Notes under the pieces: model-generated
Told to the model about the DNA's origin: nothing
Databases searched by the model: none
What the model saw: the letters and a program-made list of their open reading frames with translations, nothing else
Shown here: positions 1 through 64,000 of the stretch, piece after piece
How the letters are laid out: every line of letters begins with the position of its first letter
How positions within the stretch are numbered: the stretch's first letter is position 1
Origin: an uncultured Methanosarcinaceae archaeon
GTDB taxonomy: Archaea > Halobacteriota > Methanosarcinia > Methanosarcinales > Methanosarcinaceae
Assembly (NCBI GenBank): GCA_963847185.1
Contig: CAWJYV010000008.1
Location: 960,001 to 1,024,000, forward strand
Direction of reading: 5' to 3'
Length of the DNA: 64,000 bases
Translations under genes and position numbers: made by a program

Positions 1-398
1 GTTCAATGACTCTTTTCCTAGGAGCCATTGCAGCGGTATCCCTGCTTGTAGGAGCTGTCGGCATCGCTAACACTATGTTTACTTCCGTCCTTGAAAAGAC
101 AAAGGAAATAGGAACTATGAAAGCCATAGGAGCGAAAAATAAGGATATCCTTATGATTTTCCTCTTTAATTCCGCAATGGTAGGTCTTGTTGGTGGTATT
201 CTTGGAGTTATTCTGGGATCGGTTGTTTCCTCTGGTCTCCAGACAATGATGGGAGGCGATATGACACCACATGGTGTTGGAATCTTCTTAATGTTTGAAG
301 GACTTGCCCTTGCAGTTTTGATAGGAGTGATCTCAGGAGTAGTACCTGCTTACAGAGCTTCGAAATTGAAGCCAGTAGACGCACTTAGATATGAATAA
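1..398 (+). CDS. ABC transporter permease (MacB/FtsX family), C-terminal part; 5' end lies outside the window
   Basis: Motifs GIANTMFTSVLEKTKEIGTMKAIGA and PAYRASKLKPVDALRYE are typical of FtsX-like permeases. Confidence 0.9.
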   Translation, partial: SMTLFLGAIAAVSLLVGAVGIANTMFTSVLEKTKEIGTMKAIGAKNKDILMIFLFNSAMVGLVGGILGVILGSVVSSGLQTMMGGDMTPHGVGIFLMFEGLALAVLIGVISGVVPAYRASKLKPVDALRYE

Positions 399-407
399 GA
401 TGGAAAT

Positions 408-435
408 GAACGGGGATTCACCCCTTCTTATTTCC
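408..435 (+). terminator. Hairpin plus pyrimidine tract between convergent genes
   Basis: GAACGGGG-ATTCA-CCCCTTC followed by TTATTTCC. Confidence 0.45.
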
Positions 436-479
436 TGCTTTATTGAAAGTGAGTATCTCAACAATGCCTAAAAAATATG

Positions 480-1430
480 TTAGCTGTCAGAATAAAGCCC
501 AGTTCTCCGATCTTCAAAGACAGGAATCATTTTGCGGACTTCCCCATTTCTTGACAGATCAAGGTCATGAACTATTATGCACTCTTTCTCTCCTGCATCG
601 GCTTTCACCTCGCCCCAGGCATCAATTATCATTGAGTTTCCAAAGTAGCTGCAGTCGGGGGCAGGACCTGTGCGGTTGCAGGCAATGTGCGGGATCTGGT
701 TTTCGATTGCTCTTGCCTTGGCAAGAATCTTCCAGTGTTCTGATCTGGGATTTGGAAAAGCGGCTGTAGTTACGAGGAGATCGGAACCGGCAAGGGCAAG
801 TTTTCGTGCAACTTCAGGGAAGCGAAGTTCGTAACAAATTTCGAAACCTATTCTCAAATTCTGTTTTCTCAGAGTTATGGGCTCGATTGAGTTACCCTTA
901 CAAAAATACTGGTTTTCTTTCTTGAAAGGATGAGTCTTCCGATAAGTGCCTGCAAGGATTCCGGATTCAAAGCAAAAGCCGAGATTATAATAAAGAGTAG
1001 AATTATTAGGACCAGATAAAGCAGAATTATTGGAATTAGAGGGAACTGAGCTGTTAGATCCGGAGATAGTAGATTTATTGGAGTTAAAAAGAAGAGAGTT
1101 CTTAGATTCAGAAAGAGTAGAATTATTAAAGTCGATAGAGGCCCCATTGACCGTAAGTTCTTTCGACAAAGTCGCTTTCTCGATTATTGAGCCTATGAGC
1201 ACGCAGTCATTGGCTTTGGAAAAGCATGCAAGGTTTTCAAGGGTGGGAGAAGGAAGATTTTCTGCGGTGTGGTCGAAGTTCTCGTAGCAAAAGCCTGTGG
1301 AAAAAACTTCCGGAAAAACGATGATTTCCGCTCCTTTTTCCACGGCTTCGAGGGCCATGTAGAGCGCTTTTTCAAGATTTTCCTGCTTTCTGCAGTGAAG
1401 TACGTCCATCTGGACACAGGCAACTTTCAT
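480..1430 (-). CDS. Carbon-nitrogen hydrolase / nitrilase family amidohydrolase with a Ser/Asn-rich insertion
   Basis: Catalytic E-K-C triad motifs FPEVF, YRKTH and EICYELRFPE; likely start MKVACVQ at 1430. Confidence 0.9.
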   Translation of the reverse strand: MKVACVQMDVLHCRKQENLEKALYMALEAVEKGAEIIVFPEVFSTGFCYENFDHTAENLPSPTLENLACFSKANDCVLIGSIIEKATLSKELTVNGASIDFNNSTLSESKNSLLFNSNKSTISGSNSSVPSNSNNSALSGPNNSTLYYNLGFCFESGILAGTYRKTHPFKKENQYFCKGNSIEPITLRKQNLRIGFEICYELRFPEVARKLALAGSDLLVTTAAFPNPRSEHWKILAKARAIENQIPHIACNRTGPAPDCSYFGNSMIIDAWGEVKADAGEKECIIVHDLDLSRNGEVRKMIPVFEDRRTGLYSDS

Positions 1431-1500
1431 GATTTTACCGCCAAATTTAGATTTGAATTCTGACATCTTATAATTTTCAGAACCTCTAAGCTGAATATTT

Positions 1501-2190
1501 TCAGGGAACAAGGGTAGTCTGCTTGCTTTTTGCAACCAGGCCTTCAAGGTTAATCCTGTGTTTTATCAACCCTGTAAGCACCTCATTTGCAAGCTTTGTA
1601 ACTTCTTCATTATTTCCTCTTATTTCATATGCAGGGTCATCAGGGGGAATCTCAATTCTTGTAACATCAGCCCTCGCTTTTTTCAGATGTGAATCCGGGG
1701 ACTCACAGACCATTCCAGGTTTTGCCAGATACTTGTCAAGTTGTCCTTGCATAATTCCTATCTGTTTTAATTCCTTACGGAAGCAAGGCCTTTCAAACAA
1801 TTTGGAGATCACATATACTCCAACAGGAATCTTGAGGTCCAAGTCAATTTTATTGAGCTGTGTCATGAAAATTGAATAAATCTCTTCAGGATCGGAATGT
1901 TCAGGATGCTTGAATACTTTGCCTTTTTCGGGCACGGATTCCCTATCTTTTTCGGTTAATTTTTCCATTTCTTTTTCTGGCAGAGCATATATTTTGGAAG
2001 GAGGAATATCCTTTTCCTCCAGAATTTCAAGGTCTCGGAGAGCTCTGAGATAACCTGTGAGGATCAAACGATGCTCATCTATACCTTCAGCTTTCAGTTC
2101 TCTTGAAAGCCCGCTGATTGAGAGCTGCCTGCCCTCCAGCAGTTCCAGAAGTTTTAAATTGAGTTTCTCTTCCATCTTTATCGACATCAT
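1501..2190 (-). CDS. Conserved hypothetical protein with an N-terminal winged-HTH-like region
   Basis: 229-aa ORF; LSISGLSRELKAEG...HRLILTGYLRALRDL resembles a wHTH. Confidence 0.7.
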   Translation of the reverse strand: MMSIKMEEKLNLKLLELLEGRQLSISGLSRELKAEGIDEHRLILTGYLRALRDLEILEEKDIPPSKIYALPEKEMEKLTEKDRESVPEKGKVFKHPEHSDPEEIYSIFMTQLNKIDLDLKIPVGVYVISKLFERPCFRKELKQIGIMQGQLDKYLAKPGMVCESPDSHLKKARADVTRIEIPPDDPAYEIRGNNEEVTKLANEVLTGLIKHRINLEGLVAKSKQTTLVP

Positions 2191-3115
2191 GGTTAATTAT
2201 TAATAGTGAACCCCTCAAGCTTCAGGCCAGAAAAAATACAGTCTCTCGCCAGAGCAATTGAGTGTAACGGTTGAATCTTTTTCCATACCTTTCAAATAGA
2301 CCGAAATTTTCCCTGTTTTAAAGGCAAGAAGCGAGAAAACCGCAGGCAGTAATAAACACGATGTAATTTATCCTGAATAATATAAAGCTTATGAGAGAGA
2401 TTTTAAAAGAGCCAAAATAAAGAGTTGGAAAGATAACTTTTGTGTATATAGCAAAGAAATGATCAAATCACATAAATAACTTAAAAATTCTCCTTACAGG
2501 TGTAAAGGGAAAAATCCTTTGGATAACTATTTAATACTCTATAATGAATCGGAACCTGCTAATCACAAATAGGGATATATTATACTCACTATTACTTAAC
2601 TAAGTATAAATTATCTTTTTTCAGGGATAATGGTTGGAGGGCAATGCTTAAAAATAATAATTGCTATCTGGATTAGGTTTAATTTGATTGTTTTTCAAGG
2701 ATGCAGAGAGAATTACAAATTAATTCCTGAAAAATTATTCACAGGCAAAGCATATGCACATCCTGACCATTTTAAACTGTTTGAAGTTTTATTTCAAGAT
2801 GCATATGTTTATTCGTGGATTGTTTAACAAATTACTTGAAAATAATACATCTAAGCATTATATCCTGTAAATATTCTGTAAATCTCATAGTCTTTGCTTC
2901 CTGATTCAGATCTCTTAAACCCGGTAAATCGGTCCCCTCAAAAGAAGTTCATCTTATTGGGTCTATCTTTAAGAGAATCCACATATATTGATATTTAATA
3001 AAAATTATATATTCATTTAACGCTATTTGCGTTTCTTACCGTCTGTTGCCGAATGCCTGTAATGGGTTAGGAGTCACAGGCAAACCTATCATTAGTGCTT
3101 ATTATGGAGAATGGT

Positions 3116-4153
3116 ATGCATCATAATGTATTCACAGATAACCCAACAGTTCCAATAGATGTAAAAGACAGGTCTGTAAGCGAATTGATAGACGGGATGC
3201 TTAAAACAGGTTTTCAGGGAAGGAAGCTGGCTGAATCCGTCCAGGCCTGGCACAACATGCTGAAAGAAAAGAACATGACAGTACTTATGGGCTTATCAGG
3301 AGCTATGGTCCCTGCTGGTATGCGCAGGGTAATTTCCTATATGATCCGGGAGAGAATGATAGACTGTCTGGTGAGTACGGGAGCAAATCTATTCCATGAT
3401 TCGCATGAGGCTCTTGGCAAGAAACATTATGTAGGTTCCCATCTAGCTGACGATGAAAAACTCTTCGAGCACGGAGTAGACAGAATCTACGATGTCTTTG
3501 CAGTAGAAGAAGAGTTCAGGACAGCAGATAATCTGATTGCAGATTTTGCAGAGAAAATTGGAGAGATTTCCTGTTCATCAAGGGAGTTTATGTACCTGCT
3601 TGGAGAGGAGCTTGCAAGGCGTGGAGGCGCTGAAGATTCTATAGTTGTGAGTGCATACAGGTATAATGTCCCTATCTTTGTTCCTGCACTTTCTGATAGC
3701 TCAATAGGAATAGGGCTTACAATTGCAAGAAGAAGAGGATTAAAGCTCGAGATAGATCAGATAAAAGACGTTGACGAGATTACTCAGATTGTGGAAAAAT
3801 CAGGGAAAACCGGTGTCGTCTATGTTGGAGGCGGAGTCCCGAAGAATTTTATTCAGCAGACTGAAGTGATCGCTTCTATTCTTGGAATGGATGCAGGGGG
3901 GCATGATTATGCAATCCAGTATACCTCTGATTCTCCTCACTGGGGAGGACTTTCAGGCTGTACTTTTGACGAAGCTGTTTCCTGGGGAAAAATTGCAGCT
4001 CAGGCAAAAAAAGTGCAGGTTTTTGTGGATGCAACTATTGCTCTTCCGATTATTGCCCATGCTCTGCACGAAAAATGCCGTGGACTGAAGCGCAGTGCCC
4101 CTGTTTACACGTGGGAAGGGCCTGAAGGTCTGGATATCACTTACGATGAATAA
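3116..4153 (+). CDS. dys: Deoxyhypusine synthase (DHS family)
   Basis: GLSGAMVPAG, GGGVPKNF and GGLSGCTFDEAVSWGK motifs; GGAG upstream of ATG 3116 (alternative starts 3104, 3095). Confidence 0.92.
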   Translation: MHHNVFTDNPTVPIDVKDRSVSELIDGMLKTGFQGRKLAESVQAWHNMLKEKNMTVLMGLSGAMVPAGMRRVISYMIRERMIDCLVSTGANLFHDSHEALGKKHYVGSHLADDEKLFEHGVDRIYDVFAVEEEFRTADNLIADFAEKIGEISCSSREFMYLLGEELARRGGAEDSIVVSAYRYNVPIFVPALSDSSIGIGLTIARRRGLKLEIDQIKDVDEITQIVEKSGKTGVVYVGGGVPKNFIQQTEVIASILGMDAGGHDYAIQYTSDSPHWGGLSGCTFDEAVSWGKIAAQAKKVQVFVDATIALPIIAHALHEKCRGLKRSAPVYTWEGPEGLDITYDE

Positions 4154-4216
4154 CAACATTACAAATCTTTATTATATTTGAAAGCTTATAACATAAGACG
4201 AAACGGAGAGGAGTAC

Positions 4217-4738
4217 ATGGGTAAACGAACTCGGATTATTAACGATCCTTCCTATCTAGTGCCATTGCTCAGGACTTTTGGGTCAAGAACTCACAAAAGA
4301 ATATTCGATGCACTTTCAAACAAATGGATGACTAGGCTGGAAATAGACGAGTTTATAGGCTCAGACTCATCAAAAAGCCTTCATATTCTCAAAAAAGCCG
4401 GACTCCTTGAAAGTCAGTGGAGAGTTCCCGAGGCAGGCCAGAAGCCTTCCAAAGAATATCATAGTTCTTATTCCAAGGTTCAGGTTAACTTCCAGTGTTC
4501 TTTTGAAGATCTGAGCGATATTATTATGCTGACCTTCAAACCATATGAAGAGGTCAAAGATGCGATAGAAGAGCTGGAAAGGCTGGTAGAAGAAGGCAAT
4601 ACTTCCATGAGTAACCTCACGCGGACTCTTAATAAGAATCCGTTCTATATCTGTGCTGTTGCCAGACGGTCTGAAAGGCTTTCCGTAATGGGGCAGAGAT
4701 TAAAATTAATTGAAGATGTAGAGGAGAATTACGATTGA
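4217..4738 (+). CDS. ArsR-like HTH transcriptional regulator (methanogen-conserved)
   Basis: RBS GGAGAGGAG before ATG 4217; wHTH-like LHILKKAGLLESQWRVP; its stop overlaps the next start. Confidence 0.75.
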   Translation: MGKRTRIINDPSYLVPLLRTFGSRTHKRIFDALSNKWMTRLEIDEFIGSDSSKSLHILKKAGLLESQWRVPEAGQKPSKEYHSSYSKVQVNFQCSFEDLSDIIMLTFKPYEEVKDAIEELERLVEEGNTSMSNLTRTLNKNPFYICAVARRSERLSVMGQRLKLIEDVEENYD

Positions 4739-5526
4739 TGATTAAAATCCTCCAGACTAAGAGCGGAGTAACCAAATTTCAGGTCCTTATTGAAGTTGCA
4801 GCCCATCAGCCGAATGTCAGGCAAAAGGAAATTGCCGCAAAAATCGGAATTACTCCCCAGGCGGTTTCGGAATATATTAAGGAGCTTGTAAATGATGGGC
4901 TGATTGTCACTGAGGGCCGGGTCCGGTACAGGATTACAAAAGAAGGCGTGGAATGGGTTCTTGAAAACGCCGCAGAAATGAAGCGGTACGCCCGCTTCGT
5001 TATGGAGGATATAATCAGCCATGTCTCAACCTGGACAGCTATTACAAAAGAGGACGTGAAAGAAGGGCAGCAGGTTTACCTGAAAATGGAGAACGGGCTC
5101 CTATATGTAAGCAGTACGGAAAATACAGGTGCATCAGGTACTGCCATATCCGATGCAGCAGCAGGCGATGATGTAGGAGTAACCAGCCTCAAAGGCCTGA
5201 TTGATCTGGAAAATGCGACCATTACAATCTGTAAGGTTCCTAGGGTTGAACGCGGTGGCTCAAGAAAAGTGGATCTAGAGCGCTTGAAAATGCTGGTAGG
5301 CTCAAAGCCCTATATTGCAGCTATTGGTGTCGAAGCGCTTATTTCTCTGCGCAAGCTTGGGGTAAGCCCGAATGTTATGTTCGGAACTAATGAGTCCGTT
5401 ATCGAGGCGGCATACCATGGGCTCTCGTCTCTTGTTGTTTCTGTAGATGAACAGGTTTCTTCTCTTCTTAACAGATTGGAAACCGAGAATCTGGAGTATG
5501 AACTTGTAGACCTTACGCTCGAGTAA
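4738..5526 (+). CDS. Winged-HTH transcriptional regulator (MarR/COG1497-like)
   Basis: N-terminal RQKEIAAKIGITPQAVSEYIKELVNDG HTH; TGATG coupling to the upstream gene. Confidence 0.85.
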   Translation: MIKILQTKSGVTKFQVLIEVAAHQPNVRQKEIAAKIGITPQAVSEYIKELVNDGLIVTEGRVRYRITKEGVEWVLENAAEMKRYARFVMEDIISHVSTWTAITKEDVKEGQQVYLKMENGLLYVSSTENTGASGTAISDAAAGDDVGVTSLKGLIDLENATITICKVPRVERGGSRKVDLERLKMLVGSKPYIAAIGVEALISLRKLGVSPNVMFGTNESVIEAAYHGLSSLVVSVDEQVSSLLNRLETENLEYELVDLTLE

Positions 5527-5754
5527 GTTATCCTTATTTTTATTTTTTAGTTGAGATGTCTCGGATTTTATTGTTCGGGACTATAATCTGCTATTTATTA
5601 GAATTGTTTTTGGTTTAGTGAGCATATAGTCAGTTATTTTTAAAGTTAATTTCTGCCTGCCGGGAATTTAAGGTTCGCTGCTTTTAGCTGCAGGTTTTTA
5701 TCTTTAAAGGCTATAATCTCTAAAGGCTATAGATTAATAAACCGGAGATTTTCC

Positions 5755-6315
5755 ATGAAACTTATTGCACTTTCAGATACTCATATGAAAACCGGAGAAA
5801 TCCCTCCGCAACTCCAAACTCTTCTTAATGAGTGTGATCTGGTCGTCCATGCAGGGGACTTCAGTACTCTGGAAACCTATCAGGCGTTTAATTCCAGCGG
5901 CAAGTTAAAAGCCGTTTTCGGAAATGATGATACTCCAGAGCTCAAAAGGCTTCTTCCTGAAAGGCTGATATTTGAAGTAGAGGGGGTAAAAATAGGGGTC
6001 GTGCATGAGGGGGGTCTTTCGGTTATAGATACTACTTCCCAGGGCTATCTGGCAAAAGAAATGGAAGTAGATATCCTTATTTTCGGGCATCTGCACCGCC
6101 CTTTGATTGAGAAAAAAGATGTAATGCTTGTCTGCCCTGGTTCTCCTACCAAACCCAGAATGTCAAGTCCAAGTGTTGTAGAACTCATAATAGAAAAAGG
6201 AAGCATTAGTGGGCGGATAATTCCTCTTGAGGGGGATACTTGCGGATATTTAAAATTCCAGGATTCCCTTAAAGAGCGCAAAGATGGCGAAGATCTTGAC
6301 AAAAAAAAGGCCTAA
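5755..6315 (+). CDS. Metallophosphoesterase (YfcE/MJ0936 family)
   Basis: SDTH, HAGD, GNDD, FGHLH and CPGSP motifs. Confidence 0.9.
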   Translation: MKLIALSDTHMKTGEIPPQLQTLLNECDLVVHAGDFSTLETYQAFNSSGKLKAVFGNDDTPELKRLLPERLIFEVEGVKIGVVHEGGLSVIDTTSQGYLAKEMEVDILIFGHLHRPLIEKKDVMLVCPGSPTKPRMSSPSVVELIIEKGSISGRIIPLEGDTCGYLKFQDSLKERKDGEDLDKKKA

Positions 6316-6461
6316 TGACCTGGTTTGCAGGTGAAGACCTGTAAAAGAATTTAATCTGAATTCCCCCTGAACAGAGCTTTAAATAAGTTTGTTGCCGAAT
6401 TTTCGGCATACGCCTTGCTAATAAAGTTTCAGGCACTTCTTTTTTGGCAAGTTTTCTCAGT

Positions 6462-6683
6462 TTACATTGTCTCCAGCTTGAACATTACTCCTGTGCCCTG
6501 GAGGCTCAGGTATACTTTATCTCCAAACTCGAGAATCTTCTCAACACTAACATTGCTGTTCCAATTATATACAAAATCGTAGCTACCCTGCATGGGTTCG
6601 AAGCCCAGAGACATCAATCTTCTGTTAATCTCTGACGGACGAGCCCCTTCGCTACTGAACCAGACAAGAAGATAGGTTTTCAC
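6462..6683 (-). CDS. Small conserved hypothetical protein
   Basis: 73-aa ORF with GTG start after GAGATGA; protein-like composition (MKTYLLVWFSSEGARPSE). Confidence 0.7.
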   Translation of the reverse strand: MKTYLLVWFSSEGARPSEINRRLMSLGFEPMQGSYDFVYNWNSNVSVEKILEFGDKVYLSLQGTGVMFKLETM

Positions 6684-7090
6684 AGGATCATCTCACATTA
6701 CAATTTCCTGATTCTTTTTATGTTAATTCGCTTTCAAATGCATATTCCTTATTTTATATCATGTCTCGGTTATTTATTTATATTTTGCTTCTTCTTCTCT
6801 AAAGCCAGTAAAAATAAAAATATTTGCTAATCCAATCAAAAAATTAAATCAACCTGAAAGTGGGAATAGAATAGAGAAAATACGGAGAAACAAGATGGAA
6901 AAGGGGAAATAAGAGAGAAAAATAACAGGGAACGGAAGAACAGAGGATAAGAAACGAAAAAAAGGGGAGAATAGGCAAGGAAAATAGAACGGATAAGAAA
7001 ATACAAAAATTTCCTGGGAAACCGGAAATGAGTGATATTCGATTTGAAAAATTAGGGGTATTTTACACCCCTGGCAGGTTGCCCGTGAAT

Positions 7091-7660
7091 TCATGCTCTT
7101 TCTTTAAGAGATTCAAGGGCCTTTTTAACCATTCCACTGTAGACTTCCGTGTCAGTAGAATAATGCTCTTTTGCAAGCTTTGAGTTCTGATCTTCCTCTG
7201 TTTTAAGTGCCCTTATCCTCTCAAGAGTCTGTTTTGAAGTGTCAAGCACCCAGAGATCACGGGTAATTTCGTCCACTTGCTGGATGGACTCTGGGCGAAT
7301 GGAGGTAAGGACATTTCCGTCGTCCGTGGTATATGTGCTGGTCTTGCCTACAACTGCTACAAAAGCCGGTAATTCACATTCAGCAAGGAACTGAGCTGCT
7401 TCGGGCTGATATTGTCCGGCATAGACAAGGAAGGAACCTGTGGGGTCGGAAATCCTGCCTCTCCAGTATTCGGAGTCAGAGCCGATATCTTCTTTTTCGA
7501 TAAGTGTGCCTACAAGGAAGATGCGGTTTACTTTTGCTCCTGTTGGGGTCAGGACGTACTGTGGAGCATACTGGTCACTTTCGTCCCGTGAAGCTAGGTT
7601 TGAGTCTTTTAACTCCTGAGCAAAAACTCTGCGGGCTACTTCTCTAAAAAAGCCTGCCAT
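7091..7660 (-). CDS. RPA-associated OB-fold protein (RPA32-like, COG3390)
   Basis: REVARRVFAQE...TPTGAKVNRIFLVGTL...YAGQYQPEA; directly downstream of rpa. Confidence 0.85.
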   Translation of the reverse strand: MAGFFREVARRVFAQELKDSNLASRDESDQYAPQYVLTPTGAKVNRIFLVGTLIEKEDIGSDSEYWRGRISDPTGSFLVYAGQYQPEAAQFLAECELPAFVAVVGKTSTYTTDDGNVLTSIRPESIQQVDEITRDLWVLDTSKQTLERIRALKTEEDQNSKLAKEHYSTDTEVYSGMVKKALESLKERA

Positions 7661-8917
7661 TTACTCCACCTCCATTTCAGTAATCATTTCTTCAAGGAGC
7701 TCTCTGTCCAGAGAAGCTCTTGGAGTAATTGAATCTACAAGGATGTAGCGATCAAGTTTGTGCCCGGTAACTGTGTAGTATCTACCTACAAGTTCATGCT
7801 TCAATTTATCCAGGACAACTCCGGGATCAAGGGCGTCAGCAGCCATTGCAATTGCACTATCCAGAGAAAGCCCCACAAGCTCTTCAGTAAGTTCCCTGTT
7901 AATTAGAGCATCCTGAGTAGAGGTTCCCGAATCCAGGACAGCTTTTATCCTTAGATCGTATTCACCCTTTACTTTCCCATGCTCTGGACAGGCACCCTTA
8001 ACCAGAGCCCTCTTGCACTCAGGGCAGCGCTTTATAAGTCCTGAACCGGTCTGGATATCTACCATTGCACCAAAATACGTGACTGCAGAGGATCCGACTG
8101 AGATATCTTCATCAAGCTCTTCTATGGAACTCGATCTGTTAAGCTGGATTTGAGCCTTACCGCTCCATTCATTGACAACTATGTTTTTCAGGAGGTAACT
8201 TTTGCCTTCTTCCATATCCGGAAGTTCGGAACTGGCCCAGTTGGTGAATTTGATGACACCTGTAGGATCTCCCAGAAGTCCTGCCTGTTCAATGGATTCG
8301 TGAGAGTTCTCCCAGAGCTGAACTACTTTCCCTTTAACTGTAGCCCACTGCCCTCCGATAAGGTCAGCAATATTTCTGAGTTCTGCCTCTCTTGCAGTTG
8401 GAATGAAGTCTCCGCCTCCGACATCAACGGCTTCAGCCAGTTTTTCTATTGAAGTGTTCTTGTTGAGTTGAACCTGGAATCTGCCGTTATACTCTCCGAC
8501 TACAACACTCCTGAAAAGATAACTCTCTCCCTGTTCTAGCTTGGGAAGTTCAGCATTTTTCCATTCTGTAAATTTTATAATTCCTGTTTCGTCCCCAAGG
8601 AGCCCTACCTGAGATATGGATTCATGAGTATTTTCCCAGAGCTGGACAACCTTAGCCTTAAGATTTGCCCATTGCCCGTTCTCTGAAAAGTCCGCAATTT
8701 TGGTCAGCTGCGGCTCAGCCTGCCTCATGTAAAACTCATTCTTAGGAATTGAATACTTCTTCAAAAGATAATTGGTCACGCTGCGCTGGGCTTCGTTGGA
8801 AGGAACTTTGAATTTGGTAATCAATTCATTAAGTCTGGTTTCGATGTCTTCCTGCGGTACATCGATGCCAAGCTTTAAAAACCGGTCTTTAATTGATTCT
8901 GTTATTTGTTTCATCAT
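7661..8917 (-). CDS. rpa: Replication protein A (OB folds plus CCCH zinc finger)
   Basis: Duplicated OB units (KVVQLWEN.HESI.Q.GLLGD.TG.IKFT.W), CPEC...CPEH zinc finger, RBS GAGGT. Confidence 0.92.
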   Translation of the reverse strand: MMKQITESIKDRFLKLGIDVPQEDIETRLNELITKFKVPSNEAQRSVTNYLLKKYSIPKNEFYMRQAEPQLTKIADFSENGQWANLKAKVVQLWENTHESISQVGLLGDETGIIKFTEWKNAELPKLEQGESYLFRSVVVGEYNGRFQVQLNKNTSIEKLAEAVDVGGGDFIPTAREAELRNIADLIGGQWATVKGKVVQLWENSHESIEQAGLLGDPTGVIKFTNWASSELPDMEEGKSYLLKNIVVNEWSGKAQIQLNRSSSIEELDEDISVGSSAVTYFGAMVDIQTGSGLIKRCPECKRALVKGACPEHGKVKGEYDLRIKAVLDSGTSTQDALINRELTEELVGLSLDSAIAMAADALDPGVVLDKLKHELVGRYYTVTGHKLDRYILVDSITPRASLDRELLEEMITEMEVE

Positions 8918-9509
8918 TTCTACCTCAAGCCTCTTGTTCATTTTTATTTTTATAGAGAGGCGCTTTTAGGTACTACGTTACAGAATATAAAGCTTAGGAA
9001 AGCGGAGTGAAAGTATTTTTGATACGGTAATAATCTCTCTGAAAACTGCTCTTAAAGACTGAAAAGCCCTGTAGAATTAATCTCCGAAAATTCATTTCTC
9101 TTCCAGGGAATATGTTTTTCAGGCTGTTTTTTGAAAATTCTCCTGAAATATAGCCGCTTCCAGATTGCTTTTCTTCTTTAAAATTATTTCAACTTTTCAT
9201 TTGAATTTTTTTTTGATAGATATGTCTGCCTAATCCATATAAACTTATTTGTAGAGGATATCTCAAGAACTTATTACCTTAAAAGTTGTATTCGTAGACT
9301 TAGCCAGAGGACTATTTCCTTACAACTGCAGGTTAGCAAAAGAAGTTCTTAGAAATTTTTAAATGGTTAAGGTTAATCTACTCAAAAGCAGGATTTTGTC
9401 CAAATAATGATAGGATTAAATTGGAGATTAAATAAAGAAAGCTCATCCCATTTCTATGCATCTAATCTCCAGTAAAAAGACTCAATGACATACTTTATAC
9501 TGCCTGAAA

Positions 9510-9917
9510 TCAGGCAGTAGTTTCCCTTGTTATGATATAAGCGACCATCCCAGGGTTAAGCTTTCTTTCCCTTGAAACTTTTGCCTCAATTTCCTCAGTG
9601 GGTTTGCCCTCTAGTTTCATTTCTTTTATTTTTTCGATCACTGAAGATGGGATGGTGTAATATTCGTTTATATCTTTTCTGTGGCCCCATACATCTCCTT
9701 CAAGCAGCTGAATTCTCTGCATCTCAAGGAACATTTCTATTGATTTTGAAATCGTAGCCATGTAAGATTTTGGTAACTGGATTACCTCAACCTTCGGACA
9801 GGTCTCAACAAGTCCGAAAATGTCCTTATTTGAAGGCCTGAAGGCCAGGTGAATGATACGTTCATTAGGATTTAATGTAAAGATTTCTTCTCTGGAACTG
9901 ACTACTCGAATTTTCAT
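9510..9917 (-). CDS. DUF1699 family protein (paralog 1)
   Basis: MKIRVVSSREEI...HLAFRPSNKD...GDVWGHRKDINEYY signature. Confidence 0.9.
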   Translation of the reverse strand: MKIRVVSSREEIFTLNPNERIIHLAFRPSNKDIFGLVETCPKVEVIQLPKSYMATISKSIEMFLEMQRIQLLEGDVWGHRKDINEYYTIPSSVIEKIKEMKLEGKPTEEIEAKVSRERKLNPGMVAYIITRETTA

Positions 9918-10277
9918 ATTATTTTCTTTTACCCCTTGTAATTTCTTTTAGTTGTAGTTCAATATATACTAGTTATACTTTCTATAAATATTTATCTCAT
10001 TGAACTAATATTATTTCAATAGTTTTAGAAGATGTGGATTCTGATAAACCTTATAACTTGATCTGAAAAAATTTGATATGGGATAAATTTGATATGGGGT
10101 GAGATTATAAATTTTAATAAATACTTTTTTCTGTTTTTTACTTTATTTCCATTTTGATTCTTCATATTATATTTTTTTCTAAAAACTGATTAAATTATAT
10201 AAGTTAATTATGAGTGAAATACAAAGTAGGCTCATTTATGAAGTCGAAAATCTGTCCTCTTATCATCTTTTTCCACA

Positions 10278-10484
10278 TTATAAGTCTCCTATATTTGCTA
10301 ATACATATGACAGATAAATCCCGGCATTAAAGGCAGCCGTATAGTTCTGTGCCTCAGCTTTTGGATTAACTTCTTTGTCAAACTGTCCTACCTGATCAGT
10401 TAAAGCTGATATAAAGACCAGTGGAGATTCTGTATAAGCAAATATATTGGCTACTATAACACCATGTGTTGTTTCAACTGAAAC
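10278..10484 (-). pseudogene. Decayed 3' fragment of a coding sequence
   Basis: Open frame VSVETTHGVIVANIFAYTESPLVFISALTDQVGQFDKEVNPKAEAQNYTAAFNAGIYLSYVLANIGDL* with an in-frame stop directly upstream and no start codon. Confidence 0.45.
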
Positions 10485-10802
10485 TTATTTTTCATAAAAT
10501 TCTCAAAAACTATTGGCATTATTATCTGTTATTTCTGGTACTTACTGCAGCTGGATGTACAAATTATATAGATAAATTTCTCGAAAAAGTTGAACCTCAT
10601 TACAGTGGAACAGCAAGTGGGATGCCTTCATTTCGGCTTTGAGCCCCAAAATTTTAAAAATATATTCCAGCCAAAGTTGCACTGGCGCACCCCTGCAAAC
10701 AATGGGGTATTTGACTAATAAAAGCAATAAAAATCCCGAAGTAAGGGATAATAGGATACGATCTAACCGACTATCCCTTTCTCCTTATTTAGCCAGATTT
10801 TA

Positions 10803-11149
10803 TCACTGATCCTCGGTGGTAGAATTCGGCATTTCACCTGGGTTTCCAGCTGGAGGGGCTCCTCCTGGTGGCTTGGTAGAGTTGTTAATTGGATTTCCAG
10901 CTGGTGGAAGTTCCTCCCGAAGGCATGGTAGAGTTGTTACCTGGGCTTCTAGCTGGTGGAGCTCCTCCTGGTGGCATAGTAGAGTTGTTACCTGGGCTTC
11001 CACCTGGGAGCATAGTAGAGTTAGGTGACACTTTACCTGAATCCTCCTCTGTAGGGGCAGTAGTATCGGACTTTTTATCAGTACATCCGGACATCACTAC
11101 TATTGATATAAGTAGCAAGCCGATTACTAAAAAGACTTACTTTTTTCAT
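10803..11149 (-). pseudogene. Frameshifted small lipoprotein with Pro/Gly-rich repeats
   Basis: RBS GAGGTGA plus ATG 11149; removing one base near 11131 and one near 10910 gives MKKVSLLVIGLLLISIVVMSGC... followed by PGNNSTMPPGGAPP repeats ending at TGA 10803. Confidence 0.7.
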
Positions 11150-11817
11150 TACATCACCTCGCGTGTTATTGAAATTTAATTCTGTATTTTTTAGGGAATA
11201 TAAAATATGACTTCTAAATTTTCAATATCAATTCCCCTAATCTAAGGCAGTACTCAGAATTTACTATAGTAGTATTCAGAATTTGCTGTAGTTATAGGTC
11301 GAATTTTTACTTGTTATGTGCAATTTGATTCTTTCGAGGTACTGCGCAAATTTTGAGTTTTAATCACAATATCTCATTCATTCCGTTTTCATGTATTTTG
11401 CCTGAGTAGTACCTATACTTCTTAATTTTTACATGTCCTAAATTGCCAGACAAATAAATAAAGATACTTTGAAGAAAAGAGTGAAAAAGAATGCTTTATT
11501 GTCATTTAAATGTTAATAATTATTTATACTTTCAAATAAAACTTTATTATTAGTTTATATTAAAATAAGCTTAATTTAAAGTATTATTCTTTTGTGAGTC
11601 GTCATGATAACAACAAGATCGGCTAAGTAATATAGAGAGTTGTAGAGAGTTTCGCAGTCAGAAAAGCATATCAGCAGATCAAAGTATTCTGGGGAAAGGA
11701 TTATTTAATTTCCACAACTAGTTTTTCCTTTATTTTGATGTGGCAGGGTTCCATTAAACTCGATGGTAAAAAGACGTCTTTAATTAGTTGGCGTTCTTGA
11801 GGTTTTCACGTTCGCGG

Positions 11818-12129
11818 TTACAGTCTGGCCGGAGATGACACTAAAGCTATCAGTTTCTCCAACATAATATTCTCATTCTCCAACATATTCTCATACTTCA
11901 CATATACTTTGTACATACTTTCCGGAACACTGGGTGAGGTATAACATCCATTATCATCGATATATGAGATACTGGCTGTATTACTCGTACTCGTTAGGTT
12001 CCATAATTCTACCTGAGACGCATATAATAAATTGTTTACTAAAAGCTGTGTTATCCCATCGTTGTAAAAAATTGTGCCGGTTATATATCCCTTGTCTTCC
12101 GGACGTGTAATTTGCTCGAGCGCCACCAA
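11818..12129 (-). pseudogene. Fragment of a beta-sandwich (carboxypeptidase-regulatory-like) surface-protein domain
   Basis: GYITGTIFYNDG...VELWN...IDDNGCYT...VPESMYKVYVKY pattern; no signal peptide; isolated in AT-rich DNA. Confidence 0.4.
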
Positions 12130-12788
12130 GCTTTTGATAAGTCATGTGAAATTAAGAAAAAAATATATAATTATGTTTTAACTGCATACTCTTTTTTGGG
12201 GACAATGTAAAGGAAATTTAACATACAAAGTGTTACTCTTCCTGACTCAGCCTCATAAATCTTTTATCAGAAAAAAGTAAAGTGACATTTAAATATATTT
12301 AAATAATACCATGGACTCTCCGAACCTGCCATTTCTGAAAATAGCTAAAATACGTTACTCTTTCCTAACTTGCGGCTTCAATAGTTCTTCAGGTAAGGCA
12401 TAAGAACTTTTTCATAAGAGATATACTCAGGGCAAATAGTTTGAAAGTTTTTGTATTATCTTAGTCTCAGCTCAGATCCTCAAGTTTCTAACCTCTGAGG
12501 AGTTTGAAGGATTAATGCTGCTGATTATCTTTTTAATGTCTTATTTTTGTTCTTTCAAGTTCAATTAATAAATAAAAAATTTGAGGGGTGTTTAATTTTG
12601 GAATTTACCGTTTTATATAAAGGGATTACGGTCTTTTATTTAATATCTTTTATTATTTTTTTCAACAAAACTTTTTTATTGGTAGTTATCCGATATACTG
12701 ATATAACATCCTATATATATTTAGCTCACTTTATTAAGTTGAGACTTCTAAAGGTAATGTATAAATTCTAAAAAAGGTTGTTTAAGTT

Positions 12789-14006
12789 ATGAAAGCTATT
12801 ATCCTTGCAGCAGGAGAGGGGCTGCGCTGCAGGCCTCTAACTCTTACTCGTTCTAAAGTAATGCTTCCCATCGCCAACAGGCCCATTTTGGAACATGTCA
12901 TTAATTCGCTCGAAAAAAATGGAATATCTGAAATTATACTGATTGTAGGATATGAAAAAGAACGAATAATGGACTATTTTGAGGACGGGCTGAACTTCGG
13001 AGTAAAAATAACCTATGTAGAACAGAAAGCTCAGCTTGGTACAGCACACGCAATAGAACAGGCAAAGAAGTTCATTGGTCCGGAAGATTCGGAATTTCTT
13101 GTATTGAATGGAGACAACATGGTTGAACCCAAGACCATAGCTGATCTTCTTAATAATTATGAGGGGGATGCGAGTCTTCTAACAGTGAGAATGGAAGATA
13201 CAGCAGGTTACGGTGTGGTGCTGAAAGAAAGAAAAAAGGTTACGCAGATCTTGGAAAAAAGACCTGGAGATGTAAGCCGGATTGTGAATACTGGAATTTA
13301 TGTTTTTACGCCTCATATTTTTGAAATCATTGAAAAGACTCCGATCTCTGAAAACGGAGAATATGCAATAACAGATACTCTCCAGATTATGATAGATGAA
13401 GGAAAAGACATTACAGCGGTCCCTACAGAATCAAAATGGATAGATGCTGTCCATGCCTGGGATCTGCTGAAAGCAAACGCTATTGTTTTAAACTCCTCCA
13501 AGAATCTGAAAGTAGAAGGGGAAGTGGAAGAAGGAGTAGTAATCAGAGGAAAAGTAGCAATTGGGAAAAACACGAAGATTCGCTCAGGAACCTATATTGT
13601 AGGTCCTGCAGTTATCGGAGATAATTGTGATATTGGCCCAAATGTTGTCATTCTCCCTTCAACAACAATAGGAAACAATGTATCTATTCGGTCTTTTACT
13701 GAGATCCAGAACAGTATCATAATGAACGACTGTAGGATATACTCTCACGGACAAATTTCTAATTCCGTAATTGGAAGCAACAATACAATCGGCTCAGGAT
13801 TCTTTGTTGAAGAAAAAGAAGGTCTGGCAATCAACATGAATGGAATGCTTCATCGAGCTCCCAGGTTAGGTACGATCTTTGGAGATGATAACAGGATTGG
13901 AAACAGCGTACTTGTTAAAGCTGGTGTAACGATAGCTGTCGACTGTCAGGTGGAATCCGGAGTCACTGTATACAGGAACCTTTCCCGTCATTCGGTGGTC
14001 CTTTAA
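12789..14006 (+). CDS. glmU: Bifunctional sugar-1-phosphate nucleotidyltransferase/acetyltransferase (GlmU-like, paralog 1)
   Basis: ILAAGEGLRCRPLT N-terminal motif, hexapeptide left-handed beta-helix C-terminus, in operon with glmS and glmM. Confidence 0.85.
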   Translation: MKAIILAAGEGLRCRPLTLTRSKVMLPIANRPILEHVINSLEKNGISEIILIVGYEKERIMDYFEDGLNFGVKITYVEQKAQLGTAHAIEQAKKFIGPEDSEFLVLNGDNMVEPKTIADLLNNYEGDASLLTVRMEDTAGYGVVLKERKKVTQILEKRPGDVSRIVNTGIYVFTPHIFEIIEKTPISENGEYAITDTLQIMIDEGKDITAVPTESKWIDAVHAWDLLKANAIVLNSSKNLKVEGEVEEGVVIRGKVAIGKNTKIRSGTYIVGPAVIGDNCDIGPNVVILPSTTIGNNVSIRSFTEIQNSIIMNDCRIYSHGQISNSVIGSNNTIGSGFFVEEKEGLAINMNGMLHRAPRLGTIFGDDNRIGNSVLVKAGVTIAVDCQVESGVTVYRNLSRHSVVL

Positions 14007-14025
14007 TCTTAAAAGGGGTAAAAAA

Positions 14026-15879
14026 ATGTGTGGAATTGTAGGATATGCAGGGGAGAATTCTGCTGCATCTGTCATTATAGAATCCCTCAAAAAACTCGAG
14101 TATCGCGGATATGATTCGGCTGGTGTTACGGTTCTGGGCAGCGGCATCGATACTTACAAGTCTGTAGGTAGGATTGTAAACCTTGAAGCCATAATCCCGG
14201 CAGGAATACATGGCAATATAGGAATAGGGCATACCCGTTGGGCGACCCACGGGCGGCCGAGTACGGTAAACGCCCATCCGCATAACTCTGGAAACCCATG
14301 CAAAATCTCGGTCGTACATAACGGGATCATCGAGAACTACATGGCATTAAAAGAACAACTGACTGCAGAAGGATATGAGTTCAAGTCTGAAACAGACACC
14401 GAAGTAATCGCCCACCTCCTGCACAAACATATTTATGGAAAATGCGACGGAAAAGAGACAAACTGTGATTTCCATCTAGGGCTCAGGGAAGCTCTCAAGG
14501 AAATTGAAGGTTCTTATGCTCTTGGAATTCTCTTTGCTGATGAACCTAAAAAACTCTTCCTTGCCAGGAAAGACAGTCCTCTTGTTATAGGTCTTGGAAA
14601 AGGAGAAAACTTCGCAGCATCAGACGTAACTGCTTTCCTGAATTACACCAGAGATGTTATTTTCGTAAACGACTTCGAAACAGCAATTCTGACTCCTGCC
14701 AGTGTAGAGATCTTTGACAGGGAAGGAAAAGTCCGAGAAAAGAAGATAGAGAAGATAGAATGGGACTTTGAGGCTGCTGAAAAAGCCGGTTACGAACATT
14801 TCATGCTTAAAGAGATCCACGAACAGGTAAGTGCAATTCATAATACACTTGCAGGTAAGGTCTCGGAACTTGAAGGTTCAATATCTCTCAAAGAACTGAA
14901 TATGAGCGATGAAGAGATCAAGAAACTTTCCAGAGTCCAGATCCTGGCATGTGGGACCTCCTGGCACGCAGGATTTCTTGGAAAATATCTTTTCGAGCAG
15001 CTGGCAGGCATTCACTGTGATATAGATATCTGCTCTGAGTACAGGTACAGAAACCCTGTAATGAATGAGGGAACCCTCGCCATTGCAATAACTCAGTCCG
15101 GAGAAACTGCAGATACCCTTGCCGCTGTGCGTGAAGTCATGTCTTATAACTGCCCTACTCTTGCAATCACCAATGTTGTAGGAAGTACCATTACAAGAGA
15201 AGCCAATAGTGTGCTCTATACTAGAGCAGGGCCGGAAATTGGAGTCGCGGCGACCAAGACATTCAGTACTCAGCTCACTCTTCTTTATTTGCTCGCCGTC
15301 AAGTTTGCTCTTGTAAGAGGTAAGTTAAGCCCGGATTATGTTAAAGGATTTATTACTGAACTCAGAAAAGTACCAGGCCAGATCCAGCAGATCCTCAATC
15401 AAAAAGAATCAATAAAGGAATGTGCAGAGACTTTTGCTCAGGCAAAAAGTTACTTCTTCCTTGGCAGACACCTCAATTATCCGATTGCTCTTGAAGGAGC
15501 CCTCAAATTAAAGGAAATTTCTTACTTGCATGCAGAAGGTTTTGCTGCAGGTGAGCTTAAACACGGACCAATCGCTCTACTCGAAAAAGGAACACCTGTG
15601 GTTACAATCGCGACAAAAGGGCAGACTTACGATAAGGTTCTGAGCAATATAAAAGAAGTAAAAGCAAGGGATGCAGTCGTTATTGCAGTAGCCGATAACA
15701 AAGACACCGAAATTGCAAAATATGCGGATATGGTCCTTAGAATTCCTCAGAGTGACGAACTTCTTGCCCCGCTGCTGAGTGTTGTAGTTCTCCAATTGCT
15801 CGCTTATTATACTGCTCTTGCCAGAGGATGCTCTATTGACAAGCCGCGCAACCTTGCAAAAAGCGTAACAGTGGAATGA
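14026..15879 (+). CDS. glmS: Glutamine--fructose-6-phosphate transaminase
   Basis: MCGIVG start, GHTRWATHG, SIS domains, PRNLAKSVTVE end. Confidence 0.98.
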   Translation: MCGIVGYAGENSAASVIIESLKKLEYRGYDSAGVTVLGSGIDTYKSVGRIVNLEAIIPAGIHGNIGIGHTRWATHGRPSTVNAHPHNSGNPCKISVVHNGIIENYMALKEQLTAEGYEFKSETDTEVIAHLLHKHIYGKCDGKETNCDFHLGLREALKEIEGSYALGILFADEPKKLFLARKDSPLVIGLGKGENFAASDVTAFLNYTRDVIFVNDFETAILTPASVEIFDREGKVREKKIEKIEWDFEAAEKAGYEHFMLKEIHEQVSAIHNTLAGKVSELEGSISLKELNMSDEEIKKLSRVQILACGTSWHAGFLGKYLFEQLAGIHCDIDICSEYRYRNPVMNEGTLAIAITQSGETADTLAAVREVMSYNCPTLAITNVVGSTITREANSVLYTRAGPEIGVAATKTFSTQLTLLYLLAVKFALVRGKLSPDYVKGFITELRKVPGQIQQILNQKESIKECAETFAQAKSYFFLGRHLNYPIALEGALKLKEISYLHAEGFAAGELKHGPIALLEKGTPVVTIATKGQTYDKVLSNIKEVKARDAVVIAVADNKDTEIAKYADMVLRIPQSDELLAPLLSVVVLQLLAYYTALARGCSIDKPRNLAKSVTVE

Positions 15880-15960
15880 CGAGATAAACTGAGAATTTCA
15901 AAATTGAAACATAAGGATAATTCTAGATGAAAAAATTAAAGAAATCTAGGAGTGGGATAC

Positions 15961-17265
15961 ATGAAACTCTTCGGATCTTCAGGAATAAGAGGCATAGCAA
16001 ACAAAGAAATTACACCCGAACTTGCACTTAAAGTCGGGATGGTGTTGGGAAGCCGGAAAAAAACTGCGGTTATCGGGAGAGACCCAAGAGTTTCGGCGCC
16101 TATGATAGAACATGCCCTGATTGCAGGATTAACTTCAGCAGGCTGTGATGTTACAGAGGTAGGTCTTGTTACTACCCCAACTCTCGCATACGCAGCAAAA
16201 GACTACGAATGCGGAGTAATGGTCACAGCCTCCCATAACCCTTCTGAGTATGTAGGGATTAAACTCTGGAACCCTGACGGCATGGCCTTTGATTCGGCCC
16301 AGCAAGACGAAATTGAAAAAGCTATTGAAGAAGAGAGCTTTTCCAGAGTTCCCTGGAACCTTATTGGCAAATTCGAAGAAGATGGAAATGCTATTCGGGT
16401 CCATATGAATATGATCAAAAAGCTCGTAGGAAATTCCAGTCTGAAAATAGTGCTGGATTGCGGGTGTGGGGCCGGAGGGACGATCAGTCCGTATCTCCTT
16501 CAGGAATTAGGCTGTGAGGTAATAACCCTGAACGCACAGCCAGACGGCCATTTCCCTGCAAGGAACCCGGAGCCTGTTGATGAAAATCTATCTCTCCTGA
16601 AAAAAGCTGTCGTAGATTTTGGAGCTGATCTCGGGATAGCGCACGATGGTGACGCGGACAGGATGATGGCAGTAGATGAAAATGGTAATTTCGTCTCCGG
16701 AGACGAAATGCTTGCAATTTTCGGGCTCTTCGAATGCGCTGGCAATAAAGGAAAAGTTGTCGTGCCTGTGGACACATCAATGATGGTTGATGATTATCTC
16801 GAGGGCTCCGAAATTGTGAGAACCAGAGTAGGGGATGTCTATGTTGCAGAAGGCATAAAGCAGTGCGGGGCCGTCTATGGGGGCGAGCCTTCAGGAAGCT
16901 GGATTTTCCCGAAGATTTCTTACTGCCCGGATGGAATTTATGCAGCTGCAAAACTCGTTGAGATTTTAAAGGATACGAAATTAAGCGAGCTTCGGAAGAA
17001 ACTTCCCAGATATGCCACAAAAAGAGAAGCTTTCCCCTGTGCAAATGAGAAAAAGGCAGAGTTTATGAAAAAGGTAAAGGTGAAACTTTCGCCTCTTGGA
17101 GAGGTTCTTGATATCGATGGTATTCGTGTGGAGATGGAAAACGGGTGGATACTTGTTCGCCCATCGGGTACAGAGGCAAAAGTGAGAATTACGGCTGAAG
17201 CCCGGGAAAACGTTGATGAGATCTTTGAAAAGGCTGAAAAAATAGTGAAGGAGGCTCTTAAATGA
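15961..17265 (+). CDS. glmM: Phosphoglucosamine mutase
   Basis: [21 protein letters not shown] and RPSGTE motifs; glm operon context. Confidence 0.92.
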
Positions 17266-18455
17266 AAGCAGTTATCCTTGTGGCAGGGAAAGGCACAAGG
17301 ATGGAGCCTCTGACTTCTAACTGTCCTAAAGTTATGCTCCAGATTGCAAATAAGCCCATTCTTGAACATATTCTGGATTCAGCCATAGAAGCAGGCATTG
17401 AAGGTTTTGTCTTCATTACGGGTTATCTGGAAGACCAGATAAGAGAGTATTTCGGAGACGGTGGTAGATGGGGGGTAAGCATAGAATATGTCCAGCAAAA
17501 GGAACAATCAGGAACTGCAAATGCAATAGGTTGTGCAAAAGGACATGTTGAAGGTGCTTTCCTTGTACTTAACGGGGACATGCTTATAGGACAGGAGGAC
17601 CTGAAAGCTCTGGTTTCAAGGAAAGAAGAAGCCGTTATCTGCGTAAAAGAAGTAGATAACCCTTCCGATTTCGGAGTACTTGAAACTGAAGACAGTAGGG
17701 TAGTCAGGATAATTGAAAAGCCTAAAAACCCTCCTACTAACCTTGCAAACGCCGGAATATATCTTTTCAGAGATTCCATATTCGATTTTATTGGCAGAAC
17801 ACCTGCATCGGTGAGAAATGAATTCGAGATCACTGATTCCATTCAGATGCTGATTGATAGTGGAGCGACGGTAGGCTACAGCCCTCTCGGGGAGAGGTGG
17901 ATAGATATCGGATACCCCTGGGATCTATTGAAAGCAAATGAACACCTTCTGAAAGATCTTAAGGGGAGCTGCGAAGGTATCGTGGAACCGAATGCAACCA
18001 TAAAAGGTGAAGTTGTGATCGGAAAAGGTGCTCTTATCAGGAATGGCTCTTATATTGAAGGGCCTGTCGTAATAGGAGAAAACTGCGATATAGGGCCTAA
18101 CTGCTATATCCGTCCTTCTACTGCGCTTGGAAACAACGTCAGGATTGGAAACGCTGTAGAAATCAAGAACACAATTGTCATGGCAAGTACACATATTGGA
18201 CATCTGAGCTATGTAGGTGATAGCGTAATCGGATGCCATTGTAATTTCGGAGCAGGTACAAAGGTTGCAAACCTTCGCCACGACGGAAAAAATATAAAAG
18301 TAATGATAAAAGGCAGGATTCTCGATTCTGGCAGGAGAAAACTAGGAGTGATTATGGGAGACGATGTGCATACAGGTATCAATAACAGTATAAACATAGG
18401 TGTAATAATGGAGAAAGGAAGATGCACATCTCCTGGAGAAGTGATTAAGCATTGA
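17262..18455 (+). CDS. glmU: Bifunctional sugar-1-phosphate nucleotidyltransferase/acetyltransferase (GlmU-like, paralog 2)
   Basis: [23 protein letters not shown] and [14 protein letters not shown] motifs. Confidence 0.9.
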
Positions 18456-18539
18456 ACAGAGATCGAATATTTTAAAAACAGGATCAAAGTCTCTTCCCTT
18501 GAAAAAGGGAAAGGGAATTGTGCATTATTTTTGTCAATA

Positions 18540-19073
18540 TTATGAATAAAGCTGCCTTAAAGTCCAGAGAGCTGTTTTTCGGAAGAATCCTTCAGTTTCC
18601 ACTTTAAGGGACTCCTCGTTCATTTTTTCTACTGCTTTCCTTAATGGATCTTCAGAATCAAGTACTTCTTTTATGATTTTTTCGTCACTTTCCACTGTTA
18701 TGGAAGGTCCGAATGCTGAGTTTGGATCTGTGGCGGTGTTATACTTGTAAAACTCTCCTACTTGTCCACTTCTCATAAGTAGAGTTACATTTAGCATGTC
18801 ACCGTTTTCAAGTTTTATTCTCCCGGCTATTTCTTCACTTCCAACAAGCCTTTGAAGAACTGAAGGAACTTTATCGAAGTTTTGATTATAAAGTTCTATG
18901 TTTTTACTTAATTTTGTGAAGAGATCATTTTCATTAGTAGAATTATCAGGAGCCTCGTAAAGGTTAGCTTTCCTGATGTTATTCGCATCCGAGGCCGCAC
19001 CTGCTATTGGGACAAACGAAAGTACAATGAGAAAGAGTAAACTCAAAGCTTTAGTTCTACTGCAAGGAACCAT
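18540..19073 (-). CDS. Secreted hypothetical protein
   Basis: 177-aa ORF with signal peptide (RTKALSLLFLIVLSFVPIAGAA). Confidence 0.75.
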   Translation of the reverse strand: MVPCSRTKALSLLFLIVLSFVPIAGAASDANNIRKANLYEAPDNSTNENDLFTKLSKNIELYNQNFDKVPSVLQRLVGSEEIAGRIKLENGDMLNVTLLMRSGQVGEFYKYNTATDPNSAFGPSITVESDEKIIKEVLDSEDPLRKAVEKMNEESLKVETEGFFRKTALWTLRQLYS

Positions 19074-19341
19074 GGTTGAAAATACGGGGCAGATATATAA
19101 AAAATTATCAGTATAAATAGAAATTTTTCTAATAAGTAAAGACCAGATAAATACTTTAGCTGGCCGAATCTCAAAAACAGGATTAAGGGCAAAGAAGCAA
19201 ATATTTAAGGAACTTCTGGTAAAATAAATTATATATTAAGAAGGAGTTTTTTAAGGAAAACAAAGCAGGTAAGGTTAAAACTCGAGTAATAATCAAAAAT
19301 AAAAATTTACCGAAAGTGTCTTTTGAGGCACAGGTAAATTC

Positions 19342-19521
19342 TTAAAGCTTAAGAGATGGTCTAAACACTTCAGTGCAGTATTTGTCGAAGACCTGGTCTT
19401 CAACCTGCTCGCAGATTTTCTTATATTCTTTTGATTTCGGATCGTGTTTGCTCATATTTTTTTTGACTTCAGCATTCATCTTATCAAGGGTTTTCTGGTC
19501 AAAACCTTCCGTATTCTCCAT
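19342..19521 (-). CDS. Small hypothetical protein
   Basis: 59-65 aa charged helical ORF MENTEGFDQKTLDKMNAE...; TATA-like sequence upstream. Confidence 0.6.
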   Translation of the reverse strand: MENTEGFDQKTLDKMNAEVKKNMSKHDPKSKEYKKICEQVEDQVFDKYCTEVFRPSLKL

Positions 19522-20213
19522 AGTAAACATAAAAATCATTCTCTGAAATTACCTTATTTGGTACAAGGTTTAAATTATTGGCTATATAAATTATCTTATA
19601 TGCCTAAATAACACTACTGTGCAAACTCAGGAATTAATATATAAACATGTTATTCTGGTAATTTCATAACTATATATTAATTCTTAAACTATGCTTGAAA
19701 ATTATTTATTCAATAATTGCAAGTTTTATATTATTCATCTAATATATTAGTTTTCTCTTCAATCGAGCATTGGTATACCATATAAAGGATCTTAATGTTA
19801 AAACTCTAACGTCAAGATTTTTAGAAAACCTTTTATTTTACTTAATTGATTATTCAAACATATATAGGAGTAAATCATTTATTTGTTTACTCATATAAGT
19901 ATTTTACACCCATCTAATATCTTTCAGGACATTAGTTTCCATGCTGTATATTTGCAGCCCTATTACATATCCGTGTATTTATTTTTACATATATTACATA
20001 TTTAGCTGCATATTTTGTTACAGGTTTTGATTCGGATCTTATAGATGAATTTAAATATATCTCGATGAGGGTGCTCCTAGAAGATTATTTTCTAAAATCT
20101 AAGAGACAGATAGGGCTTTCGCAGTCGAATCTTTATTTCATTTTTTTGGGTTAATTTTATTAGCCCTTCGGATTACTATAGGGATATAGAAAAGTATTCG
20201 AGTTGATTACAAA

Positions 20214-21332
20214 GTGCGATCAGTCTCACAAAGAGTTAATGCGAAAAAAACTCATGAAAACACCAACGAGTTTGGAAAATCCACTTCCGAGCTTCTGATT
20301 TTGAAGCCTGAAGGTTATCCATTGAGCGGCATGATGGATGAATATCCTGTAATTGAAAATAGGGACGTTTTTGAATTCTATGCCAGAGAACAGTGGAATG
20401 GATGTATCGCCCGCAAAGGGGATTATCTCTTTGACAGACGGATGTTCCCGGACTTTGCTTACCGGATTATAGATGTTGAACCTGCTGAATCCATAATAGG
20501 AAATTCAACCTCGATTATTGTAACTGAAGAGGAAAATGGTATTCCTTCCTCGGGAGAAATTAAGAGCAGTGTTATATTTGATGACGTAATAGGGCAGGAA
20601 CTTGCAAAGCAAAAATGCAGGCTAATAGAGCGTTTCCTTGAAGAGCCCGAACGCTTTGGGAAATGGGCTCCAAGAAATGTCCTTTTCTTCGGGCCCTCAG
20701 GCACCGGAAAAACTATGCTTGCAAAGGCTCTTGCAAACAAAACTGATGTACCTATCATTCCTGTCAAAGCTACTCAGCTTATAGGAGAATATGTGGGAGA
20801 TGGAGCAAGGCAGATCCACCAGCTTTATGACCGTGCAGAAGAGATGGCTCCCTGTATAATTTTCATTGATGAACTTGATGCTATAGCTCTGGACAGGAAA
20901 TTCCAGGAGTTAAGAGGAGATGTAAGTGAAATTGTAAATGCTCTGCTGACAGAAATGGATGGCATAGTTGAACGTGACGGGGTCTGTACTATCTGCTCAA
21001 CAAACCGGATTTACTCTCTGGATTCTGCTGTAAGAAGCAGGTTTGAAGAAGAGATTGAGTTTGTCCTTCCTGAGGAAGAGGAAGTCATCCGCATATTCGA
21101 ATCTAATGTAAAGACTTTTCCTTTGCAGGTAGAAAATTGTGATTTCCAGATTCTTGCAAAGAGATCGAAAGGGCTTTCAGGTAGGGATATTGTGGAAAAG
21201 GTCTTGAAATCAGCCCTTCATCAGGCCATTATTGAAGATAGGGAAATAGTGACTGGTAAGGATTTTGAAAAATCCCTTGCAAAACTTGGTAGAAAAGAAC
21301 TCCCTCAGGACCCTTCTGGACTTTATGTCTGA
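20214..21332 (+). CDS. AAA family ATPase (archaeal COG1223 type)
   Basis: Walker A GPSGTGKT, Walker B IIFIDELD, second-region-of-homology LDSAVRSRF. Confidence 0.92.
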   Translation: MRSVSQRVNAKKTHENTNEFGKSTSELLILKPEGYPLSGMMDEYPVIENRDVFEFYAREQWNGCIARKGDYLFDRRMFPDFAYRIIDVEPAESIIGNSTSIIVTEEENGIPSSGEIKSSVIFDDVIGQELAKQKCRLIERFLEEPERFGKWAPRNVLFFGPSGTGKTMLAKALANKTDVPIIPVKATQLIGEYVGDGARQIHQLYDRAEEMAPCIIFIDELDAIALDRKFQELRGDVSEIVNALLTEMDGIVERDGVCTICSTNRIYSLDSAVRSRFEEEIEFVLPEEEEVIRIFESNVKTFPLQVENCDFQILAKRSKGLSGRDIVEKVLKSALHQAIIEDREIVTGKDFEKSLAKLGRKELPQDPSGLYV

Positions 21333-21522
21333 GCTTTGCATAAACATTATTTTACTTTAATAAACTCTGTTTTAAGATCCTAATAGTTATAAAATCTTAA
21401 ACGTGATTATAAGATTATGAGAAGAATCTCTACGATATGAAGATGCAGCTTTTGGTGCAGTGATGTAACCTATTGAGTGCTATTTACGGAAAATTGCAGA
21501 TAGTTTGACAGGGGGACAAGGT

Positions 21523-22986
21523 ATGCAAATAACTCAATTTTTTGTGAAAGGTATAGCTCACAGCTCATATATTCTTGCAGGAAAACAAAATTGTGCAGTT
21601 ATTGATCCTCGCAGGGACACTGATATTTACATCCAGGAAGCAAAATCCAGGGGTCTGAAGATTACCCATATCCTGGAAACTCATCTTCATGCAGATTTTG
21701 TTTCAGGACACATTGATCTGGCAGAAGTTACAGGGGCAAAAATCCATGTTCCCAAAGCCGCTGGCTGCGAGTTCGAACATATAGGGCTGGCTGAAGGAGA
21801 TAATTTTGAAATCGAAGATATGGTTATAAAGATAATCGAGACTCCGGGACATACTCCTGAGCACATCTGTTATGTTGTTTCGGATACGTCAAGAGGTCCT
21901 GATCCTGCTGCTGTCTTCTGTGGAGATACTCTTTTTGTTGGGGATGTTGGCAGGCCAGATCTGTTTCCTCGCAGAGCAGAGGAACTTGCTTCCAGGCTTT
22001 ATGACAGCCTGCACGAAAAATTGCTTTCTCTTCCTGACTCCTGTGAGGTTTACCCTGCACATGGGGAGGGCTCTCTCTGCGGAAGGGCTCTTGGAGCCAG
22101 ACGCTCAAGCACAATAGGTTATGAAAGAAAATACAACTACGCTCTGCAGATCTCAAACAGGAAAGAATTAGTAAAGGCTCTTACAACTGATATGCCCTCT
22201 GCACCCGATCATTTCAGCCGTTGTGCTGAACTCAACAGGAAAGGGCCGACAAAACTCAAGGAGCTTCCTTCCGTAAAGGAAATTCCTCCCGAGGATTTCC
22301 TCAAGCTTTCAGAACGAGATGATACTGCTATTCTGGATATCCGCTGTTATGAAGGTTTTGGAGGTGAACATATTCCGGGTTCCTGGTGCATTGACCTTCG
22401 AAGTAATTTTGCAACTTATGCAGGTTGGCTTCTGCCTCCGGATAAACAGGTGCTGCTAGTATCAGAAAGCGAAAGCCAGGCTCTGGAAGCAGTTGTCTGG
22501 CTGCACAGGGTGGGTCTTGACAATATTTCCGGTTTTCTGAGAGGAGGAATGTTCGCTTGGGTAACCGCAGGTCTCAGGGCTTCTCATGTGCCCCAGCTCT
22601 CAATTCCTGAGCTTCATGAATGGATTGTAAGTGGAAATCCACATGTAATCATTGATGTGAGAGCTCCTTCCGAGTATGAAGCTTTCCACATAAAGAATGC
22701 AATTAATATCCCCGTCCAGGATCTCAGGGAAAGGTATGTTGAGATTGACCCGAAGGCTGAGACAATAATTCTTATATGCAGCACCGGGCACAGATCAAGC
22801 ATGGGATGCAGTATCCTTAAACAGCATGGTTTCTCCAGCGTTAATAATGCCGCCGGAGGAATGACAGGATACAATGCTGCAGGTTTTGGACCCGAATGTC
22901 CTATATGTGCTCTTTCCTGGGCTGGAAAAGCCGGTAAGGAGGAGAAAACGGAGTTCCTCAAAAACCAAAATCAAGATACATCTTAA
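21523..22986 (+). CDS. MBL-fold hydrolase with two rhodanese domains (persulfide dioxygenase/sulfurtransferase-like)
   Basis: THLHADFVSGH, TPGHTPEH, GDTLFVGDVGRPDL; C-terminal rhodanese ICSTGHRS. Confidence 0.9.
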   Translation: MQITQFFVKGIAHSSYILAGKQNCAVIDPRRDTDIYIQEAKSRGLKITHILETHLHADFVSGHIDLAEVTGAKIHVPKAAGCEFEHIGLAEGDNFEIEDMVIKIIETPGHTPEHICYVVSDTSRGPDPAAVFCGDTLFVGDVGRPDLFPRRAEELASRLYDSLHEKLLSLPDSCEVYPAHGEGSLCGRALGARRSSTIGYERKYNYALQISNRKELVKALTTDMPSAPDHFSRCAELNRKGPTKLKELPSVKEIPPEDFLKLSERDDTAILDIRCYEGFGGEHIPGSWCIDLRSNFATYAGWLLPPDKQVLLVSESESQALEAVVWLHRVGLDNISGFLRGGMFAWVTAGLRASHVPQLSIPELHEWIVSGNPHVIIDVRAPSEYEAFHIKNAINIPVQDLRERYVEIDPKAETIILICSTGHRSSMGCSILKQHGFSSVNNAAGGMTGYNAAGFGPECPICALSWAGKAGKEEKTEFLKNQNQDTS

Positions 22987-23455
22987 AAGGAAAACAAAAG
23001 GAGCAGAAAAGGAAATGTAATTGCTCTAAAGCTTATCACATGGAATCTTGACTCGAACGTTCAGGTAGATTTTTATGTAGGTAGATTTTGATATCAGATG
23101 GATTTTGAAGTTCTCTGGCTATATGGATTTTAAAGTTTAACCAAATTAAGCTGGAATGTAAAAAGGTAGATTCTAATGTGTGTCTTTATGAATTTATAGG
23201 CATATTTTTGATTGCTATTTTTTACTATTTCCTTTGCCAAAAAGTTACTCATGGATGAAGATTTCTGAATTATGATCATTTTTGCAGGTATACTTCTTTT
23301 CAGATTTATTTCCGGTAACTGAAGGGTCTGATAAAGCGCAGAAAAATAAATTACTGTATGAAAAATAAATGTGCTGGCAGACAAATATTTATAATAAGTA
23401 TCGGTAGTTTATATTGAGGTAAAAACGTAAAAGTACTTTATAGTGGGGGAGAAGT

Positions 23456-23863
23456 ATGAAAATTCGAGTAGTTAGTTCAAGAGAGGAAATTTTCACTCTC
23501 AATCCTAATGAGCGTGTAGTTCATCTGGCCTTCAGGCCTTCGAACAAAGACATCTTTGCACTGGTTGAAACATGCCCTAAAATTGAGGTAATTCAGTTAC
23601 CCAAATCTTACAGGCGTACAGTCTCAAAATCTATAGAAATGTTCCTTGAAATGCAGAGAATCCAGCTAATCGAAGGAGATGTCTGGGGACATAGGAAGGA
23701 CATTAATGAATATTACAGTATTCCGTCCTCAGTAATTGAGAAGATAAAGGAACTAAAATCTGAAGGTACACCTGCTGAGAGAATCGAAGAAAAAGTCTCA
23801 AGGGAAAGCAAGCTCAACCCTGAAATGGTTGCTTATATCTTGACCAAGGAAGCTTCTTCCTGA
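23456..23863 (+). CDS. DUF1699 family protein (paralog 2)
   Basis: Highly similar to 9510..9917, with the same signature motifs. Confidence 0.9.
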   Translation: MKIRVVSSREEIFTLNPNERVVHLAFRPSNKDIFALVETCPKIEVIQLPKSYRRTVSKSIEMFLEMQRIQLIEGDVWGHRKDINEYYSIPSSVIEKIKELKSEGTPAERIEEKVSRESKLNPEMVAYILTKEASS

Positions 23864-23981
23864 TAATATCAGGCAGATTTCCACTTATATCTTTAGTGCA
23901 GGTAAAAAATGTAACAATCCATCTATTATCTGGTTTCAAGCCTAGTTCCCAAACTTGGATGCAGGCTTGGACACTAAAGTT

Positions 23982-24006
23982 AAGGAAGCCTTTTAAGGCT
24001 TCCTAA
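23982..24006. terminator. Hairpin downstream of the DUF1699 gene
   Basis: AGGAAGCCTT-TT-AAGGCTTCCT inverted repeat. Confidence 0.45.
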
Positions 24007-24383
24007 CTATGGATTCTAGTACTGCGATTCTGAAGTATGTTCATAAAACCTGACTTTTGAAGCTACCCATTAATCACGAATTTCCTATTAAATAAGGAAT
24101 TTATTTTGGAATCGAAGCACTAGCATGAGCTGGCCATCTTAAGTATACTCGATATGTTTTTTAATACTATTAATAAGTATAATTTCTTTTGTCTTTACTT
24201 CCTGCTTACTGTGAGTTTTGTTCACCTGTCATTATTTCAATCTTATTTTTGGAAACTCTCTCAAAGAAATCTTTACAGTCTTTTCTGGATAAAAGGGGTA
24301 GTGAACAGTAATAAATTATATACTTTAGAAGGCTGTAATCTTTTTAAGCATATAGAATTAAAAATCTAGAGGAGACCGAAGGG

Positions 24384-25187
24384 TTGCAATTAGAACTTAT
24401 AGAAATAATCTTTCTTTCGGAAAAGCGAAAGCAATTATTACTTTTTCTGGCAAATGGGCCGAAAAATATTAATGAAATTACTGAATCCCTTCAAGCTCCC
24501 TCAACAGCTATTCTACCTCAAATAAAAAAATTAAAAGAAAAATCTCTAGTCCTCCAGGAAGGCAAAAGCTATACCTTATCCCTAATAGGAAAAATCCTTG
24601 TTGACAAAATGAAGCCACTTGTAAGTATTATGGATGTTTTCGAGGACAATTTGGAGTACTGGACTGAAAGAGACCTGCAGGGGATTCCACTTTCCTTTCG
24701 AAGAAGACTAGGAGAGCTAGGAAAGTGCAAACTGATTCAGCCCGATCTTGACAGAATGTTTGAACTTGACCCGGAAATTGTGGACAACCTTTTTAAGTCC
24801 AAAAGCATACTTGAATGCATATCCTACTTTCATCCTTCTCTTATTTCCTTGTGTCAAGAGCTTGCAGAAAATGGGGTTGAAGTGTCCTTTCTGATGTCTG
24901 AATCCGTTTTTCAACGATATTCGCAGGATTTTGTAGAAGACTTCCGAAGTATGCTGAACCTCAAAAATATCAGCTTTTTTTTATATTCCGGAGAACTCAG
25001 GATTGCAAACCTTATTGTCACGAATAAATTTTTCATGATTTCTCTTTTTCCGAAGAGCCAGAAACATTTTGATATGGAAGGCCTTATAAGTTACGAGCCC
25101 TCAGCCCTGCAGTTCGGAAATGAGCTTTTTAACGAGTTGCTAAAAAATTCTACCCGAATTACAGAGATGCCTACTAAAAACTCATGA
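24384..25187 (+). CDS. Winged-HTH transcriptional regulator with DUF1724-type C-terminal domain
   Basis: IFLSEKRKQLLLFL.NGPK...ILPQIKKLKE...LSLIGKIL pattern of the expanded Methanosarcina regulator family. Confidence 0.85.
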   Translation: MQLELIEIIFLSEKRKQLLLFLANGPKNINEITESLQAPSTAILPQIKKLKEKSLVLQEGKSYTLSLIGKILVDKMKPLVSIMDVFEDNLEYWTERDLQGIPLSFRRRLGELGKCKLIQPDLDRMFELDPEIVDNLFKSKSILECISYFHPSLISLCQELAENGVEVSFLMSESVFQRYSQDFVEDFRSMLNLKNISFFLYSGELRIANLIVTNKFFMISLFPKSQKHFDMEGLISYEPSALQFGNELFNELLKNSTRITEMPTKNS

Positions 25188-25460
25188 ATCCTCTTATTTG
25201 AGATTTCTAATCCAAAATTGCTTCTCTTCAATGGACGAAAATACATGAATAGTAGAAGATTATAAACACAATTCCGGAATAAATGTACAACCTGTCGGAA
25301 TTATCGAAAAAGCGGAACACAGGAGATTAATAGATAATTTTTCCTGTATTCTATATTTTTATCATCTTAGAATATTAGAATGTTAAGCATAGATATCTAT
25401 TTCGATAATGCTTCTGTCCAATATCTTTCTTCGTTACATCTTAAGTGCTGTATTCTAAGT

Positions 25461-25919
25461 TTACATAGCTTTACTCATGTGTTTGAGTTTTTCGGCAATG
25501 TCGACTCCGAGCCTTTTGCACTCCTGTATGTCCTTGTCTGTAGGCTTATGAAGAATCCGGAGTACGGGATCTATAACGTTCATACCCATCTCTCTCATTT
25601 TTTCGGCTATCAGTACAGGTGCCTCTCCGCTCCACCCGTAAGATCCAAATGCAGCTCCTAATTTTCCTCCTGGGCTCGTAGAAGCAAGAGTTTCATTCAT
25701 GAATTTTTCCATAGGTGCCAGCATTTTGTAGTAAAAAGTCGAAGATCCTATTGCAATTGCGTCTGCTTCGTTAAGTTCTTCGAGCTTTACGTCATAAAAG
25801 CTGACAGCTTTTACATCCACATTCTTTGACTCAATCCCGCTAGCTATTGCTTCTGCCATAGCTTTGGTGTTCCCTGAGGTACTGAGATAGACTACTATCG
25901 CTTTCAACCTTATCCCCAT
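25461..25919 (-). CDS. Flavodoxin
   Basis: YLSTSGNTKAMAEAI FMN loop and AAFGSYGWSGEA. Confidence 0.92.
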   Translation of the reverse strand: MGIRLKAIVVYLSTSGNTKAMAEAIASGIESKNVDVKAVSFYDVKLEELNEADAIAIGSSTFYYKMLAPMEKFMNETLASTSPGGKLGAAFGSYGWSGEAPVLIAEKMREMGMNVIDPVLRILHKPTDKDIQECKRLGVDIAEKLKHMSKAM

Positions 25920-26131
25920 CCAAATTTAAGATCTGATATTCAGTGTCAGTTAAGGAAAAAGTGAGCAAAAATAAGCAGTTTCAATCTGCCCAAAATCCAG
26001 GCAATAAAAAGCAAAACATGAAGCCTTCTCACTTTCAACCCTACATTAGCTATATAAATTATTTTAAATAAGGATTTCGTCCAGAATCTGACGGCTTCAG
26101 GAGTTAAAGGAAAGGAGTTAAAGAGGAATCC

Positions 26132-27898
26132 TTATACAAGGTCTGCCTCAATACGGATAGGGGCTATATAATTTACCACCTGGAAGGCTATGCTCTCAAG
26201 AAAGTTGCGTACATTCTGGGGAATTCTATCTGTAGTATGGGAAGCAAAATTCAGGCTGCCTATGATTTCTCCCCTGTGTTTCATAGGAATAACCGCAACA
26301 GCAGTAATTTTTTCTGTCCTAATCAAATCCGACATTTCTTTAGAGTAAAAATCCAGTTTATAAATGGGTTTTTCAATCCATATCTGTCTTGCCTCAGGAG
26401 AGTCTGCCCTATAAGTAGAAATACTTTTCACAAACTCAGGAGAAAGTCCCCTGTATGCAACCAGGTTAATCTGATCAAAGAGTTCATCTTTCAGATATAT
26501 ACCTGCAGCATCCAAGTCTTTTATCTGCAGGCAGGCGTCAAGAATTCGATTAAGCATGGTCTGGAGGCTCCAGGTAGTACTGAGAGATATTCCAAGTTCC
26601 CTCTGGATCTCTAACATCTCTTCTGCCTCTTTTCTTTCAGTCACATCGACAACTATTCCCTGGAAATGAGTCACATTTCCTGTGATATCTCTCTTGATAA
26701 ATGTCCTTTCCTCAACCCAGCGAATCTCGCCTTTCCCGGTAAAAATTCTATATTCCATTTCAAAAGAATTGTATCCTTCTCTTATCGAACGTGCGAGATT
26801 TTCTTTAACTGCTTCAATATCCTCTTTGTGGATTATATCTCCATAGAGTATATTTCCAGATATAAAGTCCTCCACTGTGTACCCTAACTGAGTGACATTT
26901 TCTGAAACGAATTCTGCAGGCCAGTTTTCCATATTTTTCCACAGAAAAGCTATTGCTGGGCTTTTGTTTATTACAGCTTTGAGCGTTTTCTGCATTTCGA
27001 GAGATTTTCGAAGGGCTTCTTCAATCTCTTTCCTGGGTGTTATATCCAGGACTATTCCCTGAAAGCAGTTTACTTTCCCATCTTCCTCCCTCTGGATAAA
27101 AGTCCTCTCGTTTACCCATCTCACGTCTCCGGCTTTTGTAAAAAGCCTGTACTCCGAATTAAAACTCACCTCTCCTTTCTGAATGCTCCTTTCAAGCTCC
27201 TCTTCTACCCTTTCAAGGTCATTTGGATGTATAATTTTTCCATACTGGATTTTTTGTGATAGAAAGTCATTAGTTGTATATCCGAACTGGATTATGTTCT
27301 CTGAGACAAAAACCGCAGGCCAGTATTTTTCGTTTCTCCAGAGAAAGACTACTGCAGGACTGTTATTAATCACTGTAGTAAGCATTTTTTGTATTTTTAG
27401 AACTTTTTCCAGCCGTTCTTCACTTTTCTTCCTTCCGGTAATGTCAAGCACCACTCCCTGAAAGTGCATAACCTCTCCCTTTGCATTCCTCTGAATGAAA
27501 ATTCTCTGGTTTATCCAGCGGACTTCCCCACTTTTTGTTATAATTCTGTACTCGTTGGTGAATGCCGGCGTTTTGTTCTTTATACTTTTCTCAAACTGCT
27601 CCTCAACCTCTTCAAGATCTTCAGTACATATGATATCTCTGTACATCACCCTGCCAGACGTAAAGTCTTCTACAGTGTATCCAAGGCTCATAACGTTTTC
27701 TGAGGCGAATTCTACAGGCCACTTATCTTCGTTTTTCAGGAGAAAAACTACTACATGACTATTATTGATTATTGTTCTTAAAGCTCCTTCTTTTTCCAAA
27801 GCTTTGTGAAAGAGCTCTTCTTCTATATCATTTTCATTATTTGATGGCTTGGAACTTATATTTAGATTTTCTACTCCATTTGGATCTTTAATATTCAT
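26132..27898 (-). CDS. PAS-PAS-PAS-GAF sensory protein without an output domain
   Basis: Three PAS_3 repeats (WP..FVSEN....GYT..DF...YRI.TK.GEVRW) followed by a GAF domain; no H-box or ATPase domain before the stop. Confidence 0.88.
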   Translation of the reverse strand: MNIKDPNGVENLNISSKPSNNENDIEEELFHKALEKEGALRTIINNSHVVVFLLKNEDKWPVEFASENVMSLGYTVEDFTSGRVMYRDIICTEDLEEVEEQFEKSIKNKTPAFTNEYRIITKSGEVRWINQRIFIQRNAKGEVMHFQGVVLDITGRKKSEERLEKVLKIQKMLTTVINNSPAVVFLWRNEKYWPAVFVSENIIQFGYTTNDFLSQKIQYGKIIHPNDLERVEEELERSIQKGEVSFNSEYRLFTKAGDVRWVNERTFIQREEDGKVNCFQGIVLDITPRKEIEEALRKSLEMQKTLKAVINKSPAIAFLWKNMENWPAEFVSENVTQLGYTVEDFISGNILYGDIIHKEDIEAVKENLARSIREGYNSFEMEYRIFTGKGEIRWVEERTFIKRDITGNVTHFQGIVVDVTERKEAEEMLEIQRELGISLSTTWSLQTMLNRILDACLQIKDLDAAGIYLKDELFDQINLVAYRGLSPEFVKSISTYRADSPEARQIWIEKPIYKLDFYSKEMSDLIRTEKITAVAVIPMKHRGEIIGSLNFASHTTDRIPQNVRNFLESIAFQVVNYIAPIRIEADLV

Positions 27899-28140
27899 TT
27901 CTCAAGTCATCTCCATAGGATTTTTGATTGGTTTCTACAATTGCTACTGTTTATTCGCTCGCGATTGCCATTTTTGTATTTTAGGATCCGATTCTTATAT
28001 AATTAGGCTTATTCAAATATCATTTTTTTGATGCTGGTTTCTGGATTGCTCTCATATATCCTTTCCAAAAAAATCGATAATTATATATATGTGATTTTTT
28101 TTGGCTCAAAAAACCTGCTTCAGCATTCTAAATCACTTCT

Positions 28141-28170
28141 TTTTCTGTCGACAGAAAATTATTTATACTA
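28141..28170 (+). promoter_or_regulatory. Perfect 18-bp palindrome abutting a TATA box
   Basis: TTTTCTGTCGACAGAAAA (28141-28158) immediately followed by TTATTTATACTA. Confidence 0.55.
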
Positions 28171-28503
28171 TATACAGGTAATAAGATTCCGTATTCCGTA
28201 ATCAGGTTTTGGATTTCAATCCAGAAGAATCCCATCCCTGGTACCACCAATAATATGCTTCTGGTAAAGGCTGTGAAACCCATAGATCTCTCATGAACCC
28301 CTTATTAACTTCCTTGAAGGAGAAATCTAAGAGACATTAGCTTTCAAATATAAAGTTAAAATGGGCTTCAGAAACCTGGAGTGCGTTGAAAAATAAAGCA
28401 TGTGAATGCGGAATACACTCAAAAATGGCAACAAGACCTAAAACTACAAACCTCCAAATATCTGCAAAAGGGTCTTGACAGGCAAAAACCTCCAAAAATT
28501 TCT

Positions 28504-28666
28504 GCAAAGATGTCTTAAGAGACAAAAAATGGCAAAGATGTCTTAAGAGACAAAAAATGGCAAAGATGTCTTAAGAGACAAAAATGGCAAAGATGTCTTG
28601 AGACAAAAAATGGCAAAGATGTCTTGAGATAAAAAATGGCAAAGATGTCTTGAGACAAAAACCTCC
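28504..28666. repeat. Tandem repeat of six 26-28 bp units
   Basis: GCAAAGATGTCTT(AA)GAGACAAAAAATG repeated six times, with degenerate precursors from about 28448. Confidence 0.9.
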
Positions 28667-28763
28667 ATAAAAGGCCTTTGGTAAGGTATGAGGGAGACCT
28701 TACTTCAGTGCCTTTTCATCCTTATCTTCTCGAAGTCATTCTACGTTATTATTTGTCCAGGAT

Positions 28764-29555
28764 TCATTTCTCAGCATAAGCTTCAATTTCCAGCCTCATC
28801 ATCCGAACATGGACGTACCCTTTGTTATCTGGAGGATGGTTATTGACAAAGATACTTACAAATTCATTTATAAAATTCTCTTGCATGTTTTGGGGAACCT
28901 GTCGTGTATAAGGATGTAAGATTGAGAAATTCCATGCAAAAAGTTCTCTTTTTCCTTCAAGAAACATATCTTTTGGATTTAGCTCTAGCCGCTTTACCGA
29001 GAATCCTGTATTTTTTAGCCATTTTATGTATTCTGCAGGTCCGTAAAATCTGAATGGAAAAATAAAATCTTTAAAATAAGAGTTCCATTTTTCATCCTCA
29101 AGCATCAAGTCAACAACTTCAAGGATTTCCGCGGCATTTCCTCGTCCTCCAAATTGGGCCATAAATTTTCCTCCAGGCTTAAGGCTTTTCCAAATAACCT
29201 TTAGAACAAGTTCATGGTCTTTTATCCAGTGGATGGCGGCGTTAGAATAAACAATATCGAATTCAGAATTAAAACTAGGGTCTGTTGCATCCATTTGCAT
29301 AAAGGCAAGATTTGGAAAGTTTTCTGGAGGGTAGTGCTCCCTAGCAAAAGTAATCATAGATTCGGAAAGATCAATTCCGAGAACAGAACCTTCAGGCAGC
29401 TTCCTTGCCATCTCGGCACTGAGTTTTCCATCCCCACACCCAACGTCAAGAATCTTCTCATTTCCTTTGAGATTTAGTTTTGTGATAAGCTCTAAGCCCC
29501 AGCTTTTCTGAGGTGAAGAACTGACAGAATAAAGTTCTGGATCCCAGCAGTCCAT
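28764..29555 (-). CDS. Class I SAM-dependent methyltransferase (trans-aconitate methyltransferase-like)
   Basis: ILDVGCGDG, GIDLSESMI, FDIVYSNAAIHW and LKPGG motifs. Confidence 0.9.
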   Translation of the reverse strand: MDCWDPELYSVSSSPQKSWGLELITKLNLKGNEKILDVGCGDGKLSAEMARKLPEGSVLGIDLSESMITFAREHYPPENFPNLAFMQMDATDPSFNSEFDIVYSNAAIHWIKDHELVLKVIWKSLKPGGKFMAQFGGRGNAAEILEVVDLMLEDEKWNSYFKDFIFPFRFYGPAEYIKWLKNTGFSVKRLELNPKDMFLEGKRELFAWNFSILHPYTRQVPQNMQENFINEFVSIFVNNHPPDNKGYVHVRMMRLEIEAYAEK

Positions 29556-29746
29556 AAAAGCAATTCGTTTTCTTCGAAATTAATCTTTTCTATTCCTGCA
29601 AGGTACATGTAATCTTAATGTGTAGATTAGATTAAAAATAAAAGAATATCTTTTTTAATAAAAAAGGGTTCTATATCCTAACAAAGGCTTGATAAATAAT
29701 ATTCTGACTAAGTGACAAGAATACGAAAGATGTTTTATAAAAACTC

Positions 29747-29850
29747 GTGAACGGGTACAACTCTGTCGTAGTTGATTTTTTTGGTGGTGTGTTTTTTGTT
29801 CGGGTGTGATCTTGTAGATGTGGTTCAGAGCAGGCCCGTTCACTATGCTA
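29747..29850 (-). ncRNA. Candidate small RNA, diverged member of the stem/C-rich-loop family
   Basis: GTGAACGGG/CCCGTTCAC terminal stem, inner CTCTG/CAGAG stem, CA-rich loop on the minus strand, TATA box at 29873-29882. Confidence 0.5.
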
Positions 29851-30230
29851 TTTTATTCAAAGTCTTCTTCGCTATATAAATATTTGGATACTATTATATT
29901 AAATTGCCTTTCTGTCCTAATGGGTTCATATTTTCAATAGCTCAAAAGGAGACTTTTTCCGAATTTTTGCCTTTATGTCCCCCTAACTTAAATGATTTTT
30001 TCCGATAAACTTTTTTCTTTATATTTTTAATTAATATATGTCTCTATCATTTTCTAAATTCTCTCATCATTATGCATTTTTCATCAAAGCTTCATATATT
30101 TAATATATGCTCAGTATGTTTTGTTATTCTTTTCACAGCTTTTCCGTCCCCAACCTGTTTATACTATGAAGTTTTTTCCTATCCATATTATATCTTTTAA
30201 TTCTCACATGAGATTCTAAGGAGATTAGTA

Positions 30231-31892
30231 ATGAGAAGCTCTATTATTAAAGAGGGGCCCGAACGTGCTGCAAACCGTTCACTTCTAAAGGCTACTGGGG
30301 TCACAGATTCCGAGATGAGAAGACCGTTTATCGCAGTCGTCAATTCTTGGAACGACATAGTTCCTGGACATATACACCTGAGTAAACTTGCTGAAGCTGT
30401 AAAAGCCGGGATAAGGAATGCCGGTGGAGTTCCTTTTGAGTTCCATACCATTGGGGTTTGTGATGGAATCGCAATGGGGCACGAAGGTATGAAATATTCC
30501 CTCCCTAGTAGGGAGGTTATTGAAGATACAATTGAACTGATGGTTAGAGCCCACCAGTTTGACGGCATTGTTCTTATGCCAACCTGTGATAAAATCGTAC
30601 CAGGCCACCTCATGGCAGCAGGCAGGCTTGATATCCCTGCAATTGTTGTGACCGGAGGACCGATGCTTCCCGGGTATGTAGATGATAAATACACGGATCT
30701 TATCTCTGTCTTCGAAGGCGTAGGGGCTTACAGGGCAGGGAAACTTTCCGAAGCCGATCTAAATAGACTTGAAAATCTTTCCTGTGCAGGAGCTGGATCC
30801 TGTGCAGGGATGTTTACCGCAAATACCATGGCCTGCATGACCGAAGCGCTGGGGTTGAGCCTTCCTGGCTGTGCAACTGCACATGCCGTGGATGCAAAAA
30901 AGACGCGGATAGCCAAGGAATCTGGCGAGCGTATTGTGGAAATGGTCAGAGAAAACCTGACTCCAAGAAAGATTGTCACTTTCAAATCTTTTGAAAATGC
31001 CATAATGGTGGACATGGCGATCGGAGGGAGTACTAATACCACCCTGCACCTGCCTGCTCTTGCCCACGAATTCGGGCTAAAGCTTACTCTTGACACCTTT
31101 GATGAACTGAGCCGGATAACTCCCCACTTGATCTCGCTGCGTCCCGGAGGTCCGAACTTTATGCTTCACTTTGACAGGGCTGGTGGAGTTCAGGCAGTTA
31201 TGCAGAGACTTTCTTCTAAGCTCCATCTGGACCAGCTTACGGTCAACAGCAAAACTATTGGGGAAAACCTTGAAGGGCTGGATATTGTCAATCCGAAGCT
31301 TAATAAAGAGATTATTGCAACTCTCGAAAATCCCATCCATGCTCAGGGAGGAATTGCTGTCCTCAAAGGCAGCCTTGCCCCTGATGGTGCGGTTGTAAAG
31401 CAGGCAGCAGTTGCTCCAAATATGCGCATCCATATAGGTCCTGCTAGAGTTTATGACAGTGAAGAAGACTCTATGAAGGATATTCTTGCAGGCCATATAA
31501 AGCCTGGAGACGTTATTATCATTCGTTACGAAGGTCCCAAAGGTGGCCCAGGAATGCGGGAAATGCTTGCAGCTACAGCCGCAATCGGAGGTATGGGCCT
31601 TCTGGAGTCTGTAGCTCTGATTACTGATGGACGCTTTTCAGGAGGTACCCGTGGGCCTTGCATAGGCCATGTTTCTCCTGAAGCCAGTGAAGGAGGGCCA
31701 ATTGCTCTTGTAAAAGATGGGGATATGATCGAAATCAATATTCCTGAGAGAAGCCTGAACCTGAAGGTTTCCGAAGAGGAGCTTAAGCAGCGGAAAGCTG
31801 CCTTTATGCCTCCTAAAAAGGAAGTAACGGGTTATCTTGCTAGATATCAGCGTGCTGTCCATTCCGCAAACACAGGCGCGATAGTTGACTGA
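30231..31892 (+). CDS. ilvD: Dihydroxy-acid dehydratase
   Basis: [44 protein letters not shown] and TDGRFSGGT motifs. Confidence 0.98.
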
Positions 31893-31924
31893 GCTGTCAG
31901 AAATCCCATTTTGAATTATTTTCA

Positions 31925-31960
31925 GGAAGGTTTTATTCCTTCCTATTTCTTATTTTTCTA
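31925..31960 (+). terminator. Terminator of ilvD
   Basis: AGGAAGG-TTTTATT-CCTTCCT hairpin followed by T-rich tracts. Confidence 0.5.
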
Positions 31961-32091
31961 ACAAGAAAAATCCTATATTTTCCTTATTAAACCCGGTTTG
32001 AGATTATTTTCTTTTTCTGCATGCCTGAGAATACTCAATAAACTGTAAATCTATATTTGATAGATTTTTATCAATAATTTTTGAAAAGGCA

Positions 32092-32259
32092 TTGAGAGGT
32101 GGGATTCTGGAAGTTTCGGGACTATATGCAATTTGTAAATATGCGGCTAAACTTTATGCCTGCCAGATCTGTAGAAGATATGTACGCATCCAATGTATGA
32201 ACATAAAAAGGCATCTGTATCTGTTGTGCCAGCGGCAGGGCTGTTTATCCTGCAAATAG
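32092..32259 (+). pseudogene. Small CxxC zinc-finger-like ORF, apparently degenerate
   Basis: LEVSGLYAICKYAAKLYACQICRRYVRIQCMNIKRHLYLLCQRQGCLSCK*; GAGGTG RBS before CTG 32107, in-frame TTG at 32092. Confidence 0.5.
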
Positions 32260-32361
32260 CTATGAAGAAAAGGGAGACTTAAGTGGTAAGTCAAATAAAA
32301 TTTTTAATAACTTTTTATTGATGAAATTCTCCAGTAAAAATTTTTGTGGACTTCAAGTAAG

Positions 32362-33294
32362 TTATACAAGCAGGTTTATGGGGTGTCGATCTGCAGGTTC
32401 TATATCCAGATCAGCTACAGCCTCAGAAATCATGATATCGCTCATGGCAGCCATAGGGAAAATGTATGGGGCATACTCAATAGGTCCATAAAGGATGAAA
32501 TCCCCCGCTGCTGCCTGTTGCAAGCAGGTTGAACCTATATCACAGATCTTATAGAGAACAGGGTCTTTTTCTTTCTTCTGGTTTAGCCAGTTCCAGGCAG
32601 ATGGTGCATTGTGGATCCCTGAACCAGTTGGGTATCCCCATTTTGCTTTTGCAGTGATTGTCATTCTGAGGGCTACGCCTGCTCCATCTCCCATAGGAGT
32701 GATGCTAGGGTCTATAAGTTTGTTAACTATCCCACAGCTCTCTGCTACTGAAAGAAGCCCTTCTTCCAGAATGCATGCTCCGTTTTCCAGAAGTTCCATT
32801 CTGCCCTGAAGAGATGAGTCCATAGCATTAAAGCCAAGGATTATCGAACTATCTATGTCGGATAAGGCAAGAGCTTCCCTTTCTGAAGCGTTTATACTCA
32901 TGTTTATGGAGTTATAGATTGCCTTGTCTGCAAGCCCTACCTCACTCACATATTCCGCTGCATGGGCGCGCACAGCTCCCTCAGGGGAATCAATAAGAAA
33001 AGGAGCTTCAGAGATTTCTGCCACAAAATCAATATACTGAGTGATGCTTTTACGGGTAGTACCAAAAATATGGATTATATGAGGATTTCCGGTCTCTTCT
33101 GAAGCGGTTTCCTGTAGATTTACGAGCTTTTCGGCTGCAGCTCGGTCAAACAGGCCTTTTTCAGGGTCTTCCACAATTTCATGCTTATTGTAAAAAATAG
33201 TCCCTGCAAGCACTGTAGGGAGTTCTCCTGGTTGTCCGCCAATTTTAACCCCTGCAATGCTGGCTATTTCCTGCTCTTTCTGAAACTTAAACAT
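32362..33294 (-). CDS. mtxH: Methyltransferase MtxH (MtrH paralog)
   Basis: MFKFQKEQ...GGQPGELPTVLAGTIFY and GSGIHNAPSAW; order mtxX-mtxA-mtxH. Confidence 0.92.
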   Translation of the reverse strand: MFKFQKEQEIASIAGVKIGGQPGELPTVLAGTIFYNKHEIVEDPEKGLFDRAAAEKLVNLQETASEETGNPHIIHIFGTTRKSITQYIDFVAEISEAPFLIDSPEGAVRAHAAEYVSEVGLADKAIYNSINMSINASEREALALSDIDSSIILGFNAMDSSLQGRMELLENGACILEEGLLSVAESCGIVNKLIDPSITPMGDGAGVALRMTITAKAKWGYPTGSGIHNAPSAWNWLNQKKEKDPVLYKICDIGSTCLQQAAAGDFILYGPIEYAPYIFPMAAMSDIMISEAVADLDIEPADRHPINLLV

Positions 33295-33407
33295 CTCTAC
33301 ACCCTCTAGATTTGTAGTTTAAAGGATTCTCTTTTAAATCACAAAACCTCCATATAAATATAAAGGCTCGTAATATATTTTCAAAGTAAGGCCCCTCAGA
33401 TTAAAAA

Positions 33408-34001
33408 TCAAAGGTTTTCAGCGTGGCAGACAATTCCTGCTGCTGTATCCATGACAAATTCCTCCGAAACTATTACGTCACCTGAGACTGGAACTGTGAA
33501 TGAACTTCGCTTTTTTTTCTGGGAGCAGACAACCATAGGTTCATCCGGGTAAGCTTCATCTTTATCTTTATATTTATTTACAAGCTTGAGGATCTCTTTG
33601 GAGTCTATAAGCCCTATTCTGTCAAGGAGGATTACCTGCTGCTGGAAGCGACTGACTGCTTCTCTGGAGATATTTTCTATGAAAGGGATTGCCCCTTCAG
33701 ATTCAATAATTCTGCCCTGTTCGTCAATTCCATTTGCATGAATAGCCAGCAATGAATGGCCTGCAAGATGACCTCTGGATTCAGCCCCGCAAACAAGAAT
33801 GTATCGGATATTGGAATTTGAAATGATATTTACGATTATTTTTTCTACTCCAAGATTTTCAGTTTTTGCACTTCCCCATATGGCTGCTTGAGGTAAGGGA
33901 TTTATGTGGCTTGCAAGGGTTACAACCGCAATTCGGGATTCAGGGTTTCCTGTTGTATAGTCTCCTTTTACTATCGGCCATGTGTCTGCAATGGTCTTCA
34001 A
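33408..34001 (-). CDS. mtxA: Methyltransferase corrinoid subunit MtxA (MtrA paralog)
   Basis: WPIVKGDY, KTENLGVEK and ESRGHLAG motifs; no C-terminal membrane anchor. Confidence 0.92.
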   Translation of the reverse strand: MKTIADTWPIVKGDYTTGNPESRIAVVTLASHINPLPQAAIWGSAKTENLGVEKIIVNIISNSNIRYILVCGAESRGHLAGHSLLAIHANGIDEQGRIIESEGAIPFIENISREAVSRFQQQVILLDRIGLIDSKEILKLVNKYKDKDEAYPDEPMVVCSQKKKRSSFTVPVSGDVIVSEEFVMDTAAGIVCHAENL

Positions 34002-34861
34002 AGAATCACCTTTTCCCTTTCCTTATTAAGATGAGAGAGTGCACTTGCAAGCATTATGGCCTTTGTAAAATGTCCACCTACCCTTGAAGTATCAACAAAA
34101 ACGTAATCATCCATCAGCACAGGCGCTCCCAGACCGTCGCCTCCTCCCAGAAAAGCAATGGTCCGAAAGATGAGGTTTCCTGATATCCCATCCGGAGCAA
34201 CTATAAAGTTTGATTCTTTTATGGCATCTTCTATGAGAATGGTGTAATGTTTGGCGTTGATCCCGAGTTCAACAGCTCTCCTCGTTATGAATTCTCCATC
34301 CGCAAGGGTTCTGTCTACTCGCCTGTCCCTTCCTATATCTCCTATCCTGCCACCTGAAAGCACGCCTACTACAGGTTCAATCCCGAATCTCCTTATGTAT
34401 TCGGCACCGAGAGTTACCATGCGGAGCTTGTCTGCAATGGTATTTCCCTCATCAATTCCTACAGGAGCAAGAAAGAAAGGTGTCCCGTCAACTGTCAGGA
34501 GTAAAGCCAACCGACAGATTCTCTTCTTTCCCAAGGCTTCCTTGAGGTGCGAAAGGGCTCCAGATGCTTTTGCAGTGCCCCGAATGACCGCATCGACCTT
34601 TCTTGAGATCAGAAGTTCTGCAAGAACTCTTTCCGGATCGTCGGTATCAACTACCTCAAGCTCCGTTCCTATCTCATCAATTTCTTTTTTACTTCCTACA
34701 AGGACGACCTGTGCATATCCCATTTCCTGGGCTTTCCATGCACTTTCGAGCATTTTGGGGTTTGGATCCCTTATTCCCATAGCCACTTTTGCCCTATTCA
34801 GGCGGGCTCGCGTTTCTATAGCCTCAAGGAGGGCATCCATACTGTTCTTTTGCATATCCAT
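33998..34861 (-). CDS. mtxX: MtxX, methanogenesis marker protein 4
   Basis: FFLAPVGIDEG, GVLSGGR and APDGISGNLIFR motifs; first gene of mtxXAH. Confidence 0.9.
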   Translation of the reverse strand: MDMQKNSMDALLEAIETRARLNRAKVAMGIRDPNPKMLESAWKAQEMGYAQVVLVGSKKEIDEIGTELEVVDTDDPERVLAELLISRKVDAVIRGTAKASGALSHLKEALGKKRICRLALLLTVDGTPFFLAPVGIDEGNTIADKLRMVTLGAEYIRRFGIEPVVGVLSGGRIGDIGRDRRVDRTLADGEFITRRAVELGINAKHYTILIEDAIKESNFIVAPDGISGNLIFRTIAFLGGGDGLGAPVLMDDYVFVDTSRVGGHFTKAIMLASALSHLNKEREKVIL

Positions 34862-34924
34862 CCTAACTTTTGTATAAGATTTGAAGTAGTTCAAAGGAGT
34901 ACAACCACAATCATTAATTAATCT

Positions 34925-35115
34925 TGTCCTGCCCGAGTTCCGCTTCGGGAGCACGGGGTCTGTTTCGCTTCGCTCAAGCAGACTAGCTTATGGGGTAGAA
35001 TCTTGTCTAACTTCCCGAATTGCACATCAGGGTCGCAGAAAATCGGAAATTTTCTGGGAGTTGCGATGTACTCGCAACAGTACACAGTCCTTTTAGCTTC
35101 ACTCGAGATGACTAA
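34925..35115. repeat. Hairpin-rich intergenic element (REP/MITE-like)
   Basis: At least five stacked inverted repeats, including GTCTGTTT-CGCTTCGCTC-AAGCAGAC and a degenerate second copy AGTCCTTTT-AGCTTCACTC-GAGATGACT. Confidence 0.55.
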
Positions 35116-35397
35116 TTTTTTGATTTAGTTTTCGTTCACTTTTATTGTTTACATAGACTAAGTCTTAGAGATGTAGTTTTGTTTTTGGTTCAGAGGCTTA
35201 AATATTCTGTGTTTTGTTTTCGTTATTATGCTTCTTTATTAATACTTGAAGTACTTCTAGTGCCTGAGGTGACGGGATTTTTAAGTTACTACTTCAAATG
35301 GCGTTAGGATAGACAGGAGCAAAACCTTTTTACATATGGAAAAAATTAGAACATAAACAGTTAATAATGAGTTCCTTTTTTATTGGTATGGTTTAAG

Positions 35398-37233
35398 ATG
35401 ACGTTGGCAATCGAATGGGCTGAAAAATACCGCCCCCAGAGCCTCAAAGATATTATTGGGAACAAGAAGGCAGTGCAGGATCTGAAGACCTGGGCTGAGG
35501 AATGGCTTTCAGGAATTCCTGAGAAAAGGGCAGTCATTCTCCATGGGTCTGCAGGCGTAGGGAAGACTTCAAGTGTTCACGCTCTTGCCCGGGATCTGGG
35601 CTGGGAAGTGATAGAGCTCAACGCAAGTGATCAGAGGACTGCAGGGGTTATTGAAAGGATCGCAGGATCTGCAGCTTCTATGAGTACTTTTTTCGGAGGA
35701 AAGCGCCTGATCATTCTGGATGAGGCTGACAACATCCACGGGAGTGCAGACAGAGGCGGAATGCGGGCGATTGCAGGACTTATAAAAACTACACTTCAGC
35801 CGATGGTTCTGATTGCAAATGACATCTATGGGCTAACTCCTACTATTCGGAATCTCTGCCTGGAAATCAAGTTCGGATCCATTCAGAGCCGTTCAATGAT
35901 TCCAGTTTTGAAAAAGGTATGCGAGAATGAAGGAGTCCTTTGCAGTCCGGATGCAATCCAGCAGATTGCAGAAAATGCAGGTGGAGACTTGCGAAGTGCA
36001 ATGAATGATCTTCAGGCTTCAGCCAGTGGAAAGGAAGTACTGGAGCTAGAAGATATTAGTACTTCAGGCAGGGATGTCAAAGAAAACATTTTCAAGGCAA
36101 TGCAAAGGATATTCAAGAGCACTGATTGTAAAAAAGCTCTTGGAGTAGCAATCGAACTTGATGAGAGTCCTGAGGATCTTGTGCACTGGATCGATGAAAA
36201 CCTTCCCATCCAGTATGCCAGCAAAGAAGGTGACCTGGGAGACATAAGGACAGGTTTTGAGTTTCTCTCTAAGGCTGACCTCTATCTTGGTCGCGTAAAG
36301 AAACGCCAGAACTATCGGATGTGGAGATATGCCAGCATGCTGATGGTCTGTGGAGCTGTGATTTCAAAGACGAAATCCTACCCCGGATTTATTAAATATC
36401 AGCAGCCTTCTCTCTGGCGGAGGCTTGGACAGACGCGTTCGAAGCGAGACCTGAGGGATAATGTTTCTTCTAAAATTGGTGAGCACAGCTTTGAATCTAT
36501 CCGTTATTCAAGAAATAATCTCCTGAGGCTTTACTCCTGCATGGTAAAGGATGAAAAGACTGCAATTGAAGTTACTGCATTTCTCGGACTTGAACTCGAG
36601 GAATTGATCTACCTTTCCGGAAGTACCAAGCCCAGTAAAAAACTACAGAAAATCTATGATGAAGCGCAGGAACTGCTTCGAGAAGGAAAAGACGATGAAG
36701 AAGAACAGGGTTTCTTCAAGATTCCGGTTTCATCTGAAGATCGCAAACAGGTAACTTTTTGTTCCATAATCCAACGTCCCGAAGAACCAGAGAAAAAAAA
36801 TTCAGATAGTTCTGAGAATTCTGATTTTCGGCTTTCTGAGGGCAAGCAGAGGACCTTCAACTTCAATCTTGATGTTTCTTCTGAGATGTCGGGAGAAAAA
36901 GAGATTTCCGAAAGTAATACACCTGATTCCGTTGTATCTAATCCTCTTTTATCTGATATGCTGGCGTCTGATAGTCCCAAATCTCTGGGAAATAAAGTCT
37001 CCTATCCTTCTGAGCCTCTTGAGAAACAAGCTTTTCTCGGCTCTGAAACCTTGGATGAAAAAGTCTCTTCTGAGCCTCTAAAACAGAAGATGCCTGCAAA
37101 TGATGAACCTGCGGACAATAAGTCTGATATTATTGAGGCCCCGGAACCCAAGTCCTCAGATTTTGAAGTCGAAGCCTCGGGAACTCCTAAAAAAGCCGAA
37201 TTGAAAACTCAAAAAACACTCTTCGATTTCTAA
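35398..37233 (+). CDS. rfcL: Replication factor C large subunit
   Basis: [25 protein letters not shown] and ILDEADN motifs; C-terminal PIP box QKTLFDF. Confidence 0.95.
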
Positions 37234-37429
37234 TTTTTTATTTCCTCATTTCTAAATAAATTGTTCTTCTCTAATTGTAGTATCTGTAATTATGTTTTAT
37301 TTCTAATTTATTATTTTTTTCTTTTCCTTTAATATTTGATACAAAAAGTTTTGAAATATACTCTAAAGAATATTCTACTGATCCTATCCATAATCTTTAC
37401 CTGAATAGATTCTGAATACACAAGAATTT

Positions 37430-37510
37430 ATGTGAGCGGATTGACGGGGTTAATAATAAAATAGTCTTAGTGTATATTGGGAATTGGGGACTGGGTCCCG
37501 CTCACATGAA
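37430..37510 (-). ncRNA. Candidate small RNA, copy A (stem plus C-rich loop)
   Basis: ATGTGAGCGG/CCGCTCACAT 10-bp stem; minus-strand TATA CTTATAAG at 37527-37534. Confidence 0.55.
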
Positions 37511-37584
37511 CCACTTTGTAATTTTTCTTATAAGGATTTTTCCACTTTTTAGTGCTTATTCAATGACGGAGTCCTTACAGATAA

Positions 37585-37690
37585 GACAAATTCTTAACAA
37601 ATGAAGTAATTCAAACAAGTAAAATAAATTCTAAGTAAGCAGGATAAATTTCTAACAAATAAGATAAATTCTAAGTAAGTGGGATAATTC
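37585..37690. repeat. Degenerate 19-20 bp tandem repeat
   Basis: Units such as ATAAATTCTAAGTAAGCAGG, ATAAATTTCTAACAAATAAG and ATAAATTCTAAGTAAGTGGG. Confidence 0.55.
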
Positions 37691-37724
37691 GCAGAAAAGT
37701 TGTGAAGACGAAAACAAGGAGTTT

Positions 37725-37822
37725 GTGAGCGGGTTAGGAGAGTTTTGGGGGAATATTGGGGGAATAGTTGGGGGGATATGGGTTTGGGGTTATACTATGG
37801 AAAAGAGACCCGCTCACTCGAC
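37725..37822 (-). ncRNA. Candidate small RNA, copy B (stem plus C-rich loop)
   Basis: GTGAGCGGGT/ACCCGCTCAC stem enclosing five G-runs on + (CCCCCAA repeats on -); minus-strand TATA TATTTATACC at 37839-37848. Confidence 0.6.
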
Positions 37823-38004
37823 ATGAGTACTTATTTATGGTATAAATAGTTTTTTCTTTTATTCGTTTTAATTTATAATTAAGGCTTTATTTGTACAAAT
37901 CAATTGTTTGACATAAAGGTTTCCTTAATTTTGGTTTAAAATCGATAGTTAATATGCAGGATTTACAGCACCGCAAAAAATTATTATTCTTAGAGAAAAT
38001 GGGA

Positions 38005-38080
38005 TGAGCGGGTTGGGGAGTATGAATTGGGGGTGTTGGGGGGTTGGGGTTATCTAACAAAAGAGAGACCCGCTCACAAG
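38005..38080 (-). ncRNA. Candidate small RNA, copy C (stem plus C-rich loop)
   Basis: TGAGCGGGT/ACCCGCTCA stem with four G-runs in the loop; minus-strand TATA TATTTATATC at 38100-38109. Confidence 0.6.
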
Positions 38081-38222
38081 TATTACATCATGCTAGTCAG
38101 ATATAAATATATTTTGCTTGAATTTTTTTGAATAAACACTTTCGGAAGTCTCTATGTAAGAGGAAAACAAACCTTTTTTAAAACGAGGGTAATTTCGTTC
38201 CCTTTCTTATTCTCCTCTATGG

Positions 38223-38281
38223 CAGAGAGTTCTGATTATATTAGAGAGTCTCGATTATTTCGGGGAGTTTTGATTATATCT
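38223..38281. repeat. Three 19-bp direct repeats upstream of tRNA-Val
   Basis: GAGAGTTCTGATTATATTA / GAGAGTCTCGATTATTTCG / GGGAGTTTTGATTATATCT. Confidence 0.5.
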
Positions 38282-38396
38282 GCAAATTAGTCAGTTCTTT
38301 TTTGACAGTTTGTCGCTAACAAAAGACATATATATAACTAGTTACATTTTGGAGTTGCATTTGGAGCATTCCTGCAAATGTGCACAGCGGCAAAAT

Positions 38397-38470
38397 GGGC
38401 TCGTGGTCTAGTCGGTTATGACATCGCCTTTACACGGCGGGGATCCTGAGTTCGAATCTCAGCGGGCCCA
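38397..38470 (+). tRNA. tRNA-Val(TAC)
   Basis: Acceptor stem GGGCTCG/CGGGCCC-A, D arm GGTCTAGTCGGTTATGAC, anticodon arm TCGCC-TTTACAC-GGCGG, T arm CTGAG-TTCGAAT-CTCAG; TATA at about 38328-38337. Confidence 0.97.
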
Positions 38471-38763
38471 CTCTCTTTATTATCCTTCTTTTCTAATTTT
38501 AAGTGCTTATTGAGCTTCTTTTCTAATGCTTCGACTCTTGCTTCAAGGTCAGATTTTACTTCTGGTTGTGCAACTTTAAGTTCACAGTTAATATTTTCTT
38601 CAAGGGAAATTACATACACAGGTTTACCATTATATTCTGTTTTGAAAATATGGGCAGTTTCTCCAGCAACACTCACTTCAGATTTCGGTAGCCTTACTAA
38701 AGGATATGTAATATGTGATTTTACATTATGTTTCATGACTTTAGACTTGCCTAATAGCTTCAT
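38416..38763 (-). mobile_element. Probable N-terminal fragment of a split (SSV1/pTN3-type) integrase overlapping the tRNA 3' half
   Basis: The ORF reads antisense into the tRNA (…GPAEIRTQDPRRVKAMS*), the arrangement produced when attP lies inside the integrase gene. Confidence 0.6.
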
Positions 38764-39710
38764 TTTTTGACCTCTAATCTTTAGAGGCACCGGAGAAAAG
38801 AAACTATGGTAGATTTCTAATAGTGTCTGATCGCGAGCAGTTTCATAGTTGTTTGATCCTATTCAATTTGAAATTAGATATACGATTTTTTTATTTCAGC
38901 TTCTATTCATGATAGCAATCTTTTGTCCTAAAATATTACTATTTCTACTTTTAAGGCCTATTTGGCAATATGTTGAATTTTCTGTAAATCACAAATCTCA
39001 AAAGTTTCTGGGAATAAAATACCGCTACATAAGAACTTAATTCCATGTGGCGAGGAAAATGTTGATTTCAAATTTACAGCAAATTTGCGACACTTACTTA
39101 GAACTACAAAACTGAAATATTAGTTGATAAAAATGGTACAAAATTAAATTCAGTGATACTTTTGACCCAGTCTATTACTAACCAGTGAAAACAGACAAAA
39201 CGTAATCAAAGATCGATAATTATTGAAAAAATTCGAAGTTGAAGTACAAAACTGGGTTACGCGTATGTAAGATATAACCAAAAATAAAAGAAATTAACAA
39301 AATGAAAGAATTTTGGGATAAAACACTTAATTCTTTCATATCTAAATTTTTTGGACATTTCTTCTTCATATATATATCTTTGTATATCCTTCTTTTTGTT
39401 TGCTACTCATTTTTTGTATCTATTCTTCTTCAAGTATCGGATTTTTTTTAAAAAGGCTCAGTTGGATGTGTTTCTCTATCTTCCCCTGACTGTAGACTCT
39501 TTTTCTTTAAAGACAATTGAGAATTTAGTAACTATAATTTTTTTTCTTTATAACTTATCATTTTATATCTCAATGATATGGTTATATAGAAAGGAAAACG
39601 ATAAAGGATTAGAATCTTTGTTACCGATAAAAAAATATGCTTTAAAATCTTTTTAAAGTGTTATTTCTTACAAAGATTATTTTTTTAACTACCGTGGGGG
39701 AGGAGTAAGT

Positions 39711-39938
39711 ATTAAGAGAAGGAGCAGGACTGATATTGCAGTTGATATTTTACGAGTTGCAATGAATGGAGCAAAGAAAACACATATTGTATACGAAGTA
39801 AATCTGAATTTTAATATTGCTCAGAAATACTTGGAAATGCTTAAAGATAAAGAACTTATTAAGCATGAAAACGGACTTTTCATTACTACTGATAAAGGAA
39901 AAGTGTTCCAGGAAATGGCTAAAGAACTTAAGCTTTAA
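39711..39938 (+). CDS. Small winged-HTH protein (COG3432/HTH_45-like) with apparent ATT start; not in the ORF track
   Basis: (I/M)KRRSRTDIAVDILRVAMNGAKKTHIVYEVNLNFNIAQKYLEMLKDKELIKHENGLFITTDKGKVFQEMAKELKL*; RBS GGAGGAG 5 nt upstream. Confidence 0.8.
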   Translation: MKRRSRTDIAVDILRVAMNGAKKTHIVYEVNLNFNIAQKYLEMLKDKELIKHENGLFITTDKGKVFQEMAKELKL

Positions 39939-40849
39939 GTCCCTTTCTTGCAACTTTTCTACTTTTTCCCATTTTTCTGATTTTTTATGAAAAAGAAACT
40001 TAAAAGGCATCCTTAACAATGTTTCTGATTATTCATGCGTTCCCGTATATATAAATGAAGTTTTGAAACATATCTATTATGGTGAAGGCCCTTCTTTTAA
40101 ATTACACATTAAGAAAACCGCACAGGATTTCGAATGCTGGTGCCTTCATTGACAAAGCTATTGATATTTTATGAGATTTTGGGATTGAAAATGAAATAAT
40201 GAGGGGTATGGATGATAGTGCAGCCTTTGGGATCTTTTCAGATGAAGGGGAAGGCGATAAATGACCTTTGATTCTTGAAAATAATAAAAGCTTACAATAT
40301 TATTATTATTATACCGGTTCCTATTATGGGTTAGTGTACTCTCTTCTGCGGCGAAAATGGTATTTAAGAGGCTGGGTGTAGTTTACATGAAGATATATCT
40401 TAAAACAGGAAAATATTCCCCTTACGGAAAGACCGCAGGAGTTATTGTTGCCAGAAATGAAGAAGTGGGCATGATATCTATTCACCCATAGTCTTCAACC
40501 TCACTTATCCAGGCTGTGCCGTACCTCTAAATGTTGACTGTTATCGGGTTGGTTATGCGGGCTCAGGTCTAAGTTTTCTCGAAACAGGAGGCAACAGAAA
40601 TTTCTCTATATATTGGACAGTATGATGTATGATGCCCAATCTGGTGCACTTGGCAAAGTCTGTCAAAGAAAAATCTATCCTACAAACTAGAAAAGGCTTG
40701 ATGAGAATGAAAAAAAGGCAGAGGCTGAAGCTGACCAGCTAAAGCCACCGCTTTAATTTTTTAAAAATTATTTCGTACTTTCGTTCTGTAATTGGGGATA
40801 TTATTTAACTGACTGGATAAGACTATGATATAATGAAAGGGGGTATTGT

Positions 40850-43144
40850 TTGACTGAAGGGGACAAGACCACGATAAAATTGAAGGTTGCAGAAGCTGAT
40901 CTGCGGGATGTTGGAAAGGGGATCGTCCGGATAGATGAAAGTTTCAGGCAAAAGCTGGGCTTAAAGCCTTTTGACGTCGTGGAAATCACGGGAGGAAAAG
41001 TAACTTCAGCTCTCATAGGGCGGCCTTATCCGAGCGATGAAGGTCTTGATATTATTCGTATGGACGGGCTTATCCGAACAAATTCAAAGACCAGTATAGG
41101 GGAATATGTGGAAATTCGTAAAGCAGAATGGAAAGAAGCAAAAAATGTGACTTTAGCTCCTGTCACAAAAGGTATGCAGATCTACGCTCCAAGTGAGATT
41201 CTTCAATCTGTCTTCATGAATCGGACCGTTTCGAAAGGGGATTTTATCTCCACCACCAGCTTAAGAAAATCCAGGGATAGAGATACTTACAGTAAAGGAC
41301 TCATGTTCGATGACTTTTTTCAGGACTTTCTCGGGCAGGGTTTAGGCCCTTCCTTCGGACTTGGAGAAATTAAGCTGCAGGTTGTTTCTACTTCACCTGC
41401 CGGAATCGTCAAGATTACGGACATGACCGAAATCGAACTCCTTCCTGAAGCCGTGCAGATTGTCCCTGAACAAAGTATTCCTACTGTTATGTATGAAGAT
41501 CTGGGCGGGCTCAAGGATGCAATTACAAAGGTCAGGGAAATGATAGAACTTCCTCTGAAACACCCTGAGCTTTTTGATAGGTTAGGGATCGATGCCCCAA
41601 AGGGGGTTTTACTCCACGGCCCTCCCGGAACGGGTAAAACCATGCTTGCAAGGGCGGTTGCAAATGAATCAGATGCTTACTTTATTTCCATCAACGGTCC
41701 TGAAATAATGTCTAAATATTATGGGGAATCCGAAAAGGCGATTCGTGACGTCTTTGATGAGGCCGAAAAGAATGCCCCTGCAATTATCTTTCTGGATGAA
41801 ATTGATTCCATTGCCCCAAAAAGAGCTGAAGTTACAGGGGAAGTAGAGAGAAGAGTGGTCGCCCAGTTACTTTCTCTGATGGACGGCCTGAAAAGCCGCA
41901 AGAACGTTATTGTCATAGGTGCAACAAACCGCCCCGAAGCCCTGGATCTGGCACTGCGCCGTCCTGGCAGGTTTGATCGAGAAATCGAACTCCGGGTTCC
42001 TGACTCCGAAGGCAGGCTTGAAATTTTCCAGATCCACACAAGAGGGATGCCCCTTACAGACAATGTGAGCCTGAGAGACCTCGCCCAGGTTACATATGGG
42101 TTTGTGGGCGCTGATATTGCTGCACTCTGCAGGGAGGCCGCTATGAGTGCTCTTCGCCGGATACTCCCCAAAATAAATCTCAAAGAACCTCAGATTCCAA
42201 AAGAAATTCTGGATTCTCTGCAAGTTACAGGAGAGGATTTCCAGGAGGCCATGAAAGAAGTCCAGCCCTCAGCCATCCGGGAAATCCTTATTGAGGTTCC
42301 CGATGTGAGCTGGGATGATGTGGGAGGTCTGGAAGGTGTAAAGAGTCTTTTAAAAGAAGTTGTGGAATGGCCGCTTAAAAATCCTGAGTCTTACCGTGAC
42401 ATAGGGGTAGAAGCTCCAAAGGGTGTGCTTCTATATGGTCCCCCTGGTACTGGAAAGACGCTTCTTGCAAAAGCTATTGCTCATGAATCCGACGCCAACT
42501 TTATCACAGCCAAAGGAAGTGATCTTCTCTCCAAATGGTATGGTGAATCCGAAAAGAGAATTTCTGAGGTATTCATGCGGGCAAGACAGGTTGCCCCTTC
42601 TATTGTTTTTCTGGACGAACTTGACTCTCTTGCCCCCATCCGTGGAGTCTCCGCAGGGGAACCTCAGGTTACGGCAAGAATTCTTAATCAGTTACTCTCA
42701 GAAATGGATGGGCTCGAAGAACTTCGGGGAGTTGTGGTAATCGGCGCAACCAACCGTCCTGATATTATTGACCCTGCTCTCATTCGTCCAGGGCGTTTTG
42801 ATGAGCTTATTCTTGTCCCGGTTCCGGATGAAGGTGCCCGAAAAGAAATATTCAATGTTCATACAAAGAATATGGCACTGGCAGAAGATGTTGATATTGA
42901 ATCTCTTATTGCCCTGACTGATAAATATACAGGTGCGGATATTGCAGACATATGCAAAAAGGCAGGCAGATATGCCCTTCGTGAGGACCTTCACGCAAAA
43001 GAAATCAGGCAAAGGCATTTTCTTAAAGCAATCTCAGAATCAGGTCCATCAGTTACCCCTGATACCATGAAATATTATGAAGCGATAAGAGGAGAGTTAA
43101 GAACCAGAAAATCAAAGGAAATTGAAAATCCTTCTTATATCTAA
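40850..43144 (+). CDS. cdc48: CDC48/VAT family AAA ATPase
   Basis: N-domain plus two AAA modules (GPPGTGKT twice; ALRRPGRFD and ALIRPGRFD). Confidence 0.96.
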   Translation: MTEGDKTTIKLKVAEADLRDVGKGIVRIDESFRQKLGLKPFDVVEITGGKVTSALIGRPYPSDEGLDIIRMDGLIRTNSKTSIGEYVEIRKAEWKEAKNVTLAPVTKGMQIYAPSEILQSVFMNRTVSKGDFISTTSLRKSRDRDTYSKGLMFDDFFQDFLGQGLGPSFGLGEIKLQVVSTSPAGIVKITDMTEIELLPEAVQIVPEQSIPTVMYEDLGGLKDAITKVREMIELPLKHPELFDRLGIDAPKGVLLHGPPGTGKTMLARAVANESDAYFISINGPEIMSKYYGESEKAIRDVFDEAEKNAPAIIFLDEIDSIAPKRAEVTGEVERRVVAQLLSLMDGLKSRKNVIVIGATNRPEALDLALRRPGRFDREIELRVPDSEGRLEIFQIHTRGMPLTDNVSLRDLAQVTYGFVGADIAALCREAAMSALRRILPKINLKEPQIPKEILDSLQVTGEDFQEAMKEVQPSAIREILIEVPDVSWDDVGGLEGVKSLLKEVVEWPLKNPESYRDIGVEAPKGVLLYGPPGTGKTLLAKAIAHESDANFITAKGSDLLSKWYGESEKRISEVFMRARQVAPSIVFLDELDSLAPIRGVSAGEPQVTARILNQLLSEMDGLEELRGVVVIGATNRPDIIDPALIRPGRFDELILVPVPDEGARKEIFNVHTKNMALAEDVDIESLIALTDKYTGADIADICKKAGRYALREDLHAKEIRQRHFLKAISESGPSVTPDTMKYYEAIRGELRTRKSKEIENPSYI

Positions 43145-43474
43145 GTAAGAATTAATTTAATTTTTGTTATTTCTTTTCTTATTATTTTTATTATCTCTTT
43201 ACTATTATTTTCATATTCTTTATTCTCTTTTTTGATAATTTTTCAATTATTTTTCTTCTCCTTTATATATTCTTATATTTTTTTTTAATATTGTAATTTC
43301 TCTAGTGGGACTTTTAAGTTGACCTTCTTTTTGAATTTTAATCCTTCTTATTCATTTTCCTTTTAGAGTACCTTCAGGCATCGATTATCGTGCCTCGAAA
43401 ATCATTTGTATATATACTCTTTTTATTATGTTAACCAATGATATTAAATACCATAATTACTATCGGTAATATGT

Positions 43475-44038
43475 ATGCAGCTTCCAACACCCGAATATCT
43501 TAAAAAAAGAAGGAATGAGCTAGGACTAACCCAGAGCGACCTAGCTAAAAGGGCAGGAGTAAGCCAGCCCCTTATAGCTCGTATAGAATCGGGAGATGTG
43601 GACCCCAGACTTTCAACAGTAAAAAAAATTATTGATGCTTTTGGGGAAGTTGAAAAGGAACAGCAGATAATTATAAAGGACCTTATGCATTCTCCGGTCA
43701 TTCACGTTTCTCCAGATGACTCAGTGGAGGAAGTAGTAAATCTTATGCGTGTTCATGGTTTTTCACAAATTCCTGTACTTGATAGGGGCGTTCCGGTTGG
43801 AAGTATTTCTGAAGACATGATTGTAAAGCTAATGGGCGAAAATAAGAAAAAGTCAATTTCACAGTTGAAAGTTTCCGGGATAATGGGAGAAGCCTTTCCA
43901 ACGGTATCTCCAGGCATTTCCATCTCAGTAGTCTCACATATGCTGGAAGGAAATCCTGCCGTGCTGGTGATGGAAAAAGGAACAGTTATTGGAGTCGTTA
44001 CAAAACACGACGTAATGAAACTGCTCCATGGCCAATAA
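43475..44038 (+). CDS. XRE-HTH plus CBS-pair transcriptional regulator (COG3620)
   Basis: LGLTQSDLAKRAGVSQPLIARIESGDVDPRLST followed by two CBS domains. Confidence 0.92.
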   Translation: MQLPTPEYLKKRRNELGLTQSDLAKRAGVSQPLIARIESGDVDPRLSTVKKIIDAFGEVEKEQQIIIKDLMHSPVIHVSPDDSVEEVVNLMRVHGFSQIPVLDRGVPVGSISEDMIVKLMGENKKKSISQLKVSGIMGEAFPTVSPGISISVVSHMLEGNPAVLVMEKGTVIGVVTKHDVMKLLHGQ

Positions 44039-44388
44039 CAGGAATCTTTTTCCCAACAGACTGCTTCTTAAGACCAATATGGAAAGCACATCAATTATAT
44101 AGTAGGATTCAATTAAACCTGAAACTAAAATTTGATCAATTCCCTTAATATATTCAAAGTAACTGAAGTTTAAAATGTTTAACGATATCAGGGCAATAAA
44201 TAATATTTGGAGCCTTTAATACATTATACCCAGGCGATTCGATCTGTAATCCAGTAATGTATATAATGATAAAACTTAAATTATTCTTCTATGTCATCTC
44301 AAAATTACTACATTTACTACATTTATTACCTTTGTATAATAACAGCGAAAACGATTAAATCTTTGAAAAAATTCGGAGCATAATAAAT

Positions 44389-45540
44389 ATGGATCTGGAA
44401 GATACCCTTCTAATGATGCCTGGTCCCGTACCTGTTGCACCTAGAGTCCTTAGAGCGATGTCAAAACCGATGATTAATCACCGGAGTGCGGAATTCGCCG
44501 GAATTTACAGTGATTGCAGGGCAATTCTTGCTGACGTTTTCCAGACAAAGAACGACATCTTTGTACTCAGTGGCTCTGGAACTTCAGGAATGGAAGCTGC
44601 CGTAGGGTCTGTGGCTGGACCTGGAGACAAAGTCATTGCCATAGAAAATGGAAAGTTTGGAGAACGTTTTAAAGACATCGCAGCTCTTTACGCAGAAGTT
44701 GTGCCTGTTGTATTCGAATGGGGCCTTCCTGTAGATCTTGAACTTGTCAAGGAGAAGCTTGAAGAAGGGGCTAAGGCCATCACCCTTGTCCACAATGAAA
44801 CCTCAGCAGGTATTCTTAACCCCGCTGCAGAAATAGGTAAACTTGCCAAAAAGCATGATGCTCTCTTTATTATGGACGGCGTGACATCCCTTGGGGGAGA
44901 TGAAGTTAAAGTCGACGAGTGGGGAGTTGACATTGCAGTCGTAGGTTCACAGAAGTGTCTTGCTGCCCCTCCTGGGCTTGCATGCGTTTCAGTAAGTGAA
45001 AAAGCTTTTGAGGCTATTAATAGCATGAAGAAAAGGCCTTACTACAATGACCTCAAGGCGTACAAAAAGAGCGGAGATAAGCCCAAGCCAGAAACTCCAT
45101 ATACACCTGCGATTCCTCTCTTCTACGCACTTCAGGAAGCCCTGCATATTGTAAAAGAAGAGGGAATGGAAGCAAGAATTAAAAGACACAGAGTTCTTAC
45201 AGAAGCAGTAAGAGCTGCAGTTGCCGAAATGAACATCGAGATGTTTCCACAGCTCAACGAATACAGCAATTACTCCAATACAATCTCTGCCATGAAATCT
45301 CCTGCGAGCGTTGATGGGGAAGATATAAAGAATGACATGAAAAAACGTGGCATAATAATTGCAGAAGGGCAGGAGCGTCTTAAAGGTAAGATTTTCAGAA
45401 TTGGGTGCATGGGTATAGTTTCTGCAAGGGATGTGCTCTCAACAGTCCAGCAGCTGGAAATCGTTCTGAACAAACGTGGTTACCTTGACAGCGTGGGAGC
45501 AGGTACAGAGGCTGCAGTTCGGGTTATTGACAAGCTTTAA
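44389..45540 (+). CDS. Class V PLP aminotransferase (serine-pyruvate / archaeal phosphoserine aminotransferase-like)
   Basis: MMPGPVPV, VHNETSAG and GSQKCLAAPPG motifs. Confidence 0.9.
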   Translation: MDLEDTLLMMPGPVPVAPRVLRAMSKPMINHRSAEFAGIYSDCRAILADVFQTKNDIFVLSGSGTSGMEAAVGSVAGPGDKVIAIENGKFGERFKDIAALYAEVVPVVFEWGLPVDLELVKEKLEEGAKAITLVHNETSAGILNPAAEIGKLAKKHDALFIMDGVTSLGGDEVKVDEWGVDIAVVGSQKCLAAPPGLACVSVSEKAFEAINSMKKRPYYNDLKAYKKSGDKPKPETPYTPAIPLFYALQEALHIVKEEGMEARIKRHRVLTEAVRAAVAEMNIEMFPQLNEYSNYSNTISAMKSPASVDGEDIKNDMKKRGIIIAEGQERLKGKIFRIGCMGIVSARDVLSTVQQLEIVLNKRGYLDSVGAGTEAAVRVIDKL

Positions 45541-45582
45541 AGATATGTAACTGGAGCCTGTAAATTTTGAGGGCTACTCTGA

Positions 45583-46080
<498 letters not shown>

Positions 46081-46121
46081 AGTAACTTATAGTAAAAAAC
46101 AATGACTGGAGACCTTATTAG

Positions 46122-46526
46122 ATGACTATCAGCCTAGGATTTGTTGTAGCTGAATTTAACAGGGATCTGACCTATCAGATGGAACTGCTTGGAAGAGAAC
46201 ACGCAGAGTTCCTGGGGGCAACAGTTAAGGAGACTATTCTTGTTCCAGGGGTCTTTGACATGCCCCTTGCAATCAAGAAGCTTTGCCAGAGAGATGATAT
46301 CGACGCTGTTGTTACAATCGGGTCGGTAATCGAGGGTGAGACTGATCATGATCAGATTGTTATGCAGCATGCTGCAAGAAAAATCATGGATCTTTCCCTC
46401 GAGTTCAATAAACCTGTAACTCTCGGGATTCCCGGCCCGGGTATGACCCGGATGGCTGCTCATGAACGCGTGGACTATGCTAAAAGGGCAGTTGAAGCTG
46501 CAGTAAAGCTTGTCCGGCGGCTGTAA
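46122..46526 (+). CDS. ribH: 6,7-dimethyl-8-ribityllumazine synthase
   Basis: [14 protein letters not shown] and VIEGETDHD motifs. Confidence 0.95.
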
Positions 46527-46573
46527 ATTCTTTAAACTAATCTAATACAACGTAACAGACCAGGACCATCCAT

Positions 46574-47716
46574 ATGACATCCGCAAGGCTCAAGCGTGTA
46601 GAAGAATCCGCAACGATCAGGATCTCCAACATTGCGACCAGAATGATTAAAGAGGGTAAAGACGTTATTAATTTCAGCCTTGGAGAACCTGACTTCAATA
46701 CCCCTAAAAATATCTGCGATGCTGCGGCAAAGGCTATGTATGAAGGAAAAACCCACTATGCTCCCTCAGCCGGTATCCCTGAACTACGGGCAGCTATTGC
46801 CGAAAAATTAAGGACGGAAAATAATCTGGATGTGACCGAGGCAAATGTACTGGTTACTCCGGGTGCAAAGCAGGGAATTTTTGAGGTAATGATGGGTGTT
46901 CTAGGTGACGGAGACCAGGCTCTTCTCTTTGACCCTGCCTGGGTAACTTATGACGCATGCATCCGGTTTGCAGGTGCAGATACTGTCTGGGTTCCAACAG
47001 TCCCTGAGAAAGGTTTTCTTCCTGACAATTTTGCAGATTACATAAATGATAAAACCAGGCTCATTGTTGTAAATAGTCCAGGAAATCCAACTGGTGGGGT
47101 TTTCGGGAAAAAGACTTTGAAGTGTATTGCCGACCTTGCAATCGATCACGATCTTATAGTAGTCTCAGATGAAATCTATGAGAAAATCATCTATGATAGG
47201 GAGCATATCAGCATCGGCAGTTTTGAAGGTATGCAGGAAAGAACTGTTACTGTAAACGGTTTTTCCAAAGCATATGCAATGACAGGCTGGAGACTTGGAT
47301 ACCTGACTGCTCCTCCTGATATTTTTAAGCTCTTGCAGAAGATTCAGTCTCATTCGGTTAGCAGTGCAACTACTTTTGTTCAGTACGGTGGGCTTGAAGC
47401 TCTTCAGGGTCCCCAGGATGGAGTTAAAGCAATGGTGGACCGGTTCAAAGTTCGCAGAGATGTTCTTATCGACGGCCTGAACAAGATAGGTTTTGAGTGT
47501 AAAAAGCCGGACGGAGCTTTTTATGCATTTGCCGATGTAAGCGAATATGGTAATGGAACAGATGTTGCAGAAAGGCTTTTGAAAGAAGCCCAGGTTGCGG
47601 TCACCCCTGGAATTGCTTTTGGGGAATCAGGAGATAATTTTATCCGGATTTCATATGCAACATCCATTGATCGGATCAGGGAAGCTCTCGAAAGGCTTGA
47701 AAAAATATTTTCCTAA
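46574..47716 (+). CDS. aspC: Class I/II PLP aminotransferase (aspartate aminotransferase-like)
   Basis: GEPDF, NSPGNPTG, SDEIY and NGFSKAYAMTGWRLGY motifs. Confidence 0.88.
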   Translation: MTSARLKRVEESATIRISNIATRMIKEGKDVINFSLGEPDFNTPKNICDAAAKAMYEGKTHYAPSAGIPELRAAIAEKLRTENNLDVTEANVLVTPGAKQGIFEVMMGVLGDGDQALLFDPAWVTYDACIRFAGADTVWVPTVPEKGFLPDNFADYINDKTRLIVVNSPGNPTGGVFGKKTLKCIADLAIDHDLIVVSDEIYEKIIYDREHISIGSFEGMQERTVTVNGFSKAYAMTGWRLGYLTAPPDIFKLLQKIQSHSVSSATTFVQYGGLEALQGPQDGVKAMVDRFKVRRDVLIDGLNKIGFECKKPDGAFYAFADVSEYGNGTDVAERLLKEAQVAVTPGIAFGESGDNFIRISYATSIDRIREALERLEKIFS

Positions 47717-47796
47717 AACCAACTACAACAGGCAACATTTTTAACAAGAACCCAGAAAAACAGTTATCCTTTAAAATTGCAAACGGTAGGGTGTAA

Positions 47797-48216
47797 TTAC
47801 CCATACCGTTTAAGGATCTCTTTTATGATTGCGCCGGTACTGCAAAGTGGGCATTTCTTTGAAAGAGGAATCCTGACCACGTTTGCAGGAAGACCTCTTT
47901 TACTGAGTTCTTTTTCCAGAAAATCAATATCAAAGTGCTGGTCATAACCCAGAGTAATAATATCCGGCCTGATCTGTTTCAGGGGTTCGAACATATCTTT
48001 TTCGCTGCCAAGCAGAGCTTTATCGACCATTCCAAGTGCATTCACCATTTCCAGCCGCTGTTCCTCGGGTACTATAGGTTTTGGCTTGTGAGTTATGTTT
48101 GAATCCCTGGCAACAATGACGAAAAGTTCGTCTCCCAGGGCCCGTGCCTGGGTCAGAAAATATACATGCCCTGGATGGAGAAGGTCAAAAGTCCCTGTAG
48201 CAAGTACACGTGTCAA
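47797..48216 (-). CDS. ribL: Archaeal FAD synthetase
   Basis: ATGTFDLLHPGH (HxGH), LGYDQ and C-terminal CPLCSTG; next to rib genes. Confidence 0.9.
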   Translation of the reverse strand: MTRVLATGTFDLLHPGHVYFLTQARALGDELFVIVARDSNITHKPKPIVPEEQRLEMVNALGMVDKALLGSEKDMFEPLKQIRPDIITLGYDQHFDIDFLEKELSKRGLPANVVRIPLSKKCPLCSTGAIIKEILKRYG

Positions 48217-48577
48217 CAGATCACCTGGTCTCGGGTAATACCCTGCAAGAATAAGAAACTTACTGAAAACACCCCTCTATTTCCTCATCAGAATTTTATA
48301 TTGTTTAGATTGTATTTCCTGTGAACTGTTACTATTTCTGTACAGCTAATCTGTTAAAAGGAGAAAATCTCGATTATCGCAAGTAATATATATAGCTCGC
48401 AAATATGACTATTGTTCATCGAATTCAAGATGTTGACGTAAAAGTTTGAAATAGATCAATTTCGGAAGCAGCCTTTCACTCCTATCAGAGAAGCTGTTAC
48501 CTTTAGCATTATCACAAGTAATATATAATTCTGATAAATATTACCATTTAGATAAATTTACAAAAAGAGGAAACCCA

Positions 48578-50080
48578 ATGGTTAAAAAATCGGTTCATGA
48601 GATCAATAGAAAAATTGAAGATGGTAGCGTCAATGTAGTCACAGCGGAGGAAATGGTAGGAATTGTTGAAGAACTTGGTGTGGAGGGCGCTGCAAAAGAA
48701 GTGGATGTGGTTACTACAGGCACATTTGGAGCAATGTGTTCCTCCGGTTTGATGCTTAATCTTGGACATTCGGAGCCTCCTATTAAAATTCAGAAGTTAT
48801 GGTTCAACAATGTGGAAGCATACGGCGGAGTTGCAGCTGTGGATGCTTACCTTGGGGCTGCCCAGATTTCGGATACAAGGGGAATTCAGTATGGTGGGGC
48901 TCATGTTATTGAAGATCTGCTCAGGGGAAAAGAAATTGATGTTCATGCAACATCATATGGGACGGACTGTTATCCCAGAAAAGTACTTGATACTACAATT
49001 ACTCTTGAAGACCTAAATGAAGCAGTTCTTTTGAATCCCAGGAACGCTTACCAGAAATATAACGCTGCTACCAATAGTTCCAAGAGAATTTTAAATACAT
49101 ATATGGGTGAGCTTCTTCCCAATTTCGGAAACATAACCTACTCCGGAGCAGGAGTGCTCTCTCCCCTTTCAAACGATCCTTCTTACGAAACTATCGGTAC
49201 CGGAACGAGGATTTTCCTTGGGGGAGCACAGGGATACGTTATAGGAAACGGAACCCAGCATTCTCCTTCTTCCGGTTTTGGCACCCTGATGCTCAAGGGA
49301 AACCTGAAGGATATGAGTCCTGATTATTTAAGGGCTGCTTCTTTTACAGGATACGGGACTACCCTTTACATGGGAGTTGGAATTCCTATTCCTATTCTCA
49401 ATGAGAAAATTGCAGCTTCAACTGCAGTGCGTGATGAGGATATTACAACAAAAATTCTGGATTATGCCGTGGGCAGCAGGGATAAACCAGTCATCAGATC
49501 CGTAAATTATGCAGAACTCAAATCAGGTCTGGTGCAAATTGATGGAAAGGACGTACCTACTTCTTCTCTCTCCAGCTTCAAGAATGCAAAGAAAATCGCC
49601 AATGAACTGAAGGAATGGGTAAAGTACGGGAAATTCTTTGTCAGCATGCCTGTAGAGAGACTTCAGGGCGAAGGTCTGGCCAAACCCATGAAGCAGACTC
49701 AAGCTGTGCCGCTTGTAAAGGATGTGATGTCCGATTTTATTGTAACTATTAAAAAAGACCAGACCATTCAGGAAGCTGCAAAGAAAATCTGGGAAAACTC
49801 TTTTAACCATCTGGCTGTAATTTCCGATACTGGAGAGCTGGTTGGGATCCTGACAGCCTGGGATATCTCCAAAGCTGTTGCAGAAAATATTTTTGATTCA
49901 GTTGAAAGCGTTATGACAAAAAAGGTACTGACCTGCGCTCCAAACGAACCGGTTGATCTTGCAGCCCGCAGACTGGACCGCTACGGAGTATCTGCCATGC
50001 CGGTAATCGATCCTCAGAGACGGGTTCTCGGAATAATAACAAGTGATAATATAAGCAAACTCTTTGCAAGGAGGTACTGA
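48578..50080 (+). CDS. L-aspartate semialdehyde sulfurtransferase (DUF39 plus CBS; MA1821-type homocysteine biosynthesis)
   Basis: VDVVTTGTFGAMCSSG motif and C-terminal CBS pair; followed by a NIL-ferredoxin. Confidence 0.92.
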   Translation: MVKKSVHEINRKIEDGSVNVVTAEEMVGIVEELGVEGAAKEVDVVTTGTFGAMCSSGLMLNLGHSEPPIKIQKLWFNNVEAYGGVAAVDAYLGAAQISDTRGIQYGGAHVIEDLLRGKEIDVHATSYGTDCYPRKVLDTTITLEDLNEAVLLNPRNAYQKYNAATNSSKRILNTYMGELLPNFGNITYSGAGVLSPLSNDPSYETIGTGTRIFLGGAQGYVIGNGTQHSPSSGFGTLMLKGNLKDMSPDYLRAASFTGYGTTLYMGVGIPIPILNEKIAASTAVRDEDITTKILDYAVGSRDKPVIRSVNYAELKSGLVQIDGKDVPTSSLSSFKNAKKIANELKEWVKYGKFFVSMPVERLQGEGLAKPMKQTQAVPLVKDVMSDFIVTIKKDQTIQEAAKKIWENSFNHLAVISDTGELVGILTAWDISKAVAENIFDSVESVMTKKVLTCAPNEPVDLAARRLDRYGVSAMPVIDPQRRVLGIITSDNISKLFARRY

Positions 50081-50082
50081 AC

Positions 50083-50469
50083 ATGAAAATAAAAATCAGC
50101 ATTCCTACAGAGAGGATCCAGAACCCGATAATATCCGAGTCTATAGTCGAAACCGGAATCCTGATTAATATAATGGTCGCAAATATAGACTCGACCTACG
50201 GCGAATTGATTGCAGACGTAAACGATTGCAAGTTCGATAAGATTAAAAATGCTCTGGAATCCAGGGGAGCAATAGTTTCTATTCTGGACAGACCCATTCA
50301 CAGGGACGAAGAAGAGTGTGTTGAGTGTGGGGCCTGTATTTCGGTTTGTCCAATGAATGTTTATTCTTTTGACGAAACCTGGAGTGTCCATGTGGATGAA
50401 AAGAAGTGTATTCAATGTGGCATGTGCATAAAGATGTGTCCCCATGGAGCTTTGAAACTGGGAGAATGA
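50083..50469 (+). CDS. NIL domain plus 2x[4Fe-4S] ferredoxin (MA1822-type)
   Basis: CVECGACISVCP and CIQCGMCIKMCP clusters; N-terminal NIL domain. Confidence 0.92.
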   Translation: MKIKISIPTERIQNPIISESIVETGILINIMVANIDSTYGELIADVNDCKFDKIKNALESRGAIVSILDRPIHRDEEECVECGACISVCPMNVYSFDETWSVHVDEKKCIQCGMCIKMCPHGALKLGE

Positions 50470-50612
50470 AGAGAGAAAAATTGTGATATAAACTCAATAA
50501 TTCCTCTAGTGACTGTGAGTGAGTATTTTAGAGAAAACTCCTGCCCTTTTACTTCAAAAAAGAAAAAATTAAAGGAAAGCGCTTTATGAAAATAAAGCGT
50601 TATTCCTACTTT

Positions 50613-51836
50613 TTATTCCGTAGTAACTCCGTCAAATTCTGCTGGATTCGCTTCAGCTTCTGCTTTTGTGGCTCTCACTATGCAATCCTTATGGACAGGT
50701 GGTGAATAAACCGTATAGAGTTTAAGAGAATCAGTTTTCGAAGTACAGATGACGTTGTGCTCGGCTCCAGCCGGTATTATTACTGCAGATCCTTTATTTA
50801 TTTTATATTCATTTCCGTTAATTATACACTTTCCCTGCCCTTCTTCAAAACGTAAAAACTGGTCATTTTCCTTATGCATTTCCATTCCTATTTCTTCTCT
50901 AGGCTTGAGGCTCATAAGTACTAGCTGGTTGTGCTTTGCAGTGTAGAGTACCTTTCGGAAATTGTTATTTTCCAAAGTTGCTTTTTCTATATCAACACAA
51001 TATCCTTTCACTTTCTTTTCTGTTTTTTCTTTCTCTTCGTTCACTTCTTTCTCTTCGTTCACTTCTTTCTCTTCGTTCACTTCTTTCTTCTCCTCTTCTT
51101 CGTTCACTTCTTTCTCTTCGTTCACTTCTTTCTCTTCGTTCACTTCTTTCTCTTCGTTCACTTCTTTCTCTTCGTTCACTTCTTTCTCTTCGTTCACTTC
51201 TTTCTCTTCGTTCACTTCTTCCTTTTCTTTTGTCTTCTTTCCAGCTATATTGAATATCTCTTTAGCACCTACTGCCGTTGTTGTTACCGGCAGTAATTCC
51301 GTAGTCACTCCGTCAAACTCTGCTGGATTCGCCTCAGCTTCTGCTTTTGTGGCACGCACTATGCAATCCTTGTGAACAGGCGGTGAATAAACCGTATAGA
51401 GTTTAAGAGAATCAGTTTTCGAAGTACAGATGATGTTGTGCTGAGCACCGGCTGGTATTATCACCGCAGATCCTTTATATACTTCATATTCATTTCCATT
51501 AATTATGCACTTTCCCTGCCCTTCTTCAAAACGTAAAAACTGGTCATTTTCCTTATGTATTTCCATTCCTATTTCTTCCCCAGGCTTGAGGCTCATAAGT
51601 ACTAGCTGGCTGTGCTTTGCAGTATAGAGCACCTTTCGGAAATTGTCGTTTTCCAAAGTGGCTTTTTCGATGTCAATAGAATATCCTTTCACTTTCTTTT
51701 CTTCCTTAGTTACCTTCTCTCCAGCTTTATTAGGCGATTCTTTAGCACTTACTGCCGCTGCTGTCAATGACAATAAAAAACAAATTGCCAGCAAAATACC
51801 CAGCGTCTTTTTTACTCTGCCAAATTGTATTTCCAT
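50613..51836 (-). CDS. Secreted tandem double-cupin protein with an EEKEVN repeat linker
   Basis: Signal peptide KKTLGILLAICFLLSLTAAAVSA; two near-identical cupin domains (HKENDQF...IPAGA.HN). Confidence 0.85.
   Translation of the reverse strand: MEIQFGRVKKTLGILLAICFLLSLTAAAVSAKESPNKAGEKVTKEEKKVKGYSIDIEKATLENDNFRKVLYTAKHSQLVLMSLKPGEEIGMEIHKENDQFLRFEEGQGKCIINGNEYEVYKGSAVIIPAGAQHNIICTSKTDSLKLYTVYSPPVHKDCIVRATKAEAEANPAEFDGVTTELLPVTTTAVGAKEIFNIAGKKTKEKEEVNEEKEVNEEKEVNEEKEVNEEKEVNEEKEVNEEKEVNEEEEKKEVNEEKEVNEEKEVNEEKEKTEKKVKGYCVDIEKATLENNNFRKVLYTAKHNQLVLMSLKPREEIGMEMHKENDQFLRFEEGQGKCIINGNEYKINKGSAVIIPAGAEHNVICTSKTDSLKLYTVYSPPVHKDCIVRATKAEAEANPAEFDGVTTE
51030..51220. repeat. 18-bp coding tandem repeat (about 10 units, EEKEVN)
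   Basis: TTCGTTCACTTCTTTCTC repeated, with one interrupted unit. Confidence 0.95.
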
Positions 51837-52355
51837 TTGTCCACATCCCCTGACATATCTAAATAATTCATACATATATGATTTTTAGACGATTTGATTT
51901 TTAATTTAGGTTATTGTTTTTTGTATCTACTTTCCATCGACGGATCCATTGTGAAAGTATCATTTTTCAGCTAGTATCTTAATTCAGTTCTGAAGACTAT
52001 AGTATCAGTGAATTTTATATTCATTTTATGCGCCGATGAAAATGATTCGTAATTGTATCACTAGATTATTATTCATAGGTAAATATAATACAAATAGAAA
52101 TAATAATTAGGATTTAAATACGCTAATTATATTTAACAAGTCTATCCAAAGCAATTTTTATTCCAATAAAGGATCGAACTCATATAGCTAAGACGAAAAA
52201 TTGTGGCATTTAAATTTACCATGCTTTATTTTTATACCTTGAGTGCATAAGTTCTATGGAATTAGAACGATACCTTAAGGTCAAAATCTATCGAATTCCA
52301 TCTTTCATTTTGGAACTGGGTCATTGGAAAGCAACTGTGTTTTATGGGGGAAATA

Positions 52356-52791
52356 ATGAGAAAAGCACTGATTACATTGATACTACTATTTGGCGTCTTC
52401 CTGATAATAGGATGTACGGAAAATAAGCCGATAACTCCAAACAAAACTGGAACTCCAGAGCAATCTGTAACTCCTGCTGAAACAGTTACTCCAACCGGAG
52501 AAAAATACAACTGAAAAACAGACTACAACTGAAATGCAGAATGTAACAGAGAAACTGGAAGTGAAAGAATATACACTTGAAGAACTTGCAGAATACAACG
52601 GTAAAAATGGGGGGAAGACATACGTTGCCTATCAAGGCAAGGTCTACGACGTCTCTGATAATAATGTTTGGAAAAATGGCACTCATAAAGGATGCAACGC
52701 AGGGACGGATCTCACTGGAAAAATGGACAAGGCACCACATAGGGCTGAAATATTAAAGGTATACCCTGTTGTTGGGACTTTGAAAAAATAA
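52356..52791 (+). pseudogene. Lipoprotein with a cytochrome b5-like heme/steroid-binding domain, +1 frameshift at about 52501-52505
   Basis: MRKALITLILLFGVFLIIGC lipoprotein signal; the frame changes in GAGAAAAATAC; downstream YTLEELAEYNGK...VYDVS...WKNGTH...AGTDLT...APH b5 motif. Confidence 0.8.
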
Positions 52792-53040
52792 CCTCATTCT
52801 GTAAAACCTCTAAAACAGGTTTTATCTTTTTCATGGTTCATGAATTTTCAGGTAAAACTTATCAATTTCCTTTAATTTATCTCTAATTTGAGAAAATTTT
52901 CCTAAATTCTGATTAATGCATGCATTGAGGACAAACATATAGGAATTAACGTAGTAAACTCATTTTCTTTATAATGTCTTATTATCTATGAGCTAATCCT
53001 GAACTAAAAAATGATTCTTAGAGTTTTTATTACATTGGGA

Positions 53041-53292
53041 GCGCAGAGGTCACTGAGTACCCCATTCTTTAGATTGGGGATGAAGTGAACCCTCGCCTCT
53101 TCGTTTTTCCCTTTACATATCTTAATAATCTAATCTTTGGAAAGTGATCGGAAATCGGACAGAGTCTCGGTGGCAGAGTTTCAATCACTTAGATCAATGA
53201 AACCATGTTAAAGGACACTGTGACTTCTTTTCCGAGTAACCGGGCGGGCGGCCCAAGCATACCCCATCCTTTAGGGTGGGGTGGCCGCCCGC
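53041..53292 (+). mobile_element. Internally deleted, non-autonomous IS200/IS605-family element
   Basis: Two related subterminal hairpins CCCCATTCTTTAGATTGGGG and CCCCATCCTTTAGGGTGGGG, each inside a longer stem; internal ATGTTAAAGG resembles a tnpB start. Confidence 0.7.
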
Positions 53293-53346
53293 AATTTGAT
53301 TTTATATATCACGTCAGCATAATGTATTTTTGTGCATTTTTTGCAC

Positions 53347-54866
53347 TTAATTCTCCTCGTTATTAGTAGTACTCCCTGAACTTCTGTTCGTTATTAATAG
53401 TGCTTCCTGAATTCTCCCCGTTATTAGTAGTACTTCCTGCACTTTGTCCGTTATTAATAGTGCTTCCTGAATTCTCCCCGTTATTAGTAGTACTTCCTGC
53501 ACTTTGTCCGTTATTAATAGTGCTTCCTGAATTCTCCCCGTTATTAGTAGTACTTCCTGCACTTTGTCCGTTATTAATAGTGTTTCCACCGTCTACTGTA
53601 CTTCCGGAGTAATCTCCATTGTTAATGGTATTTCCACCATCTACTGTACTTCCTGAATTATCTCCATTATTAATGGTATTTCCACCGTCTACTGTACTTC
53701 CGGAGTAATCTCCATTGTTAATGGTATTTCCACCATCTACTGTACTTCCGGAGTAATCTCCATTGTTAATGGTATTTCCACCATCTACTGTACTTCCGGA
53801 GTAATCTCCATTGTTAATGGTATTTCCACCATCTACTGTACTTCCGGAATTATCCCCATTGTTGATAGTGTTTCCACCATTAACTATACTTCCTGCATTT
53901 TGTCCGTTATTGATGATGTTTCCCGCATGTTCTCCATTGTTAATGAAATTTCCTGCACTTTGTCCATTATTAATGGTATTATATCCATTAGTTATACTTC
54001 CGGAGTTCTCTCCATTGTATATTTCGGCCTCTGCATATTGTCCATCATTAATGGTCACCCCTGCATCCTGTCCATTATTGATGGTATTATCTCCATTAGA
54101 CTATACTTCCTGAGTTCTCTCCATTGTTTATTTCGGCCTCTGCATATTGTCCATCGTTAATGGTCACCCCTGCATCCTGTCCATTATTGATGGTATTATC
54201 TCCATTATCTATACTCCCTGCGTCCTCTCCATTATTAATGGTGCTTCCTGCATATTGTCCACTGTTAATAGTGCTTCCTGCTTCCTCTCCATCATTTACA
54301 GTGTTCCCTGAGGATTGCCCATTGTTAATAGTGCTTCCTGCGTTCTGACCTATGTTAATAGTAGCCCCTGCATACTGTCCTATATTGAATGTGCTTCCAG
54401 CGTACTGCCCTATGTTAAAGGAACTTCCTGCATCCTGTCCATTCGCAGTAGTGTTCCCTGCATCAGATTCATTGTTAGTGGTATTTCCTGTACTGGATTC
54501 ATTGTTAATTGTGCCGTTTATGTTCAACTCATCGTTAACGTTACTTCCTGAGCTCCGGCGATTGTGAATTATGATCCTTGATTTCTGCTCATTGTTAAAT
54601 GTGACATTATTAAATGTGACATCGTTAAATGTATTACACGAGTCAGGTCCATTGACAAATATAACATTGTTAAATGTTACATTATTAAATATGTTCCCTG
54701 ATTCTGCATCTATATAAATAGGGGGTTCTGTATTCTTCTCTGAATTACTGTTGTTTCCTATCTCACTGGTGCTTTCTGCTGCTGCAGTTGTCACTAATAT
54801 CAAAAAAAGAGTTGTTATGAAAAGGCATCCTGTCTTCTTAATTCTATTAAATTTCTGTTTTCCCAT
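53347..54866 (-). pseudogene. Secreted Asn/Gly/Ser/Thr-rich repeat protein (probable beta-solenoid), split by +1 frameshifts at about 54098 and 53382
   Basis: Signal peptide followed by 10-aa (NNGQSAGSTI), 16-aa (NNGDYSGSTVDGGNTI) and 20-aa repeats that continue in register across both frame changes. Confidence 0.8.
53360..53885. repeat. 60-bp (x3) and 48-bp (about x6) coding tandem repeats
   Basis: Exact 60-bp repeats at about 53390-53580, then the 48-bp unit TTCCACCATCTACTGTACTTCCGGAGTAATCTCCATTGTTAATGGTAT. Confidence 0.92.
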
Positions 54867-55517
54867 TTGTTCCTGTTCCCCACTCGTTTACTTAACTTGC
54901 TATGATTTTAAGGTTGACATTATCAATTTATTTCCCGTAGATAAACGACTGTAAAGTGCTATTTTTCTTTATTTTCAGTCCAGTCAAGTCTTTAAAAAAC
55001 GTTTACAAGATAATATGATAAAATTCGAAAATAAATAGGTATGTAAGGCCTAAATTAATATTAATATTGTTTTGATATCATACTGAAACGTGCCACATTT
55101 TTGTTAAACTTCCAAATCATCACTTCTTTGTGAAATGATTTTTTTAGAACCAAGTCAGTAATCTGGAGTGTAATATCTGATTCAATTGAGCACCAATTAA
55201 GGAATTCCAGAGAAAAACGAAATCTTTCCCTGGGTTTTAATCGGTTTATTTATGGATACTGATTTCTATCTCGAAACTCTCATTATTTATACGTTAAAAC
55301 AAATAATTATAGTATATAATAAAACGAAGGCAGTAAAAAGGATGCCCTCTTAATAATAAATTAATAGTTTCTCAAGAAGCTTCTCAAAAATCTAGTAATA
55401 ATAACCCTTTGCTCATTGTGCTTTTTTCATTGAAAGAGCAAAGTAGCTGTGAACTATCTCTATAATTAAAGACCGATTAAAAATAAAATTTGAAGTTCTT
55501 AAAAAGGGGTGCAGTTT

Positions 55518-56324
55518 ATGAAAATTCTCGTACTTTATTCAGGCGAACTTGGAAAAAAGGTCATTCAGAATCTGATTAATCCGGCAAGTTTCTGTGTGTC
55601 TTGTGGAGAACTCTGCAACCACTGCAGACAGGTCAGGAAGTCATATGCAAATCTCATTGTAGGAATTCATGAATTTCCCGAAGATTTGCCCCAGTTCATA
55701 GAAGAGCCAGAACAATACCTACCTTCAGGGCTTCCGGAATGTGATCTGATACTTGCTATCGGAATCCATCCTGATCTCATCATAGCTTTGCCGGAGGTTG
55801 TGCGAAACACAAAGGCAAAAGCCGTAATTGCACCAGCTGAAGACTCGAAAAAAACTCCTGCAGGTATCCTTGAACAGCTTAGAAAAGAGCTTGAAGCCAT
55901 GGGAGTTGAGTTTGAGGCACCAAAACCCTTCTGTGCCCTTGTGAAAACCGGGAAGCCTATTATAGATGCTTTCGTCGATCTTGGTTTCGGAAAGCCTGTG
56001 CTCAGAATCGAAATGAGCCCTGACGGAAAGATGTTCATAGGCGCAGGTGTTCTCAGGGACGCTCCATGCGGCTCAACCTGGTTTGTGGCCAAAAAGCTCG
56101 GCTGGACTGATATTTCCGGATACAAAGAAACTGTTTCAGGTGCTCATCATTCCTACCCCTGTACCGGAAGCATGGACAAAGATCCTCAGCTTGGGGACAC
56201 TATCCTGCACAAAGCGGGGTACATTATCAGGGAAGCTGTTGAAGAAGGAATGGAATGTGCAAAAAATGAAAAGGCACGAATTTCAGTAACCTGCGGTGAT
56301 GAGATCTCCAGCTCAAGTTTCTGA
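55518..56324 (+). CDS. DUF166 family protein
   Basis: IGIHPDL, PKPFCAL, RDAPCGSTWFVA, HHSYPCTGSM and TILHKAGYI motifs. Confidence 0.8.
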   Translation: MKILVLYSGELGKKVIQNLINPASFCVSCGELCNHCRQVRKSYANLIVGIHEFPEDLPQFIEEPEQYLPSGLPECDLILAIGIHPDLIIALPEVVRNTKAKAVIAPAEDSKKTPAGILEQLRKELEAMGVEFEAPKPFCALVKTGKPIIDAFVDLGFGKPVLRIEMSPDGKMFIGAGVLRDAPCGSTWFVAKKLGWTDISGYKETVSGAHHSYPCTGSMDKDPQLGDTILHKAGYIIREAVEEGMECAKNEKARISVTCGDEISSSSF

Positions 56325-56537
56325 AAGAAGCGGAGTAATTATGAAAGCGAATTAATTTGCGAATACCAATCCGAACTCAACTGAAAAAGGCTATTTTAAC
56401 TAAGTCTTTATTAATTTTTAAAGGCGCGGAGACATTGGAAAAAATAAAGGCACGATTTTTCCGTACCTATCCTTACTTTTCTCAATTGCAGAACCCTATA
56501 GGATCAGCTGTAGGTTTTAAAGCCCTAAACTTTATTT

Positions 56538-57239
56538 TCAGGTTTGGGCCTGGAAATAAACCTCTTCGTAGGGCTGAACGACCACAAATCCTTCTCCTTT
56601 AAATGCCATCTGGATGGATTCTCCACTGCTTCTTCCAACCAGAGTTTTCAGGGAAATATCAGTTTTTATGTCCGGTTCAAGATTCCCTGACCAGGCAACT
56701 GTAGCATTGGGATCTGTGAAAACAGGGTTCCCTTCACTCACCTTGAGAGTCAGGGGTTCATAATGGGTAGTTATGGCAACCATGCCCGTTCCTTCCAGCT
56801 TCACGTTGAAAAGTCCTCCTGCCATCATACCAGCAACTTTTCTCAGGAGCCTGATATCCCAGTTTATTGAAGTCTCGAATGCAAGAAGATCATTTCCGTT
56901 TACAAAGATAGAATCGTTTTCCAGCTTCAGGACTGAGACTTTCTTTCCCTCGTCTGCGAGGTAGAGTTTTCCCCTCCCTTCAGCTTTTGTAAGGCTGACC
57001 CCTTCCCCTGTAAGGGATTTTTTCACGAGTTTGCCAAGCCCGTGTTCAAGAATTCCTTCTCGTGTAAACATGATGTTTCCTGTATAAGCGACCATGGAGC
57101 CTTTTTTTGTCCAGACCGTTCCATCAAGGTTTACCTCAAGCAAACGTTCGCGTTCCAGCTCGAAAACTCCCTGGTTAAGATTTCTTTCTCCTGTGCTTTG
57201 AATGAAATCTTCTATCGAATAACGTTCCATTTTTCTCAT
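56538..57239 (-). CDS. AIM24 family protein
   Basis: KKGSMVAYTG, LTGEG, GGLFNVKLEGTG and GEGFVVVQP motifs. Confidence 0.88.
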   Translation of the reverse strand: MRKMERYSIEDFIQSTGERNLNQGVFELERERLLEVNLDGTVWTKKGSMVAYTGNIMFTREGILEHGLGKLVKKSLTGEGVSLTKAEGRGKLYLADEGKKVSVLKLENDSIFVNGNDLLAFETSINWDIRLLRKVAGMMAGGLFNVKLEGTGMVAITTHYEPLTLKVSEGNPVFTDPNATVAWSGNLEPDIKTDISLKTLVGRSSGESIQMAFKGEGFVVVQPYEEVYFQAQT

Positions 57240-57571
57240 CTCTTTTTTTATGTCTTTATTTTTTATAACTTTAAAAGAGTTTTATTGTTTATCCTCAAAT
57301 ATAAAATAGAGATATATTTTAGACTGTTCTCCTGATGAGAGATAGTATCCCGGAAAAACTGTTACATTATATCGCTGGAATTTTTGCGATTAAACTGAAA
57401 AATCAACAGCAAATAATTGAATAAGAAAAAGCATTATGTGGTTTTGAAGCAAAGTTGAATATAAGAGGTGCTATTGGATGATTTGTGAGAAACCCAAATT
57501 CCTCCTCTAAATACCGTGGAAATTAATTACTGTCTACTTTGTACTATTTAATTTCAGATTTCAGGAACGCA

Positions 57572-57613
57572 AATTGGTTGGCTCTCAGTTAATTAACTGA
57601 GAGTTTCCCAATT
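57572..57613 (-). terminator. Palindromic hairpin downstream of the beta-helix gene
   Basis: Perfect 22-bp palindrome CTCTCAGTTAATTAACTGAGAG (57582-57603) with outer AATTGG/CCAATT. Confidence 0.5.
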
Positions 57614-57620
57614 GAGTTTC

Positions 57621-58517
57621 TTATTTACAATTTACAATTTTATTGTCGTGTATATTTACATTAGTTTCTTTTGTGTTTACATGTGCTATTGCAGGAGCAG
57701 GCAAATCATGGAAATAGTTGCCATAGACTTCTATGTTAGAAACTTTTCCTTCTAATTCCAGACCCGCATATCCTCCTCCAGATGTTGTACATTCGTTATT
57801 CGCAAACACTCCGTTGGTAATAGTATAGAATCTGCAGGAGGAGTTAGTCCGATTTATAAATTTGCTATTTTTAACTGTAATGTTTTTTGAATTATAGGCA
57901 TATACACCGTCATGCCCGCATTTATTCGCTGTAATTCCATCTATGAGAATATTGGAACATTTATTCAATAGGATAGCATCGTTACATCCATTCTTAAATG
58001 TGACATTCTCAATTGTTAACCCGTTAACGCCTATGAGTGTTGCCATGTTGTAACAGGAAGTTCCAAGCTTTACTTTTGGGTAGTAATCGCTCTGGCTGCC
58101 GTCAACTACTATGTTACTGAGTCCAACATTGGTTGCAGAATTGCCTTTTATCATAAACATAGCTTTTTCGTTTGCTATACTGACCTTTCGACCACCCCAA
58201 ACAGGTAGTCCAGAGGCGAGTTTCACTGTTGCAGTGCTGTCTCCCGTCAGAGTTACTCCGCTTCGAAGCATAATGGAGTCAGCTATATAATATGTAAACG
58301 AGCCTTTTAAGTAGACTGTTGGAATGGAATTTGCTGCTGCATATTCAAGTGCCTTGTTAATCTCAACATTATCGGCTTTTCCATCGCAGTTGTAGTCTCC
58401 GCTTCCATCTCCGGCAACAGTTATAACCTGTGTACTCTGAGCGCCTAATACATTCGGTACGGTTGTTAAAATAAGGCATGTGACCAGGAATAGGGTTCCT
58501 AGCTGTCTTTTTTGCAT
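57621..58517 (-). CDS. Secreted right-handed parallel beta-helix protein (disaggregatase-related / pectin-lyase fold)
   Basis: Signal peptide; VAGDGSGDYNCDGKADNVEINKAL and repeated beta-helix turns (GHDGVY). Confidence 0.85.
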   Translation of the reverse strand: MQKRQLGTLFLVTCLILTTVPNVLGAQSTQVITVAGDGSGDYNCDGKADNVEINKALEYAAANSIPTVYLKGSFTYYIADSIMLRSGVTLTGDSTATVKLASGLPVWGGRKVSIANEKAMFMIKGNSATNVGLSNIVVDGSQSDYYPKVKLGTSCYNMATLIGVNGLTIENVTFKNGCNDAILLNKCSNILIDGITANKCGHDGVYAYNSKNITVKNSKFINRTNSSCRFYTITNGVFANNECTTSGGGYAGLELEGKVSNIEVYGNYFHDLPAPAIAHVNTKETNVNIHDNKIVNCK

Positions 58518-59998
58518 CGTATCACCTTTGGGTTGGATTTTTATAGGGATTCAAGTAAAATCAAAATTCATAAGGTAATTCTATACTTTTCCCAAATATT
58601 TCTGAAAATTCCATATTACGTACTCGTAATACCTTTTTTCCGACACATCTAATTAGATTGGATCAGATCCTCTAATCAGGTCGGCTCTATACGGTCATTC
58701 AAAAATCTATATTACGTCTGCGTAATATTTTTGAACCTATCCAATTCGGTTCTCTGCGATTATGTGGGGCGGACACGTTGCACACAGAGTCTCCATTTTC
58801 CAATCACTTTAGGGATTGGTTATTGGAGGTGGCCGGAAATGAGAAGCCTCTGCTTCTCCTACTCAAAATCTGCTACTGACCGCAGGATTTACTCCTTCTG
58901 GTCAATACCTCCTATTTTGTTACTCCAGGCTTTTAGCCAGGTCAACCCTTCTTCCGAAAAATATTCAATTCAAAAGATTTCGTTCACATATCATTAAATT
59001 TCTGAGTTGACAAATATGGTTATGTGATTATGTTATAAATTATTTTTGGTATTTAATAAAATTAATTTATACAGTTTTCTTCTTTTTTAAGTTAACGTAA
59101 GTTTTTGAATGGATATAAAAAGTAGAATATTCGAAACATTAAAAAAAATTATCAGGAATCAATGAATAAAACAAAGTACGAATAAATAAATTAAATAAAA
59201 AAAATAATATCACTTATATAAATAAATATTAACATATTAGATAATGAATTATAAGCTTTCATACACATCATTTATTCAAAAACGCAATGCTTAGGTATGG
59301 TGCTCATAAAAACAAAAACTATGATATCTTATTGGCATTTTCATCTTATTTTTGACCTTACTTCATAAAATTAAATTTTTTAAGTAAGTATTGTGAAAAA
59401 CCTTTCAAAAGAATTCATTTAATCAGTTGATTGACTAAATACTAGATTATAAATAAATATATATTGTTAATTAAATTCAAATAGCTTGCTAAAATTTAAA
59501 TGAAAAATAGTGAGGAACAAAATCAAAAGATAGTTAATTGTTGAGATGGCTCCATCTCCAATATAAACTAATTAGTAAGTATTTTCATAAGTTGGCCTAT
59601 GAGAGAGCCTACTAAGGTTCAGGAATATATCAATATCTCAGTATAATGATTATTACCAGGTATGAGGAGTTGAAATTTGACAACTAATTATCTTTTATTA
59701 ATTTTTTCCCCGGCCTGGCATCTTTACCTTCTATTTAATGTTAATTTTTTATTTGGTATTGCTAACTAAATATAGTTAACTCATTATTTCTGTATTTCAT
59801 TAAGAGAAGTACAGAGTACTTTAGCATTTCAAGACTCTTAGTATAACACTTTGTCTTTCGCCTCAATCTTGCCAGAACATTCAAAATAAAAAGTATACCC
59901 TGCAGGTTTCTTACCAAAATATTTATTATATTTGGACTGTAATGACATTGCCTAGACACAACCTGTAAGCTGGGGCTCTTTTGATGAAAACAAGGCAA

Positions 59999-61297
59999 AT
60001 GTTGGCAGAAAACGATGAAATTGGTACGTTTAGTTTTGTTCATACTGCGGACTTGCACCTTGACAGTCCTTTTGTCGGAATTTCCGGAGTGGACCCAAAA
60101 CTGGGAGAGAGGCTTGCAAAAGCGACATTTCAGGCATATGAAACCATCATCGAACTTTGTATCGATAGAGAGGTTAACTTCCTTCTTATAGCAGGGGATG
60201 TGTATGATAGTACTGATAAGAGCCTTTATGCACAGGTCAGATTCATAGAAGGACTTAAAAAACTAAATGTTGCCGGGATCCAGGCATATATTTGCCACGG
60301 GAACCATGATCCGCTTGAAGGCTGGTCTGCGAGTCTTCTATGGCCTGAAAACGTACACATTATGAGTGGGAAAAGTACTGAGATACTGGAATTTGAAAAA
60401 AATGGAGAAACTGCTGCAATCGTTGCTGGAAGAAGTTATCTCACCCAGCGTATCACGACCAATCTTGTAAAAAGCTTCCCACAAAAAGAAGAAAACTGGC
60501 CTTTTACTATAGGACTCCTGCATTGCAGTGTGGGAAACTGTGAGGGACATGATCCCTATGCACCCTGTACTCTACAGGACCTTAAGGATCTCAATTATAA
60601 TTACTGGGCTCTGGGCCATATCCATACTCCTTCTATAATTTGCAAAGAAGATCCAGTTGTAATATATCCTGGAAACCCCCAGGGAAGACACTCAGGAGAA
60701 ACCGGGGCAAGAGGCTGCTATTTCGTTAAAGTTGAAGCAGGGGAGATAGTATCTGCAGAGTTTATTGAAACCGGCTCCGTTAGATGGCATATAAGGGAAG
60801 TTTCCATCGAAGGCCTGGAAAATGAAGGAAAACTCATAGAAATCCTTTCAAATCAACTGGAAGATATCAGAGAAAATTCCGAGGGTAGAGCTGCTATTTG
60901 CAGACTGGTGCTCAAAGGAAGGGGACCTTTACACCGCTCCCTCAGGAATGAAGGTTTTCTTGGAGAAATTCTCCAGATCCTCAGAGAAAACGAAAGCCAG
61001 AGCCAGCAGTTTGTCTGGGTAGAACGCATTGAAGACGAGACACGTTTCCCGATCGAAAGGGACTTTCTGCTTAAAAGGGAGGATTTTCTGGGGGATGTGG
61101 TAAAAATCTCGGAGTTATTAAAGACTGATTTGGCAGCCCGGAATGAATTTCTTGAAAGCCTGAACTCTCTTTTTAATTCAAAGAGCGGGAGAAAATTCAT
61201 TTCAAAAATAAATGATGAAGAAATGGATTCTTTGCTTGAACGTGCAGAAAACATCCTTCTTGATACTCTTTTAACGGAGGAAAAACATGAAAATTAA
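59999..61297 (+). CDS. Mre11/SbcD-like DNA repair metallophosphoesterase (YhaO type)
   Basis: HTADLHLDSPF, AGDVYD, GNHD, WALGHIH and YPGNPQGRH motifs; alternative start 59981. Confidence 0.92.
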   Translation: MLAENDEIGTFSFVHTADLHLDSPFVGISGVDPKLGERLAKATFQAYETIIELCIDREVNFLLIAGDVYDSTDKSLYAQVRFIEGLKKLNVAGIQAYICHGNHDPLEGWSASLLWPENVHIMSGKSTEILEFEKNGETAAIVAGRSYLTQRITTNLVKSFPQKEENWPFTIGLLHCSVGNCEGHDPYAPCTLQDLKDLNYNYWALGHIHTPSIICKEDPVVIYPGNPQGRHSGETGARGCYFVKVEAGEIVSAEFIETGSVRWHIREVSIEGLENEGKLIEILSNQLEDIRENSEGRAAICRLVLKGRGPLHRSLRNEGFLGEILQILRENESQSQQFVWVERIEDETRFPIERDFLLKREDFLGDVVKISELLKTDLAARNEFLESLNSLFNSKSGRKFISKINDEEMDSLLERAENILLDTLLTEEKHEN

Positions 61298-64000
61298 TGC
61301 CCTCCATATCGACGGGTTTGGAAAATTTTCCGGGCTGTCCATAGAAGACCTGCCATCCGGCCTTGTCGTTTATAAAGGGGCAAACGAAGCCGGGAAATCC
61401 ACATTGTTTACTTTCATCAGGCGAATGTTTTTTGGAATCCCTAATAATAGGTCCTGCAACCTTTACCTCCCACTGGAAGGAGGACAACATGGGGGAAGAC
61501 TGATTGTCAACAATTCTTACGGGGAGCGCTGCGTAATAGAAAGAAATACCAGCAGAAAAGACGAGGTAAAAGTCAGACTTCCTGATGGAACTGAAGGAGG
61601 AAGAATCGAGCTCCTGAAACTCCTTGATCATGCCGATAGAAGTGTTTTCGAAAATATCTATGCATTTGGCCTGGAAGAATTGCAGAGTTTTGAAACCCTG
61701 AATGACCAGAGTATTAACAGTAAACTCTACTGTGCAGGCACAGGAATTGGAGTTTCCATTTCCGAAGTTCTGGACTCGATCAGTAGTAGAGAAAGTAACC
61801 TGTACAAACTAAAGGGAAGCAAACCCAGGATAAATGAGCTGTTCAGAGAAATTGGGGAAATCCAGAAAAAAATTACCGAAATTGAAGAAGTCCAGAAAAA
61901 ATACGATTCACTTCATTTTGAACTTGAACAGAAATCAAGACTTATTGAGGAGTTAAAAGGAAAATCCCAGAAGGTTAAAAGAAAGTCGGATCATATCCAG
62001 AGCTTATTTTCGGTGTGGGAAAATTGGAGGGCCTTACAGGAATCAGGAACCTCTCTGAGAGAGCTACCTGAGCTTAAGAGTTTTCCTGAAAAAGGGGAAG
62101 AAACTGTTTTAAAGCTTCAGGAAAAGCTCAAAGAGCTCAAAGAAGCTATTTCAGACCTTCAGCAGGAACTCGAGAAAAACGGTATAAGACAAAGGGACAT
62201 CCAGATTGATGAAAAGCTGCTTGGGAAAAAAAATGAAATACTGGAACTGGCAGGCGGGGTTGAGAAATACAGATCAGAATGTAAAACGTTTCCTGTGCTG
62301 GAAATAAACCTCAAGGAGGAAAAAGCTGAATTTTCAGAACGCCTTCTGGAATTGGGCCCTTCCTGGAATGAAAACATACTGAACAATTTTGACCGCTCTA
62401 TCCCAGCAAAAGAAGCCATAATCCAGATGCAAAAGGCTATTGAGAATGCTGAAAGCGAAATCAAAGAGAAAAGATCTGAACTGGTGCAGGTCCTGAGAAG
62501 CCTCGAAAAGTGCCTTAAGGAAAACAATGGATTTGACGAAAGGTTCCTGATGCATAAGGATATAATTGCAGAACTTGGAAACGGTATTGCAAAATACCGA
62601 GCCGACAGGGATTTCCTCCTATCCGGAGAACAGGAACTTAATGCTAAGAGGATCGAATTCCATGAAATAATAAGCGGATTGGGTAGTGGCTGGGATGAAG
62701 AGACCTTAAATCTTTTTGATCATTCGATTTCTACAAGAGAAAATATAGTCCAGAAGCGGAAGGAAATAGAAGATTCTGCAAGAATTATTGAGAGAATCCG
62801 GGATCGGATGGAAGAAGCCGTTAAAGAAATTGACGAACTGCGCGAAGAAATAGAGTCTCTGGAAGAGAAACTGAATTCGCATTCAATCCTTCCGAGTTAT
62901 GAAAAAATAAAGCAAGAACTTGAAGCAGTGAGTTACCTCAGGGCAAAATATCCATTGCTTAAGGAAAAAGAAGCTGAACTCAAGAATCTCGAAAAAGACC
63001 TGGAAAAAGATGCACGTCTCTTTGCAACACTCAGGCCCGGTAATGTCACCGGAAGTGAAGGAAAACTCCCCCTATGGCCTGCAGGGATGATTCTGGTCTC
63101 AGGAGGCATCGGTTTAGTTTATGAGTACATGAATGATTCTCTGCTTCCAGGAGTTGTCATATTCCTGCTTCTTTTTGCAACTTCTGTTGCATATGTTTTG
63201 ACAGTCACGAAAAAATCTCCAGTTTCTTCTTCCCTCTCTTCTCCTCTCCCGGCACAGCAAGAGGAAAGTGTAGCAGAAAATAGAAGAGCGCAGGGTCTGA
63301 AAGAGCAGCTTTCTAAGGAGCTTATATTCCTGAAAGACAGTATGAAAATAAAAGCAAAAAGATGCGGCTTTGAAGAAATTCCTGATCCTTCTGTGCTGGA
63401 GAGGAAAGCTGATGAGCTGCAAAATACAAAGGAAGAATTAAGAGCTGCCAGTGAATTGAGGCTGCAGCAGGAGAGGCTCCAGAAGAAACTGGACAGGTTG
63501 AATTCCAGTTACTTCTCTCTTGAGAATACCCTGAATGCCGAGAAAAGAAAGGAAGAAGAAAAATTTCAGGGATGGAGACAGCAGCTTGTTTCCTTTGGAC
63601 TTAATCCTGCACTCTCTACCGAGAATGTGCTTGAGATTTTCTCCTCTATCAGGACATGCCTGGAAAAACAGAAGACTATTAAAGAGCTTGAAAAGCAGGT
63701 AAAGCTCAAAGAAGAAGCTGTTGCGAAGTATGAAAAGGAATCACAGGATGTCCTGAAAGCCTGTGGAAAGCCAGTTATGGGAGCAGGCTTAGAAAATGAA
63801 ATAGCAAAGCTCAGAGAAGAAGTGAATATTGCATTTAACCAGGCTGAGAGAGGGAAAAAACTTGAAGCTGAGGCCGAAGTCCTGAAGAAGAAAAAAGAGG
63901 AACTCGAAGACCAGCTTCTGCAAGAAGAGAAGGAAAGAGCCGAGCTTTCCAATAACTGGAGCAAGTGGCTTGTATCCTGTGGACTTGACCCCTCACTTTC
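61287..64000 (+). CDS. YhaN-like SMC/Rad50-type coiled-coil ATPase (AAA_27), runs off the window end; absent from the ORF track
   Basis: GGAGG RBS; MKINALHIDGFGKF...GANEAGKST Walker A; long coiled coil with a hydrophobic segment near 63070-63200; overlaps the nuclease stop. Confidence 0.9.
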   Translation, partial: MKINALHIDGFGKFSGLSIEDLPSGLVVYKGANEAGKSTLFTFIRRMFFGIPNNRSCNLYLPLEGGQHGGRLIVNNSYGERCVIERNTSRKDEVKVRLPDGTEGGRIELLKLLDHADRSVFENIYAFGLEELQSFETLNDQSINSKLYCAGTGIGVSISEVLDSISSRESNLYKLKGSKPRINELFREIGEIQKKITEIEEVQKKYDSLHFELEQKSRLIEELKGKSQKVKRKSDHIQSLFSVWENWRALQESGTSLRELPELKSFPEKGEETVLKLQEKLKELKEAISDLQQELEKNGIRQRDIQIDEKLLGKKNEILELAGGVEKYRSECKTFPVLEINLKEEKAEFSERLLELGPSWNENILNNFDRSIPAKEAIIQMQKAIENAESEIKEKRSELVQVLRSLEKCLKENNGFDERFLMHKDIIAELGNGIAKYRADRDFLLSGEQELNAKRIEFHEIISGLGSGWDEETLNLFDHSISTRENIVQKRKEIEDSARIIERIRDRMEEAVKEIDELREEIESLEEKLNSHSILPSYEKIKQELEAVSYLRAKYPLLKEKEAELKNLEKDLEKDARLFATLRPGNVTGSEGKLPLWPAGMILVSGGIGLVYEYMNDSLLPGVVIFLLLFATSVAYVLTVTKKSPVSSSLSSPLPAQQEESVAENRRAQGLKEQLSKELIFLKDSMKIKAKRCGFEEIPDPSVLERKADELQNTKEELRAASELRLQQERLQKKLDRLNSSYFSLENTLNAEKRKEEEKFQGWRQQLVSFGLNPALSTENVLEIFSSIRTCLEKQKTIKELEKQVKLKEEAVAKYEKESQDVLKACGKPVMGAGLENEIAKLREEVNIAFNQAERGKKLEAEAEVLKKKKEELEDQLLQEEKERAELSNNWSKWLVSCGLDPSL

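Follow-up and report, generated by a model that had tools for sequence, protein, structure and literature searches.

A family of predicted C-rich small RNA genes, closed by a terminal helix and present in many copies, across the Methanosarcinales

The window analyzed in this study is a 64,000-nucleotide stretch of genomic DNA from an uncultured Methanosarcinaceae archaeon (assembly GCA_963847185.1, contig CAWJYV010000008.1, positions 960,001 to 1,024,000). Within it, a 1.16-kb gap between the gene for the replication factor C large subunit and a gene for tRNA-Val(UAC) is filled by three related units, A, B and C, whose C-rich strand is the minus strand. The features of this locus are listed below in window coordinates; bit scores and E values refer to covariance model (CM) R1, described later.

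35383-37233, plus strand: replication factor C large-subunit gene
37405-37510, minus strand: sRNA gene A (unit from stem to stem 37431-37507; 5' arm 37497-37507, 3' arm 37431-37439; 42.3 bits, E 4.6e-7)
37527-37534, minus strand: TATA-like box of A, reading CTTATAAG and lying 19 nt upstream of the stem
37707-37820, minus strand: sRNA gene B (unit from stem to stem 37724-37818; 5' arm 37808-37818, 3' arm 37724-37734; 69.2 bits, E 4.4e-14; 17 orthologues)
37840-37849, minus strand: TATA box of B, reading CTATTTATAC, at a distance of about 22 nt from the stem and kept in 17 of the 17 orthologues shown
37975-38080, minus strand: sRNA gene C (unit from stem to stem 38004-38078; 5' arm 38067-38078, 3' arm 38004-38014; 78.4 bits, E 1.8e-16; 14 orthologues)
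38100-38112, minus strand: TATA box of C, reading ATATATTTATATC, at a distance of about 22 nt from the stem
38397-38471, plus strand: tRNA-Val(UAC) gene

A preliminary description of this DNA had proposed three sRNA-like genes in tandem, each bounded by the same inverted repeat and served by its own minus-strand TATA box. Its picture of the locus was borne out. The start-to-start distances are 293 and 280 bp, the repeat TGAGCGG...CCGCTCA bounds all three units, with closing arms (G)UGAGCGG(G) and (C)CCGCUCA(C) common to them in the RNA, the minus-strand loop of B reads exactly as quoted, and a TATA box is found 19-25 nt upstream of each stem, that of A being weak. The reference to four copies has to be corrected, as the window holds three, and further copies lie elsewhere in the genome. 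The closing repeat exceeds shuffle expectation. The pattern TGAGCGG-N40-70-CCGCTCA, which misses B because the loop of B is longer than the permitted gap, has two matches in the window (A and C) and none in 100 shuffles. Similarly, GACCCGCTCAC with at most one mismatch is matched four times, compared with a shuffle mean of 0.30, and four matches were reached in none of the 100 shuffles.

On the minus strand, the loops of the three units are 56-75 nt long, with a C fraction of 0.32-0.43 and a G fraction of about 0.1. Gene A is the most diverged paralogue and has a loop poorer in C; its TATA-like box CTTATAAG is weak here and stronger in other species (ATTTATAA), and, with no clear U-run after the stem, its 3' end is uncertain. 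The 75-nt loop of B, which is unpaired in the predicted fold, contains a UCUCUUUU tract and repeated CCCCCAAYUAUU units. In this gene the stem is followed by the U-run GUUUUC (37710-37715), and an A-rich, BRE-like stretch lies upstream of the TATA box. The loop of C has the form UCUCUCUUUU...AACCCCAACCCCCCAACACCCCCAAUUCAUACUCCCCAA; U-runs of this gene are located at 37996-37999 and 37975-37980, and the sequence aagcaaaat-ATATTTATA upstream of its TATA box is kept in most of the 14 orthologues. The likeness of the CCCCAA repeats to a ciliate telomerase template was dismissed as a coincidence of composition, nothing telomere-related having been seen.

The direction of transcription can be judged from 83 non-identical copies of the family. 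A box of the form TTTATATA (at most one mismatch) lies upstream of the 5' arm on the C-rich strand in 43 of these 83 copies, versus 9 of 83 on the G-rich strand, and is positioned 21-33 nt from the 5' arm in 41 of the 43 matching copies. The TATA box and the A-rich stretch above it are the best-conserved flanking feature in the orthologue alignments, and orthologues of B, C and F (a further member, see below) keep both box and spacing, as do members in other families of the order. Downstream T-runs do not tell the strands apart (54/83 vs 46/83). Inside the loop, a tract of four or more U residues falls within the first 30 nt in 72 of the 83 copies, and CUCC occurs in 67. A run of five to eight T residues lies 10-25 nt after the start and may act as an archaeal terminator or attenuate transcription.

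Minimum free energy (MFE) folds of B and C leave the entire loop unpaired. The fold z-scores of the minus strand are modest for the three units of the window (A -1.18, B -3.23, C -0.63), so that the argument for structure depends on covariation and not on energy. Four further members described below (F, G, D and E) fold at z -5.2 to -6.7, with the C-runs left unpaired in both MFE and centroid structures. In an alignment of 74 distinct sequences, the nine core pairs of the helix hold in at least 98% of cells. In five of the nine, both partners have changed with pairing retained (e.g., A-U to C-G and U-A to C-G), and the observed covariation score was reached by none of 500 column shuffles. When the partner was slid by 1-3 columns, the paired share fell to 24-52%. 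Three outer pairs are formed in about half of the sequences, and in many genera the helix is 12-13 bp long. Six core positions hardly vary among the 74 sequences. Such near-fixed positions are uninformative for the helix, but they suggest sequence-specific recognition.

The same architecture was found elsewhere in the genome (4.04 Mb in 10 contigs, 99.8% complete), which was searched by pattern and with scripts. These searches of the whole assembly brought the genes with the GAGCGG/CCGCUC stem to seven, A to G, the last four of which are located as follows:

Members D and E: a tandem pair on contig 5
Member F: 243 kb upstream, on the contig of the window
Member G: on contig 7

In the stem of F one pair is U-G, and in that of G a U-A pair is exchanged for C-G. 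CM R1, built from 27 sequences, recovers exactly these seven members in this genome at E<=4.8e-7, the next match having an E value of 0.078. Six more genes with the same layout and an unlike helix (GGCAUCUGG/CCGGAUGCC) surfaced in a complementarity scan aimed at targets, in which they were read antisense; they lie on contigs 9, 1 and 6 and form a second subfamily. Their order of elements is TATA box, a spacer of about 25 nt, a closing helix of 9-12 bp, CUCUUUUU, C-runs such as CCCCCCAACUCCCCAA, the 3' arm and a U-run. They fold as expected from this layout, and about 60 nt upstream of the TATA box are common to all six. That a helix of unrelated sequence serves the second subfamily is the strongest sign that pairing itself is selected. 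In all thirteen genes (seven plus six), the promoter is on the C-rich strand. The idea that contig 9, which carries four second-subfamily genes, is a plasmid or a virus was rejected, as its genes for an aconitase family member, a nucleotidase and a histidine-kinase ATPase look chromosomal.

The preliminary description had suggested that a covariance model be scanned against related genomes and that the locus be compared with Rfam. In a sample of 151 genomes of the order, CM R1 matches 126, representing 21 of 23 genera and including 84 of 95 high-quality genomes, with typically 1-7 matches per genome; related genomes are not independent in these counts, and incomplete ones can hide copies. By family, the counts are 48/48 (the organism's own family), 19/20, 16/27, 37/48, 0/1 and 5/6. 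A second sample of 151 genomes, drawn from the whole phylum, gave matches in 15 of 15 genomes of the own family; among the other 136, two had weak matches (E 6e-5 and 2e-4) and 134 had none. In size and age, the family far exceeds what the preliminary description could have seen. A search of window positions 36000-40000 against Rfam 15 at E<=10 returned only the tRNA-Val and, elsewhere, chance-level matches, and the loci of D, E, F and G together with two out-of-genus members gave no matches at E<=1, in agreement with the earlier view that the units belong to no named family. C/D box sRNAs carry a C box (RUGAUGA) and a D box (CUGA) and form a k-turn. No C or D boxes are visible in the unit sequences, and no Rfam snoRNA model matched the units.

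Members from outside the genus Methanosarcina are short (55-80 nt). Their core consensus is GUGAGCGGG - (a/u)CUCUUUUUU - AA - CCCC(C)ACUCCC - spacer - ACCCCCACUCCCCAA - CCCGCUCAC. The Methanosarcina member nearest this form is F, which is almost invariant in the genus; its whole loop, spacers included, is near-identical. Genes B and C keep the frame of the core and add repeated CCCCCAAYUAUU or CCCCAA units in variable number. The hairpin of B accordingly measures 72-101 nt among 17 orthologues. That of C is 66-74 nt and that of F 70-73 nt long, and orthologues differ in length by 1-2 nt. The loop motif CCCCCACUCCCC is conserved across genera and is, like the helix core GAGCGG/CCGCUC, almost invariant across the order. 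The A/B/C trio lies beside tRNA-Val(UAC), which adjoins unit C, in eight of nine loci examined, a second genus included, and this constant place points to vertical descent.

Coverage in RNA libraries was read from Logan contigs, from which strand, ends and expression level cannot be read and in which uncovered parts are uninformative. Contigs from an RNA run on an isolate of a relative cover parts of B and C (78 nt at depth 21 and 347 nt at depth 10), with tRNA-Val at depth 135 in the same run. Metatranscriptome contigs contain C in one case, the B loop in another, and the A-B and B-C spacers in a third; for gene C, RNA-library contigs span 38004-38120. Judged by promoter, helix and conservation, A, B and C appear to be real, independently promoted non-coding RNA genes, and we infer the strand and the ends of their transcripts from the promoters. 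The earlier proposal of a paralogous sRNA family, outside the named families, with its own promoters and unpaired C-rich motifs is supported by the covariation of the helix, the TATA boxes, the order-wide conservation and the lack of an Rfam match. Both functions that it considered, a sponge for an RNA-binding protein and an anti-RBS regulator, are weighed below.

At its 3' end, the 16S rRNA of this genome reads GGAUCACCUCCU. The Shine-Dalgarno signal before start codons is GGAGG(U)GA, and positions -20 to -3 hold an excess of G-run pentamers (GGGGG, 64 versus 10; AGGGG, 89 versus 11); therefore, base pairing between the motifs of the family and ribosome binding sites is possible. At -10 kcal/mol or below, the F motif pairs with 13.2% of 2598 initiation regions, versus 4.8% of upstream regions and 7.5% of regions inside genes, and the 16S tail gave 13.5, 3.4 and 4.9% for the same regions. 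Because the reversed F motif does equally well (13.1% of initiation regions), the pairing signal reflects C-richness and not the conserved sequence. Some members also resemble the 16S tail itself: 3 of 17 out-of-genus members carry a near-copy of it, ACCUCCU, in their 3' tail, and member D contains the 16S-tail-like AUCACCCCUCC.

Individual candidate sites were also considered. Three G-run leaders in the window had been pointed out as possible partners of the loops. Those at 52345 and 23444 lie 3-5 nt upstream of an ATG (open reading frames of 52 and 135 aa); near the one at about 39696, no start codon of an open reading frame of at least 50 aa is found within 20 nt. In the acetyl-CoA decarbonylase/synthase (ACDS) operon, the internal sites of cdhB (GGGGG) and cdhE (GGGGGUG) reach the top 1-16% for most members, which is due to their G-runs; the sites of cdhC, cooC and cdhD mostly do not rank high, and the ranking leaves out cdhA. 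Searches by seed-and-extend, for complements of the 11-mer core, and for contiguous complements of at least 9 nt at start codons revealed no long, specific, clearly conserved target. The seed-and-extend scan mainly returned further family members in antisense, and its duplex energies, which are inflated by long inputs, are left out here. The best match to F near an ATG lies inside a topoisomerase-like open reading frame, and another extended match is at the gene for a Gly/Ser-repeat protein; neither was retained as a target.

We propose that these genes encode small non-coding RNAs of about 75-125 nt that form a multi-copy family spanning the order, a proposal that builds on the observed gene structure, conservation, covariation and pairing capacity and on transcript ends predicted from promoters. 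An archaeal TATA/BRE promoter on the C-rich strand would serve each gene separately, with transcription starting at, or a few nucleotides before, a terminal helix of 9-13 bp with the core GAGCGG/CCGCUC. This helix is predicted to join the 5' and 3' ends, to be followed by a U-run, and to present an unpaired loop of 35-100 nt, which would open with a conserved U-tract, CUCUUUU(UU), and continue with one to five C-runs, CCCCCACUCCCC(AA) and CUCC forming the core in most members. The helix, rich in G and C, may protect the RNA from exonucleases, and the layout as a whole suits an RNA that needs both stability and exposed C-rich sites. The C-runs would serve as anti-Shine-Dalgarno-like seeds for G-rich sites (GGGGG, GGGGAG, GGAGG) of several mRNAs, including sites internal to operons, and pairing would block initiation of translation. 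Archaeal Sm proteins bind oligo(U), and the genome contains two LSM genes; the U-tract may recruit an Sm-like protein. Translational repression through pairing of C-runs with Shine-Dalgarno sequences is the most likely reading, given the locked-end C-rich design, the pairing capacity and the precedents in Methanosarcina mazei and Staphylococcus aureus discussed below, and we consider the chances that it is correct to be about even; the targets, the repression and the binding of an Sm protein are all predicted.

The near-invariance of CCCCCACUCCCC and of GAGCGG/CCGCUC is greater than loose Shine-Dalgarno pairing needs, and it fits a protein partner as well. An alternative that starts from this point is that the RNAs act as decoys following the logic of CsrB and RsmZ: their C-rich sites, together with the copy of the 16S tail in some members, would titrate a protein that binds C-rich or anti-Shine-Dalgarno sequences, for example a KH-domain factor at the 3' end of 16S rRNA, and no pairing with mRNA would be involved. 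The multivalent loop, with a repeat unit that expands and contracts in B (hairpin of 72-101 nt), suits such a role, as do the 16S-tail-like 3' ends and the fact that the sequence-specific part of the motif adds nothing to pairing with initiation regions. The constancy across the order of CCCCCACUCCCC and the helix core, and within the genus of the entire F loop down to its spacers, fits a decoy at least as well as it fits pairing. What speaks against a decoy is the lack of a candidate partner. The CsrA Pfam model has no match in this 99.8%-complete genome, while control genomes do match it, and no protein gene is a conserved neighbor, the neighbors being the replication factor C large subunit, tRNA-Val and Cdc48. 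Moreover, the documented archaeal precedents are base-pairing sRNAs (PMC5867862, PMC6560208). We regard the decoy as the main alternative and a serious one, though on balance rather unlikely. Still more doubtful is a broader view, in which an ancient, order-wide set of more than ten genes per genome would encode stable, end-locked RNAs that present copies of a 16S-tail-like, C-rich sequence. They would mimic the anti-Shine-Dalgarno sequence and act globally, either competing with ribosomes for a whole class of G-run sites or drawing off a factor that recognizes the 3' end of 16S rRNA. If true, this would represent a layer of translational control with no described archaeal counterpart, which copy number and promoters specific to certain conditions (cold, nitrogen) might tune.

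Two other explanations dispense with a functional non-coding RNA, and both are far less probable. One is that the units act at the level of DNA or are mobile, i.e., a MITE-like repeat or G-quadruplex DNA on the plus strand. In its favor, the inverted repeats at the ends measure 9-13 bp, each genome holds several copies, and the loops on the plus strand match G4 motifs, but the trio keeps its place beside tRNA-Val in eight of nine loci, another genus included, and copy number is low (7 + 6). The flanks lengthen the helix instead of showing direct target duplications, compensatory changes preserve pairing, and a strand-specific promoter lies at a fixed distance. In addition, none of at least 115 viral contigs listed for the stem pattern carries a family-like copy; among the matches listed, none has a C-rich loop, and all are chance occurrences, mostly in high-GC DNA. 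We consider this explanation very improbable. The other, which we find barely credible, is that the transcripts are leaderless mRNAs for small proline-rich peptides, read in a frame that begins with a GUG at the very start of the stem and crosses the C-rich loop. In B such a GUG does open a frame of 27 codons, but in C the same frame ends after seven. The absence of a reading frame common to the copies had been noted earlier; the paralogues indeed share none, and because the loops of orthologues differ by indels of 1-2 nt, a conserved frame is ruled out.

Repression by C-run pairing, the preferred reading, would have consequences beyond this genome. The order comprises the main acetate- and methyl-using methanogens and their methane-oxidizing relatives. 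Masking of G-run sites by the C-runs, if it occurs, would amount to a regulon-wide translational switch in organisms of the methane cycle and to convergence with the C-rich sRNAs of Gram-positive bacteria. We know of very few archaeal sRNAs whose mechanism has been established. The present family has a simple, testable architecture and as many as 13 genes per genome, and Rfam lacks it. With the covariance model, its genes can be annotated in hundreds of genomes and in metatranscriptomes. Its breadth of conservation is unusual, as most archaeal sRNAs are described in a review as poorly conserved, many not even within a genus (PMC4152357).

In the full-text literature searched, no description of C-rich, stem-closed sRNAs in Methanosarcina or other archaea was found, the sRNAs of M. 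mazei being compared through reviews, and the stem sequence searched as text returned unrelated primers only. Individual members have very likely already been numbered in the dRNA-seq catalogues of M. mazei and Methanolobus, and one of them might be sRNA41 or belong to a set of nine cold-induced sRNAs. The latter, reported from Methanolobus psychrophilus, which belongs to the same family of organisms, are intergenic and highly conserved and have a common motif upstream of their promoters (PMC5378194); the second subfamily also shares about 60 nt above the TATA box, a likeness that may serve as a lead. In M. mazei, masking of the ribosome binding site is the documented mode of the three intergenic sRNAs studied so far (PMC5867862, PMC6560208), and sRNA41 is described there as masking several sites inside the polycistronic ACDS mRNA (also PMC4152357). 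The present family belongs to the same organism group as sRNA41, sRNA162 and sRNA154, and the ACDS operon of this genome contains G-run internal sites that rank high. In the reviews consulted, we found no mention of a C-rich family that is multi-copy and order-wide.

The closest mechanistic parallel comes from S. aureus, in which unpaired C-rich boxes (UCCC) bind Shine-Dalgarno sequences and block initiation (PMC2790875). According to the same paper, RsaE/RoxS, RNAIII and other Rsa RNAs carry unpaired C-rich motifs in their most conserved part, and the Rsa RNAs have structured ends thought to give stability (PMC2790875); the present RNAs share both properties, with CCCC and CUCC in place of UCCC. 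Unlike RsaE/RoxS, they occur in another domain of life and have no sequence or Rfam relationship to it. They further differ from the C-rich sRNAs of Firmicutes in that one terminal helix with an almost invariant core joins the ends, in the archaeal TATA box, U-run termination and U-tract, and in having up to five C-runs per RNA and 13 genes per genome, with target binding that is predicted. With CsrB and RsmZ they have in common that a small stable RNA offers many copies of a single short motif, in a number that varies between species; yet the motif is C-rich here and GGA there, it is presented in one large open loop and not in many hairpin loops, and CsrA is absent. Overall, these comparisons place the family among C-rich, probably ribosome binding site-directed regulatory sRNAs, set apart by its end-locking helix, multivalency, copy number and breadth.

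Six C-rich sRNA-like genes of the source genome assembly (G000), on contigs C9, C1 and C6, make up a second subfamily, in which the closing helix is GGCAUCUGG/CCGGAUGCC, unlike the GAGCGG/CCGCUC helix of the main family. These genes have in common a conserved stretch of about 60 nt located 5' of the TATA box, some members also contain an inner hairpin, and all are located in intergenic DNA rich in repeats:

C9, about 1950-2130, C-rich strand minus, second-subfamily gene
C9, about 2300-2470, C-rich strand minus, second-subfamily gene
C9, about 4300-4470, C-rich strand minus, second-subfamily gene
C9, about 23250-23420, C-rich strand minus, second-subfamily gene
C1, about 152780-152900, second-subfamily gene
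C6, 68810-68885, second-subfamily gene

At two paralogous loci, a hairpin, AACCCAGGCA...UGCCUGGGUU, adjoins 6-7 tandem GGGTTT units:

C4, about 165730-165830, hairpin and repeat locus
C10, about 712950-713050, hairpin and repeat locus

The opposite strand of these loci carries a AATATATATT box followed downstream by an (AAACCC)n run, and they may represent another type of C-rich repeat RNA. Several stretches at about 747000-793000 of C10, noticed among the pattern matches, are far above the contig mean G+C of 0.41; this part of the contig may be an island of foreign DNA or the result of mis-binning.

In members D and E of the main family, the tandem pair on contig C5 (locus L001), there is an internal pairing of a Shine-Dalgarno-like stretch with an anti-Shine-Dalgarno-like one, GGAG(G)...C(C)UCC:

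L001, 1520-1545, internal pairing in member D
L001, 1860-1885, internal pairing in member E

This pairing is present in the minimum-energy fold of D and was read from the sequence in E, which ends with two identical AUCCUUCCCAAAAU repeats; it could mask part of the members' own C-rich sites.

The tandem units A, B and C of the window have the following neighbors:

Window 35383-37233, 616-aa ORF for the large subunit of replication factor C
Window 38397-38471, tRNA-Val(UAC) gene, adjoining and divergent to unit C

All top-scoring Pfam stretches of the replication factor C ORF fall inside its first ~240 residues, and its downstream part contains short direct repeats, including the 13-nt CTTCTGAGCCTCT, which occurs twice. 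The A-B spacer holds a tandem direct repeat (window 37610-37687; 38-40 nt, 87% identity), 80-150 nt upstream of the unit A promoter on the minus strand, and possibly a regulator binding site or a remnant. The neighborhood of tRNA-Val(UAC) and unit C is conserved in 8 of 9 loci of other genomes.

One further gene is located 3-4 kb past the window end:

C8, 1027162-1028226, minus strand, Gly/Ser-repeat protein gene

Its secreted-looking product (354 aa) consists almost entirely of GGASGG-type Gly/Ser repeats, and the region of the gene's ribosome binding site, AUAUGGGGAGUG, forms a perfect 12-nt complement to member F, a main-family member on the same contig.
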